NCBI GenBank assembly: GCA_902510025.1
Contig: CABWZX010000001.1
Span: 1,133-65,132 of the forward strand
Length of the DNA stretch: 64,000 nt
Direction of reading: 5' to 3'
Source of the DNA: an uncultured Pelagibacteraceae bacterium
GTDB taxonomy: Bacteria > Pseudomonadota > Alphaproteobacteria > Pelagibacterales > AG-422-B15
Shown: positions 1 to 64,000 of the stretch, piece by piece
Layout: every line of letters begins with the position of its first letter
Numbering within the stretch: position 1 is the stretch's first letter
Translations under genes and position numbers: made by a program
The notes under the pieces: model-generated
Told to the model about the DNA's origin: nothing
What the model saw: only the letters and a program-made list of their open reading frames with translations
Database searches by the model: none

Positions 1-1
1 T

Positions 2-550
2 TCAGATGAAGACAAGTATTTTGATATACCAGCTGAGCATACAGTTGATGATTTAACTACGTTGATAAAGAAGAATTACAAAAATATGTTAGGAATTGAT
101 TTCAATAAGAAAGAATCTATTTCCCATTTCTGGTTTATTTCTAAAAATAAAGAGGAACCCAGAGTTGCAAACCGTTATGAGGAAGAAGGATCAGAACTAG
201 AACAGCCTTTAGCTATTGCAAGAGATGTCGTTAGCTTATTTGAAAGATTATCTAAAGCTCCTTCAAATCAAAAAATTTCTCAATTCTTAATTCAAAATGA
301 TGATCTTCGACATGTAGTAAGACGCTGTAATGTAGTTGAAAAATTTCCTTATGCAGAAATACAAGATAACACAGTAGGCCAAAACCTTATTCCAATTGAT
401 ATGCTTAGATTTAAATTATCATTCTTTGGTGCTCAAAAATTTGATCCAAGATCAGATAAGTGGCTAAGAATCTGTATGTATCAAGGGGCTCCTCTTATCA
501 ATGAACTTAATAGCTCAAACGATATGTGGATTTATGAAGGACAAACTTAA
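2..550 (+). CDS. Hypothetical protein, 5'-truncated by window edge
   Basis: The reading frame is open from nt 2 with no stop before the listed TTG at 62, so the gene probably starts upstream of the window. Its stop TAA (548-550) abuts the ATG of the next ORF. No family recognised. Confidence 0.5.
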   Translation, partial: SDEDKYFDIPAEHTVDDLTTLIKKNYKNMLGIDFNKKESISHFWFISKNKEEPRVANRYEEEGSELEQPLAIARDVVSLFERLSKAPSNQKISQFLIQNDDLRHVVRRCNVVEKFPYAEIQDNTVGQNLIPIDMLRFKLSFFGAQKFDPRSDKWLRICMYQGAPLINELNSSNDMWIYEGQT

Positions 551-1165
551 ATGAAATCTTCAAGCGAAATTGATACAGTCTCAAAACGAGCAACGAAAGC
601 TTCAGGTTTCTCTTGGGGCATTGCTGAAGAAGTTGGAAAAAATATTAAAACCTTAGAATTATTTGGAATTGGCGGTATCGAGAATTTAAATGCTTATCTG
701 CATCAATTAAAAGATCATAAAGCAGAAGGGCCAAAAGAAATTCTTAAAAATAATTCACCACAAGGAAAATCATTCTGTCCATTTTACACTGGAACTGCTT
801 TAATCGATGCGGCTGAGCAAGTATTAGAGTTAAAAACTCTAAAATTTGATTCAATAGATTATCCGATACTCATTCTTCCTTTTATAAACCGTCTATCTTA
901 CAAAATTGGCAGAATGATTATGGTTAAAATAGATGAATACGAAATCAATCTAAACTTAAATCAATTCATATCTTCAAATATGGATATACAGAATAAAATT
1001 TTAGAATCATGCAAATTATTTGAGATTAATGTTCTTGAAAGCAAAGATGCCTTTAAACCTGAAACTTGGGAAAAACTCTATAAATTATCTACTGATACAT
1101 TTGTTGAAGAGAGCGAACGATCAAAAACTACTGCAGCGGGTGCTGGATTAGTCGATAATGATTAG
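551..1165 (+). CDS. Hypothetical protein (about 200 aa, soluble)
   Basis: 204-aa ORF whose ATG directly follows the upstream stop, suggesting translational coupling. No catalytic motif recognised. Confidence 0.55.
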   Translation: MKSSSEIDTVSKRATKASGFSWGIAEEVGKNIKTLELFGIGGIENLNAYLHQLKDHKAEGPKEILKNNSPQGKSFCPFYTGTALIDAAEQVLELKTLKFDSIDYPILILPFINRLSYKIGRMIMVKIDEYEINLNLNQFISSNMDIQNKILESCKLFEINVLESKDAFKPETWEKLYKLSTDTFVEESERSKTTAAGAGLVDND

Positions 1166-1177
1166 TTAGAAAAAATT

Positions 1178-2614
1178 TTATAATTGAATACCAATATTTT
1201 TTAATTGAAGGTAGCTCTTAATTGCTTCTTGTCCTTTTTCTCGACTATAACCAGATTGTTTATAACCTCCGAAAGGAGTGGCAACACTTCCTGTAAACCA
1301 GCTATTAACATAGATTTGACCTCCATTTAACTGAGAGGCCATCTTAGTAGCTTGATTAACATCGTTGGTAAAAACTCCAGCTGCTAATCCAAACTCAGTA
1401 CCATTTGCAATATCAACAGCTTCATCTTGATCATTAAATTCTAGAACAGAGAGAACTGGACCAAAAATCTCTTCTTGTGCAATTGTCATTTCAGGTTGAA
1501 CATTATCAAATACTGTCGCTTCAAAATAATAACCTTTTCGATCAACTCTATTACCACCAGCTGCAACACTAGCTCCAGCTTGCTGTCCTGATCTTGAGAA
1601 ATTTTCTATCTTTTGTAATTGTTCTTCTGAAATAACAGGTGTGAGTTCTGTCCCATCTTCAGATCCATGTCCAACTTTTAATGAGTTAGCAAGATTCGCA
1701 AGTTTGTCGACAAGTTCATTTTTAATGGATTTGTGGGCTATTACTCTAGACATTGCAGAACAAATCTGTCCAGCTTGACCAAAAATAGCACCCTTTGCCG
1801 CATTCACAACTTTATCAAGATCCGCATCTGGCATAACCACGGCAGCAGACTTTCCTCCTAATTCCACAACTGCAGGAATAGCTCGTTCAGCTGCAGCATG
1901 TAATATTGCTTTTCCTGTTTTAACTGAACCAGTAAAGGAAACTTGTGATACATCTTTGTGAGCTGTTAAGTCATTGCCTGCTCCACTGCCATAACCACAA
2001 ATAATATTAATGAGTCCAGCTGGAACTCCTGCATTGTCAATTGCTTTTGCAAATGCAGACGCTGTAGAGAGTGGAGTTAACTCAGCAGTTTTTATAACAG
2101 TTGAATTTCCTGCAGCAAATGCACATGACAACGATCTTGCAAGCATTGATATTGGATAGTTCCAAGGAACAATATGCGCCGAAACTCCATAAGGTTCATA
2201 AATGGTATAATCCATTACTTGACTATTTACAGGAATTGTTCGTCCTTCAATTTTATCGGTAAGACCACTGTAATAATCAAAATAATTAGCAGCATCAACA
2301 AATTCAAACTCTGCTGCAGGTAATAGTTTTCCATTTTCTAAGCAAAGTATTTTACCGCCTTCCTTGCTAACTTTTCTTAATTCATTTGCGATCTTGCGCA
2401 TAAGATTAGCGCGTTCCATCGGTGGCATATCAACGAGGATTCTAGACTCATATGATTTTTTTGCTGATTCAACAGCTAAGTCTACATCGTCTTTGACAGC
2501 ACAACTAATCTCACCAACAGCTTCTTCTGTTGCAGGATCATTAACAATAATACTTTCGCCTTTGACAACGCTGTCTACCCATTTCCCATTAATGTAATGT
2601 TGATATTTTTCCAT
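1178..2614 (-). CDS. NAD(P)+-dependent aldehyde dehydrogenase
   Basis: 478 aa with ALDH hallmarks: 'VELGGKSA', catalytic-Cys region 'GQICSAMSR' and 'EEIFGPV'. Confidence 0.9.
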   Translation of the reverse strand: MEKYQHYINGKWVDSVVKGESIIVNDPATEEAVGEISCAVKDDVDLAVESAKKSYESRILVDMPPMERANLMRKIANELRKVSKEGGKILCLENGKLLPAAEFEFVDAANYFDYYSGLTDKIEGRTIPVNSQVMDYTIYEPYGVSAHIVPWNYPISMLARSLSCAFAAGNSTVIKTAELTPLSTASAFAKAIDNAGVPAGLINIICGYGSGAGNDLTAHKDVSQVSFTGSVKTGKAILHAAAERAIPAVVELGGKSAAVVMPDADLDKVVNAAKGAIFGQAGQICSAMSRVIAHKSIKNELVDKLANLANSLKVGHGSEDGTELTPVISEEQLQKIENFSRSGQQAGASVAAGGNRVDRKGYYFEATVFDNVQPEMTIAQEEIFGPVLSVLEFNDQDEAVDIANGTEFGLAAGVFTNDVNQATKMASQLNGGQIYVNSWFTGSVATPFGGYKQSGYSREKGQEAIKSYLQLKNIGIQL

Positions 2615-2676
2615 AAATAATAATTTATACTATGCTCTATTTTGCCATAGAACAATAAAAGTAAGATCTTAAAATA

Positions 2677-3276
2677 TTATTTTGTTCCAAGAACTGTTGC
2701 AACAAGGTGAATTCTGTCTTCTTCTCCACCATTAATTGCAGTGTGATATTTAGTATTATCAGTAACATAGATATTCCCATCTGCAGGAATATGATATCCG
2801 GTATGTTCTATAAACATTCTAGCGCCATGATTTGTTTTAATCGCTATATGTAATCTTTTTTCAGGGTCGCGATGCCAACTTAGAGTTGTTCTTTGTGGCA
2901 TCTTAATAACTCTACATCTTCCAATTTCAAAAAATTCATTAATTTTATCATAAACGTACTTAAAATATGTATCATTTAACTTTTCATTAAATAAGGTGTA
3001 GCGAGACTCATCTACATATGGCTCACGTTCCATTTCTTCAAAAGATGCGTCTGGTTTTGTCCAATATTTACCCCTAACATTTCCTCCAAACCACTCATCA
3101 AGCTCTTTTTCATCATAATTTAAACAAATTGCATTAGAATAAAGAAGCCCATCTTTTGGAGGCTTGTTTTCAAAAGGTCTTATTTTGACAAGTTCATCTA
3201 CAGCTTTATTTAACTCAGCAACATCAAAACAGACGTTTTCGAATCTCTCTATATACTGATTAATATGTGTATTCAT
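2677..3276 (-). CDS. Aspartyl/asparaginyl beta-hydroxylase-like 2OG/Fe(II) dioxygenase (cupin fold)
   Basis: 'SWHRD' (His-x-Asp) and 'DNTKYHTAINGGEEDRIHLV' resemble the AspH-family C-terminal metal/2OG motif. Substrate unknown. Confidence 0.6.
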   Translation of the reverse strand: MNTHINQYIERFENVCFDVAELNKAVDELVKIRPFENKPPKDGLLYSNAICLNYDEKELDEWFGGNVRGKYWTKPDASFEEMEREPYVDESRYTLFNEKLNDTYFKYVYDKINEFFEIGRCRVIKMPQRTTLSWHRDPEKRLHIAIKTNHGARMFIEHTGYHIPADGNIYVTDNTKYHTAINGGEEDRIHLVATVLGTK

Positions 3277-3425
3277 TTATATCCCTAATGAACAATATAC
3301 CCCTCAAATAATCTAATTTCGATGTTTTTATAAATCAAAATTGTCGCAAGTGTGATTTCAAAAATAAACAATTACCTAGATTTTGCTGATTAATTCATGT
3401 TATGTTTTCCATCAGAATTTAAATT

Positions 3426-4496
3426 ATGGAAGATTTCGTAAAATTTGAACGTATTGATAAGAGCTATGACGGTGAGGTCCTAGTCGTTAAGGATTTAAAT
3501 GTCGATATTGCTGAAGGTGAGTTTCTAACCCTTCTCGGCCCATCAGGTTCAGGAAAAACAACTACTTTGATGATGCTTGCTGGATTTGAAACTCCAACCA
3601 ATGGTGAGATCTTTCTTAAAGGAACTCCAATAAGTAAAATTGCTCCATATGAAAGAGGCATTGGCATGGTCTTTCAAAACTACGCTCTCTTTCCTCACAT
3701 GACAGTTCAAGAAAACTTAGCTTTTCCATTAGAAGTTAGAAAAGTACCAAAAGCAGATGCTGAAACAAAGGTTAAAGCTGCTCTTGATATGGTTGAACTT
3801 GGAGAATTCGGAACACGTTTCCCGGCTCAACTATCAGGTGGACAACAACAACGTGTCGCCTTAGCTCGTGCGTTAGTATTTGAACCTCAATTGGTTCTTA
3901 TGGATGAACCTCTTGGCGCATTAGATAAAAATTTAAGAGAACAAATGCAATATGAGATCAAACATATTCATGAGAGAATTGGAATTACAGTTGTCTATGT
4001 TACTCATGACCAAAGTGAAGCTTTGACAATGTCAAATCGAATTGGTGTTTTTAACGACGGGGTTATTCAACAGCTTTCTACACCAGATGTTTTATACGAG
4101 AAACCAGAAAATTCATTTGTTGCTCAGTTTATTGGTGAAAATAATAAATTAACTGGAACTGTTAAGAGTGTTAATGGGCAATATTGTGAGGTTGATTTAG
4201 ACAGTGGTGGATCAACGAAAGCGCTTAAGATCAATGTTGACAGTGTTGGACAAAAAACTCAACTTTCAGTTCGACCAGAAAGAATTTCTGTTGGAGCAGA
4301 TAATGCAGAAAATCAATTTACTGGAAAAGTTGAAGAATTGATTTATCTCGGAGACCATATTCGTGTGAGACTGAACGTTTGCGGAAGTAATGAATTTATC
4401 GTTAAAATCTCTAATGAGGGCAACATCTCATTTAAGGAAGGCGATAACGTCGATGTATCGTGGGCTGCAGATGATATCAGAGCTTTAGATCTCTAA
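3426..4496 (+). CDS. ABC transporter ATP-binding protein, PotA/PotG-like
   Basis: Walker A 'GPSGSGKTT', signature 'LSGGQQQRVALARAL', Walker B 'LVLMDEPLGALD', H-loop 'VTHDQ', and a C-terminal TOBE-like extension. Confidence 0.9.
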   Translation: MEDFVKFERIDKSYDGEVLVVKDLNVDIAEGEFLTLLGPSGSGKTTTLMMLAGFETPTNGEIFLKGTPISKIAPYERGIGMVFQNYALFPHMTVQENLAFPLEVRKVPKADAETKVKAALDMVELGEFGTRFPAQLSGGQQQRVALARALVFEPQLVLMDEPLGALDKNLREQMQYEIKHIHERIGITVVYVTHDQSEALTMSNRIGVFNDGVIQQLSTPDVLYEKPENSFVAQFIGENNKLTGTVKSVNGQYCEVDLDSGGSTKALKINVDSVGQKTQLSVRPERISVGADNAENQFTGKVEELIYLGDHIRVRLNVCGSNEFIVKISNEGNISFKEGDNVDVSWAADDIRALDL

Positions 4497-4643
4497 AATC
4501 CCAATTCAAAGAGTGCTTTTACTACACTGAATCAAATACTTAGCTTAATAAATTAGTACTTTATTTCATCTATAGGCATGTTAGACTTTCCGACTTTTAA
4601 AAAGGCTTTTTTAAAACTTTTATAAACTAAGGAGAAATAAATA

Positions 4644-5747
4644 ATGTCTAAATTTTTTAAGACTATTATAGCTTTTGCTTTTCTTTCTGTTGTTCCTTTC
4701 TCAGCCTCTGCAGAGGTAACTTTCGTTTCATGGGGTGGTGCTTATACAGAGAGTCAAATTAAAGCTTATGGGGACACATACAGTGACCCTGACTCAATCA
4801 TTTTTGAGCCATATAACGGTGGATTAGGTGAAGTTCGTGCACAAGTTGAAAGTGGGAACGTAGCTTGGGATATCGTTGACGTTCTTCCAAGTGAAGCAAT
4901 CATTGGTTGCGATGAAGGATTATTTGAAGATCTTTCTGATGTAGCTTGGACTGATGCACCTGACGGTACATCTATGGAAGACGATTTAGCTGCAAGTGGA
5001 GTAACTATTATGCCTCCATGTTGTGCTCCTCAAATTTTCTGGACTTATGTAGCTTTCTACGATCCAGACAATTTCCCTGGAAACTGGAGTGGTGCAAAAC
5101 CTGAAGGTATTGCTGACTTCTTTGATGTTGAAAACTTCCCAGGAAAAAGAGGTGTTCATACGTGGGCAAATGCTATCGTTGAGATGGCTTTAGTTGCTGA
5201 CGGCGTTGGAGTTAACGACGTATATGACGTACTAGAAACATCTGAAGGTGTTGACCGTGCGTTTGCTAAGCTTGACACTATCAAAGACCATATCATTCAC
5301 TGGTCTGCTGGTTCAAAACCATTAGAACTAGTTAAAAGTGGAGAGGTTGTTATGTCTCTTGCTTATAACGGAAGAGTTGGTGCTGCAAATCTAAGTGAAG
5401 GTGAAAACTTCGAATACATTTGGGAAGGACAAGTAATCGAACAAGAGTATATTTGTCTTATGAATGGTGCACCTAATAGAGATGCTGCAATCGACTTTAT
5501 GATTCACGCATCATCTTCTGAGTCACAAGCTGAACAAGCTAAATACATTACTTACGGACCAATGAGAGCATCTGGTATCGATATTATCGCTGCTGGTGAA
5601 CCATGGTTCCATACTGGTATCAATGTATTAGACCAAATGCCTAACACGCCTGATAAACTAGCTATTTCTGTAATTGGAGACCCTACTTGGTGGGCTGACA
5701 ATGGATCAGAAATTAGTGAGCGTTATGGCGCATGGATGGGTAACTAA
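4644..5747 (+). CDS. Periplasmic substrate-binding protein of the ABC importer (PotD/PotF-like superfamily)
   Basis: Signal peptide 'MSKFFKTIIAFAFLSVVPFSASA', strong RBS 'aaggag' 8 nt upstream, and a position between the ATPase and permeases. Visibly higher GC and biased codons than neighbours. Ligand not inferable. Confidence 0.85.
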   Translation: MSKFFKTIIAFAFLSVVPFSASAEVTFVSWGGAYTESQIKAYGDTYSDPDSIIFEPYNGGLGEVRAQVESGNVAWDIVDVLPSEAIIGCDEGLFEDLSDVAWTDAPDGTSMEDDLAASGVTIMPPCCAPQIFWTYVAFYDPDNFPGNWSGAKPEGIADFFDVENFPGKRGVHTWANAIVEMALVADGVGVNDVYDVLETSEGVDRAFAKLDTIKDHIIHWSAGSKPLELVKSGEVVMSLAYNGRVGAANLSEGENFEYIWEGQVIEQEYICLMNGAPNRDAAIDFMIHASSSESQAEQAKYITYGPMRASGIDIIAAGEPWFHTGINVLDQMPNTPDKLAISVIGDPTWWADNGSEISERYGAWMGN

Positions 5748-5783
5748 GCTTGAACGTTAAGTAAAGTTAATTTATTATTTAAA

Positions 5784-5814
5784 GGGGTGAGACATAAATC
5801 TCACCCCTTTTTTT
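5784..5814 (+). terminator. Rho-independent terminator/attenuator after the binding-protein gene
   Basis: Perfect 9-bp GC-rich stem ggggtgaga/tctcacccc (5784-5792 / 5799-5807), 6-nt loop, then T7 (5808-5814). Confidence 0.7.
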
Positions 5815-7098
5815 ATGGAGGCGCATATCTCTACCGCTGAACAAGTATTACTAACAACTGATGGAATTCCTCTAAAGGACAGCCTGAAGAAGACAGAAAG
5901 AAGGAATAAAATTAAGGCTTTTCTTCTTGTTTTCCCTCTTCTCCTTTTCATTATTGTTACATTTGTTGTCCCTATCTTTGATATGCTTGGCAGAAGTATT
6001 GACGATAGCCAAATCAATCAGGTTTACCCAAAAACATTTGAAGAGTATGGGAAGTGGGATAAAAAAGCAGATGAGCTTCCACCTGAAGAAGTTTTCAAAG
6101 CCATCTATTTTGAGCTCGGCACAGGCGACAAGATCATGATTGGAAGAGCGTTAACCCGGATGAACTATTCCAAATCTGGTTGGAAAAGTCTTATTAAAAA
6201 AACGCAAAGACAAATTAAAAAGGATCTTAAGGCTGAGACCGTCATAACATCATATAAAGATCGCCTAATTGAAATAAATGAGAAGTGGGCTGATCGAACC
6301 TATTGGTACGCAATGTCTCAAATGATTAATGAGCGTACACCTATTTATTATTGGAATGCATTAGATAGAACATACGACGCTGAAATGAACGTCGTAAGGC
6401 AGTCCGAAGAGAGAAGAATTTATGTCAAAACATGGATTAAAACTTTTAAAGTCAGTGTGTATGTTACTTTCTTTTGCCTGCTACTTGGTTTCCCTGTAGC
6501 CCATCTCTTAGCTAATTTGCCATTGCGTTATAGCAACTTATTAATGATTTTTGTTTTACTCCCATTCTGGACATCTCTACTGGTAAGAACAACAGCATGG
6601 ATTGTGATGTTACAGCAGAATGGGGTTATTAATGGGGTTTTGGTATGGCTTGGAATCTTATGCGATGATTGTCGGATTCAGATGGTCTATAATGAAACCG
6701 GGACACTAATTGCAATGACACAGATCTTACTTCCGTTCATGATACTTCCGCTCTACAGTGTCATGAAAGTTATTCCACCTAGTCATTTACGTGCCGCGGC
6801 AAATCTTGGGGCAAAACCTTTTACAGCTTTTATCAGAGTATATTTACCTCAAACTGTTCCTGGAATGAGCGCTGGTGGACTTTTAGTTTTTGTACTTGCG
6901 ATAGGATACTTTATTACACCTGAACTAGTTGGTGGTAAGGACGGACAATTAATTGGGCACTGGATTGCTTACCATTTAAAGACAACCTTAAACTGGGGTT
7001 TGTGTGCAGCATTGGGAGCTATACTTCTTGGAATCATGTTAATTTTATATTGGCTCTATAATAGAATTGTTGGAATCGATAATATTAAATTAGGATAA
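5815..7098 (+). CDS. ABC transporter permease (PotB/PotH-like) with a large extracytoplasmic insert after TM1
   Basis: Multi-TM protein with EAA-type loop 'AAANLGAKPFTAFIRVYLPQ'. 427 aa versus about 285 aa typical; the extra roughly 140 aa lie between TM1 and TM2. Confidence 0.8.
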   Translation: MEAHISTAEQVLLTTDGIPLKDSLKKTERRNKIKAFLLVFPLLLFIIVTFVVPIFDMLGRSIDDSQINQVYPKTFEEYGKWDKKADELPPEEVFKAIYFELGTGDKIMIGRALTRMNYSKSGWKSLIKKTQRQIKKDLKAETVITSYKDRLIEINEKWADRTYWYAMSQMINERTPIYYWNALDRTYDAEMNVVRQSEERRIYVKTWIKTFKVSVYVTFFCLLLGFPVAHLLANLPLRYSNLLMIFVLLPFWTSLLVRTTAWIVMLQQNGVINGVLVWLGILCDDCRIQMVYNETGTLIAMTQILLPFMILPLYSVMKVIPPSHLRAAANLGAKPFTAFIRVYLPQTVPGMSAGGLLVFVLAIGYFITPELVGGKDGQLIGHWIAYHLKTTLNWGLCAALGAILLGIMLILYWLYNRIVGIDNIKLG

Positions 7099-7100
7099 CT

Positions 7101-7991
7101 ATGGCTTTACCTTCATATACCAAACCTGGAGAAAGAATATTTTACTACTTCTACATAACTTTCTGTGGAGTTGTATTCTTCTTCTTAATGGCTCCATTGG
7201 TTGCAATTATCCCAATTTCCTTTAGCCAATCGCCATTTATGCTTTTTACTGAAGGAATGCTGGCTTGGCCTCCGGATCCTGACGCATGGTCTTTTCGATG
7301 GTACCGTTACATGGTTGGAATTTGTGAAGATAAAAATTTAACAACTCCTTGTGGTAATAAGTGGATGAGGGGAACAGTAAATAGTTTCTACGTAGGAACA
7401 ATATCAACTGTCATTGCTACAACTCTTGGAACGATAGCTGCTCTTGGACTGAGCAAACCTCATATGCCATTTAAAGGTCTAATCATGTCAATATTAATTA
7501 GTCCAATGATTGTCCCTCTAATCATTACTGCTGCTGGAATGTTCTTTTTCTATGCAAAAGTTAATTTGGTTTACACTTTCACAGGAATTATTATGGCTCA
7601 CGTTGCTCTTTCAGTGCCATTTGTAGTCATCACTGTAACCGCAACACTGGTTGGGTATGACACGAATATGACCAGAGCTGCACAAAGTTTAGGCGCTAGG
7701 CCAATGAAAACTTTCTTTAAAGTTACGATGCCACTAATTCTTCCTGGAATTATTTCTGGTGCGCTTTTTGCTTTTATTACATCTTTTGATGAAGTTGTGA
7801 TTGTGATGTTTATGGCAAGTATTGAACAGTTAACTATTCCAAAACAAATGTGGGCAGGTATTCGACAAGAAATCAGTCCTGTGATTTTGTGTATGGCAAC
7901 TTGTCTTGTTGTGCTCTCGATACTCTTACTAACTACTGTAGAAATGCTTCGTCGACGATCAGAAAACCTTCGTGGTATTGCTCACCGATAA
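7101..7991 (+). CDS. ABC transporter permease (PotC/PotI-like)
   Basis: Six predicted TM segments and EAA-type loop 'TRAAQSLGARPMKTFFKVTMPLILPG'. Starts 2 nt after the upstream stop. Confidence 0.85.
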   Translation: MALPSYTKPGERIFYYFYITFCGVVFFFLMAPLVAIIPISFSQSPFMLFTEGMLAWPPDPDAWSFRWYRYMVGICEDKNLTTPCGNKWMRGTVNSFYVGTISTVIATTLGTIAALGLSKPHMPFKGLIMSILISPMIVPLIITAAGMFFFYAKVNLVYTFTGIIMAHVALSVPFVVITVTATLVGYDTNMTRAAQSLGARPMKTFFKVTMPLILPGIISGALFAFITSFDEVVIVMFMASIEQLTIPKQMWAGIRQEISPVILCMATCLVVLSILLLTTVEMLRRRSENLRGIAHR

Positions 7992-8006
7992 TTTCTTTAT
8001 AAGTTT

Positions 8007-9029
8007 TTATTCTTTATGCCAAGTATCAGTTAATCGATATCCGTAAGGAAAAGGATTATTATCATCTAGATATAATTTCTGTTCTCCAGTGATCCATGCT
8101 TGACCTGTAATTTCAGGAACAACACATACTGTTCCATCTTTTTCTTCTTCACTAATTAACTCACATTCAAAAGTTGTATCTAAAATCGACTGTGAAATAA
8201 ATTTCTCATGTAAATTTATTTCTTTTTTAAGATACATATATGCCAAACGTGCTGAAGTTCCAGTGCCACATGGTGAACGATCAAGTTTCTTTGGCCTGAT
8301 ACAAACTGTGTTGCGAGCTTGTTGAATACCATCTCCATTAACTTCTGACTTATCCATTAACATACAAAAAGAAATTGCATTCATGTTTGGAACTAATGGG
8401 TGACTAAATCCTAGTTGTTCATTTGCAGCTTTAATTATTTTAGAACATACGTTAACAATTTGATCAGCGTTATCTGGTTTGATTTCAATTCTTAAATCTT
8501 TACTGTTAACTAAAACAAAACCATCTCCACCGTATGCAGTAGTAACTATTAAATTTCCAATTCCTTCAACTTTAATTTCTTTTTCTAAATCTAAAACAAA
8601 AGAAGGAAAGTTTGTTATCTTTACACTTTCAACTTTTTGTTCATTGCACTTGGCTTCAACATTAATTAATCCACCTGGTGCCTCTAAGGTAAGATTCATT
8701 GTAGAATTAGTGATTGGAATAATACCTTGCTCTAATAATACTGTTGCCACACATATTGAATTGCTGCCAGACATCGGTGGCACATCTGCAGGCTCCATAA
8801 TAATAAAACCCATATCTGCTGCGGGATCTTTTGGAGGCACAATGAGGTTAACATGCTTAAAAACTCCTCCTCGAGGCTCATTTAAAACATACTTCCACAG
8901 CTTTTTATCCTGTTTTATAAACTCCGCTTGTTCAAAAACAGTGCTCCCTTGAGGAGGTTCTACTCCATTGACAATAACGTCACCTACTTCGCCACAACAA
9001 TTCACTGAAACTAGTTCAATTGACTTCAT
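8007..9029 (-). CDS. Proline racemase / hydroxyproline epimerase superfamily protein (non-canonical Ser/Cys active-site pair)
   Basis: The second catalytic motif 'DRSPCGTGTSARLA' is intact. The position normally read as 'MCGH' reads 'MSGSNSI'. Confidence 0.8.
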   Translation of the reverse strand: MKSIELVSVNCCGEVGDVIVNGVEPPQGSTVFEQAEFIKQDKKLWKYVLNEPRGGVFKHVNLIVPPKDPAADMGFIIMEPADVPPMSGSNSICVATVLLEQGIIPITNSTMNLTLEAPGGLINVEAKCNEQKVESVKITNFPSFVLDLEKEIKVEGIGNLIVTTAYGGDGFVLVNSKDLRIEIKPDNADQIVNVCSKIIKAANEQLGFSHPLVPNMNAISFCMLMDKSEVNGDGIQQARNTVCIRPKKLDRSPCGTGTSARLAYMYLKKEINLHEKFISQSILDTTFECELISEEEKDGTVCVVPEITGQAWITGEQKLYLDDNNPFPYGYRLTDTWHKE

Positions 9030-9194
9030 TATTCCTCGTACTCAAAATTGCTAAATATACTTATGTATAGATTCTATATATGTTATTTTTTTTCTAAGTC
9101 CTTATAAAACAACGGATTCTCTACCTTGTGCTAGACCCCCTATACTCTACAATATTTACCAGTACTTTTTAATAATTATTAAGAGGAGAGTAAT

Positions 9195-10568
9195 ATGGAC
9201 AATGAGTTATCGGCTCTGGTAACCATATTTACGGAATTTTACTACTGGATCACAGTAGTTCTCATGTTTTTAATTCACGTGGGATTCTGTATGTATGAGG
9301 TCGGAGTCTCTCGTTACAAAAACCATCAACACACTCTTATGAAGAATACTATGCTGATACCTCTGGTAACAATCACATGGTTTTTCTTTGGTTGGTGGAT
9401 TTATTGGGCCTTTATTAATGGTCCAGGTCTAGGTACATCAATAATTAGTGGTGAATCTGGAATGAATCTAGTTGCAGACGGATGGGGAGCTAATGAATTA
9501 GGAAACCCAACTGGTCCTGCAATGGCAATTAACATGGGCGATCACATCAGTGGTGTGTTCTGGGCAGCATTCTTGCTGTTCTCTTGGACTGCCGCTTCTA
9601 TCGTTTCTGGAGCAGTAATTGAAAGAATTAGAATTAGTGCGTTTGGCGTTTTAGCTATCGCAATTGGTTCTGTATTCTGGACAATTGATGCATCTTGGGG
9701 ATGGCACTTTGATGGATGGATGGTGAAAGTTTTAGGTTATCATGATGCTTATGCTTCTGGTGTAATTCACGCAGTTTGTGGTGGATTTGCTTTAGGTGTA
9801 CTTGTTGTGTTAGGCCCACGAATTGGAAAATTTGTGAATGGCATACCTCAAAACATTGGACCAAGAAACCCATGGTTAGTTACACTAGGACTGTTTTTAA
9901 TTTATACAGGTTTCTGGGGTTTCTACGCAGCTTGTAATATTCCAATTTTTGATGCTGGAGCTGATTCTGGTGCAGGAGTAACGTACTTCACTGCAGCAAA
10001 TATCTATGCTAGTCCAACAACTCTAAGTGGAGTTACAATGAACTTCTTGATGTCACTCGCAGGTGGTCTGTTAGCTGGTTATGTCGTAGCAAAGGGAGAT
10101 CCTTTCTGGACATATTCAAGTGGACTGGCAGGAATAATCTGTGCGTCTGCAGGAAACGACTTGTACCATCCTTTACAATCAATGGTCATTGCCATGGTCG
10201 GTGTAGTAATTATGTACAAACTACATTACTGGGTAGAGCGTCGATTCAAAATTGACGACGCTGTTGGCGCAGTAGCGGTTCATGGTTATGCCGGTGTTGT
10301 CGGACTTTTAATTTGTGGCTTCGTTTTATGGGGCTATCCTTCTTCAACTTACGAAGGATATGCAGCAATCACTCCTTGGGGAATGTTGGCTGGCGCAATT
10401 ATCATGTTCGGTGTTCTTGGTTTCTTACCAGGTTATGTAATTGCACTTATACTTAATAGTGCTGGGCAATTACGTATCCCTAGAGAAGTTGAGATAGCTG
10501 GTCAAGACTACTTAGCAATGGAGGCAGCAAAAAAAGACGAAGACACTGTTGCTTCTGCTGAACAATAA
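9195..10568 (+). CDS. amt: Ammonium (possibly methylammonium) transporter, Amt family
   Basis: About 11 TM segments and the Amt signature region 'DDAVGAVAVHGYAGVVGLL'. RBS 'agaggag' upstream. Confidence 0.9.
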   Translation: MDNELSALVTIFTEFYYWITVVLMFLIHVGFCMYEVGVSRYKNHQHTLMKNTMLIPLVTITWFFFGWWIYWAFINGPGLGTSIISGESGMNLVADGWGANELGNPTGPAMAINMGDHISGVFWAAFLLFSWTAASIVSGAVIERIRISAFGVLAIAIGSVFWTIDASWGWHFDGWMVKVLGYHDAYASGVIHAVCGGFALGVLVVLGPRIGKFVNGIPQNIGPRNPWLVTLGLFLIYTGFWGFYAACNIPIFDAGADSGAGVTYFTAANIYASPTTLSGVTMNFLMSLAGGLLAGYVVAKGDPFWTYSSGLAGIICASAGNDLYHPLQSMVIAMVGVVIMYKLHYWVERRFKIDDAVGAVAVHGYAGVVGLLICGFVLWGYPSSTYEGYAAITPWGMLAGAIIMFGVLGFLPGYVIALILNSAGQLRIPREVEIAGQDYLAMEAAKKDEDTVASAEQ

Positions 10569-10579
10569 AGGAGATAACT

Positions 10580-10798
10580 ATGGAACCTACAGTAACAAGT
10601 TGGGTCGATGTTATGGTATCTGGTCAAGGCCAGGTTTACCCATACGTTGGAACAGAAATCTGGTGGTTAATTCTTGCGATTGTTATTTGGCTTGGCTGGC
10701 ATGTCATTACTGGCATCAGCGAGACCGAAGAACATGAGGAAGTTTGCAACAGAGCTCCTGGTCCAAACGACCATAAGAATAATATTACCAACTGGTAA
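10580..10798 (+). CDS. Small membrane protein co-transcribed with amt
   Basis: 72 aa with one clear TM ('IWWLILAIVIWLGWHVITGI'). Strong RBS 'aaaggag' 7 nt upstream, 11 nt after the amt stop, and followed by a hairpin. Confidence 0.55.
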   Translation: MEPTVTSWVDVMVSGQGQVYPYVGTEIWWLILAIVIWLGWHVITGISETEEHEEVCNRAPGPNDHKNNITNW

Positions 10799-10813
10799 TA
10801 TAAAATAAGCTTT

Positions 10814-10844
10814 GCAAAGGACACTGAAACTCAGTGTCCTTTGC
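10814..10844 (+). terminator. Strong hairpin after the amt/small-ORF pair (probable terminator)
   Basis: Perfect 14-bp stem gcaaaggacactga/tcagtgtcctttgc with loop 'aac'. The downstream T-tract is weak ('tagttt'). Confidence 0.55.
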
Positions 10845-10864
10845 TAGTTTCAGAGATTTTTCTA

Positions 10865-11002
10865 ATGACAGAAGATAATAAACCAGAACTTCCATCAAGA
10901 ATGAGGAACGTGGCCTTTCCAAAGGCGAAATATGGACTTTATCTTGCTATCTTTATCATTTGTTTGTGTTTATTCTTAATCTATAAAGACTCAATTTTTT
11001 AA
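10865..11002 (+). CDS. Possible 45-aa single-TM micro-protein (below the ORF-track cutoff)
   Basis: ATG at 10865 to TAA at 11000-11002 gives 'MTEDNKPELPSRMRNVAFPKAKYGLYLAIFIICLCLFLIYKDSIF'. It fills an otherwise empty gap. No RBS seen. Confidence 0.25.
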   Translation: MTEDNKPELPSRMRNVAFPKAKYGLYLAIFIICLCLFLIYKDSIF

Positions 11003-11012
11003 TACCTAAAAA

Positions 11013-11711
11013 ATGAAATTTTTAGTTCTTCAGCATATAGATATAGAGCATCCTGGCGTCTTTCGGGAATTCATGAAGAACGATAACGTTCAAATAGATA
11101 CCGTTGAATTAGACGTGGGAGAAAAAATACCAAAATTAGATCCGTACGATGCCATGATTGTTATGGGAGGTCCCATGGATACATGGCAAGAAGAAATTCA
11201 CCCATGGCTTGTGCCCGAGAAAGAAAGCATCTACGAATTTGCCTGCGTTCAAAAAAAACCTTATTTAGGTTTATGCCTTGGAGCTCAACTTCTTGGTGAA
11301 GTTGTAGGCGGAAAAGTTAACAAAATGGATAATCCAGAAATAGGAATACTCGATATTAATATTTCTAATCATAATTCAATATTTAAAGGCATGAACAACA
11401 ATATTAAAGTTCTACAGTGGCACTCTTATGAAGTTTCAGATCTGCCTGACTCTACAACTCTACTTGCATCATCTGATGTCTGCAAAGTACAAGCGTTTGC
11501 ATTTGAAAGAGCTTATGGTTTGCAATTTCATGTTGAGCAAACAAATGAGACTGTGCCTCAATGGTCATGCATACCAGAATATAAGACTGCACTCGAAGAA
11601 ACTTTGGGCTCAAATGCTCTTGATAAATTTACATCAGGAGTAGACGATAATCTTACTGCATTTAATAATAGTGCTAAAATAATCTACGATAATTTTGTTA
11701 ATATCATATAA
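11013..11711 (+). CDS. Class I glutamine amidotransferase-like protein (GATase1/peptidase C26 type)
   Basis: Nucleophile elbow 'LGLCLGAQLL' and His/Glu region 'LQFHVE'. Confidence 0.8.
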   Translation: MKFLVLQHIDIEHPGVFREFMKNDNVQIDTVELDVGEKIPKLDPYDAMIVMGGPMDTWQEEIHPWLVPEKESIYEFACVQKKPYLGLCLGAQLLGEVVGGKVNKMDNPEIGILDINISNHNSIFKGMNNNIKVLQWHSYEVSDLPDSTTLLASSDVCKVQAFAFERAYGLQFHVEQTNETVPQWSCIPEYKTALEETLGSNALDKFTSGVDDNLTAFNNSAKIIYDNFVNII

Positions 11712-11719
11712 TTTAACTA

Positions 11720-12796
11720 ATGATCCGAATACTGAAACACTTTTTAGTAATACTCATCACTATAAGTATTGCGGCAGTTATTGCTTTTCAATTTACTGCT
11801 GTACAAGATCTAGCTGCAAAATTGGTTGTTAAGGCTCAAGTTCAAAGAGCAATACAAGGAAATACTAAAATACCTGATTATGATGCTTTAAGTGCAGTGA
11901 CATGTGGTACTAGGTCTCCAATCGCTGCTCCTCCTGACCGCGCAGAAACATGCACAATGATTATTGCAGGAGAACATATTTACATTGTTGATGTAGGTGA
12001 TGGAAGTGTAGTAAATCTGAGAAACTGGAATATACCATTTAATAAAATCAAAGCAGTTTTTATAACTCATATGCACTCTGATCATATCTCAGATTTGGCT
12101 GATTTACATTTACTCACTTGGATTGGAACTGAGAGGGCAAAAAAGTTAGACGTATATGGACCAAGAGGAATTGAGTTAGTAACTAAAGGATTTGAAATGA
12201 GCTACAAACATGATTTTCTCTATAGAAACATGCACCACGGTAATATTTTAGCTCCATTAGAAGTAACTGGCTATAATCCCATCACAGTCATTCAAGAATC
12301 TATAGTCTTTGAAGAAAATGATCTAAGGGTGACCGCCTTCACGGTTAATCACTCACCAATAGAGCCTGCTTTTGGATTTAGATTTGATTATAAAGATCGA
12401 TCTATTGTTATTAGTGGGGATACAACAATTAATGACAATGTAATTAAAAATGCAAAAAATGCTGACGTTCTCATTCATGAGGCTCAATCAAATGAGATGG
12501 TAGAGTTGGCAAGGAAAGAGTTAGAGCTTAATAACCAAATTACTGAAAAATTATTTGAAGATATAAAAGATTACCATACCACACCTAAAGAAGCTGCTAG
12601 AGTTGCAAAAAAAGCAGAGGTTGATCATTTAGTTTTAAATCATTTATCCCCAGCTCCTGATGGATATATAGCAGAACAAATATTCACAAGAGGTTTAAGT
12701 AAGATTTTCCCTGATTGGACTTTAGCTGAGGATGGAACAATGGTTATCCTCCCAGTTAATTCTGAAAAAATAGAAATTACAAAAATAAGTAGATAA
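11720..12796 (+). CDS. Metallo-beta-lactamase-fold hydrolase (RNase Z-like) with N-terminal membrane anchor
   Basis: HxHxDH motif 'THMHSDHISD' and N-terminal TM 'FLVILITISIAAVIAF'. Confidence 0.8.
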   Translation: MIRILKHFLVILITISIAAVIAFQFTAVQDLAAKLVVKAQVQRAIQGNTKIPDYDALSAVTCGTRSPIAAPPDRAETCTMIIAGEHIYIVDVGDGSVVNLRNWNIPFNKIKAVFITHMHSDHISDLADLHLLTWIGTERAKKLDVYGPRGIELVTKGFEMSYKHDFLYRNMHHGNILAPLEVTGYNPITVIQESIVFEENDLRVTAFTVNHSPIEPAFGFRFDYKDRSIVISGDTTINDNVIKNAKNADVLIHEAQSNEMVELARKELELNNQITEKLFEDIKDYHTTPKEAARVAKKAEVDHLVLNHLSPAPDGYIAEQIFTRGLSKIFPDWTLAEDGTMVILPVNSEKIEITKISR

Positions 12797-12816
12797 GAAG
12801 AGTATTCTTACAAAAC

Positions 12817-13875
12817 TTAAGCCTTATCTCCATATTCTTGCATGTGTTTTGCTATTCTTTCACTATCTCCGTACATAAAATGTTTAGACATATCCTCTCT
12901 ATACCGACTCGATGGAACAGATAAGTTAACAGCTTCAGCTACTTCTCTAATAAGCATTGGATTCGCACCACAGCATACACCAAGATAATTGACTCCCATT
13001 CCATATGCTTCTTTTGCAAATGCTCCAATTTCATATCTATTACATTGTAAAGGATCAAGAGCAGTTGGAAAGGTCCGTCCGTGTGGCGAATTACATGTAC
13101 AGCCATTGTTATCAGGTAAGTTAAAGAATGTTGGACTCTCTTCTGTCGTTCGAAAATTTATTGGAAGAGCTGCAACGTGACACTTAAGTGATTTTCTAAT
13201 TTCTTTTAAATAAGGCATCATTGTCGCTGGTCCTCTAAAACAATTTAACCCTACAACATCCGCACCTCTTTGCTCTAGCTCTTTACATGTATCAACAATA
13301 GAAACACCATCTCTCATTATATTCTCACCCATAGGAGCAAGCGTAACAACAGCAGGTAAATTAGTTTGTTTGATAACTTCAAGAGCTTTATATGCTTCCT
13401 CAGCATAATAAAAAGTCTCTCCAATCAAAAGATCAGCATCTTCATCTACAGCCCAACCAATCATTTCCGAAAACATTCTTTCCACTTCTAGCTGAGACTC
13501 GCTATCATTCTCTTTCCAGATATTAGAATTTGAAATATTCCCTGCCATTAAATTTGGTTGAGTTCCTTTAATTGGATTGTCTGCAACTTTTTTTGCAATC
13601 TGCAATGCCGACCTGTTTAAAGGTTCAAGAAGATCTTCTTTTCCAATAACTCTCATCTTTTCTCGATGACCATTATATGTAAATGCTTGAACTATATCAG
13701 AACCCGCATGTTGAAAATCTTTGTGAAGATTCTCTAAAGCCTCAGGATGTTCCAAAGAAACCATAGGAACGAATTGACCAGAAGACATATATCCTCTTTT
13801 CTCAATCTCAAATAAGAACCCTTCCGCACAAATTACCGGACCCTTATTTAATCTTTCAATTAAATTTTTATTCAT
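12817..13875 (-). CDS. bhmT: Betaine-homocysteine S-methyltransferase (homocysteine S-methyltransferase domain)
   Basis: Hcy-binding TIM-barrel family with Zn-ligand cysteines in 'VGLNCF' and 'LGVCCGANP'. RBS 'aaaaaggag' upstream. Confidence 0.85.
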   Translation of the reverse strand: MNKNLIERLNKGPVICAEGFLFEIEKRGYMSSGQFVPMVSLEHPEALENLHKDFQHAGSDIVQAFTYNGHREKMRVIGKEDLLEPLNRSALQIAKKVADNPIKGTQPNLMAGNISNSNIWKENDSESQLEVERMFSEMIGWAVDEDADLLIGETFYYAEEAYKALEVIKQTNLPAVVTLAPMGENIMRDGVSIVDTCKELEQRGADVVGLNCFRGPATMMPYLKEIRKSLKCHVAALPINFRTTEESPTFFNLPDNNGCTCNSPHGRTFPTALDPLQCNRYEIGAFAKEAYGMGVNYLGVCCGANPMLIREVAEAVNLSVPSSRYREDMSKHFMYGDSERIAKHMQEYGDKA

Positions 13876-13877
13876 TA

Positions 13878-13938
13878 TTACTCCTTTTTAGTGCTTCAAC
13901 ATCATGTTAGGCGCACAATACAGTTCAAATGCCTGGTT
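13878..13938 (-). ncRNA. Candidate SAM-II/SAM-V-like aptamer overlapping the bhmT RBS (translational control)
   Basis: Minus-strand RNA 'AGGCAUUUGAACUGUAUUGUGCGCCUAACAUGAUGUUGAAGCACUAAAAAGGAG'. It has an AGGC/GCCU stem, and loop 'GUGC' can pair with tail 'GCAC' just 5' of the SD, giving an H-type pseudoknot. Called from memory of the class, with no covariance model run. Confidence 0.45.
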
Positions 13939-13956
13939 TTTTATTGAGATTTATTC

Positions 13957-13990
13957 CAAAAAAAAACCACCTGATAAAGCGGTGGTTTTA
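13957..13990 (-). terminator. Intrinsic terminator inside the bhmT leader (attenuator / riboswitch expression platform)
   Basis: Minus strand reads AAAACCACC-GCUUUAUCA-GGUGGUUUU followed by a U-run. No minus-strand gene lies upstream, so it must act on the bhmT leader transcript. Confidence 0.65.
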
Positions 13991-14050
13991 AAATTCGCTT
14001 TAGCAGGATTTTATAAAGCGCTCCGCAAGTTGAATTAAATCAGCGCTAAG
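13990..14050 (-). ncRNA. Candidate SAM-II-like aptamer (upstream member of a tandem arrangement)
   Basis: Stem AGCGCU/AGCGCU (14042-14047 / 14017-14022) with a 19-nt loop containing 'CUUGCGG', and a 3' tail 'CUGCUAAAGCG'. The tail 'UAAAGCG' (13996-14002) is complementary to 'CGCUUUA' (13975-13981) in the terminator. Confidence 0.5.
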
Positions 14051-14184
14051 TTAATTTAATACCAATTGATCAATTTTGTAAACTAAGAATTTCTTTAATT
14101 ATCAGTCCAAATTAATAATCCTTGCAGTAATACGAATACAGATTAGAAGAGGCTTAAATCAACCATAATATATATCCAACAAAA

Positions 14185-15636
14185 GTGATGCAATTTGATA
14201 CATTCGGTCTCTCGAAGACCTTAGAAAAGTCAATTTTTAAAATGGGCTTTCTAGAGCCAACGCCTGTTCAAGAACAATCAATTCCTATTGCTCTAAAAGG
14301 AATGGATATACTCGGTTCAGCACAAACTGGAACAGGGAAAACAGGTGCATTTTCTATACCTCTTATTCAAAAGTTAATGCGTGATGAAACAGCGACAGCT
14401 TTAGTTTTAACGCCTACTAGGGAACTTGCTAAACAAGTTTTAGAGGTAATAACTGAATTACTTTATGGTCAAAATGCCATCAATTTAGCATGCCTAATTG
14501 GTGGTGAGCAAATAACCAAACAATTAAAGCAATTAAGAAGAAGACCTAGAATTATTGTAGGTACTCCTGGGCGAATAAATGATCATATCGATAGAAAGTC
14601 ATTAAAATTAAACCAAGTTAAATTTCTTGTACTTGATGAGACAGATAGAATGCTTGATATGGGTTTTGGGACTCAAGTTGATCGCATACTGAAAAATATT
14701 CCAAAGGAAAGACAAACATTAATGTTTTCTGCAACCCTACCAGAACAAATTGTTAAACTTTCTACAAAATATCTCACATCACCCCAACGAATATCTATAG
14801 GTAAGTCAAATGTAGTTGCTGTAAATGTAAATAATGAAATTATAAAAATTAAAAAAGAAAATAAATATGAACTTTTACTTGATCAACTAGAAAAAAGAGA
14901 AGGAAGTGTTCTTCTTTTTGTTAAAACAAAACACGGCACTGTTAAAATGGCAAAAAACTTGAGAAATGATCATTTTATTTCTGAACCTTTAAATGGCAAT
15001 TTAAGACAAAGTAAGAGAGATCGAGTAATGAAGAATTTTAGAGATAAGAAATTTAAAATAATGGTTGCCACGGATATTGCTGCAAGGGGATTAGATGTAC
15101 CTCATATTGAACATGTAATTAATTATGATTTACCTCAGTTAGCTGAAGACTATATTCATCGCCTTGGTAGAACTGGAAGAGCAAATGCAATAGGATCAGC
15201 TGTTACATTTATCTCTAGCAAGGAATTGGATAAATGGAATGAAATAGAGAGAATATTAGATCCAGAATTAAGAAAAGTAGAAAGAAAGAATAAGCGTACA
15301 TCTTTAAAAAAGGATAAAAAATTTCAATCTAAAAGAAAGTCAAAAAGAAGATATACAAAATCAAAAAGTGATGATCATGATAAAAAGGATAGCTCTCAAT
15401 TTTATAAAAATAAAAGAAATAATAAAAAATATAAAAGTAAAGACGAAAATGATGATTTAACTTCTAGAAAAAAAAGATTTTCTACTAAGAAGTTTAAGAA
15501 TGAAAAAGATTTAGATAAAAGATCATTTAAAAAAAGAAGTGTAAAAACAAAATTTGCATCGGAGTTTAGACCTAAGAAAAAACATATAAGTAAAACGAAT
15601 GTAAGACAAAAACATAAAAAAAGAATTAGGAGATAA
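14185..15636 (+). CDS. DEAD/DExD-box ATP-dependent RNA helicase with a long polybasic C-terminal tail
   Basis: Q-motif 'PTPVQ', motif I 'AQTGTGKT', Ia 'PTRELA', II 'DETD' (not DEAD), III 'SAT', VI 'HRLGRTGRA'. The last roughly 130 aa are Lys/Arg/Ser-rich. The start may be ATG at 14188. Confidence 0.9.
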   Translation: MMQFDTFGLSKTLEKSIFKMGFLEPTPVQEQSIPIALKGMDILGSAQTGTGKTGAFSIPLIQKLMRDETATALVLTPTRELAKQVLEVITELLYGQNAINLACLIGGEQITKQLKQLRRRPRIIVGTPGRINDHIDRKSLKLNQVKFLVLDETDRMLDMGFGTQVDRILKNIPKERQTLMFSATLPEQIVKLSTKYLTSPQRISIGKSNVVAVNVNNEIIKIKKENKYELLLDQLEKREGSVLLFVKTKHGTVKMAKNLRNDHFISEPLNGNLRQSKRDRVMKNFRDKKFKIMVATDIAARGLDVPHIEHVINYDLPQLAEDYIHRLGRTGRANAIGSAVTFISSKELDKWNEIERILDPELRKVERKNKRTSLKKDKKFQSKRKSKRRYTKSKSDDHDKKDSSQFYKNKRNNKKYKSKDENDDLTSRKKRFSTKKFKNEKDLDKRSFKKRSVKTKFASEFRPKKKHISKTNVRQKHKKRIRR

Positions 15637-15650
15637 CAGTGTTTATTTCT

Positions 15651-17804
15651 TTAATTAAAACCTAGTTCTTTCTTCCTTTTTTCAGCATAGGTTCTAATCA
15701 AATTGTCGACTATTAACCCAATGAAAGCAACGCAAATTCCAAGAATTAAGCCTTTGCCCGCTCCTTGTCTATCAGATAAAGCCTTTAAAATATATTGTCC
15801 TAAATCTTCAGTTCCAATAAAGGCTCCAATGATGACCATAAATAATGCAAAGACAACTGTTTGATTGATTCCGAGCATGATATGAGGGAATGCTAAAGGA
15901 AAATCAATTTTAATTAACCTTTGTAAAGCTGTAACTCCGGACATAGCTGCAGCATCATGTAAACTAGGAGGAATACTTCGAAGTCCTTCAACAGTATAAC
16001 GAGTTGCTGGAATAGTTGCATAAACGACTACTGCAATTAAGACGGCAGTATCTGTTACTCCAAATAGCATCATAACAGGTATTAAATATACAAATGATGG
16101 GAATGTTTGAAAAGTATCACAGACGCCTAAAATAAATTTTGAACTATAATTATTCTGAGAACACACAGTACCTACTGTTACTCCAATTATACTCGAAACG
16201 ATAACTCCGCAAGTTGCCATATAAGCTGTAACTAGCGCTCTATCCCACCATTCAGTTAGGGCGATAAATAGTGTAAATCCTCCAACAATTAAAGCTGATC
16301 GAAGACCTCCAATGATATAGCCTGCCCCCATAACTAAAACAAACGTTGCAACAACTGGCATGCGAAGAAAAGCTGCTCTCATAGGCTGCAATACATCAAC
16401 TATTAACCAGGTATTAAATACTTTTAGCGGATAAAAGAATGTATCCCATATCCAATCAACACCTCTATTCCAAAAGTCTTCATTCGATATTCCTTTATTA
16501 TGTGGAACCTCAAATAAATAATTAAAACCTTCTTTAAAATAGAAAGAACCAAAATAGGCAAGTATCAATCCTATGATCACTGTTCCAGCAAAAATTAATC
16601 CATATTTATAACGCTGGAAGAAATTAAGATTAGTGAAATAATCTGTTTGTTTATTTGCCCATGCCAAAGACAGCTTATCTAAAATAACAGCAATTAAAGT
16701 TATACAAACACCGGCCTCTAGAGCTGCTCCTATATTAAGGCGATTTAAAGCCAATAATAAATTCCATCCTAATCCTTTTGCTCCTATAAAAGATGATATA
16801 ACTGCCATCGATAAACACACCATAATGACCTGATTCACTCCAATCAAAATGTCTCTTTTCGCAGTTGGAATTAATACTTTAAGCATAAGTTGAAAATCAT
16901 TACATCCACTCATTTTTCCAGCATCAATAATTTCAGGAGATACTGCTCTCAGTCCTAACACGGTTAATAGGATCATTGGTGGAGTAGCAACAACTATGGT
17001 TGCAATAGCTCCAGCATGATCTCCAATGCCGAATAGAACCATTACAGGAACAAGATATGCATATTGGGGCATAGTTTGCATAACCATAAGTATAGGAGAC
17101 AACGCCGTTTCAACTTTTTTACTTTTGTAAGCCCAAACGCCCAGACTCAAACCAAGAATAAAAGAAACTGGTGCGGCAACTAGTATAAACGAAAGTGTTT
17201 GCATTGAAGGCTCCCATTGACCAAACACAGAAATATAAATCATGGTGACAGCAGCAAATATTGCAAGACCTCTTCCCGCCAATTTATATCCCAATATCGC
17301 TGCTCCAGCAGTGACTATAGTCCAAGGAATTCCACGAAATTCTGCCCATGGATTTGCATCAATCCAGTCCCAACTTGTAAATGCTACAACAGTCTTAACT
17401 CCACCTATGAATATTTCGCGAATGAATTCAATAAAAAAAAGTAGAGTTGATGAAATAAATCTTGTCACATGGAGCATAAATGGACGTGTTCTATAGTCGC
17501 CTAAATCAGAATCCCAAAAATCTATTTTCCACCAATCATTTAAGAAAAAATATAATACATCATTTATCCAAATAGGAAACCATCCAAGCCAAGGCGGTAA
17601 TCTCCATAAAAAATTAAAGTATGTATAGCTGACAGATATGCCTAAAAAACTGTAAGTAGATTGACCTTCAACTATTACGTGCTCAGCTTCAGCCCTTATA
17701 AATTTATAGCCCTCAGGTACATCTATTGCAAAAATTAATCCAAAAAAAGTAAGTAGCAATAAAAGCCATTGAAATAATTTTGGATGTTTATTTATAAATT
17801 CCAT
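15651..17804 (-). CDS. tmoV: Fused double permease of a betaine-family ABC importer (TmoV-like)
   Basis: 717 aa and highly hydrophobic, with two tandem permease halves. It lies immediately downstream of the ATPase. The symbol comes from context next to the tmm/tdm-like genes. Confidence 0.75.
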   Translation of the reverse strand: MEFINKHPKLFQWLLLLLTFFGLIFAIDVPEGYKFIRAEAEHVIVEGQSTYSFLGISVSYTYFNFLWRLPPWLGWFPIWINDVLYFFLNDWWKIDFWDSDLGDYRTRPFMLHVTRFISSTLLFFIEFIREIFIGGVKTVVAFTSWDWIDANPWAEFRGIPWTIVTAGAAILGYKLAGRGLAIFAAVTMIYISVFGQWEPSMQTLSFILVAAPVSFILGLSLGVWAYKSKKVETALSPILMVMQTMPQYAYLVPVMVLFGIGDHAGAIATIVVATPPMILLTVLGLRAVSPEIIDAGKMSGCNDFQLMLKVLIPTAKRDILIGVNQVIMVCLSMAVISSFIGAKGLGWNLLLALNRLNIGAALEAGVCITLIAVILDKLSLAWANKQTDYFTNLNFFQRYKYGLIFAGTVIIGLILAYFGSFYFKEGFNYLFEVPHNKGISNEDFWNRGVDWIWDTFFYPLKVFNTWLIVDVLQPMRAAFLRMPVVATFVLVMGAGYIIGGLRSALIVGGFTLFIALTEWWDRALVTAYMATCGVIVSSIIGVTVGTVCSQNNYSSKFILGVCDTFQTFPSFVYLIPVMMLFGVTDTAVLIAVVVYATIPATRYTVEGLRSIPPSLHDAAAMSGVTALQRLIKIDFPLAFPHIMLGINQTVVFALFMVIIGAFIGTEDLGQYILKALSDRQGAGKGLILGICVAFIGLIVDNLIRTYAEKRKKELGFN

Positions 17805-17817
17805 AAATTATAAATTG

Positions 17818-18849
17818 TCATTCACTATTTCCAAAGACAACGTGGATTACTTTTGATGGTTTTATAATTCCAACAACTTGTTGATTTGAATCAATAACAG
17901 GTACGGATTTTTCTTGATCTAAAATTTTTTCAGCTACTGTTTCAATTATTGCATCTTTTGAAACTTTAAAATCGCTTAGATTTTGTTCATCAGCTACTGG
18001 ATCCATTACTGCTTCAATTTTTAGAACTTTTTCTCTTGGAACTTCTTGTGTAAATTTACGTACATATTCTGTTGCTGGATTTAGAACAATATTTGCAGGT
18101 GTATCTAATTGTTCAATTATGCCATCTTTCATAATTGCAATTCGATCTGCAAGTTTTAGCGCTTCATCAAAATCATGAGTAACAAATAAGATTGTTTTTT
18201 TTAATGAACTTTGCAGTCTTAAAAACTCATCTTGCATTTCTTTTCTAATTAATGGATCAAGAGCAGAAAAGGGCTCATCTAAAAACCATATATCTGGTTC
18301 AACTGCTAGAGATCTAGCAATTCCTACTCTTTGTTGTTGTCCACCTGATAATTCTCTTGGAAAATAATTTTCCCTACCATCAAGTCCTACAAGTTTAACC
18401 ATCTCCATTGCTTTAGAGACGCTATCTTTAGTTTTAATGCCCTTGATTTGCAACGGGAAGGCAATATTTTCCAATACAGTTTTGTGAGGCAATAACGCAA
18501 AACTTTGGAAAACCATTCCCATTTTATTTCTTCTTAACTCTATTAATTCTTTATTTTTGAGAGATAATAAGTCCTGACCATCAATATAAATCTTACCTGA
18601 TGTAGCATCTGTAAGTCTTGACGCACATCGAAGTAACGTTGATTTTCCAGATCCAGATAAACCCATTACAACCAGCATTTCACCTCTTGAAACATCAAAA
18701 GATGCATTGTTTACTCCAACAATGCAGCCAGCTTCTTGAAATATTTTAGCATCTACATTACCATTTGCATCTTTGAGCATTTTTTCAGCATTTGCTCCAA
18801 AAATTTTATAAACAGATTCACATCTGATTACTGGTTCTACAGAAGTCAT
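17818..18849 (-). CDS. tmoW: ABC ATPase of the betaine-family importer (ProV/OpuAA/TmoW-like)
   Basis: Walker A 'GLSGSGKST', signature 'LSGGQQQRVGIARSL', Walker B 'IWFLDEPFSALD', and a C-terminal CBS-like regulatory region. Confidence 0.85.
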   Translation of the reverse strand: MTSVEPVIRCESVYKIFGANAEKMLKDANGNVDAKIFQEAGCIVGVNNASFDVSRGEMLVVMGLSGSGKSTLLRCASRLTDATSGKIYIDGQDLLSLKNKELIELRRNKMGMVFQSFALLPHKTVLENIAFPLQIKGIKTKDSVSKAMEMVKLVGLDGRENYFPRELSGGQQQRVGIARSLAVEPDIWFLDEPFSALDPLIRKEMQDEFLRLQSSLKKTILFVTHDFDEALKLADRIAIMKDGIIEQLDTPANIVLNPATEYVRKFTQEVPREKVLKIEAVMDPVADEQNLSDFKVSKDAIIETVAEKILDQEKSVPVIDSNQQVVGIIKPSKVIHVVFGNSE

Positions 18850-18910
18850 AAATTTATCGTTATAGCCTATCCTAAAATATTAAAAAAATCCCTTTTATTT
18901 TAAACGAGTT

Positions 18911-19450
18911 CTAATAGTTTTTTATAAAATATACTCTGGTGTCTATACCAGTATTTAAAAAACCTTTTGCTTGACCTACAACTGTAATGGTATGAGTTGT
19001 ACCGACCACAGCTTCTAGTGTATACTCAACCATACACACATTTGAAGAACTATCCCATTTTACTGAAGATTTCTCAATATTATTGCCATTATCTTTATAC
19101 AATTTTTGTGCGTCTATATCTGTAATATGTGCACCCATTACAGCACGTTGCGTAACTATTTTAGTGTTTTTGCAAACGGCTTCATATTCAGCAAGCGTTA
19201 ATTGATAACCCTCTTCACTTGCGTAGAAATTTACTTTGCCGCTAGGAAGCGAATTGATTATTTCCTCATAATTTTCTTCAGATTGATCACTCTCTAATAC
19301 GATATCACTTTCTGGAATTCTCTCTTCACCAGGAAAAATTATATAAAAAATAATAAATATTGAAATTATCAGAAGAAGAAATCCACTGAGTTCTAGTAAA
19401 CCCCTTAGTCCTTCAGGTGTTTCTTTGTATTTTCTTCTAATTAGATTCAA
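18911..19450 (-). CDS. Hypothetical membrane-anchored periplasmic protein
   Basis: 179 aa with a single N-terminal TM ('LLELSGFLLLIISIFIIFYIIF'). Its TTG start lies inside the 3' end of the MORN gene (14-nt overlap), with 'gaagg' 8 nt upstream. Confidence 0.5.
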   Translation of the reverse strand: MNLIRRKYKETPEGLRGLLELSGFLLLIISIFIIFYIIFPGEERIPESDIVLESDQSEENYEEIINSLPSGKVNFYASEEGYQLTLAEYEAVCKNTKIVTQRAVMGAHITDIDAQKLYKDNGNNIEKSSVKWDSSSNVCMVEYTLEAVVGTTHTITVVGQAKGFLNTGIDTRVYFIKNY

Positions 19451-19886
19451 CTAATTCGCCTTCTTTCCAAATACCCTTCATAATTGTTCCATCAGCATTA
19501 GTTCTAGTGCCCTGTCCATTCCTATTACCATTAATAAATTCTCCCACATATGTATCTCCATTTGCCCAAGTAAAAGCTCCTTGACCATTCATATTATCAT
19601 CAAACCATTCACCTATGTATTGAGCTCCATCTGGAAAAATTAAAGTTCCTTGTCCTTGCCATTTGCTATCAACAAATTCTCCTGTGTATATGTATCCGTT
19701 TGGCCAAGTTACAGTACCTTGCCCATGTTTTAAACTCCCACGCCACTCACCTACATATACAGTTTTGTCTGTATAGGTCCAAGTTCCGGTGCCATTTTCA
19801 CAATCTCCTTCACATCCAGTTTTACGCGCAAAGGCAGAATTACAAACAACCACACTTAAAAAAATAAATAGGAATAATCTTGTCAT
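19437..19886 (-). CDS. Secreted MORN-repeat protein
   Basis: Signal peptide 'MTRLFLFIFLSVVVCNSAFA' followed by about 5 MORN repeats ('YVGEWRGSLKHGQGT', 'YTGEFVDSKWQGQGT', 'YIGEWFDDNMNGQGA', 'YVGEFINGNRNGQGT'). Confidence 0.8.
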   Translation of the reverse strand: MTRLFLFIFLSVVVCNSAFARKTGCEGDCENGTGTWTYTDKTVYVGEWRGSLKHGQGTVTWPNGYIYTGEFVDSKWQGQGTLIFPDGAQYIGEWFDDNMNGQGAFTWANGDTYVGEFINGNRNGQGTRTNADGTIMKGIWKEGELVESN

Positions 19887-19901
19887 GATTTTATAGATAC
19901 T

Positions 19902-19940
19902 AAAAAAAATCTCCCCTAGTCTGAAACTAGGGGAGATTTT
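19902..19940 (-). terminator. Rho-independent terminator after the binding-protein gene (bidirectional geometry)
   Basis: Perfect 12-bp stem atctcccctagt/actaggggagat (19909-19920 / 19926-19937) with a 5-nt loop, flanked by A8 and T4. On the minus strand the hairpin is followed by U8. Confidence 0.75.
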
Positions 19941-19971
19941 AATTTAAAAATCTATGTTGTAAAAGAATTAA

Positions 19972-20910
19972 TTAAAATGCTTTCCACACAGACTCATTAT
20001 CAGCTAACCAAGCCGCTGCAGCATCTTCGTGTGTCATTCCATCAACGTCAACTAAAGCTGCCATCGCACCTATGTGACCTGTTGTAAAAGACATATTTTT
20101 GAAAATAGCCGCGGCATCTGGATGAGTATTAGGAAAATTCTCATTCACTGCTTTTTTCAAATAACCATCTGGTGAACCGCATGCTCCGTCTCCACCATCT
20201 TCTGGTCTACAACCATCATAGAATGGAGGGAAATCAATAAATGTGAAACCAGCACCATCTGTAAAGTTTGGTGTCCAGTTAAAGATTATTGTTCCTCTAT
20301 TTTCTTTTTTAGCTGCGTCTAGCTCAGCCCATAGTGCATCAGCACCACCAGCAAACTTAACCATCCATAAGTCATCTAAGCCAAGAGCTTCAAGACGCTG
20401 AGGCATTAAATCTTGGTGCCAAGTTTGTGGACCTTCTAGCCAACGACCTTTACCACCTGAGTCTGGTGTCACAAAGTTTGCAGCACAGTCAGGATTTTTT
20501 AAAGCCGTCCAATCAGGTAAACCTGGGCATAAATCAGCTACCCAGTTTGGATAACCCATATCTTCTAGTGTTCTAGCGTCATGGTCACCCCAGTCAAGTA
20601 AACCACCTGCATCACGTGCAGCATCAAATGATGAACCAAAAGCAGATTCCCACACTTCGTGTGAAATATCTACATCGCCTTGACGAATTGATTCATATAC
20701 TGCTTGAGAGTCAGCTGGTACATATTCTACGTTATTACCAATGCTTTCGAATATTCCACCGATCACATAGGCCATTACAACCTGACTTGACCAGTTGTGC
20801 ACTGGAATTCTTATTGGTTTTTTACTATCTGCAGCGTAGACAGCAGTTGATGCAAAAGTAATAGCAACAAGAGCAAACATTGCAGTTAGCATTTTTAAAG
20901 ATTTTAACAT
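19972..20910 (-). CDS. tmoX: Periplasmic substrate-binding protein, glycine betaine/TMAO family (OpuAC/TmoX-like)
   Basis: Signal peptide 'MLKSLKMLTAMFALVAITFASTAVYA'. Trp-rich mature protein of OpuAC size, divergent from the tmm-like gene. Higher GC and biased codons suggest high expression. Confidence 0.75.
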   Translation of the reverse strand: MLKSLKMLTAMFALVAITFASTAVYAADSKKPIRIPVHNWSSQVVMAYVIGGIFESIGNNVEYVPADSQAVYESIRQGDVDISHEVWESAFGSSFDAARDAGGLLDWGDHDARTLEDMGYPNWVADLCPGLPDWTALKNPDCAANFVTPDSGGKGRWLEGPQTWHQDLMPQRLEALGLDDLWMVKFAGGADALWAELDAAKKENRGTIIFNWTPNFTDGAGFTFIDFPPFYDGCRPEDGGDGACGSPDGYLKKAVNENFPNTHPDAAAIFKNMSFTTGHIGAMAALVDVDGMTHEDAAAAWLADNESVWKAF

Positions 20911-21171
20911 GTATCCCCCTTCTTAAAGGTTCTTTAATTAAATTTAATTATTACTAAAAATTCTATTGATGCTAAGAGTACGAGTCAAATGAGATAGACT
21001 TTATTTGATCTATATATGCTGCTATACCTATTCAATAGATACTATATATGGTTAAAAATATATATTAAATTTATACATATGCATGCACATATAAATTAGG
21101 CGTGACATTTTAATTCGTTGATCATTTTCGATTTTATAAATTAGAATAAAAAAAATTTATTAGGAGATTAA

Positions 21172-22506
21172 ATGAGTAGAGTAGCAATTATAGGTTCAGG
21201 TCCATGTGGTTTATCAATATTAAGGGCTTTCCAACAAGCAGAGGCAAAAGGAGAAAAGATTCCTGAAATTGTTTGTTATGAAAAACAAGATGATTGGGGT
21301 GGACTATGGAACTATAGTTGGAGAACAGGATCAGACCAGTATGGAGATCCAGTTCCTAACAGCATGTATCGATATCTTTGGTCAAATGGACCAAAAGAGT
21401 GTTTAGAATTTGCTGACTATTCCTTCGATAAACATTTTGGTCAACCAATACCATCATTCCCTCCACGTGAAGTTTTATTTGATTATATCTTAGGTCGCGC
21501 AAAAGATGCTGATATTAAAAAATATATTAAATTTGGAACAAAAGTAACGAATGTTATTCATAACGGATCTCAATATGAAATTACTTCTTTAAACAAAAAA
21601 GAAAATACGACTTCAAAAGAAAATTTTGATTACTTGGTTGTAGCGTCAGGACACTTTTCAGTTCCATTCATTCCTGAATATGAAGGCATGCAATCTTTTC
21701 CTGGTCGTATCTTACATTCTCATGATTTTAGAGACGCAGAAGAATTTAGGGGAAAGGATGTAATCGTCTTAGGTAGCAGTTACTCTGCTGAAGATGTAGC
21801 ACTTCAATGTTATAAGTACGGAGCTAAGTCCGTAACAATTGGTTATAGAAATAACCCAATGGGCTTTAAATGGCCCGATGGTATGAAAGAAGTACATTAC
21901 CTAGATAAATTGGAAGGAAACAAAGCTACCTTTAAAGATGGCCATACTCAAAATGTAGATGCTCTAATATTATGTAGTGGCTATCTCCATCATTTTCCTT
22001 ATATGGAAGACAGCTTAACACTTAAAACTCATAACAGACTCTACCCACCAAAACTTTATAAAGGCGTTGTTTGGCAAGATAATCACAGCTTAATGTATCT
22101 TGGTATGCAAGACCAATTTCATACTTTCAATATGTTTGATTGCCAAGCCTGGTATGCACGAGATGTAATAATGGGGAAAATCAAAATGCCTGGTGCTGAT
22201 GAAATTGAAAAAGACATTAACAAGTGGGTTGCTCTAGAGGAAAAATTAGAAGATCCAATCCAAATGATCGACTTTCAAACGGAATATACAAAAGATTTGC
22301 ATGAAGCGTCTGACTATCCAGAGATAGACTTTGAATTAATCAGAGTTCACTTCAAGGAATGGGAGCATAACAAGGAAGAGGATATTATGACTTATCGAAA
22401 TAATTCTTTCTCTTCTCCAGTAACTGGAACTGAGGCTCCACTGCATCATACCCCATGGGGAGAAGCCATGGATGATTCCATGAAGACATTCATGAAGTCT
22501 AAATAA
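21172..22506 (+). CDS. tmm: Flavin-containing monooxygenase, trimethylamine monooxygenase-like
   Basis: FAD site 'IIGSGPCG', FMO motif 'FPGRILHSHDFR' (FxGxxxHxxxF/Y), NADPH site 'VLGSSYSAED'. About 445 aa, as in bacterial Tmm. Confidence 0.85.
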   Translation: MSRVAIIGSGPCGLSILRAFQQAEAKGEKIPEIVCYEKQDDWGGLWNYSWRTGSDQYGDPVPNSMYRYLWSNGPKECLEFADYSFDKHFGQPIPSFPPREVLFDYILGRAKDADIKKYIKFGTKVTNVIHNGSQYEITSLNKKENTTSKENFDYLVVASGHFSVPFIPEYEGMQSFPGRILHSHDFRDAEEFRGKDVIVLGSSYSAEDVALQCYKYGAKSVTIGYRNNPMGFKWPDGMKEVHYLDKLEGNKATFKDGHTQNVDALILCSGYLHHFPYMEDSLTLKTHNRLYPPKLYKGVVWQDNHSLMYLGMQDQFHTFNMFDCQAWYARDVIMGKIKMPGADEIEKDINKWVALEEKLEDPIQMIDFQTEYTKDLHEASDYPEIDFELIRVHFKEWEHNKEEDIMTYRNNSFSSPVTGTEAPLHHTPWGEAMDDSMKTFMKSK

Positions 22507-22508
22507 TC

Positions 22509-23735
22509 CTAAGACTGGTAAGATAAACGCGGCACGGCTTTTTCTATAATAGGAATGTGCATAGCCGCTGAAGCAAATCCTAAGAGCACACATAACCACC
22601 ACATCAGGTCATAAGATCCGTACATATCATACAGTCTTCCTCCAAACCATGAACCCAAAAATGACCCAAATTGATGTGATAAAAAAGTAAACCCATAAAG
22701 CATGGACATATATTTTACACCAAATACAACACTGATAATTCCACTAGTAAGTGGTACAGTTGCAAGCCATAAAACTCCAAGCAAAGCTGCAAAGATTAAT
22801 ATTGTGATTTCATTCTTCGGAACAATTATAAAAATAATAAATAGAATTGATCTCAAAGAATAAAGTACAACTAATAGATTTTTCTTAGACATTCTGTCAC
22901 CAAGTCTTGCAAATATTAAAGTGCCAAAAATATTAAATAATCCAATTAATGCTAAAGACCAACTGCCAATCCAAGAAGGTAGGCTTATGTCATCTAAATA
23001 CGCTGGAAGATGAGTTGCTACAAAAGCGACATGGAATCCACATACAAAAAAACCAATAGTCAGTAAATTATAGCTTTTTGATTTGAATGCTTCCTTTAGC
23101 GCATCTTTCAGGGTCTGATCTGAAACTTGACTAGATGAATCAGATTTTCCAGAATAGTTTAATGCATAGCAAAATATAATCATGACTGATGCAATTAAAG
23201 TTAGATACAGAATTGAACTAGACCAATTTGAAACTTCAATTAAGAAGCCTGCAAAGGGAACCAATATAAACTGACCTAGGGATCCCGCAGCCATAACAAT
23301 TCCTAAAGACAAGGTACGATGTTGTTCTTTTACTGTTTTCCCAACAGCTCCCAGAACAACCGCTGTTCCACAGCCAGCTGCCCCCAAGCCAAATATTGCT
23401 TGTGAAGCAATAATATCAAAACTTGTATTCACATGTGCCATCCAGAAAAGCCCAATTAAAACTAGTATTACTCCTGATAAAGATGCCTTCCCTGATCCAT
23501 ACTTATCTGACATTGCTCCAAATAAAGGAGACCCAATACCAATTAGAAGAAATTGAATTGCTACTGCAAACCCAAATACTTCACGACCAGTTTGTAGATG
23601 ATTAGAAATTGGAACAAGATAAAGACCTGATGAATGTCTAATTCCGAATGATATTAATAATAATATACTTCCACCAACTATAACAAAATTAGAAATATAT
23701 TTTTTATTAAGGGAACTATTCATATTCGTACTCAT
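22509..23735 (-). CDS. MFS transporter (12 TM), substrate unknown
   Basis: 408-aa polytopic protein. Its ATG overlaps the stop of the upstream cupin gene by 1 nt (taATG). Confidence 0.8.
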   Translation of the reverse strand: MSTNMNSSLNKKYISNFVIVGGSILLLISFGIRHSSGLYLVPISNHLQTGREVFGFAVAIQFLLIGIGSPLFGAMSDKYGSGKASLSGVILVLIGLFWMAHVNTSFDIIASQAIFGLGAAGCGTAVVLGAVGKTVKEQHRTLSLGIVMAAGSLGQFILVPFAGFLIEVSNWSSSILYLTLIASVMIIFCYALNYSGKSDSSSQVSDQTLKDALKEAFKSKSYNLLTIGFFVCGFHVAFVATHLPAYLDDISLPSWIGSWSLALIGLFNIFGTLIFARLGDRMSKKNLLVVLYSLRSILFIIFIIVPKNEITILIFAALLGVLWLATVPLTSGIISVVFGVKYMSMLYGFTFLSHQFGSFLGSWFGGRLYDMYGSYDLMWWLCVLLGFASAAMHIPIIEKAVPRLSYQS

Positions 23736-24100
23736 TATTTTTCTGTAAAGATATACTTACCTCGGTGAGTTACCACAGTAGTACAGCCTGAAGAAGTAGT
23801 GCTGTAATGTAATGAACCAGATGATAGATGAACAAAATCCCCTTTCTTATAAGTATATCCATCAGGGTCTGTTAAATCTCCTTCTAATATAAAAAACTCT
23901 TCTGGACCTTCATGTAAATGGGCTTTTGATTTAGTGCCTGGATCCATTTTGTAGAGATATGAACCTTCTCCAGTTTCTTCATCATAACTTAAATTGTACC
24001 ACCAAGTATTACCATCCTGGCCAGCAGATTCTTCTTCTAATAATTCCCACTCTATGGATTCAATATTAGAAACCTTTCTGTAATCAGATAATGTAGACAT
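23735..24100 (-). CDS. Cupin-domain protein
   Basis: Cupin motif 1 'HLHEGPEEFFILEG' and motif 2 region 'GDFVHLSSGSLH'. Starts 10 nt after the tdm-like stop. Confidence 0.65.
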   Translation of the reverse strand: MSTLSDYRKVSNIESIEWELLEEESAGQDGNTWWYNLSYDEETGEGSYLYKMDPGTKSKAHLHEGPEEFFILEGDLTDPDGYTYKKGDFVHLSSGSLHYSTTSSGCTTVVTHRGKYIFTEK

Positions 24101-24110
24101 GATTTATTTT

Positions 24111-26468
24111 TTAAGCTTTAACTCTACTTTTAGTAGGATCGTAAAATGGAAAAGGAATAATTTTTGCTTTAATTCTTTTCTGATGTCCATCCAATTTACC
24201 AATTTCAACTTCTATTCCTTCTTCAGATGAATGAATATCAATTCTGCATAATGCTATATTTTTATTTAGAGTAGGTGAAATCATCCCACTAGTGACAACT
24301 CCAACTTGTCCTCTTCCTATATGAACACAATCTCCGTGGCCACAAAGCTCATTGCCTTCAATTTCAAGCCCAACCAATTTACGTAGGGGGTTCTCTTTTC
24401 TCTTCACAAGCGCATCACGACCAATAAAGTTGGCATCTTTTGATTTAAGAGGAACTGTAAAAGAGATGCCCGCTTCAAATGGATCTGTCTCATCGCTAAA
24501 TTCATTACCGCCAAGAATAAGACCTGCTTCAATCCTTAACATATCTAATGCAGCAAACCCCATAGGAGCTATATCAAACTCCTGGCCTGCCTCCCAAATA
24601 GCGTCCCATACTTTAGGACCATCTTTTGGGTGACAATAAACTTCATATCCAAGTTCACCTGTATAGCCTGTTCGAGATAACATTACAGGGATACCCAGGT
24701 GATCATTTAAGCGACTAATGGTAAAATGAAACCACTTTAAATCTTCAATTCCTGGACTTGCAGGCGTTGTCCACATAATTTTTGATAATACTTTCCTACT
24801 GTTTGGACCTTGTACTGAAATATTATGTAATTGATCAGATGAAGATCTAACAGACACCTTTAACTCTAATTTTTTACCTAACTCTCTTAGCCACTCACCT
24901 GAATAATCACTTCCTCCAATCCACCTGAAATTAGCATCACCTAATTTAAATAATGTTCCATCATCAATCATTGTTCCATTTTCATAACACATCGCTGTAT
25001 AGACAACTTGTCCAATCGCTAACTTTTTTACATTCCGTGTAAGCGCTGTGTTCATTAACTCTTCAGCATCTGGACCTACAACCTCAAACTTCTTAAGAGA
25101 AGAAAGATCCATCATTATTACATTATCTCTACAAGCTGTATATTCAGCGACTGTCCCATAATTATCATATTTGTTTGGTATCCAAACTCCCGCAAACTCC
25201 ACGTAATCTTTTGTTAATTTAGATGTACGTTCATGAAAGGCTGTTTGCTTTGTTAAAGAAACATCTGAGTCTGGATTCTTGCGATAAGCCATAGCTTTAG
25301 AAAAAAAGTTTTTCTTTGAATAAACTCTAACGCATATATCTGTTGGATTCCAGTCATTTGCTGCATCAATATCACAAGGGCAAGCAGATGAAGCAACTAC
25401 TAAGTTTTTTTGAGCTTGAAATAAAACATAATTCCCAGGTGTTGACCAAGGCAAGTCAAAAAATAAAACGTTTGATGCATCTAATCCAGTGTTAAAAAAT
25501 AAATTGATAGCTTGCCAACCACGCCTTTCATTTATTCCAAATGGTTTAAGGGCTACATTAAAATTGTCTGAACAATTTGCATGACCAAAGTAGCCTACAT
25601 CTTCGTAGTATTTTGCACTACAGGCGTTGCCAAATGTATCATGACGTCCGCATGTGTCTTGAATAACTTCTACGAGTGCATCTTGATCTCTATCAAAATA
25701 CTTTGCAAATAATCCAGGCATTGCATAATTCAATCCGATAATACTCCGGGTTACTATTGGATCGATGCTCAACTCTATCCCTTTTTGTAATTTTGCTGCG
25801 TCAAAGACCTGAAAATCTGAACACTGTCTTCCATATAGATCAATAACTTGAATGAAATCTCCTGCCTCAACTTCATATGATATTGCTGTACTATTACTAA
25901 TAATAAATTCATCTTTGATGTCAGCTAAAGGAGGGGGTAAATAATAGTTAGACTTATTATCAATTCTATTTTTTCGTTTAACTCTAATCTCTAAGTCTGT
26001 GGCAGGATTTTGAGAGTCAACTGCCATATCTTCCCCTGGAGCAGCTATAATTACAAAGCCATCTTCTTGACACTCAAGATCTAAGGTTTCTCTAATTTTT
26101 GTTTCAGTGTTAAAAAAGTTTGTAGAAACGGCTTTATGAAAATCTATGTTTTTCTTCTTTAATTTAGTTAATAGAAATTTGTTATCAAGGCTATTTGATA
26201 AAATATTTTTTACAAAAGAAGCGTCATTATTTTTCTTACAGCTTATTGCATCTGGAGAACACTTACCGGAGTTATCAAATGCAACGACTTCTGCGATTTG
26301 ACTTCCTTCAGTATTAATTATTGAAATAATATCCCCTGCAAAAAACTCAAAGCCAATAAGGCCTTGTGCTTTTGCAATGTAACGCTCAACATCTTCAGGA
26401 AGCCCTAGAATCCCTGCATTGAATGGTTGAGTTCTTCTAATATTAAAGCCTGATAAATCCAAATCCAA
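24111..26468 (-). CDS. tdm: DUF1989 + GcvT-fold protein, trimethylamine N-oxide demethylase-like
   Basis: 785 aa. The C-terminal half has the aminomethyltransferase (THF-binding) fold, including 'SRTGYTGELGYEV'. The N-terminal half matches the architecture reported for Tdm. TTG start with 'gaggtg' RBS. Confidence 0.75.
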   Translation of the reverse strand: MDLDLSGFNIRRTQPFNAGILGLPEDVERYIAKAQGLIGFEFFAGDIISIINTEGSQIAEVVAFDNSGKCSPDAISCKKNNDASFVKNILSNSLDNKFLLTKLKKKNIDFHKAVSTNFFNTETKIRETLDLECQEDGFVIIAAPGEDMAVDSQNPATDLEIRVKRKNRIDNKSNYYLPPPLADIKDEFIISNSTAISYEVEAGDFIQVIDLYGRQCSDFQVFDAAKLQKGIELSIDPIVTRSIIGLNYAMPGLFAKYFDRDQDALVEVIQDTCGRHDTFGNACSAKYYEDVGYFGHANCSDNFNVALKPFGINERRGWQAINLFFNTGLDASNVLFFDLPWSTPGNYVLFQAQKNLVVASSACPCDIDAANDWNPTDICVRVYSKKNFFSKAMAYRKNPDSDVSLTKQTAFHERTSKLTKDYVEFAGVWIPNKYDNYGTVAEYTACRDNVIMMDLSSLKKFEVVGPDAEELMNTALTRNVKKLAIGQVVYTAMCYENGTMIDDGTLFKLGDANFRWIGGSDYSGEWLRELGKKLELKVSVRSSSDQLHNISVQGPNSRKVLSKIMWTTPASPGIEDLKWFHFTISRLNDHLGIPVMLSRTGYTGELGYEVYCHPKDGPKVWDAIWEAGQEFDIAPMGFAALDMLRIEAGLILGGNEFSDETDPFEAGISFTVPLKSKDANFIGRDALVKRKENPLRKLVGLEIEGNELCGHGDCVHIGRGQVGVVTSGMISPTLNKNIALCRIDIHSSEEGIEVEIGKLDGHQKRIKAKIIPFPFYDPTKSRVKA

Positions 26469-26655
26469 TTTACACCTCTAAAAATCTCTACTTATTAAGC
26501 CTAAGTGTTTCTTACAAGCTAATATAAGTAAATATTTATGTATATAATATATATACATACAAAATAGTTTTCTTTTTTTTGCTGATATTTAAGAATTGGA
26601 AATTGCTAATAATTAGTAGAGAGAAAAAGGGCTTTTTTAACAAAATTTAAGAATA

Positions 26656-27999
26656 ATGTCATTTCCACAAAAAGCAGAGTACGTAATTATTGGAGCTGGG
26701 ATCCATGGTCTCAGCACAGCATGGCACTTAGCTCAAAAATTAAAGGCTCAAGGAAAAGGTGATGGAAGTAAAATCCTTGTAATTGAGAAAGATGGAATTG
26801 CTTCTGGAGCAAGTGGAATTGCTTGTGGTGTAATTCGTAATAATTATTTCCAACCTGCAATGCGTGAACTTATGGCTCATTCTGTAGAAGTTTGGGAAAG
26901 TGATCCAAAGAATTTTCATTACCACAGCTGTGGTTATATGCAAATAAGCCCTGCAAGCATGGAAGAAGATGTAGTATCTATTTACGAACAACAAAAATCG
27001 ATCGGTTATGAATCATCTTTTATCCAAGGAGAAAAAGAAGTTGATACCTACATGAAATCACTATTTGGTGACTGGCAAGCAAAAGGGGTCACAAGTGTTC
27101 TTCATGAGAAAAAGGGAGGGTTTGCAAATAATACGTCTTCTATCTATGGATTGGCGGCAAAAGCTGAAGCAGAAGGTGTTAGAATATTATCTGGAACTAC
27201 AGTAACTGGTTTTGAATATGGATCTAACTCAAAAGCGGTAACTGGAGTAGAAACTGATAAAGGCACTGTTAAATGTGATCAAGTTATTATTGGAGCTGGA
27301 CCATGGGTAAAATCATTCTGGGATATGCTTGATCTTCCAAGTGAAGTTTCAATTAAATCTAATGGAACGGTGCATCCTAATGTACCTATGTGGCAATACT
27401 GGTACTTAACTGAAGGGGTACTGGGTGTTGAACCAGATTTCCTTAAAACAGATGATGGCAATATGCCTCCTGTTATTCATGTCGATACTGATGCACCTTT
27501 GTATTCAGATGTCGATAAATCTCTGATTACTGATAAAATTTGGGGACTTTATTATAAACCTGATTTTCATTTTAATGGAATTCAAGGTGGATCATCTCCT
27601 TACAAAGTAGGTGAACCAGGCGGTGAGGGAATTTCAGTTGATCCATACGGACCAGCATCAACAGAATTTATTATTGATGATGAGTTTGCTCATATGTGGA
27701 GTTCTGCATTAGCATTTTGTCACAAACGTTTTGAAGGCAAATCCCATCTTTTCAAAAAAGGTGCCACTGGTGGGTTAGGTTGTTTTACTCCAGACTCTTT
27801 CCCTGTTTTTGATCAATTCAGAGAGAATGTTTACGTTATTGCAGATTCCAATCACGGATATAAAATGCTTGGTGTAGGCAAGCTTGTTGCCGAAGAAGTA
27901 TTAGGAGAAAAAAGCGCTTTGTTAGAACCTTTCAGGCTTTCAAGGTATGAAGAAGGAAAACTTCATCCTGTATCAAATAGTCCTTTCCCTTGGAGCTAA
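26656..27999 (+). CDS. FAD-dependent oxidoreductase (DAO/sarcosine-oxidase-beta-like), orphan
   Basis: N-terminal dinucleotide fold 'YVIIGAGIHGLSTAWHLA'. At 447 aa it is longer than SoxB, with an internal insert. Divergent from the tdm-like gene. Confidence 0.8.
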   Translation: MSFPQKAEYVIIGAGIHGLSTAWHLAQKLKAQGKGDGSKILVIEKDGIASGASGIACGVIRNNYFQPAMRELMAHSVEVWESDPKNFHYHSCGYMQISPASMEEDVVSIYEQQKSIGYESSFIQGEKEVDTYMKSLFGDWQAKGVTSVLHEKKGGFANNTSSIYGLAAKAEAEGVRILSGTTVTGFEYGSNSKAVTGVETDKGTVKCDQVIIGAGPWVKSFWDMLDLPSEVSIKSNGTVHPNVPMWQYWYLTEGVLGVEPDFLKTDDGNMPPVIHVDTDAPLYSDVDKSLITDKIWGLYYKPDFHFNGIQGGSSPYKVGEPGGEGISVDPYGPASTEFIIDDEFAHMWSSALAFCHKRFEGKSHLFKKGATGGLGCFTPDSFPVFDQFRENVYVIADSNHGYKMLGVGKLVAEEVLGEKSALLEPFRLSRYEEGKLHPVSNSPFPWS

Positions 28000-28059
28000 T
28001 TCACTAAAAAAGTTAAAAAATTATTTCGAAGCTTGCTGTAATTGTAGTAGAGTTTCGCG

Positions 28060-28407
28060 ATGGAACCGGTACATTTATTACTTAAATTCTGGGAAGAGCA
28101 GATGAGAAAATCTCATCGTTCAAGTAATTTCTTTTTTCGTAAAACACCTTCACATTATCACATGATGTTATTAGTAATGTCTGCTTACTATAATCAAAAA
28201 ACATTATCAGTTGAGGAATTAAAAACAAAGTTATTTAATACATCAAGACCTAAATCCTCAATGATCATTACAGAAGCATGTGAAAGAGGATTTTTTTATT
28301 TGGAAAGAACTGACGTAGATAAGCGTCGGAAACACATCAAACCAAGTGAGTTATTTATCAAAGAATTCACAGATTACTTGGAAACACTAAAAAACATCAG
28401 TACCTAA
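28060..28407 (+). CDS. Small winged-helix (MarR-like) putative transcriptional regulator
   Basis: 'LSVEELKTKLFNTSRPKSSMIITEACERGFFYLERTDVDKRRKHIKPSE' resembles a MarR-type wHTH wing (D-x-R-R...). Start codon uncertain. Confidence 0.45.
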   Translation: MEPVHLLLKFWEEQMRKSHRSSNFFFRKTPSHYHMMLLVMSAYYNQKTLSVEELKTKLFNTSRPKSSMIITEACERGFFYLERTDVDKRRKHIKPSELFIKEFTDYLETLKNIST

Positions 28408-28523
28408 GCCGATAAAAATATATCCTTTTTATATATTTTTTTTATTTCTAAATTAAAATATTTTAAATGAGCCATTTCAAATGCTTATCTAAAATTAACA
28501 ATTATTAAATATATTAATTATAT

Positions 28524-29780
28524 ATGAAAAAGTACTCGGTCTTTAGTTTGATTAAGAACGCTTTGTCCCATCATCAAAATTGGGATGTTGCATGGAGAGA
28601 TCCTGAACCAAAAAAAGAATATGAAGTAATAATTATTGGTGGTGGTGGTCACGGTTTAGCTACAGCATATTATCTTGCAAAAAATTTTAATATTCGAAAT
28701 GTTGCGATCCTTGAAAAAGGATGGATAGGAGGAGGGAATGTTGGAAGGAATACAACAATCCTTCGCTCTAACTATATGTATAACGCAAACAATCTCTTTT
28801 ATGAAGAAGGGATGAAAATGTGGAGAAATTTGAGTCAAGAATTGAATTATAATGTGATGTATTCTCCTCGTAACATTCTTAACCTTGCACACTCTGATGC
28901 ACAAATGAATGCTTATTCTAGAAGAGGAAACTCTATGCGCCTCAATGGTATTGATGCTCAATTGCTATATAGAGAAGACATAAAAAAAATTATTCCCTTT
29001 GCTGATTTCTCTTCAAATTGTCGTTTTCCAATTTTTGGAGCATTAAGGCAACCTGCCGGTGGAACTGCAAGACATGATGCTGTTGCTTGGGGTTATGCAA
29101 GAGGGGCTGATGACCTTGGAGTTGATATAATTCAGAACTGTGAAGTAACTGGTTTTGATGTCAATAATGGAAAAATTCAAGGAGTCCAAACTTCTCGGGG
29201 AAATATTAAAACAAAAAAAATTGGCCTTTGTGTTGCTGGAAGTACTTCGCTGCTTGCTGAAAAACTAAATATGACACTGCCTATCGAAGCGCACGTTTTA
29301 CAAGCTTGTGTATCAGAACCAATTAAACCTCTACTTGATCAAGTAGTAACATTTGGAGCAGGTCATTTCTACTGCAGTCAATCTGATAAAGGTGAGATGG
29401 TGATGGGTGGCGATCTTGATGGTTACAACAGTTATGCACAAAGAGGAAACTTACCAACTATTCAACATGTATTGACTGAAGGTGTCGCCCTCTTCCCTAA
29501 TCTTAGTCGTTTAAAAATATTAAGAACTTGGGGTGGAATTATGGATATGTCTATGGATACTTCTCCAATTATAGATAAAACTCATATTGACGGATTGTAT
29601 TTAAATTGTGGTTGGTGCTATGGTGGATTTAAAGCCACTCCAGTATCTGGATTAACCTTTGCCCACACGATCGCTAAAGACGAAGTTCATGAATTAAATG
29701 CACCTTTTAGACTTGATAGATTCCACACTGGCCATCTGATTGATGAAAAAGGAATTGGAACAAAAACCTGGATTAGTTAA
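28524..29780 (+). CDS. soxB: Heterotetrameric sarcosine oxidase family, beta subunit (SoxB/MgdA-like)
   Basis: 'VIIIGGGGHGLATAYYLA' FAD fold and 'GGTARHDAVAWGY' (FMN-linking His region). First gene of a B-D-A-G array. Confidence 0.85.
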   Translation: MKKYSVFSLIKNALSHHQNWDVAWRDPEPKKEYEVIIIGGGGHGLATAYYLAKNFNIRNVAILEKGWIGGGNVGRNTTILRSNYMYNANNLFYEEGMKMWRNLSQELNYNVMYSPRNILNLAHSDAQMNAYSRRGNSMRLNGIDAQLLYREDIKKIIPFADFSSNCRFPIFGALRQPAGGTARHDAVAWGYARGADDLGVDIIQNCEVTGFDVNNGKIQGVQTSRGNIKTKKIGLCVAGSTSLLAEKLNMTLPIEAHVLQACVSEPIKPLLDQVVTFGAGHFYCSQSDKGEMVMGGDLDGYNSYAQRGNLPTIQHVLTEGVALFPNLSRLKILRTWGGIMDMSMDTSPIIDKTHIDGLYLNCGWCYGGFKATPVSGLTFAHTIAKDEVHELNAPFRLDRFHTGHLIDEKGIGTKTWIS

Positions 29781-29782
29781 CA

Positions 29783-30061
29783 ATGCTTGAAATTAAATGT
29801 CCATATTGCGGTAAACGTTCCCAAAATGAATTTGCGTATGGTGGAGATGCAACTGTAAAGCGTCCTGAATTGAACAAAGAAGTACCAGACGAAGAATGGG
29901 ACACTTTTGTTTATTACAGAAAAAATCCGCGCGGTAATCATCTCGAACTCTGGCATCATATTTCTGGCTGTAGACAATGGTTTAAAGCAAAAAGAAACAC
30001 TGCAACTCATGAAATTATTGATACATTTGAGCTTAGTGATGACATTGGAGATGCATCATGA
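29783..30061 (+). CDS. soxD: Sarcosine oxidase family, delta subunit
   Basis: 92 aa with 'CPYCGKRSQNEFAYGGDA' and 'WHHISGCRQWF' Zn-ribbon-like motifs typical of SoxD. Confidence 0.85.
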   Translation: MLEIKCPYCGKRSQNEFAYGGDATVKRPELNKEVPDEEWDTFVYYRKNPRGNHLELWHHISGCRQWFKAKRNTATHEIIDTFELSDDIGDAS

Positions 30062-33054
30062 CACAAAATTACAGATTAAAAGATATTGGGCGTATAGATA
30101 GAAACCATGAAATTTCATTCATATTTAATGGTAAAAAATATTTTGGCTATAAGGGAGACACTTTAGCATCAGCTCTTTTAGCTAATGGCGTCCATCTAAT
30201 TGCCAGAAGTTTTAAATACCATAGACCTAGAGGAATATTGGCAGCAGGAGTTGACGACCCGAGTGCAAAAGTTCAATTAATTAAAGATGGCTATTCTGAA
30301 CCAAATATTAATCTTACAGAGTTTGAACTAGTTGAAGGTCTTGAGCTCCAGAGTCAAAACTGTTGGCCTTCTGTTAGTGTTGATGTTGGAGAAATAAATA
30401 ATTTATTAAATAGATTCTTTCCAGCGGGATTTTATTACAAAACATTTATGTGGCCAAAAAGTTTTTGGTATAGCATTTATGAGCCATTCATTAGAAAAGC
30501 TGCAGGATTTGGAGTTGCTTCATTAGATCCTGATCCAGATAGATACGAACATCAATATGAACACTGTGATGTTCTTGTTGTAGGTTCTGGACCATCAGGA
30601 CTTTCAAGTGCATTAGCAGCAGCTAAGAATGGTGCAAGAGTTATCCTTGCTGAGGATAAACCCCGGTTTGGTGGAAGTTTGTTAACTGATGAAGTCACAA
30701 TTGGAAATAAAAAAGGAGAAGAATGGGTTGATGATGTTATCTCTGAATTAAAGTCAATGCCGAATGTTATTATAAAAAGCAGGTCACAAGTTTTTGGCTA
30801 TTATGATCATAATATGTTGGTTATGTTTGAAAGAAAAAGAGACCATCTTCAAGACCCTGCAAAATTTACTCCAAGAGAAAAACTTTGGTATATACGAGCA
30901 AAAGAAGTCATTATTTCAACTGGTTCAATTGAACGTCCACTTGTCTTTGCTAATAATGACAGACCAGGAATAATGCTGGCATCTGCAGCCAAAGAATATT
31001 TAAAGGTTTATGGCGTCGCCGTTGGTAAAAAACCTCTTATTTTCACAAATAATGATAGCGCTTATGAAACTGCTATTGAATTTAAAAATAATGGTATCCA
31101 ACCTACTATCGTAGACACCAGAGCTTCTTCAGAAAATCAACTTGTAAATGAGGCTCAGAAGATGGGTATAGATATATTGTTTGAAAATGGGATTGCAAAT
31201 ACTTCGGGCCATCTGAAAGTAAAGTCAGCAACAGTTGGAAAATTAAATAATGAGAAAAATTCATTTACCAATCTTCAAAAAATTGATTGTGATTGTATTT
31301 GTGTTTCAGGAAACTGGACTCCAACTGTCCATCTTGCTTCACAATCAGGAAATAAACTAAAGTTTGATGAAGAATCTGACACTTTCCTTCCAAACCAATC
31401 TAGACAACAGGAAACTGTTGTTGGCGCTGCTAATGGATCTTTTACTCTAAAAGAATCATTGGATGAAGGGTTTGAACAAGGTTTTAAAATCTCTAGTAAG
31501 ATTACAAACAAAAATAATAAAACAAACGCACCGATATCTGATGAAAAAAGTTTAGGTAAACATGATAAATTCTGGTGTATGCCTCTTCCTGAAGGAAAAC
31601 ATTACAAAAGATTTGTGGACTTTCAGAATGATGTTGCAGTATCAGATATTGAACTTGCGGTAAGAGAAGGATTTCGTTCAATTGAACACGTAAAAAGATA
31701 CACAACTCTTGGTATGGCAACTGATCAAGGTAAAACAAGTAACTTAAATGGATTACAACTTGTATCAAATATTGAAAAGAAAATTGTCCCAGAAGTTGGA
31801 CATACTACTTTCCGACCACCATATACCTCGGTAACTATTGGAACAATTATTGGCCGTGAAGTAAGCAAATATTATAGAGCTACTCGAAAATCTCCAATGC
31901 ACGAATGGCATGAAAGAAACAATGCTGTGTTTGTAGATGCAGGCTTATGGTTAAGACCACGCTATTATAAACATGGTAATGAAACTCTTCAGGAGGCAGC
32001 TAAAAGAGAGGCTGCAAATGTGCGAAAAAATGTTGGTATCTGTGATGTAACTTCACTGGGTAAAATTGATATAAAAGGACCAGATTCCGCAGAGTTTTTA
32101 AACAGGGTTTATACAAACGCTTGGCTAAAATTACCAGTTGGTAAAGCCCGATATGGCGTAATGCTGCGTGAAGATGGAATGGTTTTTGATGATGGAACAA
32201 CAACTCGAATTAGTGAAAATCATTTTCATATGACAACAACAACAGCGCAGGCAGCTAATGTTCTCTCTCATCTGGAATATTATCTTCAAATAGTATGGCC
32301 TGAACTTGAAGTTAATGTTTTATCAACTACTGAACAATGGGCAGGTGCCGCAATAGCTGGACCAAAATCAAGAGAGCTATTAAGCAAACTATTTCCAAAT
32401 GAAGATATATCTAATGAAGGTCTCCCATTTATGGGATATAGAGAATTTAAATTTTTTGATACAACGGCTCGTGTATTTAGAATCTCTTTCTCAGGAGAAC
32501 TTGCATATGAAGTCAATGTAATGTCTGACTTTGGTGAATTCATGTGGGATAAAATTATTGAAGCTGGTGAAGGATTAGGAATACAACCATATGGAACTGA
32601 GGCTTTATCTACACTAAGAATTGAAATGGGACATGTCGCAGGCTCAGAAATTGACGGAAGATTAATTTCATATGATTTGGCTCTTGATGGAATGTTAAGT
32701 AAGAAAAAAGATTTCATCGGAAAAAGATCTTTAAACAGAGTAGCCTTTAATGATGAAAATAGAGAAAGGATTGTTGGAATTGTTCCAATTGATAAAAAAA
32801 CTTCAATCCCTGAAGGATCATATATTGTAGAAGATCCAAATGCAGCATTTCCAATTCCAAAATTAGGTCATGTTTCTGCTTCTTGCTGGAGTGTTGAACG
32901 CAATAATCCTTTTTCATTAGCAATTATAAAAAATGGTAAAAATAGAAAAGGAGAAAAACTATTTGCAGTATCTCCTGTAAAAAATATGAGTATTCCTGTT
33001 GAGGTTGTTAGTCAGCACTATGTGGACCCTGATGGAGAAAGAGTAAGATCATGA
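30058..33054 (+). CDS. soxA: Sarcosine oxidase family, alpha subunit
   Basis: 998 aa with NAD/FAD fold 'VLVVGSGPSGLSSALAAA' and a C-terminal GcvT-like THF domain ('FSGELAYEV'). ATGA overlap with soxD. Confidence 0.85.
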   Translation: MTQNYRLKDIGRIDRNHEISFIFNGKKYFGYKGDTLASALLANGVHLIARSFKYHRPRGILAAGVDDPSAKVQLIKDGYSEPNINLTEFELVEGLELQSQNCWPSVSVDVGEINNLLNRFFPAGFYYKTFMWPKSFWYSIYEPFIRKAAGFGVASLDPDPDRYEHQYEHCDVLVVGSGPSGLSSALAAAKNGARVILAEDKPRFGGSLLTDEVTIGNKKGEEWVDDVISELKSMPNVIIKSRSQVFGYYDHNMLVMFERKRDHLQDPAKFTPREKLWYIRAKEVIISTGSIERPLVFANNDRPGIMLASAAKEYLKVYGVAVGKKPLIFTNNDSAYETAIEFKNNGIQPTIVDTRASSENQLVNEAQKMGIDILFENGIANTSGHLKVKSATVGKLNNEKNSFTNLQKIDCDCICVSGNWTPTVHLASQSGNKLKFDEESDTFLPNQSRQQETVVGAANGSFTLKESLDEGFEQGFKISSKITNKNNKTNAPISDEKSLGKHDKFWCMPLPEGKHYKRFVDFQNDVAVSDIELAVREGFRSIEHVKRYTTLGMATDQGKTSNLNGLQLVSNIEKKIVPEVGHTTFRPPYTSVTIGTIIGREVSKYYRATRKSPMHEWHERNNAVFVDAGLWLRPRYYKHGNETLQEAAKREAANVRKNVGICDVTSLGKIDIKGPDSAEFLNRVYTNAWLKLPVGKARYGVMLREDGMVFDDGTTTRISENHFHMTTTTAQAANVLSHLEYYLQIVWPELEVNVLSTTEQWAGAAIAGPKSRELLSKLFPNEDISNEGLPFMGYREFKFFDTTARVFRISFSGELAYEVNVMSDFGEFMWDKIIEAGEGLGIQPYGTEALSTLRIEMGHVAGSEIDGRLISYDLALDGMLSKKKDFIGKRSLNRVAFNDENRERIVGIVPIDKKTSIPEGSYIVEDPNAAFPIPKLGHVSASCWSVERNNPFSLAIIKNGKNRKGEKLFAVSPVKNMSIPVEVVSQHYVDPDGERVRS

Positions 33055-33638
33055 GTAGAATTTCTCCTCTTCAGAACGCTCATAACAAAGGTCTGTTTGG
33101 CGATTATCAAGAAAAAAATGAAGGTAATCTGTTAAAAATCAGAGAAATTACTGATGTAAATATTTATCAAGTTGTTCAATATAAAAAATCATCTGTTGCA
33201 ACTAGTAATATCCAGCTTGGTTCAATTAAATTACCTGCTAATGCAGCAGAAGTCTCAGTTGATGGGCAAACAAGAGTACAATGGTTTGCTCCGCGCTCAT
33301 GGATCATCTTTTCAAATGATAATAATATTTCATCTGTTATAGAAAATACCTTTAATAATGAAGATTTTGCAGTAACTGACGTCTCACACTCAAGAGCAAT
33401 CATTCAAATAAAAGGTGAAGATGCTTTAAATGTCCTTAAAAAAGGATGCCCTATCAATTTTAATGAGTTTAAGAAAAATAACTGTGTGAACTCAGTATAT
33501 CATGGAATTACAATCTCAGTTGATATGATAGATGACAGTCCTTTGACATTTAATTTAATGGCCTTAAGAAGTTTCAGTGAGTCCTTTCACCACGCTATTA
33601 CCGATGCAGCTCTTGAATATGGTTATTCAGGCCAGTAA
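33051..33638 (+). CDS. soxG: Sarcosine oxidase family, gamma subunit
   Basis: 195 aa with an ATGA overlap with soxA. Size and position match SoxG. The sequence itself is poorly diagnostic. Confidence 0.7.
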   Translation: MSRISPLQNAHNKGLFGDYQEKNEGNLLKIREITDVNIYQVVQYKKSSVATSNIQLGSIKLPANAAEVSVDGQTRVQWFAPRSWIIFSNDNNISSVIENTFNNEDFAVTDVSHSRAIIQIKGEDALNVLKKGCPINFNEFKKNNCVNSVYHGITISVDMIDDSPLTFNLMALRSFSESFHHAITDAALEYGYSGQ

Positions 33639-33862
33639 ATCGCTCTAAGTTATTGTTTCGACTCTTTTTTTTACCCCTACTTTTCTAACGATTTTATTTT
33701 GGTGAGTCTTTTCAAGAACTTATTTGAAAACGACCGCCTAACTCCCGCCTTCTCGTTAAAAAATTTGGTTGGTCCGACCTACGACAGGGGTTTTGTTCAA
33801 CCGACACCATCAATCTAAAATATGGGGGATCGTTGAGTATATAGGGGGGTTTGTTAACTAAA

Positions 33863-33893
33863 TTGCCTTTTCTTATATCTGAGATAAGATTTT
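33863..33893 (+). promoter_or_regulatory. Promoter-like cassette, copy 1 (TTGCCT-N16-TAAGAT), 6 nt before an ATG
   Basis: TTGCCT (33863-68), a 16-nt spacer containing TATC-TGA-GATA, then TAAGAT (33885-90). ATG at 33897 implies a leaderless or near-leaderless mRNA. 28/31 identical to copy 2. Confidence 0.4.
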
Positions 33894-33896
33894 GGT

Positions 33897-34685
33897 ATGA
33901 CTAGAGCAAAGTTTTTTTGGATTAATTTATTCTTCATAATTTTTACAAATCTAGCGGCAATATATTCATTTAGAGATGAAGGTTTACATGGAGTAATTGT
34001 TATAATTTCTCTCATTATTTTATTCATAATCTCAATTAAAAGACTGCAGAATATTGGAATTAGTAGTTTGTGGGTAATCTTATACCTTATACCTCTTGTT
34101 AATTTCTTTTTCTGGTTTTTTCTCCTTTTTAAATCTCCAAAGGATGCTAGGAAAAAAGCAATACAAAATAAAATCTCAGATCATCAAAAAGAACTCGATA
34201 GACTCAAGGATGAACTTGGTCAATATGAGCAAGATTCAAAAGTTATTTCTAGAATGGGAGAAGATAATTTAAAAAATATAACAACAAAATCTATACAAGG
34301 GTCAGCTCAAGTACCTCAAGAATTAAAAGCCATTATTCAAGGTGCTGGAATGTGCATTATGTTAGCTACATGGCATAAAAAAAATGCAGATTTAATTAAT
34401 GATCCTTATGTTATTGGATATGTATATGGATTTGCTGATAAAATTAATCAAGCATCCAATCTAAGGGTAGGATCATATGAAGCAAAGAGTGTAGTTGACT
34501 CAATGTATGCCTCTATTTTTGATAATTGGGATTTAGCATTTAAGCAGATGATTAAATATACCGAACTTGCTGATTCAACATTTCAATCTGCCGTTCAAGA
34601 TGGAGGGGATGATATGGGATTAGTTGTGAGAAAGAAAATTACAGTTGCTGAAAAACTATTAAATCATATGGACAGGAATTATTAA
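33897..34685 (+). CDS. Membrane protein with DUF805-like N-terminus, coiled-coil linker and unknown C-terminal domain
   Basis: N-terminal 'IKRLQNIGISSLWVILYLIPLVNFFFWFFLLF' resembles the DUF805 (YhaH/YhaI) motif. It is followed by 'HQKELDRLKDELGQYEQ' and a roughly 130-aa unrecognised domain. Confidence 0.5.
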   Translation: MTRAKFFWINLFFIIFTNLAAIYSFRDEGLHGVIVIISLIILFIISIKRLQNIGISSLWVILYLIPLVNFFFWFFLLFKSPKDARKKAIQNKISDHQKELDRLKDELGQYEQDSKVISRMGEDNLKNITTKSIQGSAQVPQELKAIIQGAGMCIMLATWHKKNADLINDPYVIGYVYGFADKINQASNLRVGSYEAKSVVDSMYASIFDNWDLAFKQMIKYTELADSTFQSAVQDGGDDMGLVVRKKITVAEKLLNHMDRNY

Positions 34686-34693
34686 TTGATTAA

Positions 34694-34927
34694 TTGCTTA
34701 TGACATTAGGAGATATTGGAATCATGATTATCTCATTATTTGCATGTGTGGGTTTTTATTATGTTTTTAAGGATCCAGTAGAAAGATTTCAACAATATAT
34801 TGATCGTTCCCCAATAATTAAAAAGTTCCTTGGCAGAGCATCTACTTTCTTTGGAGTTACCGTTTCATTAATTATTATTGGTGGAATTATTTTAAGCTTA
34901 GTTGAGCTGATCCAATGGATTCTATAA
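34694..34927 (+). CDS. Small two-TM membrane protein
   Basis: 77 aa with two hydrophobic spans. TTG start at 34694, or ATG at 34700. Confidence 0.4.
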   Translation: MLMTLGDIGIMIISLFACVGFYYVFKDPVERFQQYIDRSPIIKKFLGRASTFFGVTVSLIIIGGIILSLVELIQWIL

Positions 34928-34950
34928 ACCTGTCTAAACTAATGGACAGT

Positions 34951-34981
34951 TTGCCTTTTCTGGTATCTGGGATAAGATTTT
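34951..34981 (+). promoter_or_regulatory. Promoter-like cassette, copy 2 (TTGCCT-N16-TAAGAT)
   Basis: TTGCCT (34951-56), a 16-nt spacer containing TATC-TGG-GATA, then TAAGAT (34973-78). ATG at 34989. Confidence 0.4.
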
Positions 34982-34988
34982 AACTGCA

Positions 34989-35441
34989 ATGACACTAAAA
35001 GTCCCCATTGAATTAACCACTAAAATAAAAGCTTGGGCGCCTTCTTCTTACCCCGTTGATTTAAGTTATGGTGAATATGTTTTCGGAGGTGAAGCAGAAA
35101 CAGCTATTGCTCTTGCGAAGACAACTGATAATACTGAAGTGGTTGTGGGCTTTAATGTTCCATGTTCATGCTGGCAGGAAATTAGTAGCGCTAAATCAGA
35201 AATTGCCAGAGTCCACGATCTACCTGATATGATAGATAAGTTTTTGGATAGGAGAGCTAAAAGATTTTATGATTTAACAAGAGTCAATAAAACAAATGAA
35301 CGGAACCCCATAAGTGTAAAAATATTTAGGGCAAAGAAAATTGCATATTGGACTTTCATAATATTCATTCTCTATGGAATCTTTACGGGTGACCTTTGGG
35401 ACTTAATCCAGGCAATAAGTGTCCAAAATATATTTAAATAG
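34989..35441 (+). CDS. Hypothetical protein with C-terminal TM anchor
   Basis: 150 aa with a C-terminal 'IAYWTFIIFILYGIFTG' TM. No family recognised. Confidence 0.45.
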   Translation: MTLKVPIELTTKIKAWAPSSYPVDLSYGEYVFGGEAETAIALAKTTDNTEVVVGFNVPCSCWQEISSAKSEIARVHDLPDMIDKFLDRRAKRFYDLTRVNKTNERNPISVKIFRAKKIAYWTFIIFILYGIFTGDLWDLIQAISVQNIFK

Positions 35442-35462
35442 TTTTCAATTAACCACTACACT

Positions 35463-35798
35463 TTAATTCAAAACCTTCTTAAAATATTTATGATAAACTT
35501 CATTCTGAACCATCTCTTCGGTCATGTCTTCTTTGATTCTTTCAATCCTTTCATCATCATATCCTGAGATGCCATATTGAGGGTGAAGATATTTTCCCAC
35601 TCCTACATCTATGAACACCCATCTTTTCTTATCAAAACTGTATGCACCAAGACCAAAGTTTCCTGATTTAAGTTTCACAATTCCAAGTATATTTCCGTTA
35701 TCACTCATAAGGTTTGTAATTTCTAGTGGTTTAGCAAGTTCTCCATCATCCTTGCCTAGTTGAATATCTTTTACAAAAGCTTCTGGTTTTTTACTCAT
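35463..35798 (-). CDS. Hypothetical soluble protein
   Basis: 111 aa. Preceded on its strand by 'GGATAAGATTTTGAG-ATG' (35802-35813), which shares the GATAAGATTTT core of the two cassettes. Confidence 0.45.
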   Translation of the reverse strand: MSKKPEAFVKDIQLGKDDGELAKPLEITNLMSDNGNILGIVKLKSGNFGLGAYSFDKKRWVFIDVGVGKYLHPQYGISGYDDERIERIKEDMTEEMVQNEVYHKYFKKVLN

Positions 35799-35814
35799 CT
35801 CAAAATCTTATCCA

Positions 35815-36144
35815 TTAAAATAATTTTTCTATACGTTCACAATTCGCAGTAAAAAATTCATCTCGGGATCCATCATCTTCGATTCTCCACTGACGAAAAT
35901 ATCCAGAAAGTCTATCAATCTTTAGATACTCATTTGACGAATCAGCTTTGGCTACAATGAGATCATCTCTCACAAAGAACATATTGAACAAGTAATCATC
36001 AAGCCACATCTTTTGTTTATCAAGATTTATATCAAGCTCTTTGGTATGCAAACCCATTTCACCCTTACACGAAAGATATATCTCTTCAGCACTAGCCAAA
36101 GACATAAAGCCTAACAGTATCAATATAGAGAGTAGGTGTTTCAT
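35815..36144 (-). CDS. Small secreted protein
   Basis: Signal peptide 'MKHLLSILILLGFMSLASA' and two Cys in the mature part. Confidence 0.5.
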   Translation of the reverse strand: MKHLLSILILLGFMSLASAEEIYLSCKGEMGLHTKELDINLDKQKMWLDDYLFNMFFVRDDLIVAKADSSNEYLKIDRLSGYFRQWRIEDDGSRDEFFTANCERIEKLF

Positions 36145-36154
36145 TTTATTATTT

Positions 36155-36349
36155 TTACTTATCAGTCTTATTCTTAACTATCTTAGAGGGCGTCCAATCG
36201 TATTCATCCTCAACAACCATTCTATGCACTCTATTATTAGTCTTATCTATAACATAGTATTCAGTTTTTTTATCTCTGAGGTTAGGCTCTTTATCTGGGA
36301 TAGGTATTTGCCACCATTTTTTTTTAGTCATCTTTGCCAACATTTTCAC
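36155..36349 (-). CDS. Hypothetical small basic protein
   Basis: 64-aa ORF that overlaps the upstream ORF's 3' end by 26 nt. No recognisable domain. Confidence 0.3.
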   Translation of the reverse strand: MKMLAKMTKKKWWQIPIPDKEPNLRDKKTEYYVIDKTNNRVHRMVVEDEYDWTPSKIVKNKTDK

Positions 36350-36692
36350 TATGATACTGAGTGCTTAAAAGCGTTTTATTTGAAGCAATAAAGCCGAGTA
36401 TGAATCCTATTACGCCCCATGCATAGCCTTGTATAATCAATGTATCAAAAAAAATTATTAGGTAATTACTATTAAATAGCAAATAACCACATAAAGCTGC
36501 ACATGAAAGTCCTATAATGCTACCGATTATTTTTGCTCCAAACTCAGCATATAGTGATCCACGCATTCCTGCTCCAGAGCCCCACATAAATAAAGGACAA
36601 AATATAGCTACAGCCCACTCAATTGTTGTCCAGCCAACTAATACTGTGGTGAAAAAGTAAAATAAAGATATGTAAAGAAATCCTCTCGTCAT
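36324..36692 (-). CDS. Small polytopic membrane protein (4 TM)
   Basis: Hydrophobic Gly-rich TM segments. I prefer ATG at 36692 (RBS 'taaggt' 8 nt upstream) over the listed TTG at 36698. Confidence 0.45.
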   Translation of the reverse strand: MTRGFLYISLFYFFTTVLVGWTTIEWAVAIFCPLFMWGSGAGMRGSLYAEFGAKIIGSIIGLSCAALCGYLLFNSNYLIIFFDTLIIQGYAWGVIGFILGFIASNKTLLSTQYHSENVGKDD

Positions 36693-36879
36693 TTCCAAAC
36701 CTTACCCTATTAATCGTAATTATTTAATTACAAACTACCGCCAAAGTCTCCTACTATGTGGAGAAATCTAGATACGTTTTAAGAGAACTAATGTAACGAT
36801 AGTGAGTAAAATATCTTTGTGTACTGCCGTATTTATAGATATCATTAGATTAATTTAACGGTTATTCAGGCGAATAAAT

Positions 36880-37713
36880 CTAATTTATTGAAAAAGTATA
36901 AAGAATAAAATAAACCCATACCGGTATAAGTGTAACAAAATAATTTAACATCCAAGTAAATCCAATTATTCCTCCCCAATCTTCAGGATCATGACTAACA
37001 ATTCTTCTGTTAAGGGAATTTTTTAAACCTTCAAATGCTGTTGTTCTTAAATAATTTCCTGAACTATCATTTTGTAACTTATTTATTCTAGCTTTAATTG
37101 ATTTAAGGTGAAATATTTGCCACGGTAAGTAGCCTATTCCAAAAAGTAAGTTCAAATAAAGTAGGATTTCAAGATTATTAAAATCTATAAAGGTTAATAA
37201 AATAATTACACTGCATACGAAATTTAATAAAAAAATATTGAACCAGCCTATCTCCTCATAAAAATATAAATTTTCATTCTTTGTTAGTATTGCGCACCAC
37301 ACAAAAACTTGCGAAATGCTCACTTGTACAACCATTAACCAACTAAAAATATCTACAAATAAGAGTTCATGATCGTTAATTATTCTGATTACATAGCTAA
37401 ACATAAAGATGTATGAAATCTCAACAAAAGTTACAAAAAATCTTGTAATAAACACTGATGAAAATAAATTATCATGCAAGACTGCGTATGAAGAATAATT
37501 TACAGGGAATAGGCATCTGTATGCAGAAACCAAAAATAGAATTTGTGCAGGAATAAGAAGATAAGGATCTACAGATGAAATAGGAGAAACTATCGTCTGT
37601 AATAAGAAATATATATTAACTAAGGCTCCTATTTTTAAAGTCCATAATAAATACTTGTACATAATAAGTGCCTTGAGAAAACTAACTATTCTGGGATTTG
37701 TTGAGTCATACAA
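36880..37713 (-). CDS. Polytopic membrane protein of unknown function (about 8 TM), very AT-rich
   Basis: 277-aa Ile/Phe/Leu/Asn/Tyr-rich protein. The listed start overlaps aguA by 28 nt; an alternative ATG at 37662 removes the overlap. Confidence 0.5.
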   Translation of the reverse strand: MYDSTNPRIVSFLKALIMYKYLLWTLKIGALVNIYFLLQTIVSPISSVDPYLLIPAQILFLVSAYRCLFPVNYSSYAVLHDNLFSSVFITRFFVTFVEISYIFMFSYVIRIINDHELLFVDIFSWLMVVQVSISQVFVWCAILTKNENLYFYEEIGWFNIFLLNFVCSVIILLTFIDFNNLEILLYLNLLFGIGYLPWQIFHLKSIKARINKLQNDSSGNYLRTTAFEGLKNSLNRRIVSHDPEDWGGIIGFTWMLNYFVTLIPVWVYFILYTFSIN

Positions 37714-38708
37714 CCTAATCCACCACCACCAACAGCTTGGTAAGTACTTGGTGCCTCAACAACATCTAAATTAGGAAATATTTTTTGTAATTCTTTAACA
37801 GCTTCTTGCTCACCTTTCCAACCTACTTGCGGAACAATTATTGCACCATTCATAACATAGTAGTTTGGATAAGGCGTAGGATATACAATGCCTTCGATGG
37901 GAAGTGTATAAGGAAGATAATCAAATTCAACTATTTCCAATTTTCTACCTTTTGCATCAGTTGCATCTTTCAAACGAGATAAATTTTCTTTTAAAATCTC
38001 AAAATTAGGATTTTCTTTATCTGAGCAAGTCTGCACAATAACTTTTCCTGGAGCAATATATTCTATAACATTATCCACATGACCATCAGTTTCAGTATCT
38101 TCAAAAAACCCTTTGTAAAGCCAAATAACTTTTTCAATTCCTAAATAATCTTTCAAACCTTGCTCTATATCTTCTTTGCTCATAGAAGGATTTCGATTCT
38201 GATTTAATAAAGTTTGCTCTGTTGCAATTAATGTACCTTCTCCATCAACACAAATAGCTCCACCCTCAAGAATAAAAGGGGCTTCATATAATGGAACGTT
38301 AAAATATTCTGCAATGGTGTTTGGAACGCTCCCTACTCTTTCATAAGTTGGATACTTATCCCCCCATCCATTAAATTGAAATTTAACTGCAGCAATTTCA
38401 CCTTTAACATTCCTTACAAACATTGGTCCATTATCTCGTACCCAAGCAAACTCTGTATCTGCAGCAATAATTTTTGCAGAATTTCCACATCGTTGTTTTG
38501 CTTCTTCTATATCACTGTGGTCCGCAACTAAAAATGTTTCTTCGTATTCAGCCATTTTTTTTACCACTTCAACTATCTCATCCCGGAATAGCTCAGGTTC
38601 TTTTTCACCTTTTGTCGGCCATGAGATTAATGAGCCTCTATGTTTTTCAAACCGACCAGGCATAATAAACCCATCTTGAAATGGTGTAGATTCACGAATT
38701 TCGGCCAT
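37686..38708 (-). CDS. aguA: Agmatine deiminase (PAD_porph family)
   Basis: 'AWVRDNGPMF' (W-x-RD-x-GP) and C-terminal catalytic-Cys motif 'GGGGLGCMTQQIP'. Confidence 0.85.
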   Translation of the reverse strand: MAEIRESTPFQDGFIMPGRFEKHRGSLISWPTKGEKEPELFRDEIVEVVKKMAEYEETFLVADHSDIEEAKQRCGNSAKIIAADTEFAWVRDNGPMFVRNVKGEIAAVKFQFNGWGDKYPTYERVGSVPNTIAEYFNVPLYEAPFILEGGAICVDGEGTLIATEQTLLNQNRNPSMSKEDIEQGLKDYLGIEKVIWLYKGFFEDTETDGHVDNVIEYIAPGKVIVQTCSDKENPNFEILKENLSRLKDATDAKGRKLEIVEFDYLPYTLPIEGIVYPTPYPNYYVMNGAIIVPQVGWKGEQEAVKELQKIFPNLDVVEAPSTYQAVGGGGLGCMTQQIPE

Positions 38709-38761
38709 AGATAATTTATATATTGTTTTTTTTAAATTGAGGAAGCATAATTTATCTTATT

Positions 38762-40081
38762 ATGAGTATCAATTTATCAAAAGTCGCTTCGCAAAAAAAA
38801 ATAAAATATTTTTTAATTAGTTTTGTAGACCTATTTGGGGTCTTAAGAGCAAAACTTGTTCCAGCACAAGCTATAGCAGGAATGCAGAAAGATGGTGCTG
38901 GTTTTGCTGGTTTTGCAACATATTTGGATATGTCACCTGCTGACTCAGATATGCTAGCTATACCCGATCCAAAAAGTCTTATTCAATTACCTTGGCAACC
39001 AGAGGTTGGCTGGCTTGCAAGTGATCTAGTAATGGATGGAAAGATTGTTGAACAATGTCCAAGAATAATTCTTAAAAGACAGATAGAAAAATTGAACGAA
39101 AAAAATATGGTCATGCAAACTGGTGTTGAATGTGAATTCTTCTTATTGAGCGAGGATGGAACTGAAGTTGATGATAAACGCGATACAGCTGCAAAACCTT
39201 GTTATGACCAATCAACTTTAATGCGTAGATATGATATCATTAAAGAAATATGTGACTCAATGATAAAGTTGGGTTGGAAGCCATATCAAAATGATCATGA
39301 GGATGCGAATGGTCAATTTGAAATGAATTGGAATTATGCTGATTGCCTAACGACCGCCGATCGACATGTCTTTTTTAAATTCATGGTTAAATCAATTGCT
39401 GAAAAACATGGTTTGCGTGCAACTTTTATGCCTAAACCTTTTCCTGATCTAACAGGAAATGGTTGTCACGTTCATGTTTCAATTTGGGATCAGAAAAAAA
39501 AGAAAAATTTATTTTTAGATGAAAATGGTGAACTTGGATTATCCAAATTAGGCTATTCATTTATTGGGGGGATTATGAAGTCAGCAGATTGTTTTTCTGC
39601 TTGGTTTAATCCTTCATTAAATAGTTTTGGCCGAATTGATGCATCAAATACTCTCTCTGGCGCAACATGGTCTCCGAGTACTGTTACATACACAGGAAAC
39701 AATCGTACTCATATGGTTAGAATTCCTGATGCAGGAAGATTTGAAGTAAGACACGCTGATGGTTCGGCAAATCCTTATCTACTTCAAGCAGGAATGCTTG
39801 GTCTTGGACTGGATGGAATAAACAATAAAAGATCTCCGGGGAAAAGGCTGGATATCAATATGTACACTCAAGGCCATAAGCTAAAAAGAGTTAAAAAACT
39901 ACCAAAAACCCTAGATAAAGCTCTAAAACTTTTCAAAGAAAGTAACGTAGCTAAGAATGCCTTTGGATCCAGTGTTGTCTCAAAATATGTTAAACTCAAA
40001 AATAGAGAACTTAAAGAATACGGCAAACAACCTGAAGATCAAAAAAGTGGATGGTCTCGAAATAATGCGATTGATTGCTAA
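38762..40081 (+). CDS. gmaS: Glutamine synthetase-family gamma-glutamyl ligase (gamma-glutamylmethylamide synthetase-like; a PuuA-like role not excluded)
   Basis: GS beta-grasp 'FVDLFGVLRAKLVP' and catalytic-domain motifs 'NGCHVHVSIW', 'HMVRIP', 'FEVRHADGSANPYL'. About 440 aa, like GmaS/type-III-like GS. The symbol is assigned from context only. Confidence 0.7.
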   Translation: MSINLSKVASQKKIKYFLISFVDLFGVLRAKLVPAQAIAGMQKDGAGFAGFATYLDMSPADSDMLAIPDPKSLIQLPWQPEVGWLASDLVMDGKIVEQCPRIILKRQIEKLNEKNMVMQTGVECEFFLLSEDGTEVDDKRDTAAKPCYDQSTLMRRYDIIKEICDSMIKLGWKPYQNDHEDANGQFEMNWNYADCLTTADRHVFFKFMVKSIAEKHGLRATFMPKPFPDLTGNGCHVHVSIWDQKKKKNLFLDENGELGLSKLGYSFIGGIMKSADCFSAWFNPSLNSFGRIDASNTLSGATWSPSTVTYTGNNRTHMVRIPDAGRFEVRHADGSANPYLLQAGMLGLGLDGINNKRSPGKRLDINMYTQGHKLKRVKKLPKTLDKALKLFKESNVAKNAFGSSVVSKYVKLKNRELKEYGKQPEDQKSGWSRNNAIDC

Positions 40082-40097
40082 TTAATAAAACCAATAT

Positions 40098-40946
40098 ATG
40101 ACAATCTCTTTATCAGATATTGTAAACTTAAATGAATACCCAATTCATGATTTAAATTCAAAAATTTATAAAGAATTAACGGTGTATTGTAAGAATGAAT
40201 TAGACACAATTGGATGTTGTGTACTCTCAAATTTTGTTCAACCTAATTCAATTAACAAGATGCTCAATGAAATTGATTCAAAACGAAGTCAGGTTTATTG
40301 GTCAGATGAAAGTCACAACCCTTATTTTACTAAAAAAGATTCTTCTTTCCCTAATAATCATCCAATTAACTCTTTTGGAGATCGCAACAATGGTTACCTT
40401 AATGGGGACCTCATACCAGAAGACTCGGACTTAAATACTTTATATCACAGAGAAGAACTAAAAGATTTAGTTTCCAATTGTTTGGATATCAAACCTTTAT
40501 TCCATTGGGCTGATCCATTGGCAAAAAATGTATATAACTGTATGGATCCTGGAAATTACTTTCCCTGGCACTTTGATAGTAATGAATTCACTTTAAGTAT
40601 CCTAATTCAAAAAGCAGATGAGGGAGGTAACTTTGAATACGTTCCTAATCTCAGAAAGCCTAATGATGAAAATTTTGAAGGGGTTAAAAGAGTTCTAGAT
40701 GGCGACAGAGAAAATGTTCGAGTTCTAGAATTAGAAGTTGGTGATCTTCAAATTTTTAAAGGTCGCTATTCTATGCACCGAGTAAGTAAAGTAGAAGGTA
40801 AAACGACAAGATATATTGCTCTCCCTACATATGCTTTAGATGGATGGAGAGTTAATACCCCAGAACACGCAAGAGTTGTTTATGGAAAAGTTCTTCCAAT
40901 ACATTATGAAAGAAATGTAGAAAGAGCCGATGGTCTAAAAGATTAA
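40098..40946 (+). CDS. 2OG/Fe(II)-dependent oxygenase, substrate unknown
   Basis: Facial triad candidates 'WHFDSNE' (H-x-D) and 'YSMHRVSKV' (distal His plus Arg). Starts 16 nt after the gmaS-like stop. Confidence 0.6.
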   Translation: MTISLSDIVNLNEYPIHDLNSKIYKELTVYCKNELDTIGCCVLSNFVQPNSINKMLNEIDSKRSQVYWSDESHNPYFTKKDSSFPNNHPINSFGDRNNGYLNGDLIPEDSDLNTLYHREELKDLVSNCLDIKPLFHWADPLAKNVYNCMDPGNYFPWHFDSNEFTLSILIQKADEGGNFEYVPNLRKPNDENFEGVKRVLDGDRENVRVLELEVGDLQIFKGRYSMHRVSKVEGKTTRYIALPTYALDGWRVNTPEHARVVYGKVLPIHYERNVERADGLKD

Positions 40947-41672
40947 ATCAAAAAAGTTTTTCATTTCTTGCCATGAATGTTCATCAGCAGCTTGATCATA
41001 AAATAATCCTGAATTTCGATCATCAGCATTTGGATTGGTAAATGCATGTCCTACATTGCTATAAGCGTGTATCTGCCAATTAGCGCTTTTCGACTTTAGT
41101 TCTTCAGCAAGATCAATCATGTTTTTTGGTGTTGCCATGGGGTCTTCATAGCCATGTAGAATTAATATAGAGCTTGAAATTTTGGTTGTACCTTTTAGTG
41201 TTTTTCCTGGATTTGCAGTCGGTGCATCATATAAACCATGAAAACTAACAACTCCTTTAACATCTTCGCCTGCTCTTGCTAGGTCCAATGCACATTTTCC
41301 TCCAAAACAGAAACCTATTGCTCCCGTTTTGTTTTCGTCAACACGATCAAAACTCTTTAGTAAATTGAATGCATTGATCATTCTCTCCTGCAATAAAACA
41401 CGATCAGAATTAAACTCATTCATTAAAGCCATTGATTCTTGTGGGTTACTACCTCTTCTACCTGCCCCATACAAATCTATTGCAAAGGCAAAGTATCCTA
41501 GCTCTGCAAGTTTCTCAGATTTTTGTATATCAAACTCAGAGTGTCCGCCATATGCATGGCAAACTAAAATACCAGGTCGAGGTGATGTTGATTCATCATT
41601 AAAACTAATCGTGCCTTGAAATTTTAATTCAGAATTAACATCTCCATAAGTTATTTGTTCAGTCTTGATCAT
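40935..41672 (-). CDS. Dienelactone hydrolase family protein
   Basis: Alpha/beta hydrolase with Cys nucleophile elbow 'GFCFGG', plus 'ILHGYEDP' and 'GHAF'. Confidence 0.8.
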   Translation of the reverse strand: MIKTEQITYGDVNSELKFQGTISFNDESTSPRPGILVCHAYGGHSEFDIQKSEKLAELGYFAFAIDLYGAGRRGSNPQESMALMNEFNSDRVLLQERMINAFNLLKSFDRVDENKTGAIGFCFGGKCALDLARAGEDVKGVVSFHGLYDAPTANPGKTLKGTTKISSSILILHGYEDPMATPKNMIDLAEELKSKSANWQIHAYSNVGHAFTNPNADDRNSGLFYDQAADEHSWQEMKNFFDLIF

Positions 41673-41674
41673 GG

Positions 41675-42838
41675 TTATAAATTACCTTCATAAGAATCTA
41701 TGTAAAGTTGTTTCATTTCGTCCAATGAAATATCTTTTGGATTTGGTCCAGTTGAAGGATCTTTTAATGCCATAGGTGATAATAAATCAAAATTAAATTC
41801 TACATTCAAATCTTTTAATGTATGAGGGATTGATAGATCTTTTCTTAGTTCCAAAACCCAATTCATAATTCCATCAAAAGTTTGATCCTTTAGCTCAATG
41901 TATTTAGATAATAAGATTAATCTGTCTTCTATTACATCTTTATTGAACTTTAAAACATAAGGCATAAATATTGCATTTGATAGTCCATGATGAATATCAT
42001 TTACTGCATTAATAGGGTGGCTTAGTGAATGAATTGCACCTAATCCTTTTTGAAATGCTGTTGAACCCATAGAAGAAGTCACTAGCATCTTTGCTCTTGC
42101 AATTTTATTGGATGGATCTTTATATGCAGCAACTAAATGATCTTTGATATTTTTTATTCCTTCAACTGCAATACCATCAGCCATGGGATGGAATCCTCTT
42201 GCACAATAAGCTTCTAAGCAATGCGCAAATGCATCCATTCCTGTTGCAGCGGTCAAATGCGGTGGAAGTGTATAAGTTAACTCAGGGTCCAGAATAACAA
42301 GGTCAGGCAAAAGTGATGGGTGAAATATTATTTTTTTTGTCAGATTTGTTTCATCGACAATTAATGAGGCTCTACCTGTTTCAGATCCTGTACCAGCTGT
42401 GGTTGGAACAGCAACAACCTTTGGAAGATTATTTGTTACTGCCTTAGTCCAATTATCTCCTATATCCTCAAAAAACCAGAGATTTTCTGACTGGGCAGAC
42501 ATAAATGCTATAGCTTTTCCAGCATCTAAAGAGCTTCCTCCACCAATTGCAATAACTCCATCATGGGATTCCGAGCGAAATTTTTTAACTCCGTCGTTAA
42601 CATTTTTTCCAGTTGGATTACCTTTAATCTCAGTAAAGATCGAATGAGAAATTGATTTATTATCTAATGTTTTTAAAATTTTTTTAAAACTATCATTTTC
42701 TGCGAATTGAGGGTCAGTAACAATAAGAGGCTTAGTAATACCTATTTCTCTTAAAGCTGAATCAATATCAGCAATACGATTAAAGCCAAACCATATAGGA
42801 GTTGGATAATTCCAATTTGTTGAATTGATTTCTGACAT
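41675..42838 (-). CDS. Iron-containing (group III) alcohol dehydrogenase
   Basis: 'GGGSSLDAGKA' and metal-binding His clusters 'AFAHCLEAY' and 'HSLSHPI'. Confidence 0.85.
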   Translation of the reverse strand: MSEINSTNWNYPTPIWFGFNRIADIDSALREIGITKPLIVTDPQFAENDSFKKILKTLDNKSISHSIFTEIKGNPTGKNVNDGVKKFRSESHDGVIAIGGGSSLDAGKAIAFMSAQSENLWFFEDIGDNWTKAVTNNLPKVVAVPTTAGTGSETGRASLIVDETNLTKKIIFHPSLLPDLVILDPELTYTLPPHLTAATGMDAFAHCLEAYCARGFHPMADGIAVEGIKNIKDHLVAAYKDPSNKIARAKMLVTSSMGSTAFQKGLGAIHSLSHPINAVNDIHHGLSNAIFMPYVLKFNKDVIEDRLILLSKYIELKDQTFDGIMNWVLELRKDLSIPHTLKDLNVEFNFDLLSPMALKDPSTGPNPKDISLDEMKQLYIDSYEGNL

Positions 42839-43782
42839 TATTTTACTTCATAACCTTCTCTTCTTGGTGTTTCATCAACAAGCTCAGGTGGAAATCCTTC
42901 AGCTCTTAAATTTGTTTCACAGGCCTCTTCCAAACGTTTAACAATCATAGATGACCATGCACGATCGCCAAAACGATTTCTTCCATCTTGAAAAATATCT
43001 TTAAGTAAGGGCGATATTTCTGCAGGTATTTTTTTATCTTTTGTCAGTTGGTCAAAAAGACCGACGTCTTTACATACCAGATCCATAGTAAAGTTAATAT
43101 TATAACTTCCATTCATAATAACTTGACTCTCAGTTTCGTGAACAAAACTATTCCCTGAACTAATTTTAATACCTTTAAATGCTGTAGGTAAATCGAGTCC
43201 TGATTTTTTACATACCATTAAAGCTTCGCCCAATGCTACCAAATGAGTAGATGCTAAATAATTTGTTACAACTTTTAAAATAGATGCACTACCTAATTCT
43301 CCAACATGAAGTATCTCATGCCCCATAGCTTTTAGAGTTGGCAATGCAATTTCAAATGCCTCTCTTGACCCTCCTACAAGTATTGCGATATTTCCTGTTG
43401 ATGCTCTATGACAACCACCAGACACAGGTGCCTCAAGTGCAAATGCGCCTTTATTTAAAACAAGATCCGATAATCTACTCATTTCATTACTGTCAGTCGT
43501 GCTCATTTCTATCCATAATTTACCCGCCGACAATCCTTCCAATAATCCTTCTTTACCTTCTAAAGCCCGAGAAACAGCTTTCGGACTTGGTAAGCAGGTG
43601 ATGCAAATATTGCAGGAATCTGCCATTTCTTTAGGAGAATTAACCCACATTGCTCCAGCATCTTCTAATACCTTTGCTGTTGAACGGTCCAGATCATAAA
43701 TACTAATATCAAATCCCGTTTCAAGAAGGCTATTTGCCAACTTGAAGCCAACATTTCCTAAGCCTATAAAACCTACTTTCAT
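42838..43782 (-). CDS. NAD(P)-dependent 3-hydroxyisobutyrate/6-phosphogluconate dehydrogenase-family oxidoreductase
   Basis: N-terminal 'MKVGFIGLGNVGFKLA' Rossmann fold. 1-nt overlap with the downstream ADH. Confidence 0.85.
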   Translation of the reverse strand: MKVGFIGLGNVGFKLANSLLETGFDISIYDLDRSTAKVLEDAGAMWVNSPKEMADSCNICITCLPSPKAVSRALEGKEGLLEGLSAGKLWIEMSTTDSNEMSRLSDLVLNKGAFALEAPVSGGCHRASTGNIAILVGGSREAFEIALPTLKAMGHEILHVGELGSASILKVVTNYLASTHLVALGEALMVCKKSGLDLPTAFKGIKISSGNSFVHETESQVIMNGSYNINFTMDLVCKDVGLFDQLTKDKKIPAEISPLLKDIFQDGRNRFGDRAWSSMIVKRLEEACETNLRAEGFPPELVDETPRREGYEVK

Positions 43783-43801
43783 ACTTTATTCCTTTCTTGA
43801 T

Positions 43802-44710
43802 TTATAGTGTTGGTGGAGTCGATGGTTGTCTTATTCCAACAGCATGGTAAGCAATTGCAAAAATAATTGTTGCACCACCAATCAACGTCACTGATGATGG
43901 AACTTCATTTATTCCGAAAATTGGCATCCAACACCATAACACGCCTCCAACTACCTCTAAAAGAGAAAGAAGCATAAATTCGGCTGCAGGCAAATATCTT
44001 GCTCCAATACTAAGACAAATTAATCCTACAGCAACAAATGACCCGTGGAGCATGCTAAGCAACACATTTCTCATAGGCATAGTATATTCATCTCCAGAAA
44101 TGGTAATCATAATTATAGAAAATAATGAACAAGTAATTCCTGCAATAATAATAGTTGTAAATTTAGGTGTATCAGGACGCCATCTAAGAGTTACAGCAAA
44201 AACTGAAAATCCAATTGAACACAATAATCCAAATAACCAGCCAAGCAAGGTTCCAGCTTGCCAATCATTATATGCCATTAAAAACATTCCTAATAATGAA
44301 ATGACACATGCTACTACCGTAGCAGATCTAACATACTCTCTTAAAAAAATATAAGCAAACAAACCTGAAAACAACGGTTGAGTTCCAATCATAAATAAAG
44401 TTGTTGCCGCAGTAGTAAAAGTCATTCCAAAAATAAAAAAGATAAATGCAAAGGCTAGACCAACACCTCCTAATAACCCTGATAATCCAACTCTCTTAAA
44501 GTTGTGATGAAATGACAGTCCTTCTTTGTACAATAAAAAAATTACTAGAATTGTTGCTACCGTAATTCCTCTACAGAATAGGTAGTGCCATTGATATATT
44601 TGTGCATCTATCATATATCTGATGGTAGGCGCACCAAAACTCCATATTAAACCTGCTGCAAGAGCAAGAAAGAATCCAAGAAAATATTTATTGCTAGTAT
44701 CAGAAGTCAT
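43802..44710 (-). CDS. DMT superfamily (EamA-like) transporter
   Basis: 302 aa with about 10 TM segments arranged as two EamA-like halves. Confidence 0.8.
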   Translation of the reverse strand: MTSDTSNKYFLGFFLALAAGLIWSFGAPTIRYMIDAQIYQWHYLFCRGITVATILVIFLLYKEGLSFHHNFKRVGLSGLLGGVGLAFAFIFFIFGMTFTTAATTLFMIGTQPLFSGLFAYIFLREYVRSATVVACVISLLGMFLMAYNDWQAGTLLGWLFGLLCSIGFSVFAVTLRWRPDTPKFTTIIIAGITCSLFSIIMITISGDEYTMPMRNVLLSMLHGSFVAVGLICLSIGARYLPAAEFMLLSLLEVVGGVLWCWMPIFGINEVPSSVTLIGGATIIFAIAYHAVGIRQPSTPPTL

Positions 44711-44757
44711 AAGCTAAACAAAAAGAATATATAAATATTGGCCTTAATACACTATAA

Positions 44758-45906
44758 ATGAAGACCATGAATTCAGCTAAAGAGCTAGGAAATTACGATA
44801 AAAAATTTGAAAAGGTATTTAGTCTTTTTAAAAGCAACATAGAAAATGGAGAGGAAGTTGGTGCTTCATTTGCAGTCTATCATGAAGGCAAACTAGTCAT
44901 CGACTTGTATGGTGGGTATAGGGATAAGGATAAAACCAAAGCCTGGGATCAAGACACTATCGTTAATATTCATTCTACAAGTAAAGGGTTAGTAGCAATG
45001 ATCATTGCTCACTTGATTGACAAAGGTCAAATTGACCTAGATGAAAATGTTGCAACTTATTGGCCAGAATTTGCCCAGGCAGGAAAAGAAAATATTAAAG
45101 TTAGAACATTGCTTTCCCACCAAGCAGGACTATATGGATGGAAAGAAAAAATTGACGAGTTAGATTTCTATCGATGGGATTATGTTGTTAACCTACTAGC
45201 TAAACAAGAACCATTTCATAATCCAGGAGAAGAAATTTGTTACCATCCAAAAACAATTGGGTTTTTAGTTGGAGAATTAATTAGAAGAGTTACCAAAAAA
45301 ACTGTTGGTAATTTCTTAAAGGAAAATCTTAGTAACCCCCTAGATGCAAAATGCTTTATAGGAACACCAGAAGAATATCATAATAATATTGCTGAATTAA
45401 TTAGTTCTGAAAGTTTAAGAAAAGCTTTTAGTAATCCAGAACATATTGATCAATATATGATTACCGCATTCTTAAACCCTGCCAACCGAACCAAAACATC
45501 AAATACTCGTGAATGGCGTCTTGCTGAAATTCCTGCAATGAATTGTCATGGAAATGCTAGATCACTTAGCAAAATTTATGACTTCTTTATGAATAGTAGA
45601 AATCATGAAAATGGATTCATAAGTAAAGAAACTTTTGATTTAGTTACGAGAACTGAAGTAAAAGGGAATGACAATGTTATGAAATCACCTATGCAGTGGA
45701 GCTGTACTGGTTATAGCATTGGTGGAGGAAAATTATTTGGAAAAAGTAATAAAGCCTTTGGACATACTGGCTGGGGTGGATCAGTAGCTTTTGGTGATCC
45801 AGAAAATAATCTTAGTTTTGCATATACAATGAACTTGCTTACTGGTTCAATGTTAGGAGATCAAAGAGCACTAAAATTAGTAGAAGAAACTTATAATTGC
45901 CTATGA
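44758..45906 (+). CDS. Beta-lactamase-fold serine hydrolase (class C / family VIII esterase-like)
   Basis: S-x-x-K motif 'HSTSKG' near residue 73, and a 'HTGWGG' C-terminal motif region. Confidence 0.8.
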   Translation: MKTMNSAKELGNYDKKFEKVFSLFKSNIENGEEVGASFAVYHEGKLVIDLYGGYRDKDKTKAWDQDTIVNIHSTSKGLVAMIIAHLIDKGQIDLDENVATYWPEFAQAGKENIKVRTLLSHQAGLYGWKEKIDELDFYRWDYVVNLLAKQEPFHNPGEEICYHPKTIGFLVGELIRRVTKKTVGNFLKENLSNPLDAKCFIGTPEEYHNNIAELISSESLRKAFSNPEHIDQYMITAFLNPANRTKTSNTREWRLAEIPAMNCHGNARSLSKIYDFFMNSRNHENGFISKETFDLVTRTEVKGNDNVMKSPMQWSCTGYSIGGGKLFGKSNKAFGHTGWGGSVAFGDPENNLSFAYTMNLLTGSMLGDQRALKLVEETYNCL

Positions 45907-47228
45907 AATTAAGCTTTAAAACAAAGTTTTTTTATGGTGGTGGTGATTTTGCCATTAACATTATGTGGCAGCTGACGGTCTTTTACTTGATGTTTTTTTA
46001 CACTGATGTATTTGGACTATCCCCTGCCAAAGCTGGCTTGGTATTCTTCATCGCAAAAATATGGGATGCAATAACTGATCCCATTATGGGATATATTACA
46101 GACAATACTTCGACTAGATGGGGAAAGTTTAGGCCTTATTTAATTTTTGCTTCTTTGCCTGCATTAGCTGCAATAGTTCTATGCTTCACAGCTCCAGATC
46201 TATCTCAGACTGGAAAATTTTACTGGGCTTTATGTACGTACATTTCATTTACTACTCTTTACACAATAGTTGCAATTCCATTTGGATCTTTAATTCCTTC
46301 TATGACACAAGATATAAATGAAAGAACATCGCTAGCATCCTTTAGATATTTAGGTGGTAGCTCAGGTTCAATTGTAGTTGCTGCACTTACAATTTGGTTA
46401 GTTTATAAATTTGAATCTCCAGCTTTTGGTTTTCCGGTAGTGGTTGGGGCTTTTTCTATTCTTGCAGCAATTTTTTTCTTTCTTTGTTTTTTTCACACTG
46501 AAGAGAAATATTCTAAAGTTTATGAAGAGAGAATAAGCATAAAAAGAAATTTGAGCATGATTGCCTCCAACTTTCCATTACAATTTGTTATTGTTGCAAT
46601 ATTTGGAACATGGATGGCAAATAATATTAAACAAGTAACAGTTATCTATTTTGTAAAATATAATCTTCAACTTGAACCATATTTTGGTCTCATTCTCTTA
46701 GCTGTAATCTTGCAAATAATGATGGGTGCTTTTCTGGCAAACTTAATTAAAAATAAACTTGAGAAAAAAAACATATATATTCTAGGAACAGCCTTGTATG
46801 TATTAGCTGACCTAACTATCTATTTTATAACGGGTTATGAAAACTTCTGGTTATTAGCTCTTGTGGGCATTCCTGCCTTCATTGGCTTTGGAATGGCAGG
46901 GGTAGCCGTATGGTCTATGATTGCAGATACAGTTGAGTATGGAGAATGGAAGTCAGGATTCAGAGCAGAAGGAGTGATAAATTCTTTCCATGTATGCATA
47001 TTTAAATTAAGCATTGGGATCAGTGCATGGTTTGCTGGAATTATCTTAGAAAAAACAAACTATGTTCCTAATGCAGAATCTCAAAGCATTGAAACATTGG
47101 ATGGTCTTTTTGCAATGGGTTATCTTTTCCCAGTTTTTGCAGGTTCGATTGCTATGATCATCCTATATTTTCATAAATATGATAGTCAATTTTATAATAA
47201 AATTTTCTCCGAATTGTCTAATAAATAA
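45897..47228 (+). CDS. Glycoside-pentoside-hexuronide (GPH):cation symporter family transporter
   Basis: GPH hallmark 'WDAITDPIMGYITDNTSTRWGKFRPY' and 12 TM. Overlaps the upstream esterase gene by 10 nt. Confidence 0.8.
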   Translation: MPMKLSFKTKFFYGGGDFAINIMWQLTVFYLMFFYTDVFGLSPAKAGLVFFIAKIWDAITDPIMGYITDNTSTRWGKFRPYLIFASLPALAAIVLCFTAPDLSQTGKFYWALCTYISFTTLYTIVAIPFGSLIPSMTQDINERTSLASFRYLGGSSGSIVVAALTIWLVYKFESPAFGFPVVVGAFSILAAIFFFLCFFHTEEKYSKVYEERISIKRNLSMIASNFPLQFVIVAIFGTWMANNIKQVTVIYFVKYNLQLEPYFGLILLAVILQIMMGAFLANLIKNKLEKKNIYILGTALYVLADLTIYFITGYENFWLLALVGIPAFIGFGMAGVAVWSMIADTVEYGEWKSGFRAEGVINSFHVCIFKLSIGISAWFAGIILEKTNYVPNAESQSIETLDGLFAMGYLFPVFAGSIAMIILYFHKYDSQFYNKIFSELSNK

Positions 47229-47231
47229 TTA

Positions 47232-48266
47232 ATGAAATCTTATTCTATTGGTAAAGCATTTGGTCGAGTCAATCTTCTTGGTGAACATTTAGATTACAAT
47301 GGTGGTTGTGTATTACCTTTGCAGATCGATAAGTCAGTAACTATAAAAATTGAACATAAATCAGATATAGAGGGAATATTAATTAAATCTAGAAACTATA
47401 AAGAAGAAATATCGATAACCAACTATTCAGATAAACATAACAGCTGGGCAGACTTTATAATTGGCTCATGTGATTATTTTAAAAGATTTTATAAGGCTGA
47501 TATTTCCAATATTTCTGTAAACATAGAAAGCGATTTGCCTATAGGTATTGGTCTTTCGTCTTCTGCAGCAACCTGTGTAAGTATGATAAGAGCTCTATCA
47601 AGTCTTTTTGAAATCAATTTAGATCAATCAACAATAGTAAAGATTGCACACTGTATAGAAAATGACTTTGTTGGTGTTGGTGGAGGAGTAATGGACCAAT
47701 TTGTTTCAGTTTATGGAGCAACTGATAAAGCTCTTTTCTTAAACACAAAGAATAATGACTATAAATTAATACCTCTCTTCGATGATTATAATTTTCAAAT
47801 TATTGACAGTGGCATGAAAAGAATTTTAAGTGATAGTGCATTTAATGATCGTAAAAAAATGTGCAATCAATCAGCAGGGAAAATGGGATTAAAATACTTA
47901 TGTGATAAGGATAAGATTGATGAAAAAGATAAGGATTTGCTATCAAATTCTGAGTTTAAAGTAAGCAGGCACGTCATTGAAGAAAATATTAGATCAAAGA
48001 AAGGTTCAGAGGCACTTTTAAATAATGATCCAAAGTTATTTGGAGAGCTTATGACACAAAGTCATAACTCGCTCAAAAATAATTATGTTGTTTCGTGTTC
48101 AGAACTTGATCAGTTGGTTCAACTCTGCAATGAATACGGAGCAATGGGAGCTAAATTAACTGGCGCAGGTTTTGGCGGAGCTATTGTTGCTCTTGTAAAA
48201 AATGATTTGGTTCAAGGATTAAAAAAGTATATCTTTAAAAACTATTCAAACGCAAAGTTTATCTAA
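47232..48266 (+). CDS. galK: Galactokinase-like GHMP sugar kinase
   Basis: Galactokinase signature 'GRVNLLGEHLDYNGG', GHMP ATP motif 'PIGIGLSSSAA', C-terminal 'LTGAGFGG'. At 344 aa it is shorter than typical GalK. Confidence 0.75.
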   Translation: MKSYSIGKAFGRVNLLGEHLDYNGGCVLPLQIDKSVTIKIEHKSDIEGILIKSRNYKEEISITNYSDKHNSWADFIIGSCDYFKRFYKADISNISVNIESDLPIGIGLSSSAATCVSMIRALSSLFEINLDQSTIVKIAHCIENDFVGVGGGVMDQFVSVYGATDKALFLNTKNNDYKLIPLFDDYNFQIIDSGMKRILSDSAFNDRKKMCNQSAGKMGLKYLCDKDKIDEKDKDLLSNSEFKVSRHVIEENIRSKKGSEALLNNDPKLFGELMTQSHNSLKNNYVVSCSELDQLVQLCNEYGAMGAKLTGAGFGGAIVALVKNDLVQGLKKYIFKNYSNAKFI

Positions 48267-48268
48267 AT

Positions 48269-49513
48269 ATGAAACTAAATTTACCAAAAGATTTTATCTG
48301 GGGTACTGCAACTGCCGCCCATCAAGTAGAAGGCAATAATACCAATTCAGATTTCTGGTTACTAGAAAATACCAAAAATACAGTATTTGTAGAGCCATCA
48401 GGAATTACTTGTGACCAATGGAATAGATACGAAGAAGATATTAAATTAATGGCTGATCATGCGATTCAATCATATCGCTTATCAATCGAGTGGGCTCGTA
48501 TTGAAACTACCGAAGGAGAATTTTCTCAAGAAGCCATCGATCACTATAAAAAAGTTTTAGACTGCTGCCACAAATATAATTTAAAAACATGCGTAACTTA
48601 TCAGCACTTTACTTCTCCTTTATGGTTTACCGCTAAAGGCGGTTGGGAGAAAGATAAGAATGTAGATCTTTTTGTAAGATATGCTGAAAAAGTTTCTGAA
48701 GAACTTGGAGATCACATCGATATGGTGTGCACTATCAATGAAGCAAATCTGACAGCTGGGTTTGCACACTCATGGCCAAATTTTCCTAAAGAAGGATTAA
48801 AATCAATTATGCCATTTATTAATGATGCAGCCTTAGCATGCGGAACTGATCTCAAAAACTTTGGGCCATTCTTCTTTGGTCACCCTTTTAAAGTCAGAGA
48901 TTGTATGATGAAAGCACACTCCAAATCTGTTCCAGTAATTAAAAATTATTTAAATAATAATCAGAAAGTTGGCATCACTTTATCTATCATGGATTACCAA
49001 TGCGTCCCCGGTGGAGAAGAATTGCGAGATAAGGCTAATGCTGAGTCGGTAGATATATGTCTTGATCAGGTTAAAAATGACGATTTTATAGGAATTCAAA
49101 TGTATACAAGATTTATTTTTGGCCCAGAAGGAGTTATCGAACTTAATAGAAATGATGAGAGAAAACTTGTTATGGGATATGAATATTATCCAGAGGCATT
49201 AGAAAATGTTCTTCGATATGTAGCTCAAAAAGTCAATTGTCCATTAATAGTAACTGAAAATGGCATAGGAACAGATAACGATGAGCAAAGAATTAAATTT
49301 ATGACAACTGCTTTAGAAGGTCTTCAAAAATGTATTAATGATGGTTTAGATATCAAAGGATATTACTTATGGTCTTTTCTTGATAATTTTGAATGGTTGT
49401 TTGGATATAAGCCTAAATTTGGCTTAGTAGAAGTAGATCGAGATAGCTTAGAAAGAAAACCAAAGAATAGTTTGAAATATTATGAAGAAATTATTAGAAA
49501 TTCGCAGACTTAA
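48269..49513 (+). CDS. Glycoside hydrolase family 1 beta-glycosidase
   Basis: N-terminal 'FIWGTATAAHQVEG', acid/base region 'TINEAN', nucleophile 'VTENGIG'. Confidence 0.85.
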   Translation: MKLNLPKDFIWGTATAAHQVEGNNTNSDFWLLENTKNTVFVEPSGITCDQWNRYEEDIKLMADHAIQSYRLSIEWARIETTEGEFSQEAIDHYKKVLDCCHKYNLKTCVTYQHFTSPLWFTAKGGWEKDKNVDLFVRYAEKVSEELGDHIDMVCTINEANLTAGFAHSWPNFPKEGLKSIMPFINDAALACGTDLKNFGPFFFGHPFKVRDCMMKAHSKSVPVIKNYLNNNQKVGITLSIMDYQCVPGGEELRDKANAESVDICLDQVKNDDFIGIQMYTRFIFGPEGVIELNRNDERKLVMGYEYYPEALENVLRYVAQKVNCPLIVTENGIGTDNDEQRIKFMTTALEGLQKCINDGLDIKGYYLWSFLDNFEWLFGYKPKFGLVEVDRDSLERKPKNSLKYYEEIIRNSQT

Positions 49514-49956
49514 ATCTCATCACTTTCAGCTTTAGATAAAATACATCCAGCAATCAACCACTCTCCATTTTCTTGTTTTTCCATCATGTAATTTGCAGTT
49601 ACAAATTCTCCATTTGGATCCACAAGATAAACCTTAAGTGTTGTTACCCCTTTGATGATTTCTACTGAGCCCATTTTAATACTCTGGGGTCTATAGACAG
49701 CTTTATATCCACCAATAACCATTTTCCTAAATACCTCAGGGGAAATAAACATCTTCTTAATTGTAGGAGATGCAAAAGAATAGGCTTTTTCAAAATCATC
49801 ATTTTGAAAAGCTTCAAGCTGTTGATTTACAATAGACTTAATTTCATTCTCTTCATCTGTAGTAATTGCAAATGAGTTTCCTATAAAAATAAAAACTAAT
49901 GCAAATAGTAGAAATAAATTTTGAGAATTATTTTTTATAATTTTAACTAAGCTCAT
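49510..49956 (-). CDS. Secreted DUF4864-like protein
   Basis: N-terminal signal/anchor, and 'QLEAFQNDDFEKAYSFASPTIKKMFISPEVFRKMVIGGYKAVYRPQ' matches my memory of the DUF4864 pattern. Confidence 0.5.
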   Translation of the reverse strand: MSLVKIIKNNSQNLFLLFALVFIFIGNSFAITTDEENEIKSIVNQQLEAFQNDDFEKAYSFASPTIKKMFISPEVFRKMVIGGYKAVYRPQSIKMGSVEIIKGVTTLKVYLVDPNGEFVTANYMMEKQENGEWLIAGCILSKAESDEI

Positions 49957-50324
49957 TCGTCTGCGTCAGCAAACATTTTTATCTTTCTAGCTTTTAGAAT
50001 TAAAACTGCTATTGCAATAAGTAAGATAGCTCCACCTTCATAAAGCAGCATACTAGGATCCATTGACTTTCCCTGTAAAATAATAAGTCTTGCTATAGCA
50101 GTGATAGCTATAAAGAGCGGAATACTAATTCTTATTCTATTAAGTGTCCAATATTCCCTGATCATTTGTATAACTTCTAAATATATAAATAATAAAAGAA
50201 GATCTGCTAATTCAACACGCAGCTCTGCATACATTTCGTTAATTTCATAACCAATAGCGATAATTGTAGCTAAGGCAATTATTACAAGTACAACTTTTTC
50301 TAATAATTTTATTGAATCAATCAT
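49953..50324 (-). CDS. psiE: PsiE-family (phosphate-starvation-inducible E-like) membrane protein
   Basis: 'LFIYLEVIQMIREYW...FIAITAIARLIILQGKS...LLYEGGAILLIAIAVLIL' parallels E. coli PsiE. Start moved to 'MIDSIK' (50324) to avoid overlapping the thiolase. Confidence 0.55.
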   Translation of the reverse strand: MIDSIKLLEKVVLVIIALATIIAIGYEINEMYAELRVELADLLLLFIYLEVIQMIREYWTLNRIRISIPLFIAITAIARLIILQGKSMDPSMLLYEGGAILLIAIAVLILKARKIKMFADADE

Positions 50325-51502
50325 AAAATTTCGAATAGTCCAGCAGCACCCATTCCACCACCAACACACATAGTGACTACACCATATTTAGCTTTTCGTC
50401 TTTTACCTTCTATGAGTAGATGGCCTGTCATACGTGATCCAGTCATTCCATATGGATGACCAATAGAAATTGAACCTCCATTAACGTTTAACTTTTCGTT
50501 ATCTATTCCAATCTTGTCACGACAATAAAGAACTTGAACTGCAAAAGCTTCATTTAATTCCCACAAATCAATATCATCAACTTTAAGGTTATTCTGTTCT
50601 AAAAGTTTAGGAACAGCAAACACTGGACCAATTCCCATTTCATCAGGCTCACATGCAGCTACAGCTAATCCTCTAAAGATTCCCATGGGTTCAATATTTC
50701 TTTTTTCAGCTTCCTTTGCATCCATTAATAAACATGAAGATGCTCCATCTGAAAGTTGACTAGCATTGCCAGCAGTAATGTATTTATCAGGTCCCATTAC
50801 AGGTTGAAGTCCTGCTAAACTCTCTATAGTTGTTTGAGGACGATTACATTCGTCTTTATCAACTGTTACCTCTTGTTCTGAAACTTCTTTTGTTTCCTTA
50901 TTCATGACATCCATCTTTGTTGTTAATGGAACAATTTCATCTTTAAATTTACCTTCAGTTTGACCAGCTGCAGTTCTTTGTTGACTCTGTAAAGAGTACT
51001 CATCTTGATACTCTCTGCTAACTTTGTAACGGGCGGCAACAACATCAGCTGTATTTATCATTGGCATCCACAGAGCAGGACAAATCTTTTGAAGCTCTGG
51101 CTCAATTAGATGCTTCATATTCATATTTTGTTGTGTCATGGAAATTGACTCGACTCCACCGCCAATTGCAACTTTAATACCATCAACAATTATTCTCTGA
51201 GCAGCTATTGCAATTGATTGTAACCCAGAAGAACAAAACCTATTAATCGTAGTTCCAGGAACAGTAACAGGACATCCACCAGCTATTGCAACATTTCTTC
51301 CAATATTATGTCCGGTTGCGCCTTCTGGCTGACCACAACCAAATATAACATCTTCAACTTCACCAGATTCAATTCCAGCTCTTTCAATGGCATGTTTAAC
51401 TGTATGTCCACCCATAGTAATGCCATGAGTCTTGTTAAATCCACCCCTCATTGCCTTTGCTAATCCAGTTCTTGCGGTTGAAATAATTGCAGCTTCTCTC
51501 AT
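50321..51502 (-). CDS. Acetyl-CoA C-acyltransferase (thiolase)
   Basis: Active-site Cys 'NRFCSSGLQ', plus 'GHPYGMTGSR' and 'CVGGGMGAA'. Confidence 0.9.
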   Translation of the reverse strand: MREAAIISTARTGLAKAMRGGFNKTHGITMGGHTVKHAIERAGIESGEVEDVIFGCGQPEGATGHNIGRNVAIAGGCPVTVPGTTINRFCSSGLQSIAIAAQRIIVDGIKVAIGGGVESISMTQQNMNMKHLIEPELQKICPALWMPMINTADVVAARYKVSREYQDEYSLQSQQRTAAGQTEGKFKDEIVPLTTKMDVMNKETKEVSEQEVTVDKDECNRPQTTIESLAGLQPVMGPDKYITAGNASQLSDGASSCLLMDAKEAEKRNIEPMGIFRGLAVAACEPDEMGIGPVFAVPKLLEQNNLKVDDIDLWELNEAFAVQVLYCRDKIGIDNEKLNVNGGSISIGHPYGMTGSRMTGHLLIEGKRRKAKYGVVTMCVGGGMGAAGLFEIL

Positions 51503-51703
51503 ATAAGAATCCCTCTTTTAAATACTAGATGCCGTAACATATAGGTTTTAGTTAAAAAAAAAAGTTTAATTTCTTAATAGTAATGAGAATTAATATTAAT
51601 AAAACTCCTAAATAAAATTAATAAATTTTACATACATTATCCCTTGACCCTTTACTTTTTGCGGTCTAGAAGAGCTCACTTTTAATCAAGCAATGGATTC
51701 TCT

Positions 51704-52141
51704 ATGGTGATGCTAAAATCTGAAACTTCTACTCCTACTTGGGTTCCTGAAGGATACCGTAAGCTAGGTTGGCATGCTGGTTTCGATGTTCTTATAGGAC
51801 CTATGTATTATAAGAAAAATGAATCAGGAGAATTCAAATTTATTTCAAAAATATTGGATAAACATCTAAATGCTCATGGTATTGCGCATGGAGGTTTCTC
51901 TATGTCATTAACTGATATTTTCTTCGGAACTTTAGCATTTGTATCATGTGGGAAAAAGCCTACTAGCACAGTTTCATTAAATTGTAATTTTGTAAGTCCT
52001 GGACTACAAGATGACATTATTGAATGTGAGGCAAAAGTAACTAAAGCAACTCGATCTTTGGTTTTTATCGACGGAAGTCTAATGTCTTCAGATAAAATTA
52101 TTCTATCTGCATCTGGAATTTGGAAAATACTAAATCAATAA
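51704..52141 (+). CDS. PaaI/hotdog-fold thioesterase
   Basis: 'NAHGIAHGG' motif and a size of about 145 aa. Confidence 0.7.
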   Translation: MVMLKSETSTPTWVPEGYRKLGWHAGFDVLIGPMYYKKNESGEFKFISKILDKHLNAHGIAHGGFSMSLTDIFFGTLAFVSCGKKPTSTVSLNCNFVSPGLQDDIIECEAKVTKATRSLVFIDGSLMSSDKIILSASGIWKILNQ

Positions 52142-52668
52142 TTCCTAAAGTATTGATCAAGAGATAGATAAGTTTTCATATCTATAATTTTATTATCGGC
52201 CAACATCTTCTTTACCTCTTGTTTAGAATAAATAACTGTTTCTAAAACTTCATTTGGATCTAAGTTAGTTTCTGTTTGTTTAAAACATTCTGTTGCATAA
52301 CAATAAACTGCGCACCGATTATACGCTGGGGTAGGAAAATATTTTCCAAGCAATTTCCAATTCTTTCCGTAATACCCTGTCTCCTCTACTAATTCTCTTT
52401 TTGCACAAGCTAATGGTCTTTCTCCCTGATCAATGGTCCCTGCAGGTACTTCTAATACAATCTGATCAGCTCCATAACGATACTGTTTTAAAAGAGCAAT
52501 ATAAGATTTATCTATAATTGGAACAATTGAAGTAATGCCATTATGTTCAATCAACTGTCTTGTTAATTTTTTACCATTAACCCAGATGACCTCATCAAAA
52601 TTAAGGTTAAATACTTTGCCTTTGATTTTTCTTTTTGTTTTTAGAAATCTAGCTTTTTTAAGTTTCAT
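52135..52668 (-). CDS. NUDIX hydrolase (ADP-ribose/nucleotide-sugar pyrophosphatase-like)
   Basis: Nudix box 'GERPLACAKRELVEETGY'. Confidence 0.85.
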   Translation of the reverse strand: MKLKKARFLKTKRKIKGKVFNLNFDEVIWVNGKKLTRQLIEHNGITSIVPIIDKSYIALLKQYRYGADQIVLEVPAGTIDQGERPLACAKRELVEETGYYGKNWKLLGKYFPTPAYNRCAVYCYATECFKQTETNLDPNEVLETVIYSKQEVKKMLADNKIIDMKTYLSLDQYFRNY

Positions 52669-53165
52669 TTTTGAAATTCAGACATCTTTATCATATTAAC
52701 TCCCTTGTGAAATTTCTCAATAAAAGCAATCAGACTATGAGGAGCAATTGAGACTGTAGCAGTATTCACAAGCGGGTGAAAATTTGCTATATCAAATCTT
52801 AAGAAGGCTTCATCAAAATAAAAGCTAATCTTCTTTTGAGTATCATTCACTAGACCAAATGGAGAAACAGAACCTGGCTCAATTCCCATTAAATCTTTTA
52901 AATACTCCGGTTTAGCAAATGAAAGTTTTTTTGAATTCAAAGCATCAGGCAGCCGCTTTAAATCAGCAGTTATATCTTCAAGGAAAGTTATAAGAAAAAA
53001 ATTATCTTTTTGATCTTTTAGAAATAAATTCTTTGAATGACCGCCTTCAATTTTTCCTCTTAATAACTTTGAATCTTCAACAGTAAATAGAGGATCATGC
53101 TCAATAATAGAAAACTCAATTTGTTCATTTTCCAACATTTGGAGTAAATCAGGTCTAGTCTTCAC
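52665..53165 (-). CDS. YbaK/ProX-type aminoacyl-tRNA deacylase domain protein
   Basis: 'HSKNLFLKD' and 'GSVSPFGL' motifs of the YbaK/PrdX family. 4-nt overlap downstream and 1-nt overlap upstream. Confidence 0.7.
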   Translation of the reverse strand: MKTRPDLLQMLENEQIEFSIIEHDPLFTVEDSKLLRGKIEGGHSKNLFLKDQKDNFFLITFLEDITADLKRLPDALNSKKLSFAKPEYLKDLMGIEPGSVSPFGLVNDTQKKISFYFDEAFLRFDIANFHPLVNTATVSIAPHSLIAFIEKFHKGVNMIKMSEFQK

Positions 53166-54037
53166 TACTTTAATTTTTTCTTGAGAGAGTCTTTATAGTT
53201 TGAGTTTGGAATATTCTGTATTAATTTACTAAATTGTTTTTTTGAAATCAATCTATTCTCAAAAGCGGTTAATTCAATTGATCCTAATAATTTTTTGTTC
53301 TGATTTTGATATTTTGAAATGAAGTTCGAGGCTGTTAACATCTCCTCAGCATCTCCTGTATCAAACCATTTCACATCGCCCTTTAGAGGGAAAACTTTTA
53401 ACTGATTTTCTTTTAAATAATCTTGATGGATATCAACAATTTCCAACTCTCCTCTTTTTGACGGCTTAAGTTTCTTTGCATATTCAACTGAATTTTTATC
53501 ATAAAAATATAAACCAGGAATTGCATTGTTACTTTTAGGTTTCTTTGGTTTTTCAACTATCGATTTAATAACTCCATTTCTACTAGTTTCTATGACCGCA
53601 GATTTTGAAGGATTTTTAACCTTAACAGAAACTAAGGCAGCTCCTGATTTTAATTTTTGAATTGATAATAAAGTTTTTTTAAAACTCTTACCTACAAATA
53701 TATTATCTGCAAGAGCTAGTATAAAAGGATCTTTTCCTATAAACCTACTTCCAACAAGCATCGCATCAGGAATGCCAATTGGTTTTTTCTGAACCGCAAA
53801 AGAAAACTTCATTCCAAGCTGCTTACCGTTCCCAAATATTTTTTTATAAATCTTTAAGTCTTCTTTTCTAGAAATAAATAAAACTTGCTTAACACCAGCG
53901 GTCATTAATGTTGATAGCGCATAATATACTGATGGCTTATCAAAAACAGGTAACAAAGGCTTAGGTAAAATTTTGGTTGTAGGAGCTAATCTCTTTCCTT
54001 TTCCAGCTGCAAGAATGATTCCTTTTTTGTATCTCAT
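53165..54037 (-). CDS. rmlA: Glucose-1-phosphate thymidylyltransferase-like sugar nucleotidyltransferase
   Basis: 'GIILAAGKGKRLAPTT', 'LLPVFDKPSVYYALSTLMTAGV', 'GLYFYD' and 'RGELEIVD' parallel RmlA. No rmlBCD in the window. Confidence 0.75.
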   Translation of the reverse strand: MRYKKGIILAAGKGKRLAPTTKILPKPLLPVFDKPSVYYALSTLMTAGVKQVLFISRKEDLKIYKKIFGNGKQLGMKFSFAVQKKPIGIPDAMLVGSRFIGKDPFILALADNIFVGKSFKKTLLSIQKLKSGAALVSVKVKNPSKSAVIETSRNGVIKSIVEKPKKPKSNNAIPGLYFYDKNSVEYAKKLKPSKRGELEIVDIHQDYLKENQLKVFPLKGDVKWFDTGDAEEMLTASNFISKYQNQNKKLLGSIELTAFENRLISKKQFSKLIQNIPNSNYKDSLKKKLK

Positions 54038-54078
54038 ATATTATGCGAGATTAAAATTTTTTATTTTTTGACAGTATC

Positions 54079-54933
54079 TTATTTCTTAGTCGATTTATGC
54101 TTTAAAAAATTTTTGTCTCTTAAATTTTTGTACTCTGGTTTTTTCTTTTGCATCTTTGACATCATTGTTGTCATGACATCCTCTTTATGTAAAGTCGCAG
54201 CATTCCATAAATTTACATTATCAAGACCTTCTTTAACTGAATGATCTCGAGAATAGTTTAAAACTTCTTTTGTCACCCACATTGCTAAAGGTGTTTTAGA
54301 GACAAGTTTTTCAGCAATTTCAAAAGCGCTCTCCAACATTCCTTCTTGGTTGTCATGTAATGAACTTACAAGACCTACTTCTTTTGCTCTATCTGCAGAG
54401 ACCTTTTCTCCCATCATTGCCCATTCCCTTGCAATGCCAGCCGGAATAATTTTAGGTAATCTTTGAAGAGTTCCAATGTCTGCAGCAAGTCCAACATTAA
54501 TTTCTTCTATTATAAAAAAAGCATCTTTTGTACATAATCTTATATCTGCTGCAGTTACTAAATCTATTCCACCACCAATACAACCACCTTGGACAGCTGC
54601 AATTACTGGAAAGCGCGCTGCCTCGAGACAATTAGCAACATTTTGTAGATACTTTAATTGTTGTATAAAGTAACCTCTGCTTCTTCCAAGTTCGTTTTCA
54701 CTCTGCTCTTCAACAACATCATCCTTAAACATATTTAAATCTATGCCAGATGAAAAGTGTGGCCCAGTTGAAGATACAATTAAGGCTCTAATTTCACCGC
54801 TATCATCAAGTCCTTCAACTTCTTTTGGAAATAAATTCCAAAAATCTTCATTCATTGAGTTTCTTTTTTCAGGTCTATTAAACCTGATGTGAGCAATGGA
54901 ATTATTTACTTCGACATCAAATGGTTTTGACAT
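54079..54933 (-). CDS. Enoyl-CoA hydratase/isomerase (crotonase) family protein
   Basis: Oxyanion-hole region 'FSSGIDL' and 'GGCIGGGIDL'. Confidence 0.85.
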   Translation of the reverse strand: MSKPFDVEVNNSIAHIRFNRPEKRNSMNEDFWNLFPKEVEGLDDSGEIRALIVSSTGPHFSSGIDLNMFKDDVVEEQSENELGRSRGYFIQQLKYLQNVANCLEAARFPVIAAVQGGCIGGGIDLVTAADIRLCTKDAFFIIEEINVGLAADIGTLQRLPKIIPAGIAREWAMMGEKVSADRAKEVGLVSSLHDNQEGMLESAFEIAEKLVSKTPLAMWVTKEVLNYSRDHSVKEGLDNVNLWNAATLHKEDVMTTMMSKMQKKKPEYKNLRDKNFLKHKSTKK

Positions 54934-55008
54934 ATTTTTTTTCTCGCTTTAAACAAATGATCTATATAAACTATATATATATTTAAAACTTAGAGAAATA
55001 CATAAAAA

Positions 55009-55857
55009 ATGCCTATTAATTATGATGAAATAATGTCTCTTAAAAGTGAGAATATTGAGATTTCTTATACAGATAAGGATTCAATTCTTTACGGATTAGG
55101 TGTCGGACTGGGCAACGATCCTATGGATATAGATGAGTTAAAATATGTTTATGAAAATGGACAAATTGCACTTCCTTCGATGGCTACAAACTTCCAATAC
55201 CATTCTTCATTACTTATGTCTGCTAAATTAAATTTCGTCATGGTGGTTCATGGAGAACAAAAACTTTCAATAATTAATCCGATTCCTGTGTCAGGTGATT
55301 TCCTTGCTGATATGAAAGTTTTAAACTGTTTTGATAAGGGTGCTTCTAAAGGAGCTATTATAGATGTTGAAACCACTGTTAAGTTAAAAAGTGATGGAAC
55401 TGAAATTTGCAAATTAATTAGTACAACTTTTGCAAGAGGTGATGGAGGATTTGATGGTCCAGAGTCACCACCTCAAGAAATTTTTAAACCAGAAGGATCG
55501 CCTGACATAGTTGACGAAATTGCTACAAAACCTGATCAGGCCCTTATTTTTAGGTTATCTGGAGACTATAATCCTCTACATTCTGATCCCAACTTTGCAA
55601 AAGCTGCAGGATTCCCAAAACCAATTCTTCATGGGCTATGTACTTATGGGGTGGCCTGTAGGTCAATTGTTAAAACTGCTTGTGACAATGATGTTAAGAA
55701 GTTAAAAAGTTTTAACTGTAGATTTTCTTCCCCTGTTTTTCCTGGAGAAACAATCATTACAGAGATGTGGAAGAATGGAAATGATATTAATTTCCAATCC
55801 AAAGTGAAGGAAAGAGATAAAATTATATTAAAAAATGGAGTCAGTGAAATAGCATGA
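55009..55857 (+). CDS. MaoC-like (R)-specific enoyl-CoA hydratase (double hotdog)
   Basis: Hydratase-2 motif 'FRLSGDYNPLHSDPNFA'. Confidence 0.8.
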   Translation: MPINYDEIMSLKSENIEISYTDKDSILYGLGVGLGNDPMDIDELKYVYENGQIALPSMATNFQYHSSLLMSAKLNFVMVVHGEQKLSIINPIPVSGDFLADMKVLNCFDKGASKGAIIDVETTVKLKSDGTEICKLISTTFARGDGGFDGPESPPQEIFKPEGSPDIVDEIATKPDQALIFRLSGDYNPLHSDPNFAKAAGFPKPILHGLCTYGVACRSIVKTACDNDVKKLKSFNCRFSSPVFPGETIITEMWKNGNDINFQSKVKERDKIILKNGVSEIA

Positions 55858-57041
55858 TACCAAAAGTAGGAATAAGTGAAGGAAAAGAACCTTTATTTTA
55901 TAATGAATCTCACCATGCTTGGAGAGAAGAAGTAAAAAAATTCGTCACCAAAGAAATATTGCCTAATGTTGAGGAGTGGGAGGAAGCTGGCAAATTTCCA
56001 AAAGAATTATATAAAAAAGCAGCTGCTATTGGACTTATGGGTATGGGCTATGACGAAAAATATGGTGGCACTAAAGAAGGCATTGATATTTTTCATGGCA
56101 TTGTAACTGCTGAAGAATTTGCTCAAGGTTGTGGTGGAGTGTCTGCTAGCCTACTCTCTCACAATATTGCTATTCCATTAATTCAAGCACTTGGAACTGA
56201 TGAGCAAAAAGAAAAATATATTCCCCCCGTTGTAAGAGGTGAAAAAATTGCTGCACTTGGAATGACTGAACCTTCCGGTGGATCTGATGTTGCTAGTTTA
56301 AAAACAAAAGCTGTAAGAAAAGGTGATCATTTTATAGTAAATGGATCAAAAATGTACATAACAAGTGGTATGCGGGCAGATACTTTTGTTATAGGTGTCA
56401 GAACAGGAGGAGAAGGTGCCTCAGGAATTTCCGTATTAGTTATAGAAAAAGATACACCGGGTTTCACTCAAACGCCTTTAAAAAAAATGGGTTGGCTTAG
56501 CTCAGATACAGCGGCTCTTTATTTTGATGATTGCAAAGTACCAGTTGAAAATTTAATTGGCGGAGAAAACAGTGGTTGGATTGGTGTAATGGGTAATTTT
56601 AGCCAAGAGAGACTTGGGATGGCAGCCGGCATGAATGCCTATTCTCAAATTTGTATTGACGAAGCTTTAGCTTGGGCAAGAGATAGAAAAACTTTTGGTA
56701 AACCGCTTATTGATAATCAAGTAATCAAACATAAACTTGTTGAGATGACAAGAGTTGTTAGAACATCAAAAGCTTGGACGGAACTCTTATCTTGGAGAGT
56801 GATGAATGGCGAAAGTCCGATTGCGGACCTTGCTATGTTAAAAGTTCATGCAAGTAAAGCTATGGAATTATGTGCAAGAGAAGCAATGCAAATACTAGGT
56901 GGCGCTGGATACATAAGAGCTAACAGTGGACCAGGTCGAGTTGAAAGAATTTATCGAGAAGTTAGAGTGAATGCTATTGGTGGTGGTTCTGAGGAAATAA
57001 TGTATGACTTGGCTGCAAGACAGTTAGGATACAAGTCTTAA
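55854..57041 (+). CDS. Acyl-CoA dehydrogenase
   Basis: 'GMTEPSGGSDV', 'YITSG', and 'GGGSEEIM' near the C-terminal catalytic base. ATGA overlap with the MaoC gene. Confidence 0.9.
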   Translation: MIPKVGISEGKEPLFYNESHHAWREEVKKFVTKEILPNVEEWEEAGKFPKELYKKAAAIGLMGMGYDEKYGGTKEGIDIFHGIVTAEEFAQGCGGVSASLLSHNIAIPLIQALGTDEQKEKYIPPVVRGEKIAALGMTEPSGGSDVASLKTKAVRKGDHFIVNGSKMYITSGMRADTFVIGVRTGGEGASGISVLVIEKDTPGFTQTPLKKMGWLSSDTAALYFDDCKVPVENLIGGENSGWIGVMGNFSQERLGMAAGMNAYSQICIDEALAWARDRKTFGKPLIDNQVIKHKLVEMTRVVRTSKAWTELLSWRVMNGESPIADLAMLKVHASKAMELCAREAMQILGGAGYIRANSGPGRVERIYREVRVNAIGGGSEEIMYDLAARQLGYKS

Positions 57042-58811
57042 TTAAAATTCAGCTACTTCCATATCCATCATTGAAGATTTCCCAGCCTGTACTTTTTTTG
57101 AATACATTGAAAGCTCAGGCATTACTTTCTCCATAAAGTATCTTCCTGTTTTAATCTTATTTTTGTGAATTGGCTCATTCTTGCCAATAGAGAATTTTGC
57201 CATCCTTGCCCACATATATGTCATAGATGTAAGAGCAAGTAGATTTAAGTAGTCTGATGCAGAAGCAAGAGCATTTTCAGGATCTTTTAGACCATTCTGC
57301 ATGAGCCACATAGTAGACGCCATAACCTCTTGAAAGGCGTTTTCTAATGGTTTCATGAAATCTTTTAGATCATCATTATCTTTATTTTCATTAATAAACT
57401 CTTGTATCTCTTTTTGTAAATTCTGTAATAACCTGCCTTGATGCATAGTCAATTTTCTTCCTACAAGATCAAGAGCTTGAATCCCGTTTGTACCTTCATA
57501 AATCAATGTAATTCTAACATCTCGTAAATATTGTTCTAAAGGGTATTCTTTAGTAAATCCACTTCCACCAAGAACCTGTAGAGACTCAGAACAGTTTAAG
57601 AAACCTCTTTCAGTACAATAAGATTTAATTATTGGTGTCATTAAAGCAGCAAAATCATCTGCTGACTGCCTAACACTTTCATCAGGATGATCTTCAGCAA
57701 CATCAATTTTCATTGCTGTATAGATGCATAATGCTCTCATTGCTTCTGTAGTTGATTTAACATTCATCAACATCCTTCTTACATCTGGATGTACAATAAT
57801 ATTATCTGCTTTACTGCTCTTATCCTGCTTCTCTTTAACTACCGACCTCATTTGCTTTCTATCTTTTGCATATTCCAAAGCATTTTGGTAAGAAATCTCT
57901 GACATTGCTATTCCTTGTAAGCCAACCTTGAGTCTTGCATCGTTCATCATAAGGAACATTGCTTCCATCCCTTTATTTTCTTCACCAACAAGCCAGCCTT
58001 TAGCATCTTCAAGATTCATAACACAAGTAGGAGATGAATTAATTCCGAGCTTATGTTCTAACCCACCACAAAAAATTGTATTACGAGAATTATCCTCAAG
58101 TCTTTTTGGAACAAGAAATAAACTAATTCCTTTAATTCCTTCGGGAGCATCAGGAAGTCTAGCTAACACAAGATGGATAATATTTTCAGTTAGATCGTGC
58201 TCACCGAAAGAAATCCAAATTTTTTGACCATTCAAAATAAAATGATCATCCTCAGGAACTGCAGATGACTTAATTAAACCTAAATCTGTCCCACACTGAG
58301 GCTCTGTTAAACACATAGTTCCCATCCACTCACCTGAAATCATCTTAGGAAGATACGTTTCTTTAAGCTTAGAACTAGCTTTTTTAAGTATAGCCTTCAT
58401 AGCTCCATGGCTAAGTCCGGGCCCCATGTAAAAGGCCATATTAGAGGCAATCCCTATCTCGCCAGAAAGTATTGCTGTAGTAAAAGGCGCGCCGCCACCG
58501 CCATACTCTACTGGCATGGTGGCACCAACATATCCTGAATCTCTTACTATCTTATATAATGACTTATAGCTATCTGGTGTCTGGACTTCAGGTCCTTCCT
58601 TGCCATTAGTTATATATTTTAAACCTTCTCTATCCCCAATCTTATTGCTAGACAATGCTTCTTGCTCATTTAAACGACCAATCTCACTGACTATGCTAAG
58701 CAACGTTTCGGCATCATAATCCTTAAACTTGTCTATATTTGATACTATAGAATCATAATTGAGCATCTCTAGATTGTATTTGAAATCTTCTATTGGTGTT
58801 TTGTAGACCAT
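57042..58811 (-). CDS. Long-form acyl-CoA dehydrogenase with C-terminal extension
   Basis: 'CLTEPQCGTDL' and 'IYEGTNGIQ'. 589 aa with an extra C-terminal helical domain. Confidence 0.85.
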   Translation of the reverse strand: MVYKTPIEDFKYNLEMLNYDSIVSNIDKFKDYDAETLLSIVSEIGRLNEQEALSSNKIGDREGLKYITNGKEGPEVQTPDSYKSLYKIVRDSGYVGATMPVEYGGGGAPFTTAILSGEIGIASNMAFYMGPGLSHGAMKAILKKASSKLKETYLPKMISGEWMGTMCLTEPQCGTDLGLIKSSAVPEDDHFILNGQKIWISFGEHDLTENIIHLVLARLPDAPEGIKGISLFLVPKRLEDNSRNTIFCGGLEHKLGINSSPTCVMNLEDAKGWLVGEENKGMEAMFLMMNDARLKVGLQGIAMSEISYQNALEYAKDRKQMRSVVKEKQDKSSKADNIIVHPDVRRMLMNVKSTTEAMRALCIYTAMKIDVAEDHPDESVRQSADDFAALMTPIIKSYCTERGFLNCSESLQVLGGSGFTKEYPLEQYLRDVRITLIYEGTNGIQALDLVGRKLTMHQGRLLQNLQKEIQEFINENKDNDDLKDFMKPLENAFQEVMASTMWLMQNGLKDPENALASASDYLNLLALTSMTYMWARMAKFSIGKNEPIHKNKIKTGRYFMEKVMPELSMYSKKVQAGKSSMMDMEVAEF

Positions 58812-58827
58812 TGGGACTAGTAATTTT

Positions 58828-58910
58828 TTGTTAGTATATTATATAAGTATATATATATTATATATTTCAAGGTTAAAAATTATATAAATCTTTGTCTAAA
58901 ATACTAACAA
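58828..58910. repeat. 10-bp perfect inverted repeat flanking a TA-rich spacer in a divergent promoter region
   Basis: TTGTTAGTAT (58828-58837) and ATACTAACAA (58901-58910), 12/13 if extended, separated by 63 nt rich in (TA)n. Confidence 0.6.
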
Positions 58911-58968
58911 ACTCTTATCCTGGAACCATTTTCTGTCTAGGAATGGAGTGTGTGGCTAGAATAAATTT

Positions 58969-59892
58969 ATGAGTATTTATCTGCCAATCGCAGAACTTTC
59001 AGTAAATCTATTTGTTCTTCTTTCCCTTGGCGGCATTGTTGGTTTTCTTTCAGGAATGTTTGGCCTAGGTGGAGGATTCCTTATGACTCCGCTTCTTATA
59101 TTTATGGGCATACCTACGAATGTAGCTGTTGCAACTTCAGCTAATCAGATAGTTGCATCCTCTATTTCTGGAACAATTGGTCATTGGAGGCAAGGACTCG
59201 TTGATTTCAAGATGGGAGGTGTATTATTAATTGGTTCTGTTTTTGGATCTATTTTAGGTATTTGGATTTTTAAAACACTTGTTGCATCTGGTCAAATTGA
59301 AACAGTCATATCAATACTCTATTTTACACTTTTAACTTCTATTGGAACATTGATGCTTATTGAAAGCTCTCAGGTTATTCGTGACCGGATAAGAAAAAAA
59401 ACAGTTAAAAAAAAGATACACTATCATAACTGGGCGCATAGATTGCCGTTTAAAGTCAGATTCTATAAATCTAAGTTATATATTAGTATTATACCTCCAA
59501 TTATAATTGGATTTTTCATTGGTGTGCTTTCTGCAACTATGGGAATTGGAGGATCCTTTATTCTTATTCCTGCAATGATTTACTTTCTTGGCATGCCAAC
59601 ATCAAAAGTTATTGGCACATCATTATTCCAAATCATTTTTATTACCGCTATCATTACACTATTACACACAACAACAACTTTTGCCGTTGATGCTATTCTA
59701 GCTTTCTTCTTAATAATTTCTTCAGTAATTGGGGCACAATTAGGGGTATTGGCAGCAAATAAACTAAGAGGTGAAGAGATTAGAGCGCTGTTAGCTGTAA
59801 TAGTCTTAGTTGTTGCTGTAAAAATTGCGTTGGATCTTCTAGTACCACCTGAAGAAGTATTTAATTTGTCAGTTTTGAGGGTAATATTTTGA
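58969..59892 (+). CDS. TauE/SafE (TSUP) family anion exporter-like membrane protein
   Basis: Two homologous 4-TM halves with Gly-rich 'GGIVGFLSGMFGLGGGFLMTP' and 'SATMGIGGSFILIPA'. Confidence 0.8.
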   Translation: MSIYLPIAELSVNLFVLLSLGGIVGFLSGMFGLGGGFLMTPLLIFMGIPTNVAVATSANQIVASSISGTIGHWRQGLVDFKMGGVLLIGSVFGSILGIWIFKTLVASGQIETVISILYFTLLTSIGTLMLIESSQVIRDRIRKKTVKKKIHYHNWAHRLPFKVRFYKSKLYISIIPPIIIGFFIGVLSATMGIGGSFILIPAMIYFLGMPTSKVIGTSLFQIIFITAIITLLHTTTTFAVDAILAFFLIISSVIGAQLGVLAANKLRGEEIRALLAVIVLVVAVKIALDLLVPPEEVFNLSVLRVIF

Positions 59893-60680
59893 TGCACATT
59901 AAATCTAGCATAATATCTATTATTCTATTTCTAACATTAACCTTTAATGTAACTGCGTTAGTAATTGGTTCAGACGATGAAGAGATACTAATTGATGCTA
60001 ATTTTTCCGGTCAGGATTTATTAGTATTTGGAGCTTTCTATGCAGATCCATCTCAACCAAGAGATGAAAAAGGTGATCTCTTAATTGAGGTTGTTGGACC
60101 CTCTGAAGATGTTATGTTGAGAAAAAAGAAATCTTTTATAGGTTTTTGGTTAAATGCATACCAGGTTGAATTCAGAGATATTCCAGGATTTTATTATCTA
60201 TCAAGCACATCTGAGATAGATGATGAATTTCTTGATCAAAATAATATAGGAATACTTAAAGCTAAAAGATCATCTGAAATTGATTGGAGTTCACTTACTA
60301 TCAATTGGGGTGGATTGGATTCTGAAACTGATAAAAAAGAATTTAATGAAGCTTTAATTAGAACTAAGACTCAAGAGAGCCTATATAAAGAAACTGACAA
60401 TGAAATTGAAATATTGGATGGAAACTTATTTAAAACAAGTATTCATATTCCAAATACAGTGCCGGTTGGGAAATATGATGTAAATGTTTATTTAATTATT
60501 GATGAAAAAATAACAAAGCAATATTCATATCATTTCACTGTTACAAGAATTGGAATAGAAGAAGCCATATACAATTTTGCTTTCGATTTTCCTTTACTTT
60601 ATGGAATCATTTCACTCACAATTGCAGTAATTACTGGATGGAGCGGAGCGGAGCTATTTAGAAGATTTAGAAAAAGCTAA
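59889..60680 (+). CDS. Exported protein with C-terminal TM anchor (TIGR02186/Alph_Pro_TM-like)
   Basis: Signal peptide and a C-terminal TM 'LLYGIISLTIAVITGW'. ATGA overlap with the TauE gene. Family assignment is from memory only. Confidence 0.45.
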   Translation: MMHIKSSIISIILFLTLTFNVTALVIGSDDEEILIDANFSGQDLLVFGAFYADPSQPRDEKGDLLIEVVGPSEDVMLRKKKSFIGFWLNAYQVEFRDIPGFYYLSSTSEIDDEFLDQNNIGILKAKRSSEIDWSSLTINWGGLDSETDKKEFNEALIRTKTQESLYKETDNEIEILDGNLFKTSIHIPNTVPVGKYDVNVYLIIDEKITKQYSYHFTVTRIGIEEAIYNFAFDFPLLYGIISLTIAVITGWSGAELFRRFRKS

Positions 60681-61409
60681 ATGGAAGGAATTTCTTATTT
60701 TTATGTTCTGCTTGCAGGGTTCTTAAGTTTCTTATCTCCTTGCGTTTTACCTATTGTTCCTGGTTACTTATGTTTTATTGCAGGTACATCCTTAGATAAA
60801 GCATTGGATAATAAAGAAGTCCAAAGATCAAATATCCTTAAATATGCAATAAGTTTTGTATTTGGATTCTCTACGGTCTTTGTACTTATGGGAGCTTCAG
60901 CGACCTATCTAAGTGGCTTATTATATGAATATTTTGACTATTTAAGAATAATTGGTGGAATCATAATTATCGTCTTTGGTATTCATTTTACTCAACTAAT
61001 ACAGCTGCCATTCTTAAATAGCGATACAAGAATACAAATAAATAATTACAAACCAGGATTAATTGGATCATTTATAGTTGGACTTTCTTTTGCATTTGGT
61101 TGGACTCCTTGTATTGGTCCAATTCTTGGTAGCGTGCTGTCAGTCGCTGCCACATCAGAAAATATAGCTGAAGGCACATTCTTGCTCGTGCTTTATTCTG
61201 CAGGACTTGGGGTACCTTTTATAATTGCAGCATATGGTATCGGAGCATTCCTAAAATTCTTATCCAAAATAAGGAAATATATTAGAACTATAGAAATTTT
61301 CACTGGACTCTTGCTAATTTTATTTGGAATCCTTATTCTCACTAATCGTATTCAAGAACTAGCGTTCTTTTTTATTAAATATTTGCCGTTTTTAACACAA
61401 ATTGGATAA
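60681..61409 (+). CDS. ccdA: Cytochrome c biogenesis thiol-disulfide transporter CcdA/DsbD-family
   Basis: 'FLSPCVLPIVPGYL' and second Cys motif 'FGWTPCIGPILG'. Six TM. Confidence 0.85.
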   Translation: MEGISYFYVLLAGFLSFLSPCVLPIVPGYLCFIAGTSLDKALDNKEVQRSNILKYAISFVFGFSTVFVLMGASATYLSGLLYEYFDYLRIIGGIIIIVFGIHFTQLIQLPFLNSDTRIQINNYKPGLIGSFIVGLSFAFGWTPCIGPILGSVLSVAATSENIAEGTFLLVLYSAGLGVPFIIAAYGIGAFLKFLSKIRKYIRTIEIFTGLLLILFGILILTNRIQELAFFFIKYLPFLTQIG

Positions 61410-61419
61410 GGAGTTTTAA

Positions 61420-62295
61420 ATGTTTCAAAAAGATCTTTTTAATGGGAAAAAAATCTTAGTCACTGGAGGAGGCACTGGTCTTGGGAAAGCCATGGCTTCA
61501 AGGTATCTCCAATTAGGAGCAGATATATACATATGTGGAAGAAGAAAGAGTGTTCTTGATGAATGTGCAAATGAGATGATGAAAGAGCATGGAGGTAATG
61601 TTAAAACGATTTCCTGTGACATTAAAGTACCTGAAGCTATAGAAGATATGATTGATGAAATATGGAAGGATGGGCCTCTTACAGGATTAGTAAATAATGC
61701 AGCAGGAAATTTTATTTCACGAACAGAAGACCTGTCACCTAGGGCTTTTAATGCAATTTCAAATATTGTTTTTAATGGAACATTCTACACAACAAATATT
61801 GTTGGAAGACGTTGGCTTAAAGAAAAAATTAAAGGAAGTGTAATTTCAATACTCACCACATGGGTATATAGCAGTGGGCCTTTTACTGTTCCATCTGCAA
61901 TGTCAAAGTCTGGTCTAGCTACGATGACAAAATCTTTAGCTGCAGAATGGGGCAATAGAGGAATTCGTTTGAATGCAATTGCACCAGGACCTTTTCCAAC
62001 TAAAGGAGCGTGGGATAGGCTTGCTCCAGGAGATAAAGGTAAAGGAATGATGGATTCTATACCAATGAAACGAACAGGAGAACTTGATGAATTAGCAAAC
62101 CTAGCAGCTTTTTTAATGGCTGACGGATGTGAGTACCTAACTGGAGAAATAGTAACGATTGATGGCGGTCAATGGTTAAACCATGCGGGAAATTTCTATG
62201 ACATGCTTAAAGGAGTTTCAGATGAAGAATGGGAGCAATTAAGAAATATGATTAAATCATCAAATGAATCAGATAAGGCAAAAAGATCAGTTTAA
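61420..62295 (+). CDS. Short-chain dehydrogenase/reductase, 2,4-dienoyl-CoA reductase-like
   Basis: 'VTGGGTGLGKAMA' cofactor motif, 'NNAAGNF', and a DECR-type active-site region 'SAMSKSG'. Confidence 0.8.
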   Translation: MFQKDLFNGKKILVTGGGTGLGKAMASRYLQLGADIYICGRRKSVLDECANEMMKEHGGNVKTISCDIKVPEAIEDMIDEIWKDGPLTGLVNNAAGNFISRTEDLSPRAFNAISNIVFNGTFYTTNIVGRRWLKEKIKGSVISILTTWVYSSGPFTVPSAMSKSGLATMTKSLAAEWGNRGIRLNAIAPGPFPTKGAWDRLAPGDKGKGMMDSIPMKRTGELDELANLAAFLMADGCEYLTGEIVTIDGGQWLNHAGNFYDMLKGVSDEEWEQLRNMIKSSNESDKAKRSV

Positions 62296-63093
62296 AAATG
62301 TATCTTTGAACATTCGCTTACTTAAGAACCTTATAAGTGAAGGACATAAATTCATAAAAAATGATGCAAACTTGCCCTCAAATCCCAAAGGATTATGTAT
62401 TTTTTTATTAGTGTATGAATGCCAAACAGCGTCGGCAACTTGTTCGACAGGATAAATCTTTGTTCTTTCATTAACAAAATCCTTATCCCATGGGCTCTCC
62501 ATATTTTCTGAAACTTGTTTTGCTTCAAGTATAGGAGTATCTGTAAACCATGGGTTTATCTCAGAAACCCTTATATTATACCGTTCAAACTCTATTCGCA
62601 ATGACTCGGTAAGACCTCTAACTGCAAACTTTGTGGCTCCATAAACTGATATTCCTGGAGCGGGAACAAGTCCTGCAATAGAACATGTATTTAATAAAAC
62701 ACTATTCTTCGTGCTTTTTAATAAATTTAACATTGTTAAGCAGCCATTAACTACACCTTTAAAATTAACATCAATTATCTTATTTATTTCTTCTGAAGGA
62801 ACATCCTCAAATTTCCCAGCAAAATTTGCTATACCTGCATTATTAAAAAATAGATCACATTTACCTCCTGAAAAATTAGAAAAATTTTCCTCAGCAGATT
62901 TCCATTCATCAATTTTTGTTACATCTAGTTTTTGATACATACACATATTATGACCAATTTCTTTAGCAACAGATTCTAAACCTTTTTCGTTAATATCAAA
63001 TAATCCAACATTCCAACCTTTCTTAGCAAAAAGAATTGCTGTAGCCTTTCCAATACCTGAGGCAGCCCCTGTAATAAAAATACTTTTCTTCAA
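62287..63093 (-). CDS. Short-chain dehydrogenase/reductase
   Basis: 'ITGAASGIGKATA' and 'YGATKFAV' (YxxxK). I place the start at TTG 63093 (giving MKKSIFITGAASG), 1 nt after the TetR stop, rather than the listed 63177. Confidence 0.8.
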   Translation of the reverse strand: MKKSIFITGAASGIGKATAILFAKKGWNVGLFDINEKGLESVAKEIGHNMCMYQKLDVTKIDEWKSAEENFSNFSGGKCDLFFNNAGIANFAGKFEDVPSEEINKIIDVNFKGVVNGCLTMLNLLKSTKNSVLLNTCSIAGLVPAPGISVYGATKFAVRGLTESLRIEFERYNIRVSEINPWFTDTPILEAKQVSENMESPWDKDFVNERTKIYPVEQVADAVWHSYTNKKIHNPLGFEGKFASFFMNLCPSLIRFLSKRMFKDTFLN

Positions 63094-63094
63094 A

Positions 63095-63709
63095 TTAAAG
63101 TCCTTTAACAAATAATTTCGTTGCAAAAGCGGTGGCATCTTCGGGAGTGATATCTTGTCTTGATAATATCTCATCACCTAGACTTGTTGCGATAGCTATT
63201 ACAGAGGTTATCATAAATGAAATGTCATTATTTGGAAATTCTGTTTTTTTTGAAAGATCCATAATCACTTTAAAAACATTATTATAAAAAATTTTATATT
63301 CTTTAGATCTTGAGCTCAGCCACTTCAGATCAAGTAGGTATTTCTTGTTATTCTTAATGAATAAATGATCATTTTCCTTGTCCGAGATCCAGTTAAACCA
63401 TGTACTAAAAGCTATTTGAATTATTTCTTCAAATGTGGTTGATTTTTGAATTTCTTGGAGAAAGTTATGACTAAAATCTGCAACAATTCTTTCATTAATA
63501 GATTTGAATACACTTAATTTATCAGGAAAATAATTATAAAAAGTTCCTGCTCCAAGATTTGTAGAACCTATAATTTCTCTTACACTTGAATTGTCATAAC
63601 CTTTTCTTGCAAAAACTACACGGGCTGAATTTATAATGATTGCTCTATTCTGTCTTTTTTTAATCTGCCTTTTTCTCTTCTCATATGGCACATTTTCTAA
63701 AGTTGTCAT
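63095..63709 (-). CDS. TetR/AcrR-family transcriptional regulator
   Basis: N-terminal HTH 'FARKGYDNSSVREIIGSTNLGAGTFYNYFPDK'. ATGA overlap with the upstream pyrD. Confidence 0.8.
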   Translation of the reverse strand: MTTLENVPYEKRKRQIKKRQNRAIIINSARVVFARKGYDNSSVREIIGSTNLGAGTFYNYFPDKLSVFKSINERIVADFSHNFLQEIQKSTTFEEIIQIAFSTWFNWISDKENDHLFIKNNKKYLLDLKWLSSRSKEYKIFYNNVFKVIMDLSKKTEFPNNDISFMITSVIAIATSLGDEILSRQDITPEDATAFATKLFVKGL

Positions 63710-64000
63710 TTTATTTCAATACCCACTGCTTCTTTTACATTAGAGAAACCATCGTTTCTTAAAAAAGTGGATAATTTTTGATTCATTTCATTGATAAATC
63801 GAAGATTATTATAAGTGAGAGCAGAATAAATTTGAACCAATGAAGCTCCTATCTTTATTTTTTCATAAACATCTTGAGCTCTCTCAATTCCTCCAACTCC
63901 AATCAGCATAAGTTCACCTTGTGTTTCTTTAGATATAAATTTTAAAACTTTATTTGATTGTTCTTTAATGGGAGCTCCAGATAGTCCTCCTGATTGATTC
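63706..64000 (-). CDS. pyrD: Dihydroorotate dehydrogenase (quinone), C-terminal part, truncated by window edge
   Basis: 'GGLSGAPIKEQS...LIGVGGIERAQDVYEKIKIGASLVQIYSALTY' is the conserved class-2 DHODH C-terminus. The frame stays open to nt 64000. Confidence 0.8.
   Translation of the reverse strand, partial: NQSGGLSGAPIKEQSNKVLKFISKETQGELMLIGVGGIERAQDVYEKIKIGASLVQIYSALTYNNLRFINEMNQKLSTFLRNDGFSNVKEAVGIEIK

Follow-up and report, generated by a model that had tools for sequence, protein, structure and literature searches.

Described TMA/TMAO gene clusters

One of the main ways in which methylated amines are turned over in surface seawater is the demethylation of TMAO, and few genes of marine Alphaproteobacteria are expressed more highly than tdm. 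The aerobic TMA/TMAO cluster has been described from Ruegeria pomeroyi DSS-3, Methylocella silvestris, and Pelagibacter, which have tmoXWV, Tmm, and Tdm in common (Lidbury et al. 2014, 2017; PMC5520151, PMC13390433). R. pomeroyi also carries dmmDABC, a gene set that is absent from all SAR11 (PMC5520151). The TMAO demethylase of Paracoccus has been solved by cryo-EM (9q59 and 9q5l; eLife 2026, PMC13619132). The recombinant enzyme was active by itself in vitro, with no partner protein described, and the structure showed a three-cysteine zinc motif (C285/C301/C365) and Zn only, with no iron site (PMC13619132); an earlier study of the M. silvestris enzyme, as cited in that paper, found both Zn and Fe(II).

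While the published clusters make no mention of a cupin, the window (the whole 64,000-nucleotide stretch of Pelagibacteraceae DNA under analysis) and a further 43 genomes at species level have a cupin gene directly against tdm. A search of the accessible literature, which does not extend to subscription journals, returned no relevant paper linking a cupin to Tdm or TMAO demethylase. Overall, we hold with somewhat better than even confidence that the locus contains a conserved tdm-cupin module within a methylated-amine cluster, that the cupin would serve as a metal-dependent accessory of Tdm, and that the MFS transporter gene beside it is an addition found in one genus.

The tdm locus of the window

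The tdm gene (24111–26468, minus strand) begins with a TTG start codon and encodes 785 amino acids. Its product scores 1107 bits on the NCBIfam model NF053776 (cut-off 1100, model positions 9–763; 1106.7 bits in the genome search) and has the architecture of the family, namely a DUF1989 catalytic domain (PF09347, residues 190–357), a GcvT-type THF-binding domain (GCV_T, PF01571, 412–670), and a C-terminal barrel (GCV_T_C, PF08669, 696–777). The match to Paracoccus 9q59 reaches 868 bits over residues 28–783, and in this alignment C283, C299, and C363 of the window Tdm fall on the zinc cysteines of the Paracoccus motif (offset +2); all three are invariant across 21 Tdm sequences. The two enzymes are thus alike in sequence and in zinc motif, but that of Paracoccus was studied alone, with no partner.

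The surrounding genes form a SAR11-type methylated-amine cluster of tmoXVW, tmm, tdm, a DAO flavoprotein gene, and soxBDAG/mgd-like genes. The trimethylamine monooxygenase gene tmm (21172–22506, plus strand) scores 748 bits on NF058570 (cut-off 675), so that Tmm, like Tdm, stands above its NCBIfam cut-off; it converges on the MFS gene with a 2-nt gap and is 82–84% identical to the tmm that converges on the cupin gene in loci of HIMB59-type cells. A TMAO-type ABC transporter locus (15651–20910, minus strand) comprises tmoX, a MORN-repeat gene, a 179-aa gene, tmoV, and tmoW, with OpuAC, ABC_tran, and double BPD_transp_1 permease domains, and the same tmo-locus genes flank tdm and the cupin in all related loci. 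On the other side, divergent from tdm, lies the gene for a DAO-family FAD oxidoreductase of 447 aa (PF01266; 26656–27999, plus strand). Copies 78–93% identical to it are found beside tdm in the sister genome AG-430-P10, on the contig of a close relative (L047), and in HIMB59-type loci, while the copies in genomes G004 and G030 are 83% and 62% identical, respectively.

No dmmDABC genes were found among the profiled open reading frames between 15651 and 30061. The lack of such a set, on which the original prediction had remarked, is no peculiarity of this locus, being a trait of SAR11 as a whole (PMC5520151). The possibility that the cupin stands in for a dimethylamine monooxygenase was rejected, chiefly because a cupin of 121 aa includes neither a reductase nor an NAD(P)H-binding part. 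The cupin is also present in Ruegeria, the genus of the dmmDABC-bearing R. pomeroyi.

The tdm, cupin, and MFS genes lie in this order on the minus strand. The window letters show the tdm stop codon, 10 nt, and the ATG of the cupin gene (23735–24100, 121 aa), whose TAA overlaps the ATG of the MFS gene (22509–23735, 408 aa) in the letters taATG, with 1 nt common to both. Coordinates and junctions therefore agree with the layout as it was originally described. Such packing is within what this genome does everywhere: the median gap between same-strand neighbors in the window is 2.5 nt, 26 of 42 such pairs are separated by 15 nt or less, and 17 of the 42 touch or overlap. Promoter and terminator scans of the locus gave signals at background level only, and in a run search marine RNA libraries matched no more than small parts of the stretch. 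In the window genus, the tdm-cupin pair and the MFS gene probably belong to one transcript.

Association of the cupin with tdm across genomes

Scanned for the cupin, the full set of GTDB species representatives yielded 80 loci, 44 with a cupin at least about 49% identical and 36 at 38–47%. In all 44 of the former, including two contig-end loci that were resolved separately, tdm is directly adjacent on the same strand, and the same adjacency was seen in six of six metagenome contigs. Among the 36 more distant loci (Pelagibacter, SUP05, Piscirickettsiaceae), tdm adjoined the cupin in none. A tree separates the tdm-linked cupins from the 38–47% set with an SH-aLRT of 99, showing a cupin clade that is found only beside tdm and on its strand, whether before or after it. 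In the window genus and in HIMB59-type cells, the cupin follows tdm with gaps of 7–15 nt; in SAR116, Paracoccaceae, and Ruegeria, it stands between tmoW, the last of the tmoXVW genes, and tdm, with overlaps (−1/−4 nt). More distant paralogs at the level of the class (37–47% identical, from GC-rich Alphaproteobacteria) were never near tdm or other GcvT-type genes, and their contexts gave no functional lead. A search for fusions found no long protein containing both Tdm and cupin, which is weak evidence.

The histories of the two proteins differ in at least one locus. In the SAR116 locus L025, Tdm has 69–71% identity with the Paracoccaceae type and 49% with the window Tdm, while the cupin is 78–80% identical to that of the window genus and 54–59% to the Paracoccaceae type. 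Both trees and identities thus place a cupin resembling that of the window next to a Tdm of the Rhodobacterales type, and these sequence comparisons show that the cupin has passed between lineages while staying beside tdm. The tdm-cupin pair is very likely a functional module.

The converse does not hold, as tdm is frequently found without the cupin. Across families the pair is rare: among 401 genomes sampled evenly from the class, tdm was present in 33 and had an adjoining cupin in the window genome only. Within the window's own order, the cupin was absent from 13 of 15 tdm-bearing genomes. Genus g4 and Pelagibacter are close relatives that have tdm without the cupin, and in the close relative L047 tdm is intact while the cupin gene next to it has decayed, its ATG now reading ACG and its C-terminus being cut short. 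The cupin is therefore not essential for Tdm chemistry, since Tdm from organisms that lack it works alone in vitro and since these relatives do without it; that L047 keeps tdm beside a decayed copy likewise makes it dispensable. A stronger proposal, which we regard as doubtful, is that in some of the most abundant TMAO consumers of the ocean (HIMB59-type cells, SAR116, pelagic Roseobacters, and one SAR11 genus) the cupin is a required partner, either a metallo-subunit or chaperone setting the metal state of Tdm or an enzyme acting on a Tdm intermediate or product.

The cupin protein

The cupin is a single-domain, putatively metal-binding protein whose best Pfam family is Cupin_7 (57.9 bits), with a further match to Cupin_2. 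The first cupin motif, G(X)5HXH(X)3-4E(X)6G, can be read directly from the sequence as G55-TKSKA-H61-L-H63-EGP-E67-EFFILE-G74. The second, G(X)5PXG(X)2H(X)3N, was recognized in combination with the β-barrel fold as G87-DFVHL-S-S-G95-SL-H98-YST-T, in which the glycine and histidine positions are kept, while proline is replaced by serine and asparagine by threonine. The full H-x-H-x3-E metal motif that had been noted originally is thus present (H61, H63, E67), and H98 joins it. H61, H63, E67, E68, H98, and G74 are among the 35 positions that are invariant in the tdm-linked clade, showing strong conservation of the clade and of its His/His/Glu/His metal site. Structure prediction, which had been proposed as a check, gave a confident all-β AF2 model (pLDDT 95.7) with cupins as its top structural matches.

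The best PDB sequence match is the cupin domain of the anti-sigma factor ChrR (3o14, E 2e-7), a C-terminal cupin-like domain of the Cupin_7 family that is also represented by 2q1z; relatives of the window cupin are labeled 'anti-sigma factor ChrR (cupin superfamily)' in databases, and an ESM Atlas look-up gave only unnamed ChrR-like cupin clusters. These labels would fit a regulator or sensor of the ChrR type. However, the cupin scores 26.8 bits on the ChrR family TIGR02451 (cut-off 124.5) and 17.7 on NF051881 (cut-off 300), and covers positions 128–197 only of the ChrR model. Unlike ChrR, it is a stand-alone protein without the N-terminal anti-sigma domain, and profiling of the neighboring genes from 15651 to 30061 turned up no match to a sigma-factor family. 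Nor could functionless hitch-hiking beside tdm account for the adjacency in 44 of 44 loci, the two gene orders, and the discordant histories of Tdm and cupin. That the cupin is either such a regulator or a mere passenger is highly improbable.

The closest folds in Foldseek are small metallo-cupins: the acetylacetone dioxygenase Dke1 (3bal), 2o1q, the Mn hydroxynitrile lyase (4bif), the DMSP lyase DddK (5tfz), and TM1459, with query-normalized TM-scores of 0.68–0.78. These proteins have in common with the window cupin a single-domain fold of about 120–150 aa and a His/His/Glu/His-type metal site, but they are only 14–22% identical to it, and the tdm-specific genomic context belongs to the window cupin. 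DddK of SAR11 aligns with a TM-score of 0.69–0.72 and 18–20% identity, and went unmatched in a sequence search at E ≤ 1. DMSP lyases of this type use a catalytic tyrosine that follows the metal-binding glutamate. In the cupin, an invariant phenylalanine, F69, stands two residues after E67, as counted along the sequence.

The predominance of catalytic proteins among the nearest folds raises the possibility that the cupin catalyzes a small-molecule reaction of its own in the TMAO branch rather than helping Tdm. As a lyase, isomerase, or oxygenase, it would use TMAO itself, an intermediate or side-product of Tdm, or a related N-oxide or quaternary amine imported through TmoXVW. Invariance of the metal ligands and of many pocket-sized residues is in keeping with such an enzyme, as is the gene order that sets the cupin between the transporter genes and tdm. 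However, the known pathway misses no candidate substrate at the demethylation step, most tdm-bearing genomes lack the cupin, and the close coupling of its translation to that of tdm, seen in both gene orders, is explained at least equally well by a partner protein. An independent enzyme is therefore considered unlikely.

Possible role in TMAO demethylation

Because it adjoins tdm, keeps its metal site, and has no assigned function, the cupin is a reasonable candidate for a part of TMAO handling. Its presence beside tdm in every related locus examined, in several abundant ocean lineages, indicates that the protein probably assists TMAO breakdown in a way that has gone unstudied. Judging from gene context and conserved residues, the most likely role is that of a metal-dependent accessory to the TMAO demethylation step. 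The cupin would be produced together with Tdm and would act on or with it, for example by handling a labile metal cofactor or by stabilizing the enzyme, and would not be a stand-alone enzyme of the pathway. Direct action on or with Tdm is offered tentatively, at a little under even chances. The finding of Zn only, with no iron site, in the Paracoccus enzyme (PMC13619132) weakens any role in iron delivery, and the cupin provides a concrete handle on the disagreement between Zn-only and Zn-plus-Fe accounts of Tdm. If it is a true tdm-linked component, the textbook pathway is incomplete in several abundant lineages. The pair is directly testable, because cultured Ruegeria species carry it, among them R. 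atlantica CECT 4292, R. halocynthiae DSM 27839, and R. conchae TW15.

The MFS gene

The MFS protein, which is of the OFA/MCT-like kind, matches MFS_1 at 144 bits and falls below the cut-offs of all NCBIfam transporter families, including the oxalate/formate antiporter families TIGR00890 (77.8 bits against 374.85) and TIGR04259 (52.8 against 335). Its nearest solved relatives are OxlT (8hpj, E 4e-11) and the L-lactate transporter SfMCT (6g9x, E 7e-9), both aligned over nearly the full length. R272 and K355 of OxlT, the two basic residues that bind oxalate, are replaced by T272 and H354 in the window protein, and T272 also occupies the position of the TM8 arginine of SfMCT. A carboxylate substrate is therefore not assured.

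The original prediction proposed to test whether tdm, cupin, and MFS are conserved together across genomes. The three occur together in one genus only, in the window genome and in its sister AG-430-P10, which is essentially the lack of conservation outside this genome that the prediction had named as grounds against it; the trio is very probably not a conserved unit. In the other 42 cupin-tdm loci and in six of six metagenome contigs, the MFS gene is absent from beside the pair. Orthologs occur in 37 of 41 relatives, including genera that lack tdm (in genus g3, MFS in 10 of 12 genomes and tdm in none of 12), and lie elsewhere in the genome, away from tdm. The MFS protein is thus a core SAR11 transporter whose gene stands behind the cupin in one genus only, a recent, lineage-specific placement that does not argue for a TMAO-specific transport role. 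Of the proposal that both proteins are parts of TMAO handling, the cupin half is supported by its linkage to tdm and its metal site, while the MFS half is not sustained.

It is nevertheless conceivable that the three genes form one functional unit in the window genus, with the MFS protein moving DMA, methylamine, TMAO, or formate. SAR11 lack dmmDABC (PMC5520151), so DMA must exit the cell, and the missing oxalate-binding residues and close same-strand spacing (10 nt and an overlap in the window, 10 nt and 11 nt in the sister genome, which has no overlap at its cupin-MFS junction) are compatible with such a unit. Against this, spacing of this kind is the norm in the window genome, the arrangement is restricted to two genomes of one genus, and the ortholog is near-universal in the order, tdm-less genera included, in unrelated neighborhoods. 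A functional trio is very unlikely, and annotation of the MFS gene as a TMAO- or DMA-related transporter would be unwarranted from one genus alone. In a search for the site that a relocated MFS gene would have left empty, the two incomplete g1 genomes (55% and 61% complete) yielded no clear ortholog of the patatin and LysE genes that neighbor it in genus g4. In other genera with tdm, the MFS gene lies 60 kb off or on another contig; the 60-kb distance is that in G004, where patatin, LysE, and MatE genes surround it.

The TMAO demethylase gene and its surroundings

The tdm gene (24111-26468, minus strand, 785-aa ORF), the cupin gene (23735-24100, minus strand, 121-aa ORF) and the MFS transporter gene (22509-23735, minus strand, 408-aa ORF) lie at exactly the coordinates first predicted, with 10 nt from the tdm stop to the cupin ATG and one base common to the cupin TAA and the MFS ATG. 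They are embedded in a methylated-amine cluster, between a trimethylamine monooxygenase gene, tmm (21172-22506, plus strand; 748 bits, cut-off 675), which is convergent with the MFS gene, and a gene for a 447-aa flavoprotein of the FAD oxidoreductase (DAO) family (26656-27999, plus strand), which is divergent from tdm. The TMAO-type ABC transporter locus, entirely on the minus strand, runs along the window from tmoW (15651-17804) through tmoV, the gene for a 179-aa protein and one with MORN repeats to tmoX (ending at 20910); beyond the DAO flavoprotein gene come a 115-aa ORF and then a soxBDAG-like operon. The GC content of the window is about 35%, and its genome is 55% complete at about 0.78 Mb, those of its relatives measuring 1.2-1.5 Mb; the host is a SAR11-type organism.

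The gene originally called tdm-like encodes a genuine TMAO demethylase (Tdm), as judged by a score of 1107 bits against NF053776 (cut-off 1100), the DUF1989+GCV_T+GCV_T_C domain architecture, and the alignment of the three zinc-binding cysteines of the Paracoccus enzyme (eLife; PMC13619132) to C283, C299 and C363. It matches the solved Paracoccus structure, 9q59, with 868 bits. In the Tdm tree, the sequences of Rhodobacterales/SAR116 and those of SAR11/HIMB59 form two cleanly separated sides (support 100).

Conservation of the tdm-cupin pair

A search of 5.8 billion proteins returned many cupins 55-93% identical to that of the window, and the cupin gene was directly beside tdm in all six of the metagenome contigs examined. 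A GTDB scan with one genome per species returned 80 loci. At the 44 with a cupin at least about 49% identical, tdm was immediately adjacent on the same strand in every case, two seeming exceptions being contig ends that still show the tdm 3' end; at the other 36 (38-47% identical; Pelagibacter, SUP05/Thioglobus and Piscirickettsiaceae) it was adjacent in none. A maximum-likelihood cupin tree separates the linked from the unlinked set by a single branch (SH-aLRT 99). The unlinked, paralogous clade (L067-L103; e.g. L119 5643-6005) is widespread and has the same metal ligands; in one Pelagibacter genome its gene adjoins Asp/Glu racemase and alpha/beta hydrolase genes, 2.5 kb from soxAG, and in two Pelagibacter genomes it is present without tdm.

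The pair occurs in two gene orders. The window genus and the HIMB59-type single cells and MAGs have tdm ahead of the cupin gene, with gaps of 7-15 nt, and a convergent tmm after it. In a SAR116 single cell, Paracoccaceae/Rhodobacterales MAGs and 13 Ruegeria genomes, the order is tmoX-tmoV-tmoW, cupin, tdm, with overlaps of 1 or 4 nt. The first order is also recognizable on a long-read metagenome contig (L133, 2875-6705) in which tdm and tmm are each called as two genes, probably through assembly frameshifts.

The cupin and tdm have partly separate histories. The Tdm of a SAR116 locus (L025) shows 69-71% identity with the Paracoccaceae type and 49% with that of the window, whereas its cupin is 78-80% identical to those of the window genus and 54-59% to Paracoccaceae cupins, and lies with the window genus inside a 16-member clade (support 100). 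The cupin gene has thus moved between lineages and again come to lie against tdm, in a different gene order, an outcome difficult to account for unless the linkage is under selection. Between the window tmm and the HIMB59-type tmm (L027-L038) identity is 82-84%, while the window Tdm is 64-65% identical to the HIMB59 type and 80% to that of g4, the closest genus with tdm, whose tdm site has no tmm; the cupin-tmm block may have a history other than that of tdm.

Only a minority of tdm-bearing genomes have the pair. Of 401 genomes sampled evenly across the class, 33 carried tdm, and only in the window genome did the cupin lie beside it; within the window's order, 13 of the 15 tdm-bearing genomes lack the cupin. 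A contig binned as Flavobacteriales (L047) is, judging by its Tdm and tmoV (84% and 91% identical to the window's), clearly SAR11-like despite that bin. It keeps tdm beside a cupin remnant (5990-6312) in which ATG has become ACG, the C-terminus is truncated near residue 103, conserved residues are altered and the invariant VVTHRG end is lost; an AT-rich spacer of about 290 nt stands in place of both MFS and tmm. As far as could be found, the conserved tdm-cupin module is undescribed.

The MFS transporter

The original prediction is supported for the cupin, a conserved neighbour of tdm, but not for the MFS gene or for the three genes as one unit. Tight packing had been read as a sign of one operon, but it is not special here: the 42 same-strand neighbour pairs of the window have a median gap of 2.5 nt, 26 being separated by at most 15 nt and 17 touching or overlapping, and in the sister genome, AG-430-P10, the cupin and MFS genes do not overlap but stand 11 nt apart. 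Since tight gaps are general in this streamlined genome, spacing alone carries little information.

The MFS gene directly follows the cupin gene in the window genome and AG-430-P10 only. Of the 41 genomes of the order, 37 carry its ortholog, with identities of 65-75% inside the family and 36-45% for the sister family; among them are members of three genera in which tdm was found in no genome: g3 (MFS in 10/12), g2 (4/5) and g5 (4/4). The Pelagibacter copy adjoins anthranilate synthase genes and a gene for a Cys/Met PLP enzyme; in g4 the MFS gene is surrounded by patatin, LysE and MatE genes, either 60 kb away from tdm or on a different contig, and the tdm locus there consists of tmoWVX, tdm, the divergent DAO gene and soxBDAG, uninterrupted by tmm, MFS or cupin. 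The MFS gene is thus a core SAR11 gene that a rearrangement confined to the window genus has placed behind the cupin. The protein belongs to MFS_1, with OFA/MCT-type carriers as nearest relatives, and scores far under every family cut-off. In OxlT, oxalate is bound by two basic residues, R272 and K355; both are replaced in the alignment (T272 and H354), so not even a carboxylate substrate is assured.

Possible functions of the cupin

The cupin is a single-domain protein (Cupin_7, 57.9 bits, plus Cupin_2). The metal motif noticed at the outset is complete (G-x5-H61-x-H63-x3-E67-x6-G74), and H98 of the second motif is also present. Of about 121 positions, 35 do not vary among 30 tdm-linked sequences, including H61, H63, E67, E68, H98 and T111-H112-R113-G114, and C106 is nearly invariant. 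Its best solved sequence match is the cupin domain of a ChrR anti-sigma factor, but the database label 'anti-sigma factor ChrR' is an over-annotation, since the anti-sigma domain is missing and the score is 26.8 bits against a cut-off of 124.5.

AlphaFold gives a confident model (pLDDT 95.7), which most closely resembles small catalytic metallo-cupins, with sequence identities of 14-22%: acetylacetone dioxygenases, one putative and one real (2o1q, 3bal), a Mn hydroxynitrile lyase, the DMSP lyase DddK and TM1459. The main rival reading would make the cupin an enzyme in its own right, acting on a small molecule in the TMAO branch. Strict same-strand coupling in two gene orders, strong conservation and an intact metal site fit a cupin that would be made together with Tdm and act on or with it. 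Recombinant Tdm functions without a partner (PMC13619132), so the cupin is an accessory rather than part of the catalytic core. The reading we prefer is a metal-dependent accessory that may, for example, handle a labile metal or stabilize Tdm. The metals of Tdm are disputed, being given as zinc plus Fe(II) or as zinc only (PMC13619132); this split makes a metal-binding protein next to tdm worth testing, while the zinc-only result weakens an iron-delivery role. The module is readily testable in cultured Ruegeria.

The genes for dimethylamine monooxygenase, dmmDABC, are absent from all SAR11 (PMC5520151). Replacement of this enzyme by the cupin is unlikely, mainly because 121 aa hold no reductase or NAD(P)H-binding part; at genus level, the cupin occurs in Ruegeria, and R. 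pomeroyi uses dmmDABC (PMC5520151). The DAO flavoprotein gene is kept beside tdm with or without the cupin, in the window genus, HIMB59-type genomes (78-82% identical; about 400-1770 on L028-L038), g4 (83%) and Pelagibacter (62%), the coordinates including L114 8831-10174 and L117 4894-6222, and is a candidate for an unassigned amine-oxidation step in this dmmDABC-less clade. The MORN-repeat and 179-aa genes nested between tmoX and tmoV (18911-19886, minus strand) are kept in AG-430-P10 (L024 10223-11224), on L047 (7622-8624) and, with 44-48% identity, in one Pelagibacter genome (L117 10573-11559); they seem to belong stably to the SAR11 tmo locus.

What the first reader, a model, noticed from the sequence alone, without database searches (positions are those of the whole stretch)
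33639..37713. About 4 kb ORFan islet of small membrane/secreted proteins between soxG and aguA
Nearly every other gene in the window has a recognisable family. Here eight consecutive ORFs of 64-277 aa give no family call beyond a DUF805-like N-terminus on the first. They split into a plus-strand trio (33897, 34694, 34989) converging on a minus-strand set (36692 down to 35463), plus a very AT-rich 8-TM protein abutting aguA. Six of the eight have signal peptides or TM segments. The islet is bounded by the window's two least gene-like intergenic stretches (33639-33896 and 36699-36879). It also carries its own repeated promoter-like cassette. I saw no integrase, transposase, tRNA or flanking direct repeats, so it does not look like a classical mobile element. 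It fits the small hypervariable cell-envelope islets reported for streamlined marine genomes. It is my best candidate for an undescribed envelope, phage-interaction or toxin-immunity module. I cannot assign any function from sequence.
Basis: partly seen in the sequence, partly recalled or inferred. Interest (0 to 1): 0.65.

Follow-up and report, generated by a model that had tools for sequence, protein, structure and literature searches.

The report
Integrase-less mobile islet in SAR11
Seven of the eight small genes form a 3.2-kb piece of foreign DNA inserted exactly at the stop codon of soxG in one SAR11 lineage; it comes from a pool of small secreted and membrane protein genes that also travels on tiny integrase-bearing circular elements in the ocean.

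Summary
The ORFs are real and mostly membrane or secreted, but the islet is O1-O7 (33,633-36,859), not eight genes. O8 (true start 37662, 260 aa) belongs to a widespread conserved membrane family and is retained with aguA in relatives.

The closest genome and 11 metagenome contigs of the sister lineage have soxG abutting O8, an empty site. The 12-nt core GGTTATTCAGGC duplicates soxG's 3' end, and the right copy keeps the ancestral ...GYSGE* ending.

O1, O4, O5 and O6 have relatives in 67 marine contigs at about 31% GC. These share:
- a conserved 113-nt control module;
- a TAAGAT-N6-ATG promoter cassette (four copies in the islet, the fourth reading TAAGGT);
- a signal peptide, MKHLLSIL..., fused to at least 33 unrelated mature domains.

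The same module and cargo occur on 6.5-8.8-kb circular tyrosine-integrase elements and on primase/small-terminase satellite-like elements. They also occur in a second integrase-less islet family, flanked by an 18-nt repeat at the stop codon of a LivG-like gene.

I read the islet as an integrase-less, probably trans-mobilised (CIME/VEIME-like) cargo islet. The recombinase and the function of the cargo are unknown.

The parts
33621..33641 (+). attL-like direct repeat, copy 1: GGTTATTCAGGC|CAGTAAATC. It is the present 3' end and stop of soxG (...GYSGQ*).
   Evidence: (D10)
33642..33785 (.). Left arm of the islet (non-coding). It is homologous to the left arm of a second islet family (L083/L036). 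It contains the GACTC...GAGTC inverted repeat and the CCGCC..CCCGCC repeats.
   Evidence: identical in metagenome contigs L011/L012
33786..33899 (+). Conserved 113-nt control module: three GGGGG(T)TTGT boxes, CCCCATCAA, and promoter cassette P1 (TTGCCT-N16-TAAGAT-N6-ATG, 33863-33893).
33897..34685 (+). O1: DUF805-like 3-TM anchor, a coiled coil, and a rare C-terminal domain seen only in this element pool.
34694..34927 (+). O2: 77-aa 2-TM protein with no relatives found.
34930..34949 (+). Terminator-like hairpin followed by a T-run, ending the O1-O2 unit.
34951..34981 (+). Promoter cassette P2, the second copy of the 31-nt repeat, upstream of O3.
34989..35441 (+). O3: 150 aa with a C-terminal TM anchor; no convincing relatives.
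35463..35798 (-). O4: 111-aa soluble protein, 81% identical to the C-terminal domain of P0004 in contig L013. Its own cassette P3 (GATAAGATTTT, 35802-35812) lies 3 nt before the ATG.
35815..36144 (-). O5: secreted 109-aa protein. The signal-peptide module MKHLLSILILLGFMSLASA is at 36082-36144. O5 belongs to an approximately 111-aa family ending C..[LI]EKLF.
36155..36349 (-). O6: 64-aa basic soluble protein with a relative in L030.
36324..36698 (-). O7: 3-4-TM protein with no relatives. The likely start is the ATG at 36692, preceded by TAAGGT-N6 (cassette P4, 36699-36704).
36699..36859 (.). Right arm of the islet (non-coding), with the inverted repeat ATATCT...AGATAT (36811-36842). It is also present, slightly diverged, in metagenome contig L015.
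36860..36880 (+). attR-like direct repeat, copy 2: GGTTATTCAGGC|GAATAAATC. It keeps the ancestral soxG ending GYSGE*.
36880..37662 (-). O8 (flank, not part of the islet): a conserved 260-aa polytopic membrane protein of a widespread family without a Pfam model, downstream of aguA.

Best explanation
O1-O7 with their two non-coding arms (about 33,633-36,859; net 3,239 bp) form an integrase-less accessory islet. It was inserted by site-specific recombination at the stop codon of soxG in one Pelagibacteraceae lineage.

Shown:
- relatives have an empty site;
- the insert is flanked by a duplicated soxG 3' end;
- the left copy supplies a new last codon and stop (E to Q);
- the right copy keeps the ancestral ending.

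The islet belongs to a family of small SAR11-type islets with conserved left and right arms. The family has a 113-bp DNA control module and promoter cassettes in which a -10-like TAAGAT sits 6 nt before the ATG. From that spacing I infer leaderless transcripts.

The cargo is a shuffled set of small secreted, lipoprotein and membrane proteins. Many share one signal peptide (MKHLLSIL...). The same module and cargo families also ride on two other element types:
- 6.5-8.8-kb circular tyrosine-integrase elements, whose probable attP is a tRNA-like 3' end;
- primase/small-terminase satellite-like elements.

Inferred: the islet is natively integrase-less and is moved in trans by a recombinase encoded elsewhere, in the manner of a CIME, an IMEX or an integrase-less VEIME. 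It exchanges cargo with the integrase-bearing elements by recombination at the shared module, promoter and signal-peptide sequences. Its products act at the envelope or periplasm, most plausibly in surface variation or phage interference.
For: Empty site.
- L001 (flanks 87-98% aa identity) and L016-L026 have the soxG stop 2 nt from the O8 stop.
- The occupied junctions recur in other samples: L011/L012 and L015.

Flanking repeats.
- The repeat has a 12-nt exact core, and attR encodes the ancestral GYSGE*.
- A second, independent integrase-less islet (L083 plus L036, about 4 kb) has an 18-nt exact repeat, GCGTATATGGGGGAGTAA, at the stop of a LivG-like gene. Its left arm is homologous to the window's.
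- A minimal one-gene version, L084, sits at the same site.
- The two targets share GGAGAATAAA.CTAA.

Module and promoter cassette.
- The module has 17 full and about 24 partial copies, always directly upstream of cargo genes.
- It shows no RNA covariation.
- TAAGATTT is followed by an ORF start within 5-10 nt at 41 of 76 sites, 26 of them at exactly 6 nt.

Cargo pool.
- 98 MKHLLSIL ORFs occur in 67 contigs. The 81 of at least 60 aa fall into 33 mature-domain families, and 15 are truncated stubs.
- Conservation starts at the ATG and ends at the cleavage site.
- O1, O4, O5 and O6 have relatives there.

Mobile carriers.
- L074 is exactly periodic at 8,815 bp and L096 at 6,503 bp.
- The integrase matches PHROG phrog_1 at 9.8e-20 and Pfam Arm-DNA-bind_3 at 1e-8.
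- A tRNA-like attP core is shared across integrase lineages.
- L059 has a small terminase, a Toprim primase and an AAA_25 helicase; L081 and L053 have Phage_integrase with Prim-Pol.

Literature. Integrative satellites (VEIMEs) occur in Pelagibacter and about 20% of them lack an integrase (PMC9618062). The SAR11 flexible genome is enriched in signal-peptide proteins (PMC11796062).
Against: - No recombinase that recognises the soxG-type site was identified. The only integrase family found with this cargo appears to target a tRNA-like site, not gene 3' ends.
- No circular or excised form of the window's islet was seen, and no second chromosomal location for it.
- O2, O3 and O7, and the right arm, have no relatives in the pool, so part of the islet may have another origin.
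- The function of the cargo is untested. There are no PADLOC, PHROG or Pfam hits for the window's ORFs, and the O1 structure model is unusable at pLDDT 55.
- None of these elements was found in IMG/VR or GenBank phages, so virion packaging is not supported here.
- The signal-peptide set was ascertained with an exact 21-mer, which inflates apparent DNA conservation.
Confidence: 0.7

Rival explanations
1. It is a decayed remnant. A complete integrase-bearing element integrated at soxG and later lost its integrase, excisionase and replication genes by internal deletion. The islet is now immobile junk or domesticated cargo.
For: The module that directly follows the integrase stop codon in L070, L074 and L038 lies here 145 nt inside attL, where an integrase gene would be expected. 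No integrase is present in the 64-kb window. Loss of recombination genes is the usual origin of CIMEs (my own knowledge).
Against: Three integrase-less islets (the window, L083/L036 and L084) have clean arms and cargo ranging from about 1 to 4 kb. That would require the same precise loss three times. No integrase remnant is detectable in the left arm. The known integrase-bearing relatives carry a tRNA-like attP, not a soxG-like one.
Confidence: 0.25
2. O1-O7 is ancestral, and the sister lineage lost it by recombination between the two direct repeats.
For: The empty-site sequence is compatible with a hybrid of the two repeat copies. More distant relatives have different genes after soxG, so the direction of change cannot be set by an outgroup.
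Against: A duplicated soxG 3' end at the far side of the segment still requires an original insertion. The module and cargo families occur on mobile circular elements and at other chromosomal sites. O1-O7 are extremely rare in 5.8 billion proteins, whereas the flanking genes are common.
Confidence: 0.08
3. It is a dedicated toxin-immunity or anti-phage defence module, one of the first reader's suggestions.
For: It has small membrane and secreted proteins in convergent operons. A relative (L074) carries a superinfection-immunity domain protein (Pfam 1.6e-6, PHROG 4.4e-10). Secreted SNase nucleases are among the pool's cargo. Satellites often carry interference genes (PMC9618062).
Against: No toxin, nuclease, ATPase or known defence domain occurs in O1-O7. 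The only PADLOC hit is a marginal one for O6, at E 0.002. The gene set is not conserved as a unit: each related contig has a different combination.
Confidence: 0.12
4. It is a prophage remnant or an integron-type cassette array.
For: It has small unannotated genes, its own promoters, and repeated sequences between genes.
Against: No PHROG, GenBank-phage or IMG/VR match was found for any ORF or for the DNA. There is no IntI and no attC-like imperfect palindromes between cassettes. The repeats found are promoter-like and sit upstream of genes.
Confidence: 0.03

Closest known systems
VEIMEs: virion-encapsidated integrative mobile elements, marine phage satellites (Eppley et al. 2022, PMC9618062)
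   Same: They are small (under 5 to 16.8 kb) integrative elements found integrated in Pelagibacter. Their cargo is largely unannotated, and about 20% lack an integrase. Relatives of this islet include exactly periodic (circular or concatemeric) 6.5-8.8-kb contigs with a tyrosine integrase, and others with a small terminase and a primase.
   Different: Packaging in virions is not shown: there are no IMG/VR or phage-database matches. The window's copy has no integrase, replication or packaging gene. I could not compare sequences with the published VEIME set.
CIMEs (cis-mobilizable elements) and IMEX elements: att-flanked elements without their own recombinase (my own knowledge)
   Same: The islet has cargo bounded by att-like direct repeats and no recombinase. 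It is related to recombinase-bearing elements that share internal sequences.
   Different: No cognate integrase with a matching attP is known. Mobilisation has not been shown. The site is not dif-like.
P4-like / PICI-type satellites and tycheposons, which integrate at tRNA or tmRNA 3' ends (Hackl et al. 2023, my own knowledge; PMC11876622)
   Same: The integrase-bearing relatives have an Arm-DNA-bind_3 tyrosine integrase and a tRNA-like 3' end in the int-proximal non-coding region.
   Different: The window's islet sits at the 3' end of a protein-coding gene. It has no tRNA fragment and none of the hallmark genes.
SAR11 flexible genomic islands and small singleton islands (PMC11796062; bioRxiv 10.64898/2026.04.03.716430)
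   Same: It is a small additive island of a few unannotated genes, enriched in signal-peptide proteins, in a conserved backbone.
   Different: Those surveys reported almost no canonical mobile elements in the islands. Here the boundaries, the target duplication and the link to integrase elements are explicit.
Multigene surface-protein families with a conserved signal-peptide-coding 5' end and variable mature parts, such as Mycoplasma vlp/vsa and Borrelia lipoprotein paralogues (my own knowledge)
   Same: One signal peptide is conserved at the DNA level, from the ATG to the cleavage site, and is fused to many unrelated mature domains. Truncated stubs are also present.
   Different: There is no evidence of phase variation or site-specific inversion. 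The genes are dispersed over mobile elements and islets rather than clustered in one expression locus.

Membership tests
Site-specifically integrated genomic islet (att-flanked) | Empty site in close relatives | tested here: met
   12 of 12 sister-lineage loci have soxG abutting O8.
Site-specifically integrated genomic islet (att-flanked) | Flanking direct repeats that duplicate the target | tested here: met
   The repeat is 19/21 with a 12-nt exact core at both junctions. The right copy keeps the ancestral soxG end. An 18-nt repeat flanks the second islet family.
Site-specifically integrated genomic islet (att-flanked) | Own integrase or recombinase | tested here: not met
   No integrase homologue occurs in the 64-kb window, and the islet ORFs have no Pfam or PHROG integrase hit.
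VEIME / phage satellite | Recovered as concatemers from virions | not testable with these tools
   Two related contigs are exactly periodic, but IMG/VR and the phage databases give no match.
VEIME / phage satellite | Integration, replication or packaging genes (integrase, primase, small terminase, AlpA) | tested here: not met
   These are absent from the window's islet. They are present only in relatives L074, L059, L081 and L053.
Tycheposon / P4-like island | Integration at a tRNA or tmRNA gene with a partial tRNA repeat | tested here: not met
   The window has no tRNA and the target is the soxG stop codon. Only the integrase-bearing relatives carry a tRNA-like core.
Integron cassette array | IntI plus attC sites between promoterless cassettes | tested here: not met
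   There is no IntI. The repeats are promoter-like cassettes upstream of genes, not attC palindromes.
CIME-like (cis-mobilizable) element | att sites matching those of a co-resident integrase-bearing element | tested here: inconclusive
   The islet shares the module and cargo with integrase elements, but their attP core differs from the soxG-type site.
DUF805 (O1 N-terminus) | Pfam PF05656 at or above its gathering score | tested here: inconclusive
   O1 scores 24.7 bits against a cut-off of 25.7. Homologue P0002 carries the precomputed PF05656 call. An O1-based profile finds 345 proteins with E-value up to 0.001, nearly all matching through the N-terminal region; they were not checked against PF05656.
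Known anti-phage defence systems (PADLOC) | Significant match to a defence-system protein model | tested here: not met
   The only hit is a marginal one for O6, at E 0.0022.
Structured cis-regulatory RNA (for the 113-nt module) | Conserved secondary structure with covariation | tested here: not met
   Across 15 copies the covariation term is +0.24 and the stems are invariant or broken. No Rfam hit was found.

The most novel reading that the evidence does not exclude
The islet is one instance of an undescribed, non-integron gene-cassette system for the SAR11 secretome.
- Small secreted, lipoprotein and membrane genes carry standardised 5' ends: a leaderless TAAGAT-N6-ATG promoter cassette and a DNA-conserved signal-peptide module.
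- These 5' ends act as recombination handles, so the genes are shuffled between integrase-bearing satellites and integrase-less islets.
- The islets are delivered to the stop codons of housekeeping genes that end in GGAGAATAAA.CTAA.
- Delivery is by a recombinase not encoded on the islet, possibly of host or helper origin.
Probability: 0.2. Interest if true: 0.8.

Novelty: new variant of a known kind. Interest (0 to 1): 0.55.

Why it matters
SAR11 is the most abundant bacterial group in the ocean. It has long been described as almost free of mobile elements, and a recent survey of its genomic islands found no canonical mobile elements and only one integrase (PMC11796062).

This locus gives a base-pair-resolved example of how a small accessory islet enters a streamlined SAR11 genome. 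It inserts at a gene's stop codon and replaces that stop with its own. It also ties the islet to a pool of tiny integrase and satellite-like elements that circulate a diversified set of secreted and envelope proteins.

The conserved module, the promoter cassette and the shared signal peptide are simple sequence handles. With them the whole family could be mined from metagenomes. That would make two questions testable: what this mobile secretome does, with phage evasion, surface variation and nutrient scavenging as candidates, and which recombinase moves integrase-less islets.

Tried and rejected
- **Structured RNA or riboswitch in the two 'least gene-like' intergenic stretches.** Folding z-scores are -0.29 and -0.97. 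There are no Rfam hits. Fifteen homologous copies of the module show no covariation.
- **Phage origin.** tblastn and blastn against GenBank phages found nothing. PHROGs gave no significant hit. Four IMG/VR scans were also empty.
- **Integrase remnant in the left arm.** No protein or nucleotide similarity to the 3' ends of the integrase genes is convincing.
- **Shared attP between the window's arms and the integrase-bearing elements.** Local alignment found only L083. Motif scans were inconclusive.
- **Structure-based function.** The O1 model reached pLDDT 55 and is unusable. The O8 model is excellent (pLDDT 92.6) but has no significant PDB fold match; the best are generic 7-TM bundles at E 0.12.
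- **Concatenated-query protein search.** The query for O2, O7 and O8 was swamped by O8 hits, so O2 and O7 were tested only against the fetched loci.
- **Composition as an island signal.** GC and skew do not set the islet apart from the rest of the window.

Full report
**What is in the window**

The window has about 33% GC and carries a SAM-V riboswitch. Its closest relatives are Pelagibacteraceae single-cell and metagenome-assembled genomes, so it comes from a SAR11-type genome.

The eight ORFs exist as described. None reaches a curated Pfam or NCBIfam threshold. The only near-hit is the DUF805-like N-terminus of O1, at 24.7 bits against a cut-off of 25.7. A hydropathy scan gives:
- TM segments in O1 (3), O2 (2), O3 (1, C-terminal), O7 (3-4) and O8 (at least 5);
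- a signal peptide in O5;
- no hydrophobic segment in O4 or O6.

There is no tRNA in the window, no Rfam family in the islet and no compositional anomaly.

**The islet is an insertion with a flanking repeat**

GGTTATTCAGGCCAGTAAATC at 33621-33641 is the end of soxG including its stop. GGTTATTCAGGCGAATAAATC at 36860-36880 abuts the stop of O8.

In the closest GTDB genome (L001, SAG AG-430-P10) the flanking proteins are 87-98% identical to the window's. There, soxG is followed after 2 nt by the O8 homologue, and none of O1-O7 is present. Eleven metagenome or genome contigs that carry an O8 homologue of 88-89% identity show the same empty site: CTTGAATATGGTTATTCAGGAGAATAAAACTAATTTACTG.

Aligning the empty site with the two junctions gives three results:
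- The 12-nt core GGTTATTCAGGC is the duplicated segment.
- The right copy continues as the ancestral soxG ending (GAA TAA, ...GYSGE*) and then the ancestral downstream sequence.
- The left copy continues with islet DNA that supplies a new last codon and stop (CAG TAA, ...GYSGQ*).

The net insertion is 3,239 bp.

Both occupied junctions recur in independent metagenomes. L011 and L012 have soxG 100% identical and end 141 nt into the islet. L015 has O8 99% identical and ends about 115 nt into the right arm.

The left-hand contigs stop a few bases before the conserved module described below. That is what a sequence repeated across a community would do to a short-read assembly (inference).

**O8 belongs to the backbone**

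O8 stays next to aguA in every relative that lacks the islet. Its real start is the ATG at 37662, giving 260 aa; the homologues are 260 aa.

It has at least 239 homologues at about 50% identity, including Binataceae, Chloroflexota and deltaproteobacterial MAGs, none with a Pfam domain. A 45-sequence alignment shows many invariant polar residues. It gives a confident all-helical polytopic model, with pLDDT 92.6 and pTM 0.89. That model has no significant match among solved structures; the best are generic 7-TM bundles with TM-score about 0.5 and E 0.12.

In other Pelagibacterales the O8 homologue sits between DoxX and CIA30-like genes, so it has no fixed link to aguA. It is a conserved protein of unknown function, not an ORFan.

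**How rare the islet genes are, and where their relatives live**

| ORF | Relatives found |
|---|---|
| O1 | Two homologue clusters in 5.8 billion proteins: P0002 (78%) and P0003 (35%, C-terminal domain only). An exhaustive profile search of 1.84 billion representatives finds the C-terminal domain in only three clusters. The N-terminus matches through the DUF805-like membrane region. |
| O3 | None in a joint search of O3 to O6. |
| O4 | The same search returned one protein, P0004, whose C-terminal 100 residues are 81% identical to O4. |
| O5 | None in that search; family members appear in the metagenome contigs described below. |
| O6 | None in that search; one relative in L030. |

dN/dS is 0.28 for O1 and 0.21 for O4 against these relatives, so they are genuine genes.

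P0004 lies on a 6.8-kb contig (L013) full of small co-directional genes. Four of them begin with MKHLLSIL..., almost the same signal peptide as O5, and a fifth (an SNase) begins with the close variant MKLLLSIL. All are fused to unrelated mature parts, among them the SNase and a Sel1 lipoprotein.

The O1 homologue in L027 is followed directly by such an ORF. The one in L028/L029 is followed by a stub, MKHLLSI-stop.

**The shared signal peptide**

A metagenome scan with the first 21 nt of O5 (two positions degenerate) returned 67 contigs at about 31% GC, many with 2-4 copies. With three earlier contigs (L013, L027, L028) they hold 98 ORFs with this start. The 81 of at least 60 aa fall into 33 mature-domain families, with both Sec-type and lipobox versions. 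Fifteen are truncated stubs.

The largest family has 12 members, is about 111 aa long, has two conserved Cys and ends C..[LI]EKLF. It includes O5.

Nucleotide conservation begins exactly at the ATG. Upstream it is at background level, about 0.44. It decays to background just after the predicted cleavage site. For codons 8-21 the conservation at codon positions 1, 2 and 3 is 0.71, 0.76 and 0.61, against 0.38, 0.41 and 0.46 afterwards.

So the peptide is selected, and third positions are also more conserved than background. The exact-21-mer ascertainment inflates this figure, however. I treat recombination at this block as a hypothesis only.

**The control module and promoter cassette**

The 113 nt upstream of O1 (33786-33899) recur at 70-85% identity in at least 20 of these contigs, always ending at the start codon of a cargo gene. 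An HMM search finds 17 full copies and about 24 partial copies.

The 5' half has three GGGGG(T)TTGT boxes and a CCCCATCAA box. Fifteen full copies show no covariation, so it is a DNA element and not a structured RNA.

Across the loci and the window, 41 of 76 distinct TAAGATTT sites are followed within 5-10 nt by the start of an ORF of at least 40 aa. In 26 cases the distance is exactly 6 nt. This places the expected transcription start at or next to the A of the ATG. I therefore infer leaderless mRNAs; this is not shown.

In the window, exact GATAAGATTTT occurs three times against 0.21 expected, and 0 of 100 shuffles reach three. All three sites lie 3-7 nt before the ATGs of O1, O3 and O4. O7's ATG at 36692 is preceded by TAAGGT-N6. 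A terminator-like hairpin at 34930-34949 separates the O1-O2 unit from O3.

**Mobile carriers of the same module and cargo**

*Circular integrase elements.* L074 (14,027 bp) is exactly periodic: 8,815 bp, with 5,175 of 5,175 overlapping bases identical. L096 has a period of 6,503 bp. These are circular or concatemeric elements.

L074 encodes:
- a 457-aa tyrosine integrase (Arm-DNA-bind_3 9.8e-9; PHROG integrase 9.8e-20);
- a small protein I take to be Xis/AlpA-like from its size and position (no family hit);
- an HNH endonuclease;
- a superinfection-immunity domain membrane protein (Pfam 1.6e-6; PHROG 4.4e-10);
- three MKHLLSIL proteins, including an O5-family member;
- a free-standing O1 C-terminal-domain protein.

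Integrase homologues at 36-99% identity occur in eight further contigs. In L070, L074 and L038 the module follows the integrase stop codon directly.

The roughly 750-nt region between p118 and int holds a tRNA-like 3' end (T-arm, acceptor, CCA). It is exact over 32 nt in L074, L070, L085 and L038, and nearly so in four other integrase lineages. It is probably the attP core. ARAGORN calls no tRNA there, and Rfam gives only a weak tmRNA 3' match.

*Satellite-like elements.* Other carriers of MKHLLSIL cargo have an Sf6-like small terminase, a Toprim primase and an AAA_25 helicase (L059), or a Phage_integrase with Prim-Pol/AAA_25 (L081, L053).

*Chromosomal copies.* A module plus cargo lies beside glycosyltransferase and ABC-exporter genes in L075. 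A single SNase cassette lies between a dehydrogenase gene and putA in L077.

None of these sequences is in IMG/VR or GenBank phages.

**A second integrase-less islet family**

L083 shows an element left arm homologous to the window's, 67% identical over 290 nt. It abuts the stop codon of a LivG-like ABC ATPase gene (...AYMGE*). L036 is the same element, 97% identical in the overlap.

L036 runs through a module, an O5-family gene and other MKHLLSIL genes to a right junction. There GCGTATATGGGGGAGTAA recurs, an 18-nt exact repeat, followed by a host acyltransferase-like gene. It has no integrase.

L084 is a minimal version at the same site: left arm, promoter cassette, one MKHLLSIL gene, the same right arm, then attR.

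The two target sites share GGAGAATAAA.CTAA: GGTTATTCAGGAGAATAAAACTAATTTAC for soxG and GCATATATGGGAGAATAAATCTAAAGTAC for the LivG-like gene. Both genes end in Gly-Glu-stop, which suggests sequence-specific targeting. This is an inference from two sites only.

**Interpretation**

The structural conclusion is well supported. O1-O7 is a lineage-specific, att-flanked, integrase-less insertion drawn from a mobile pool of secreted and envelope cargo.

Two further points are inference:
- *How it got there.* The integrase family found with this cargo appears to use a tRNA-like site, not a gene stop codon. I found no circular form of the window's islet and no cognate recombinase. Three integrase-less islets share clean arms while their cargo ranges from about 1 to 4 kb. 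For that reason I favour a natively integrase-less, trans-mobilised element (CIME- or IMEX-like, or an integrase-less VEIME) over repeated decay of complete elements.
- *What it does.* There is no direct evidence. The envelope location of most products, the superinfection-immunity protein in a relative, and the satellite-like carriers point weakly to surface variation or phage interference. PADLOC, PHROGs and Pfam give nothing for the window's ORFs.

**Literature context**

Integrative satellites packaged as concatemers (VEIMEs) are known from Pelagibacter, and about 20% of them lack integrases (PMC9618062). Tyrosine-recombinase elements are frequent in Pelagibacter DNA recovered from vesicles and virus-like particles (PMC11876622).

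A SAR11 pangenome study found no canonical mobile elements in its genomic islands. It also found more signal-peptide proteins in the flexible genome than in the core, 13.1% against 4.6% (PMC11796062). A 2026 preprint counts 2,647 small singleton islands in 135 closed genomes.

In the papers I searched I found no description of the module, the TAAGAT-N6-ATG cassette, the shared MKHLLSIL signal peptide or stop-codon targeting.

**Verdict**

This is a new variant of a known kind, a small integrative island or satellite-derived islet. Its family-level regularities are worth following up.

Noticed in passing
window 13878-13943 (-): A SAM-V riboswitch scores 76.9 bits (gathering score 41). It is the only Rfam family in the window and a marker of SAR11-type genomes.
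   Followed up: no
window 36880-37662 (-): O8 belongs to a widespread family of about 260-aa polytopic membrane proteins, about 50% identical across phyla. The family has no Pfam model and many invariant polar residues (R49, C50, R74, E81, R93, Q113, E136, E137, H185). The AF2 model has pLDDT 92.6 and no significant solved-fold match. It is a good candidate for a new family definition.
   Followed up: partly
L074 7887-8000 and 8787-8844: An HNH endonuclease gene on the opposite strand is inserted inside the module. It is flanked by a 58-nt duplication of the module's 5' half. L030, L085 and L070 also have extra partial module copies bracketing inserted genes. The module may therefore itself be a landing site for secondary insertions.
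   Followed up: partly
L028 about 50-100: The 5' 38 nt of a tRNA-Phe(GAA)-like sequence lies about 190 nt upstream of an O1-family gene that has the same promoter cassette. After the anticodon loop the sequence diverges, and ARAGORN calls no tRNA. tRNA-Phe is reported as a boundary of the SAR11 hypervariable region (bioRxiv 10.64898/2026.04.03.716430).
   Followed up: no
L059 1-1313 and 8670-9310: Two different integrases of the same family (43% and 57% identical to the L074 integrase) sit at the two ends of one 9.3-kb contig. This suggests tandem accretion of two elements at one site.
   Followed up: no
L077 556-963: A single MKHLLSIL-SNase (secreted thermonuclease-like) cassette sits alone between a 2-hydroxyacid dehydrogenase gene and putA. 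The same SNase cargo recurs in L013, L044 and L081.
   Followed up: partly
window 40098-40946 (+): The gene after the glutamine-synthetase-like gene matches Pfam HalD/WelO5 (Fe/2OG halogenase-like) in the annotation of the related contigs. This is unusual for a streamlined genome.
   Followed up: no
L002-L010, downstream of soxG: In more distant Pelagibacterales, soxG is followed by a 340-aa gene I take to be an alpha/beta-hydrolase, instead of O8-aguA. In L010 about 3 kb of what look like glutamate-synthase-like genes follow. These identities are read from the translations, not from a family search. The soxG 3' flank is a recurrent break in synteny at several evolutionary depths.
   Followed up: partly
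window 33642-33720; L083 115-160: The islet's left arm starts with an inverted repeat, GACTC...GAGTC. In L083 it forms a clean 8-bp stem followed by a T-run. The element may therefore give the interrupted host gene both a stop codon and a terminator.
   Followed up: no
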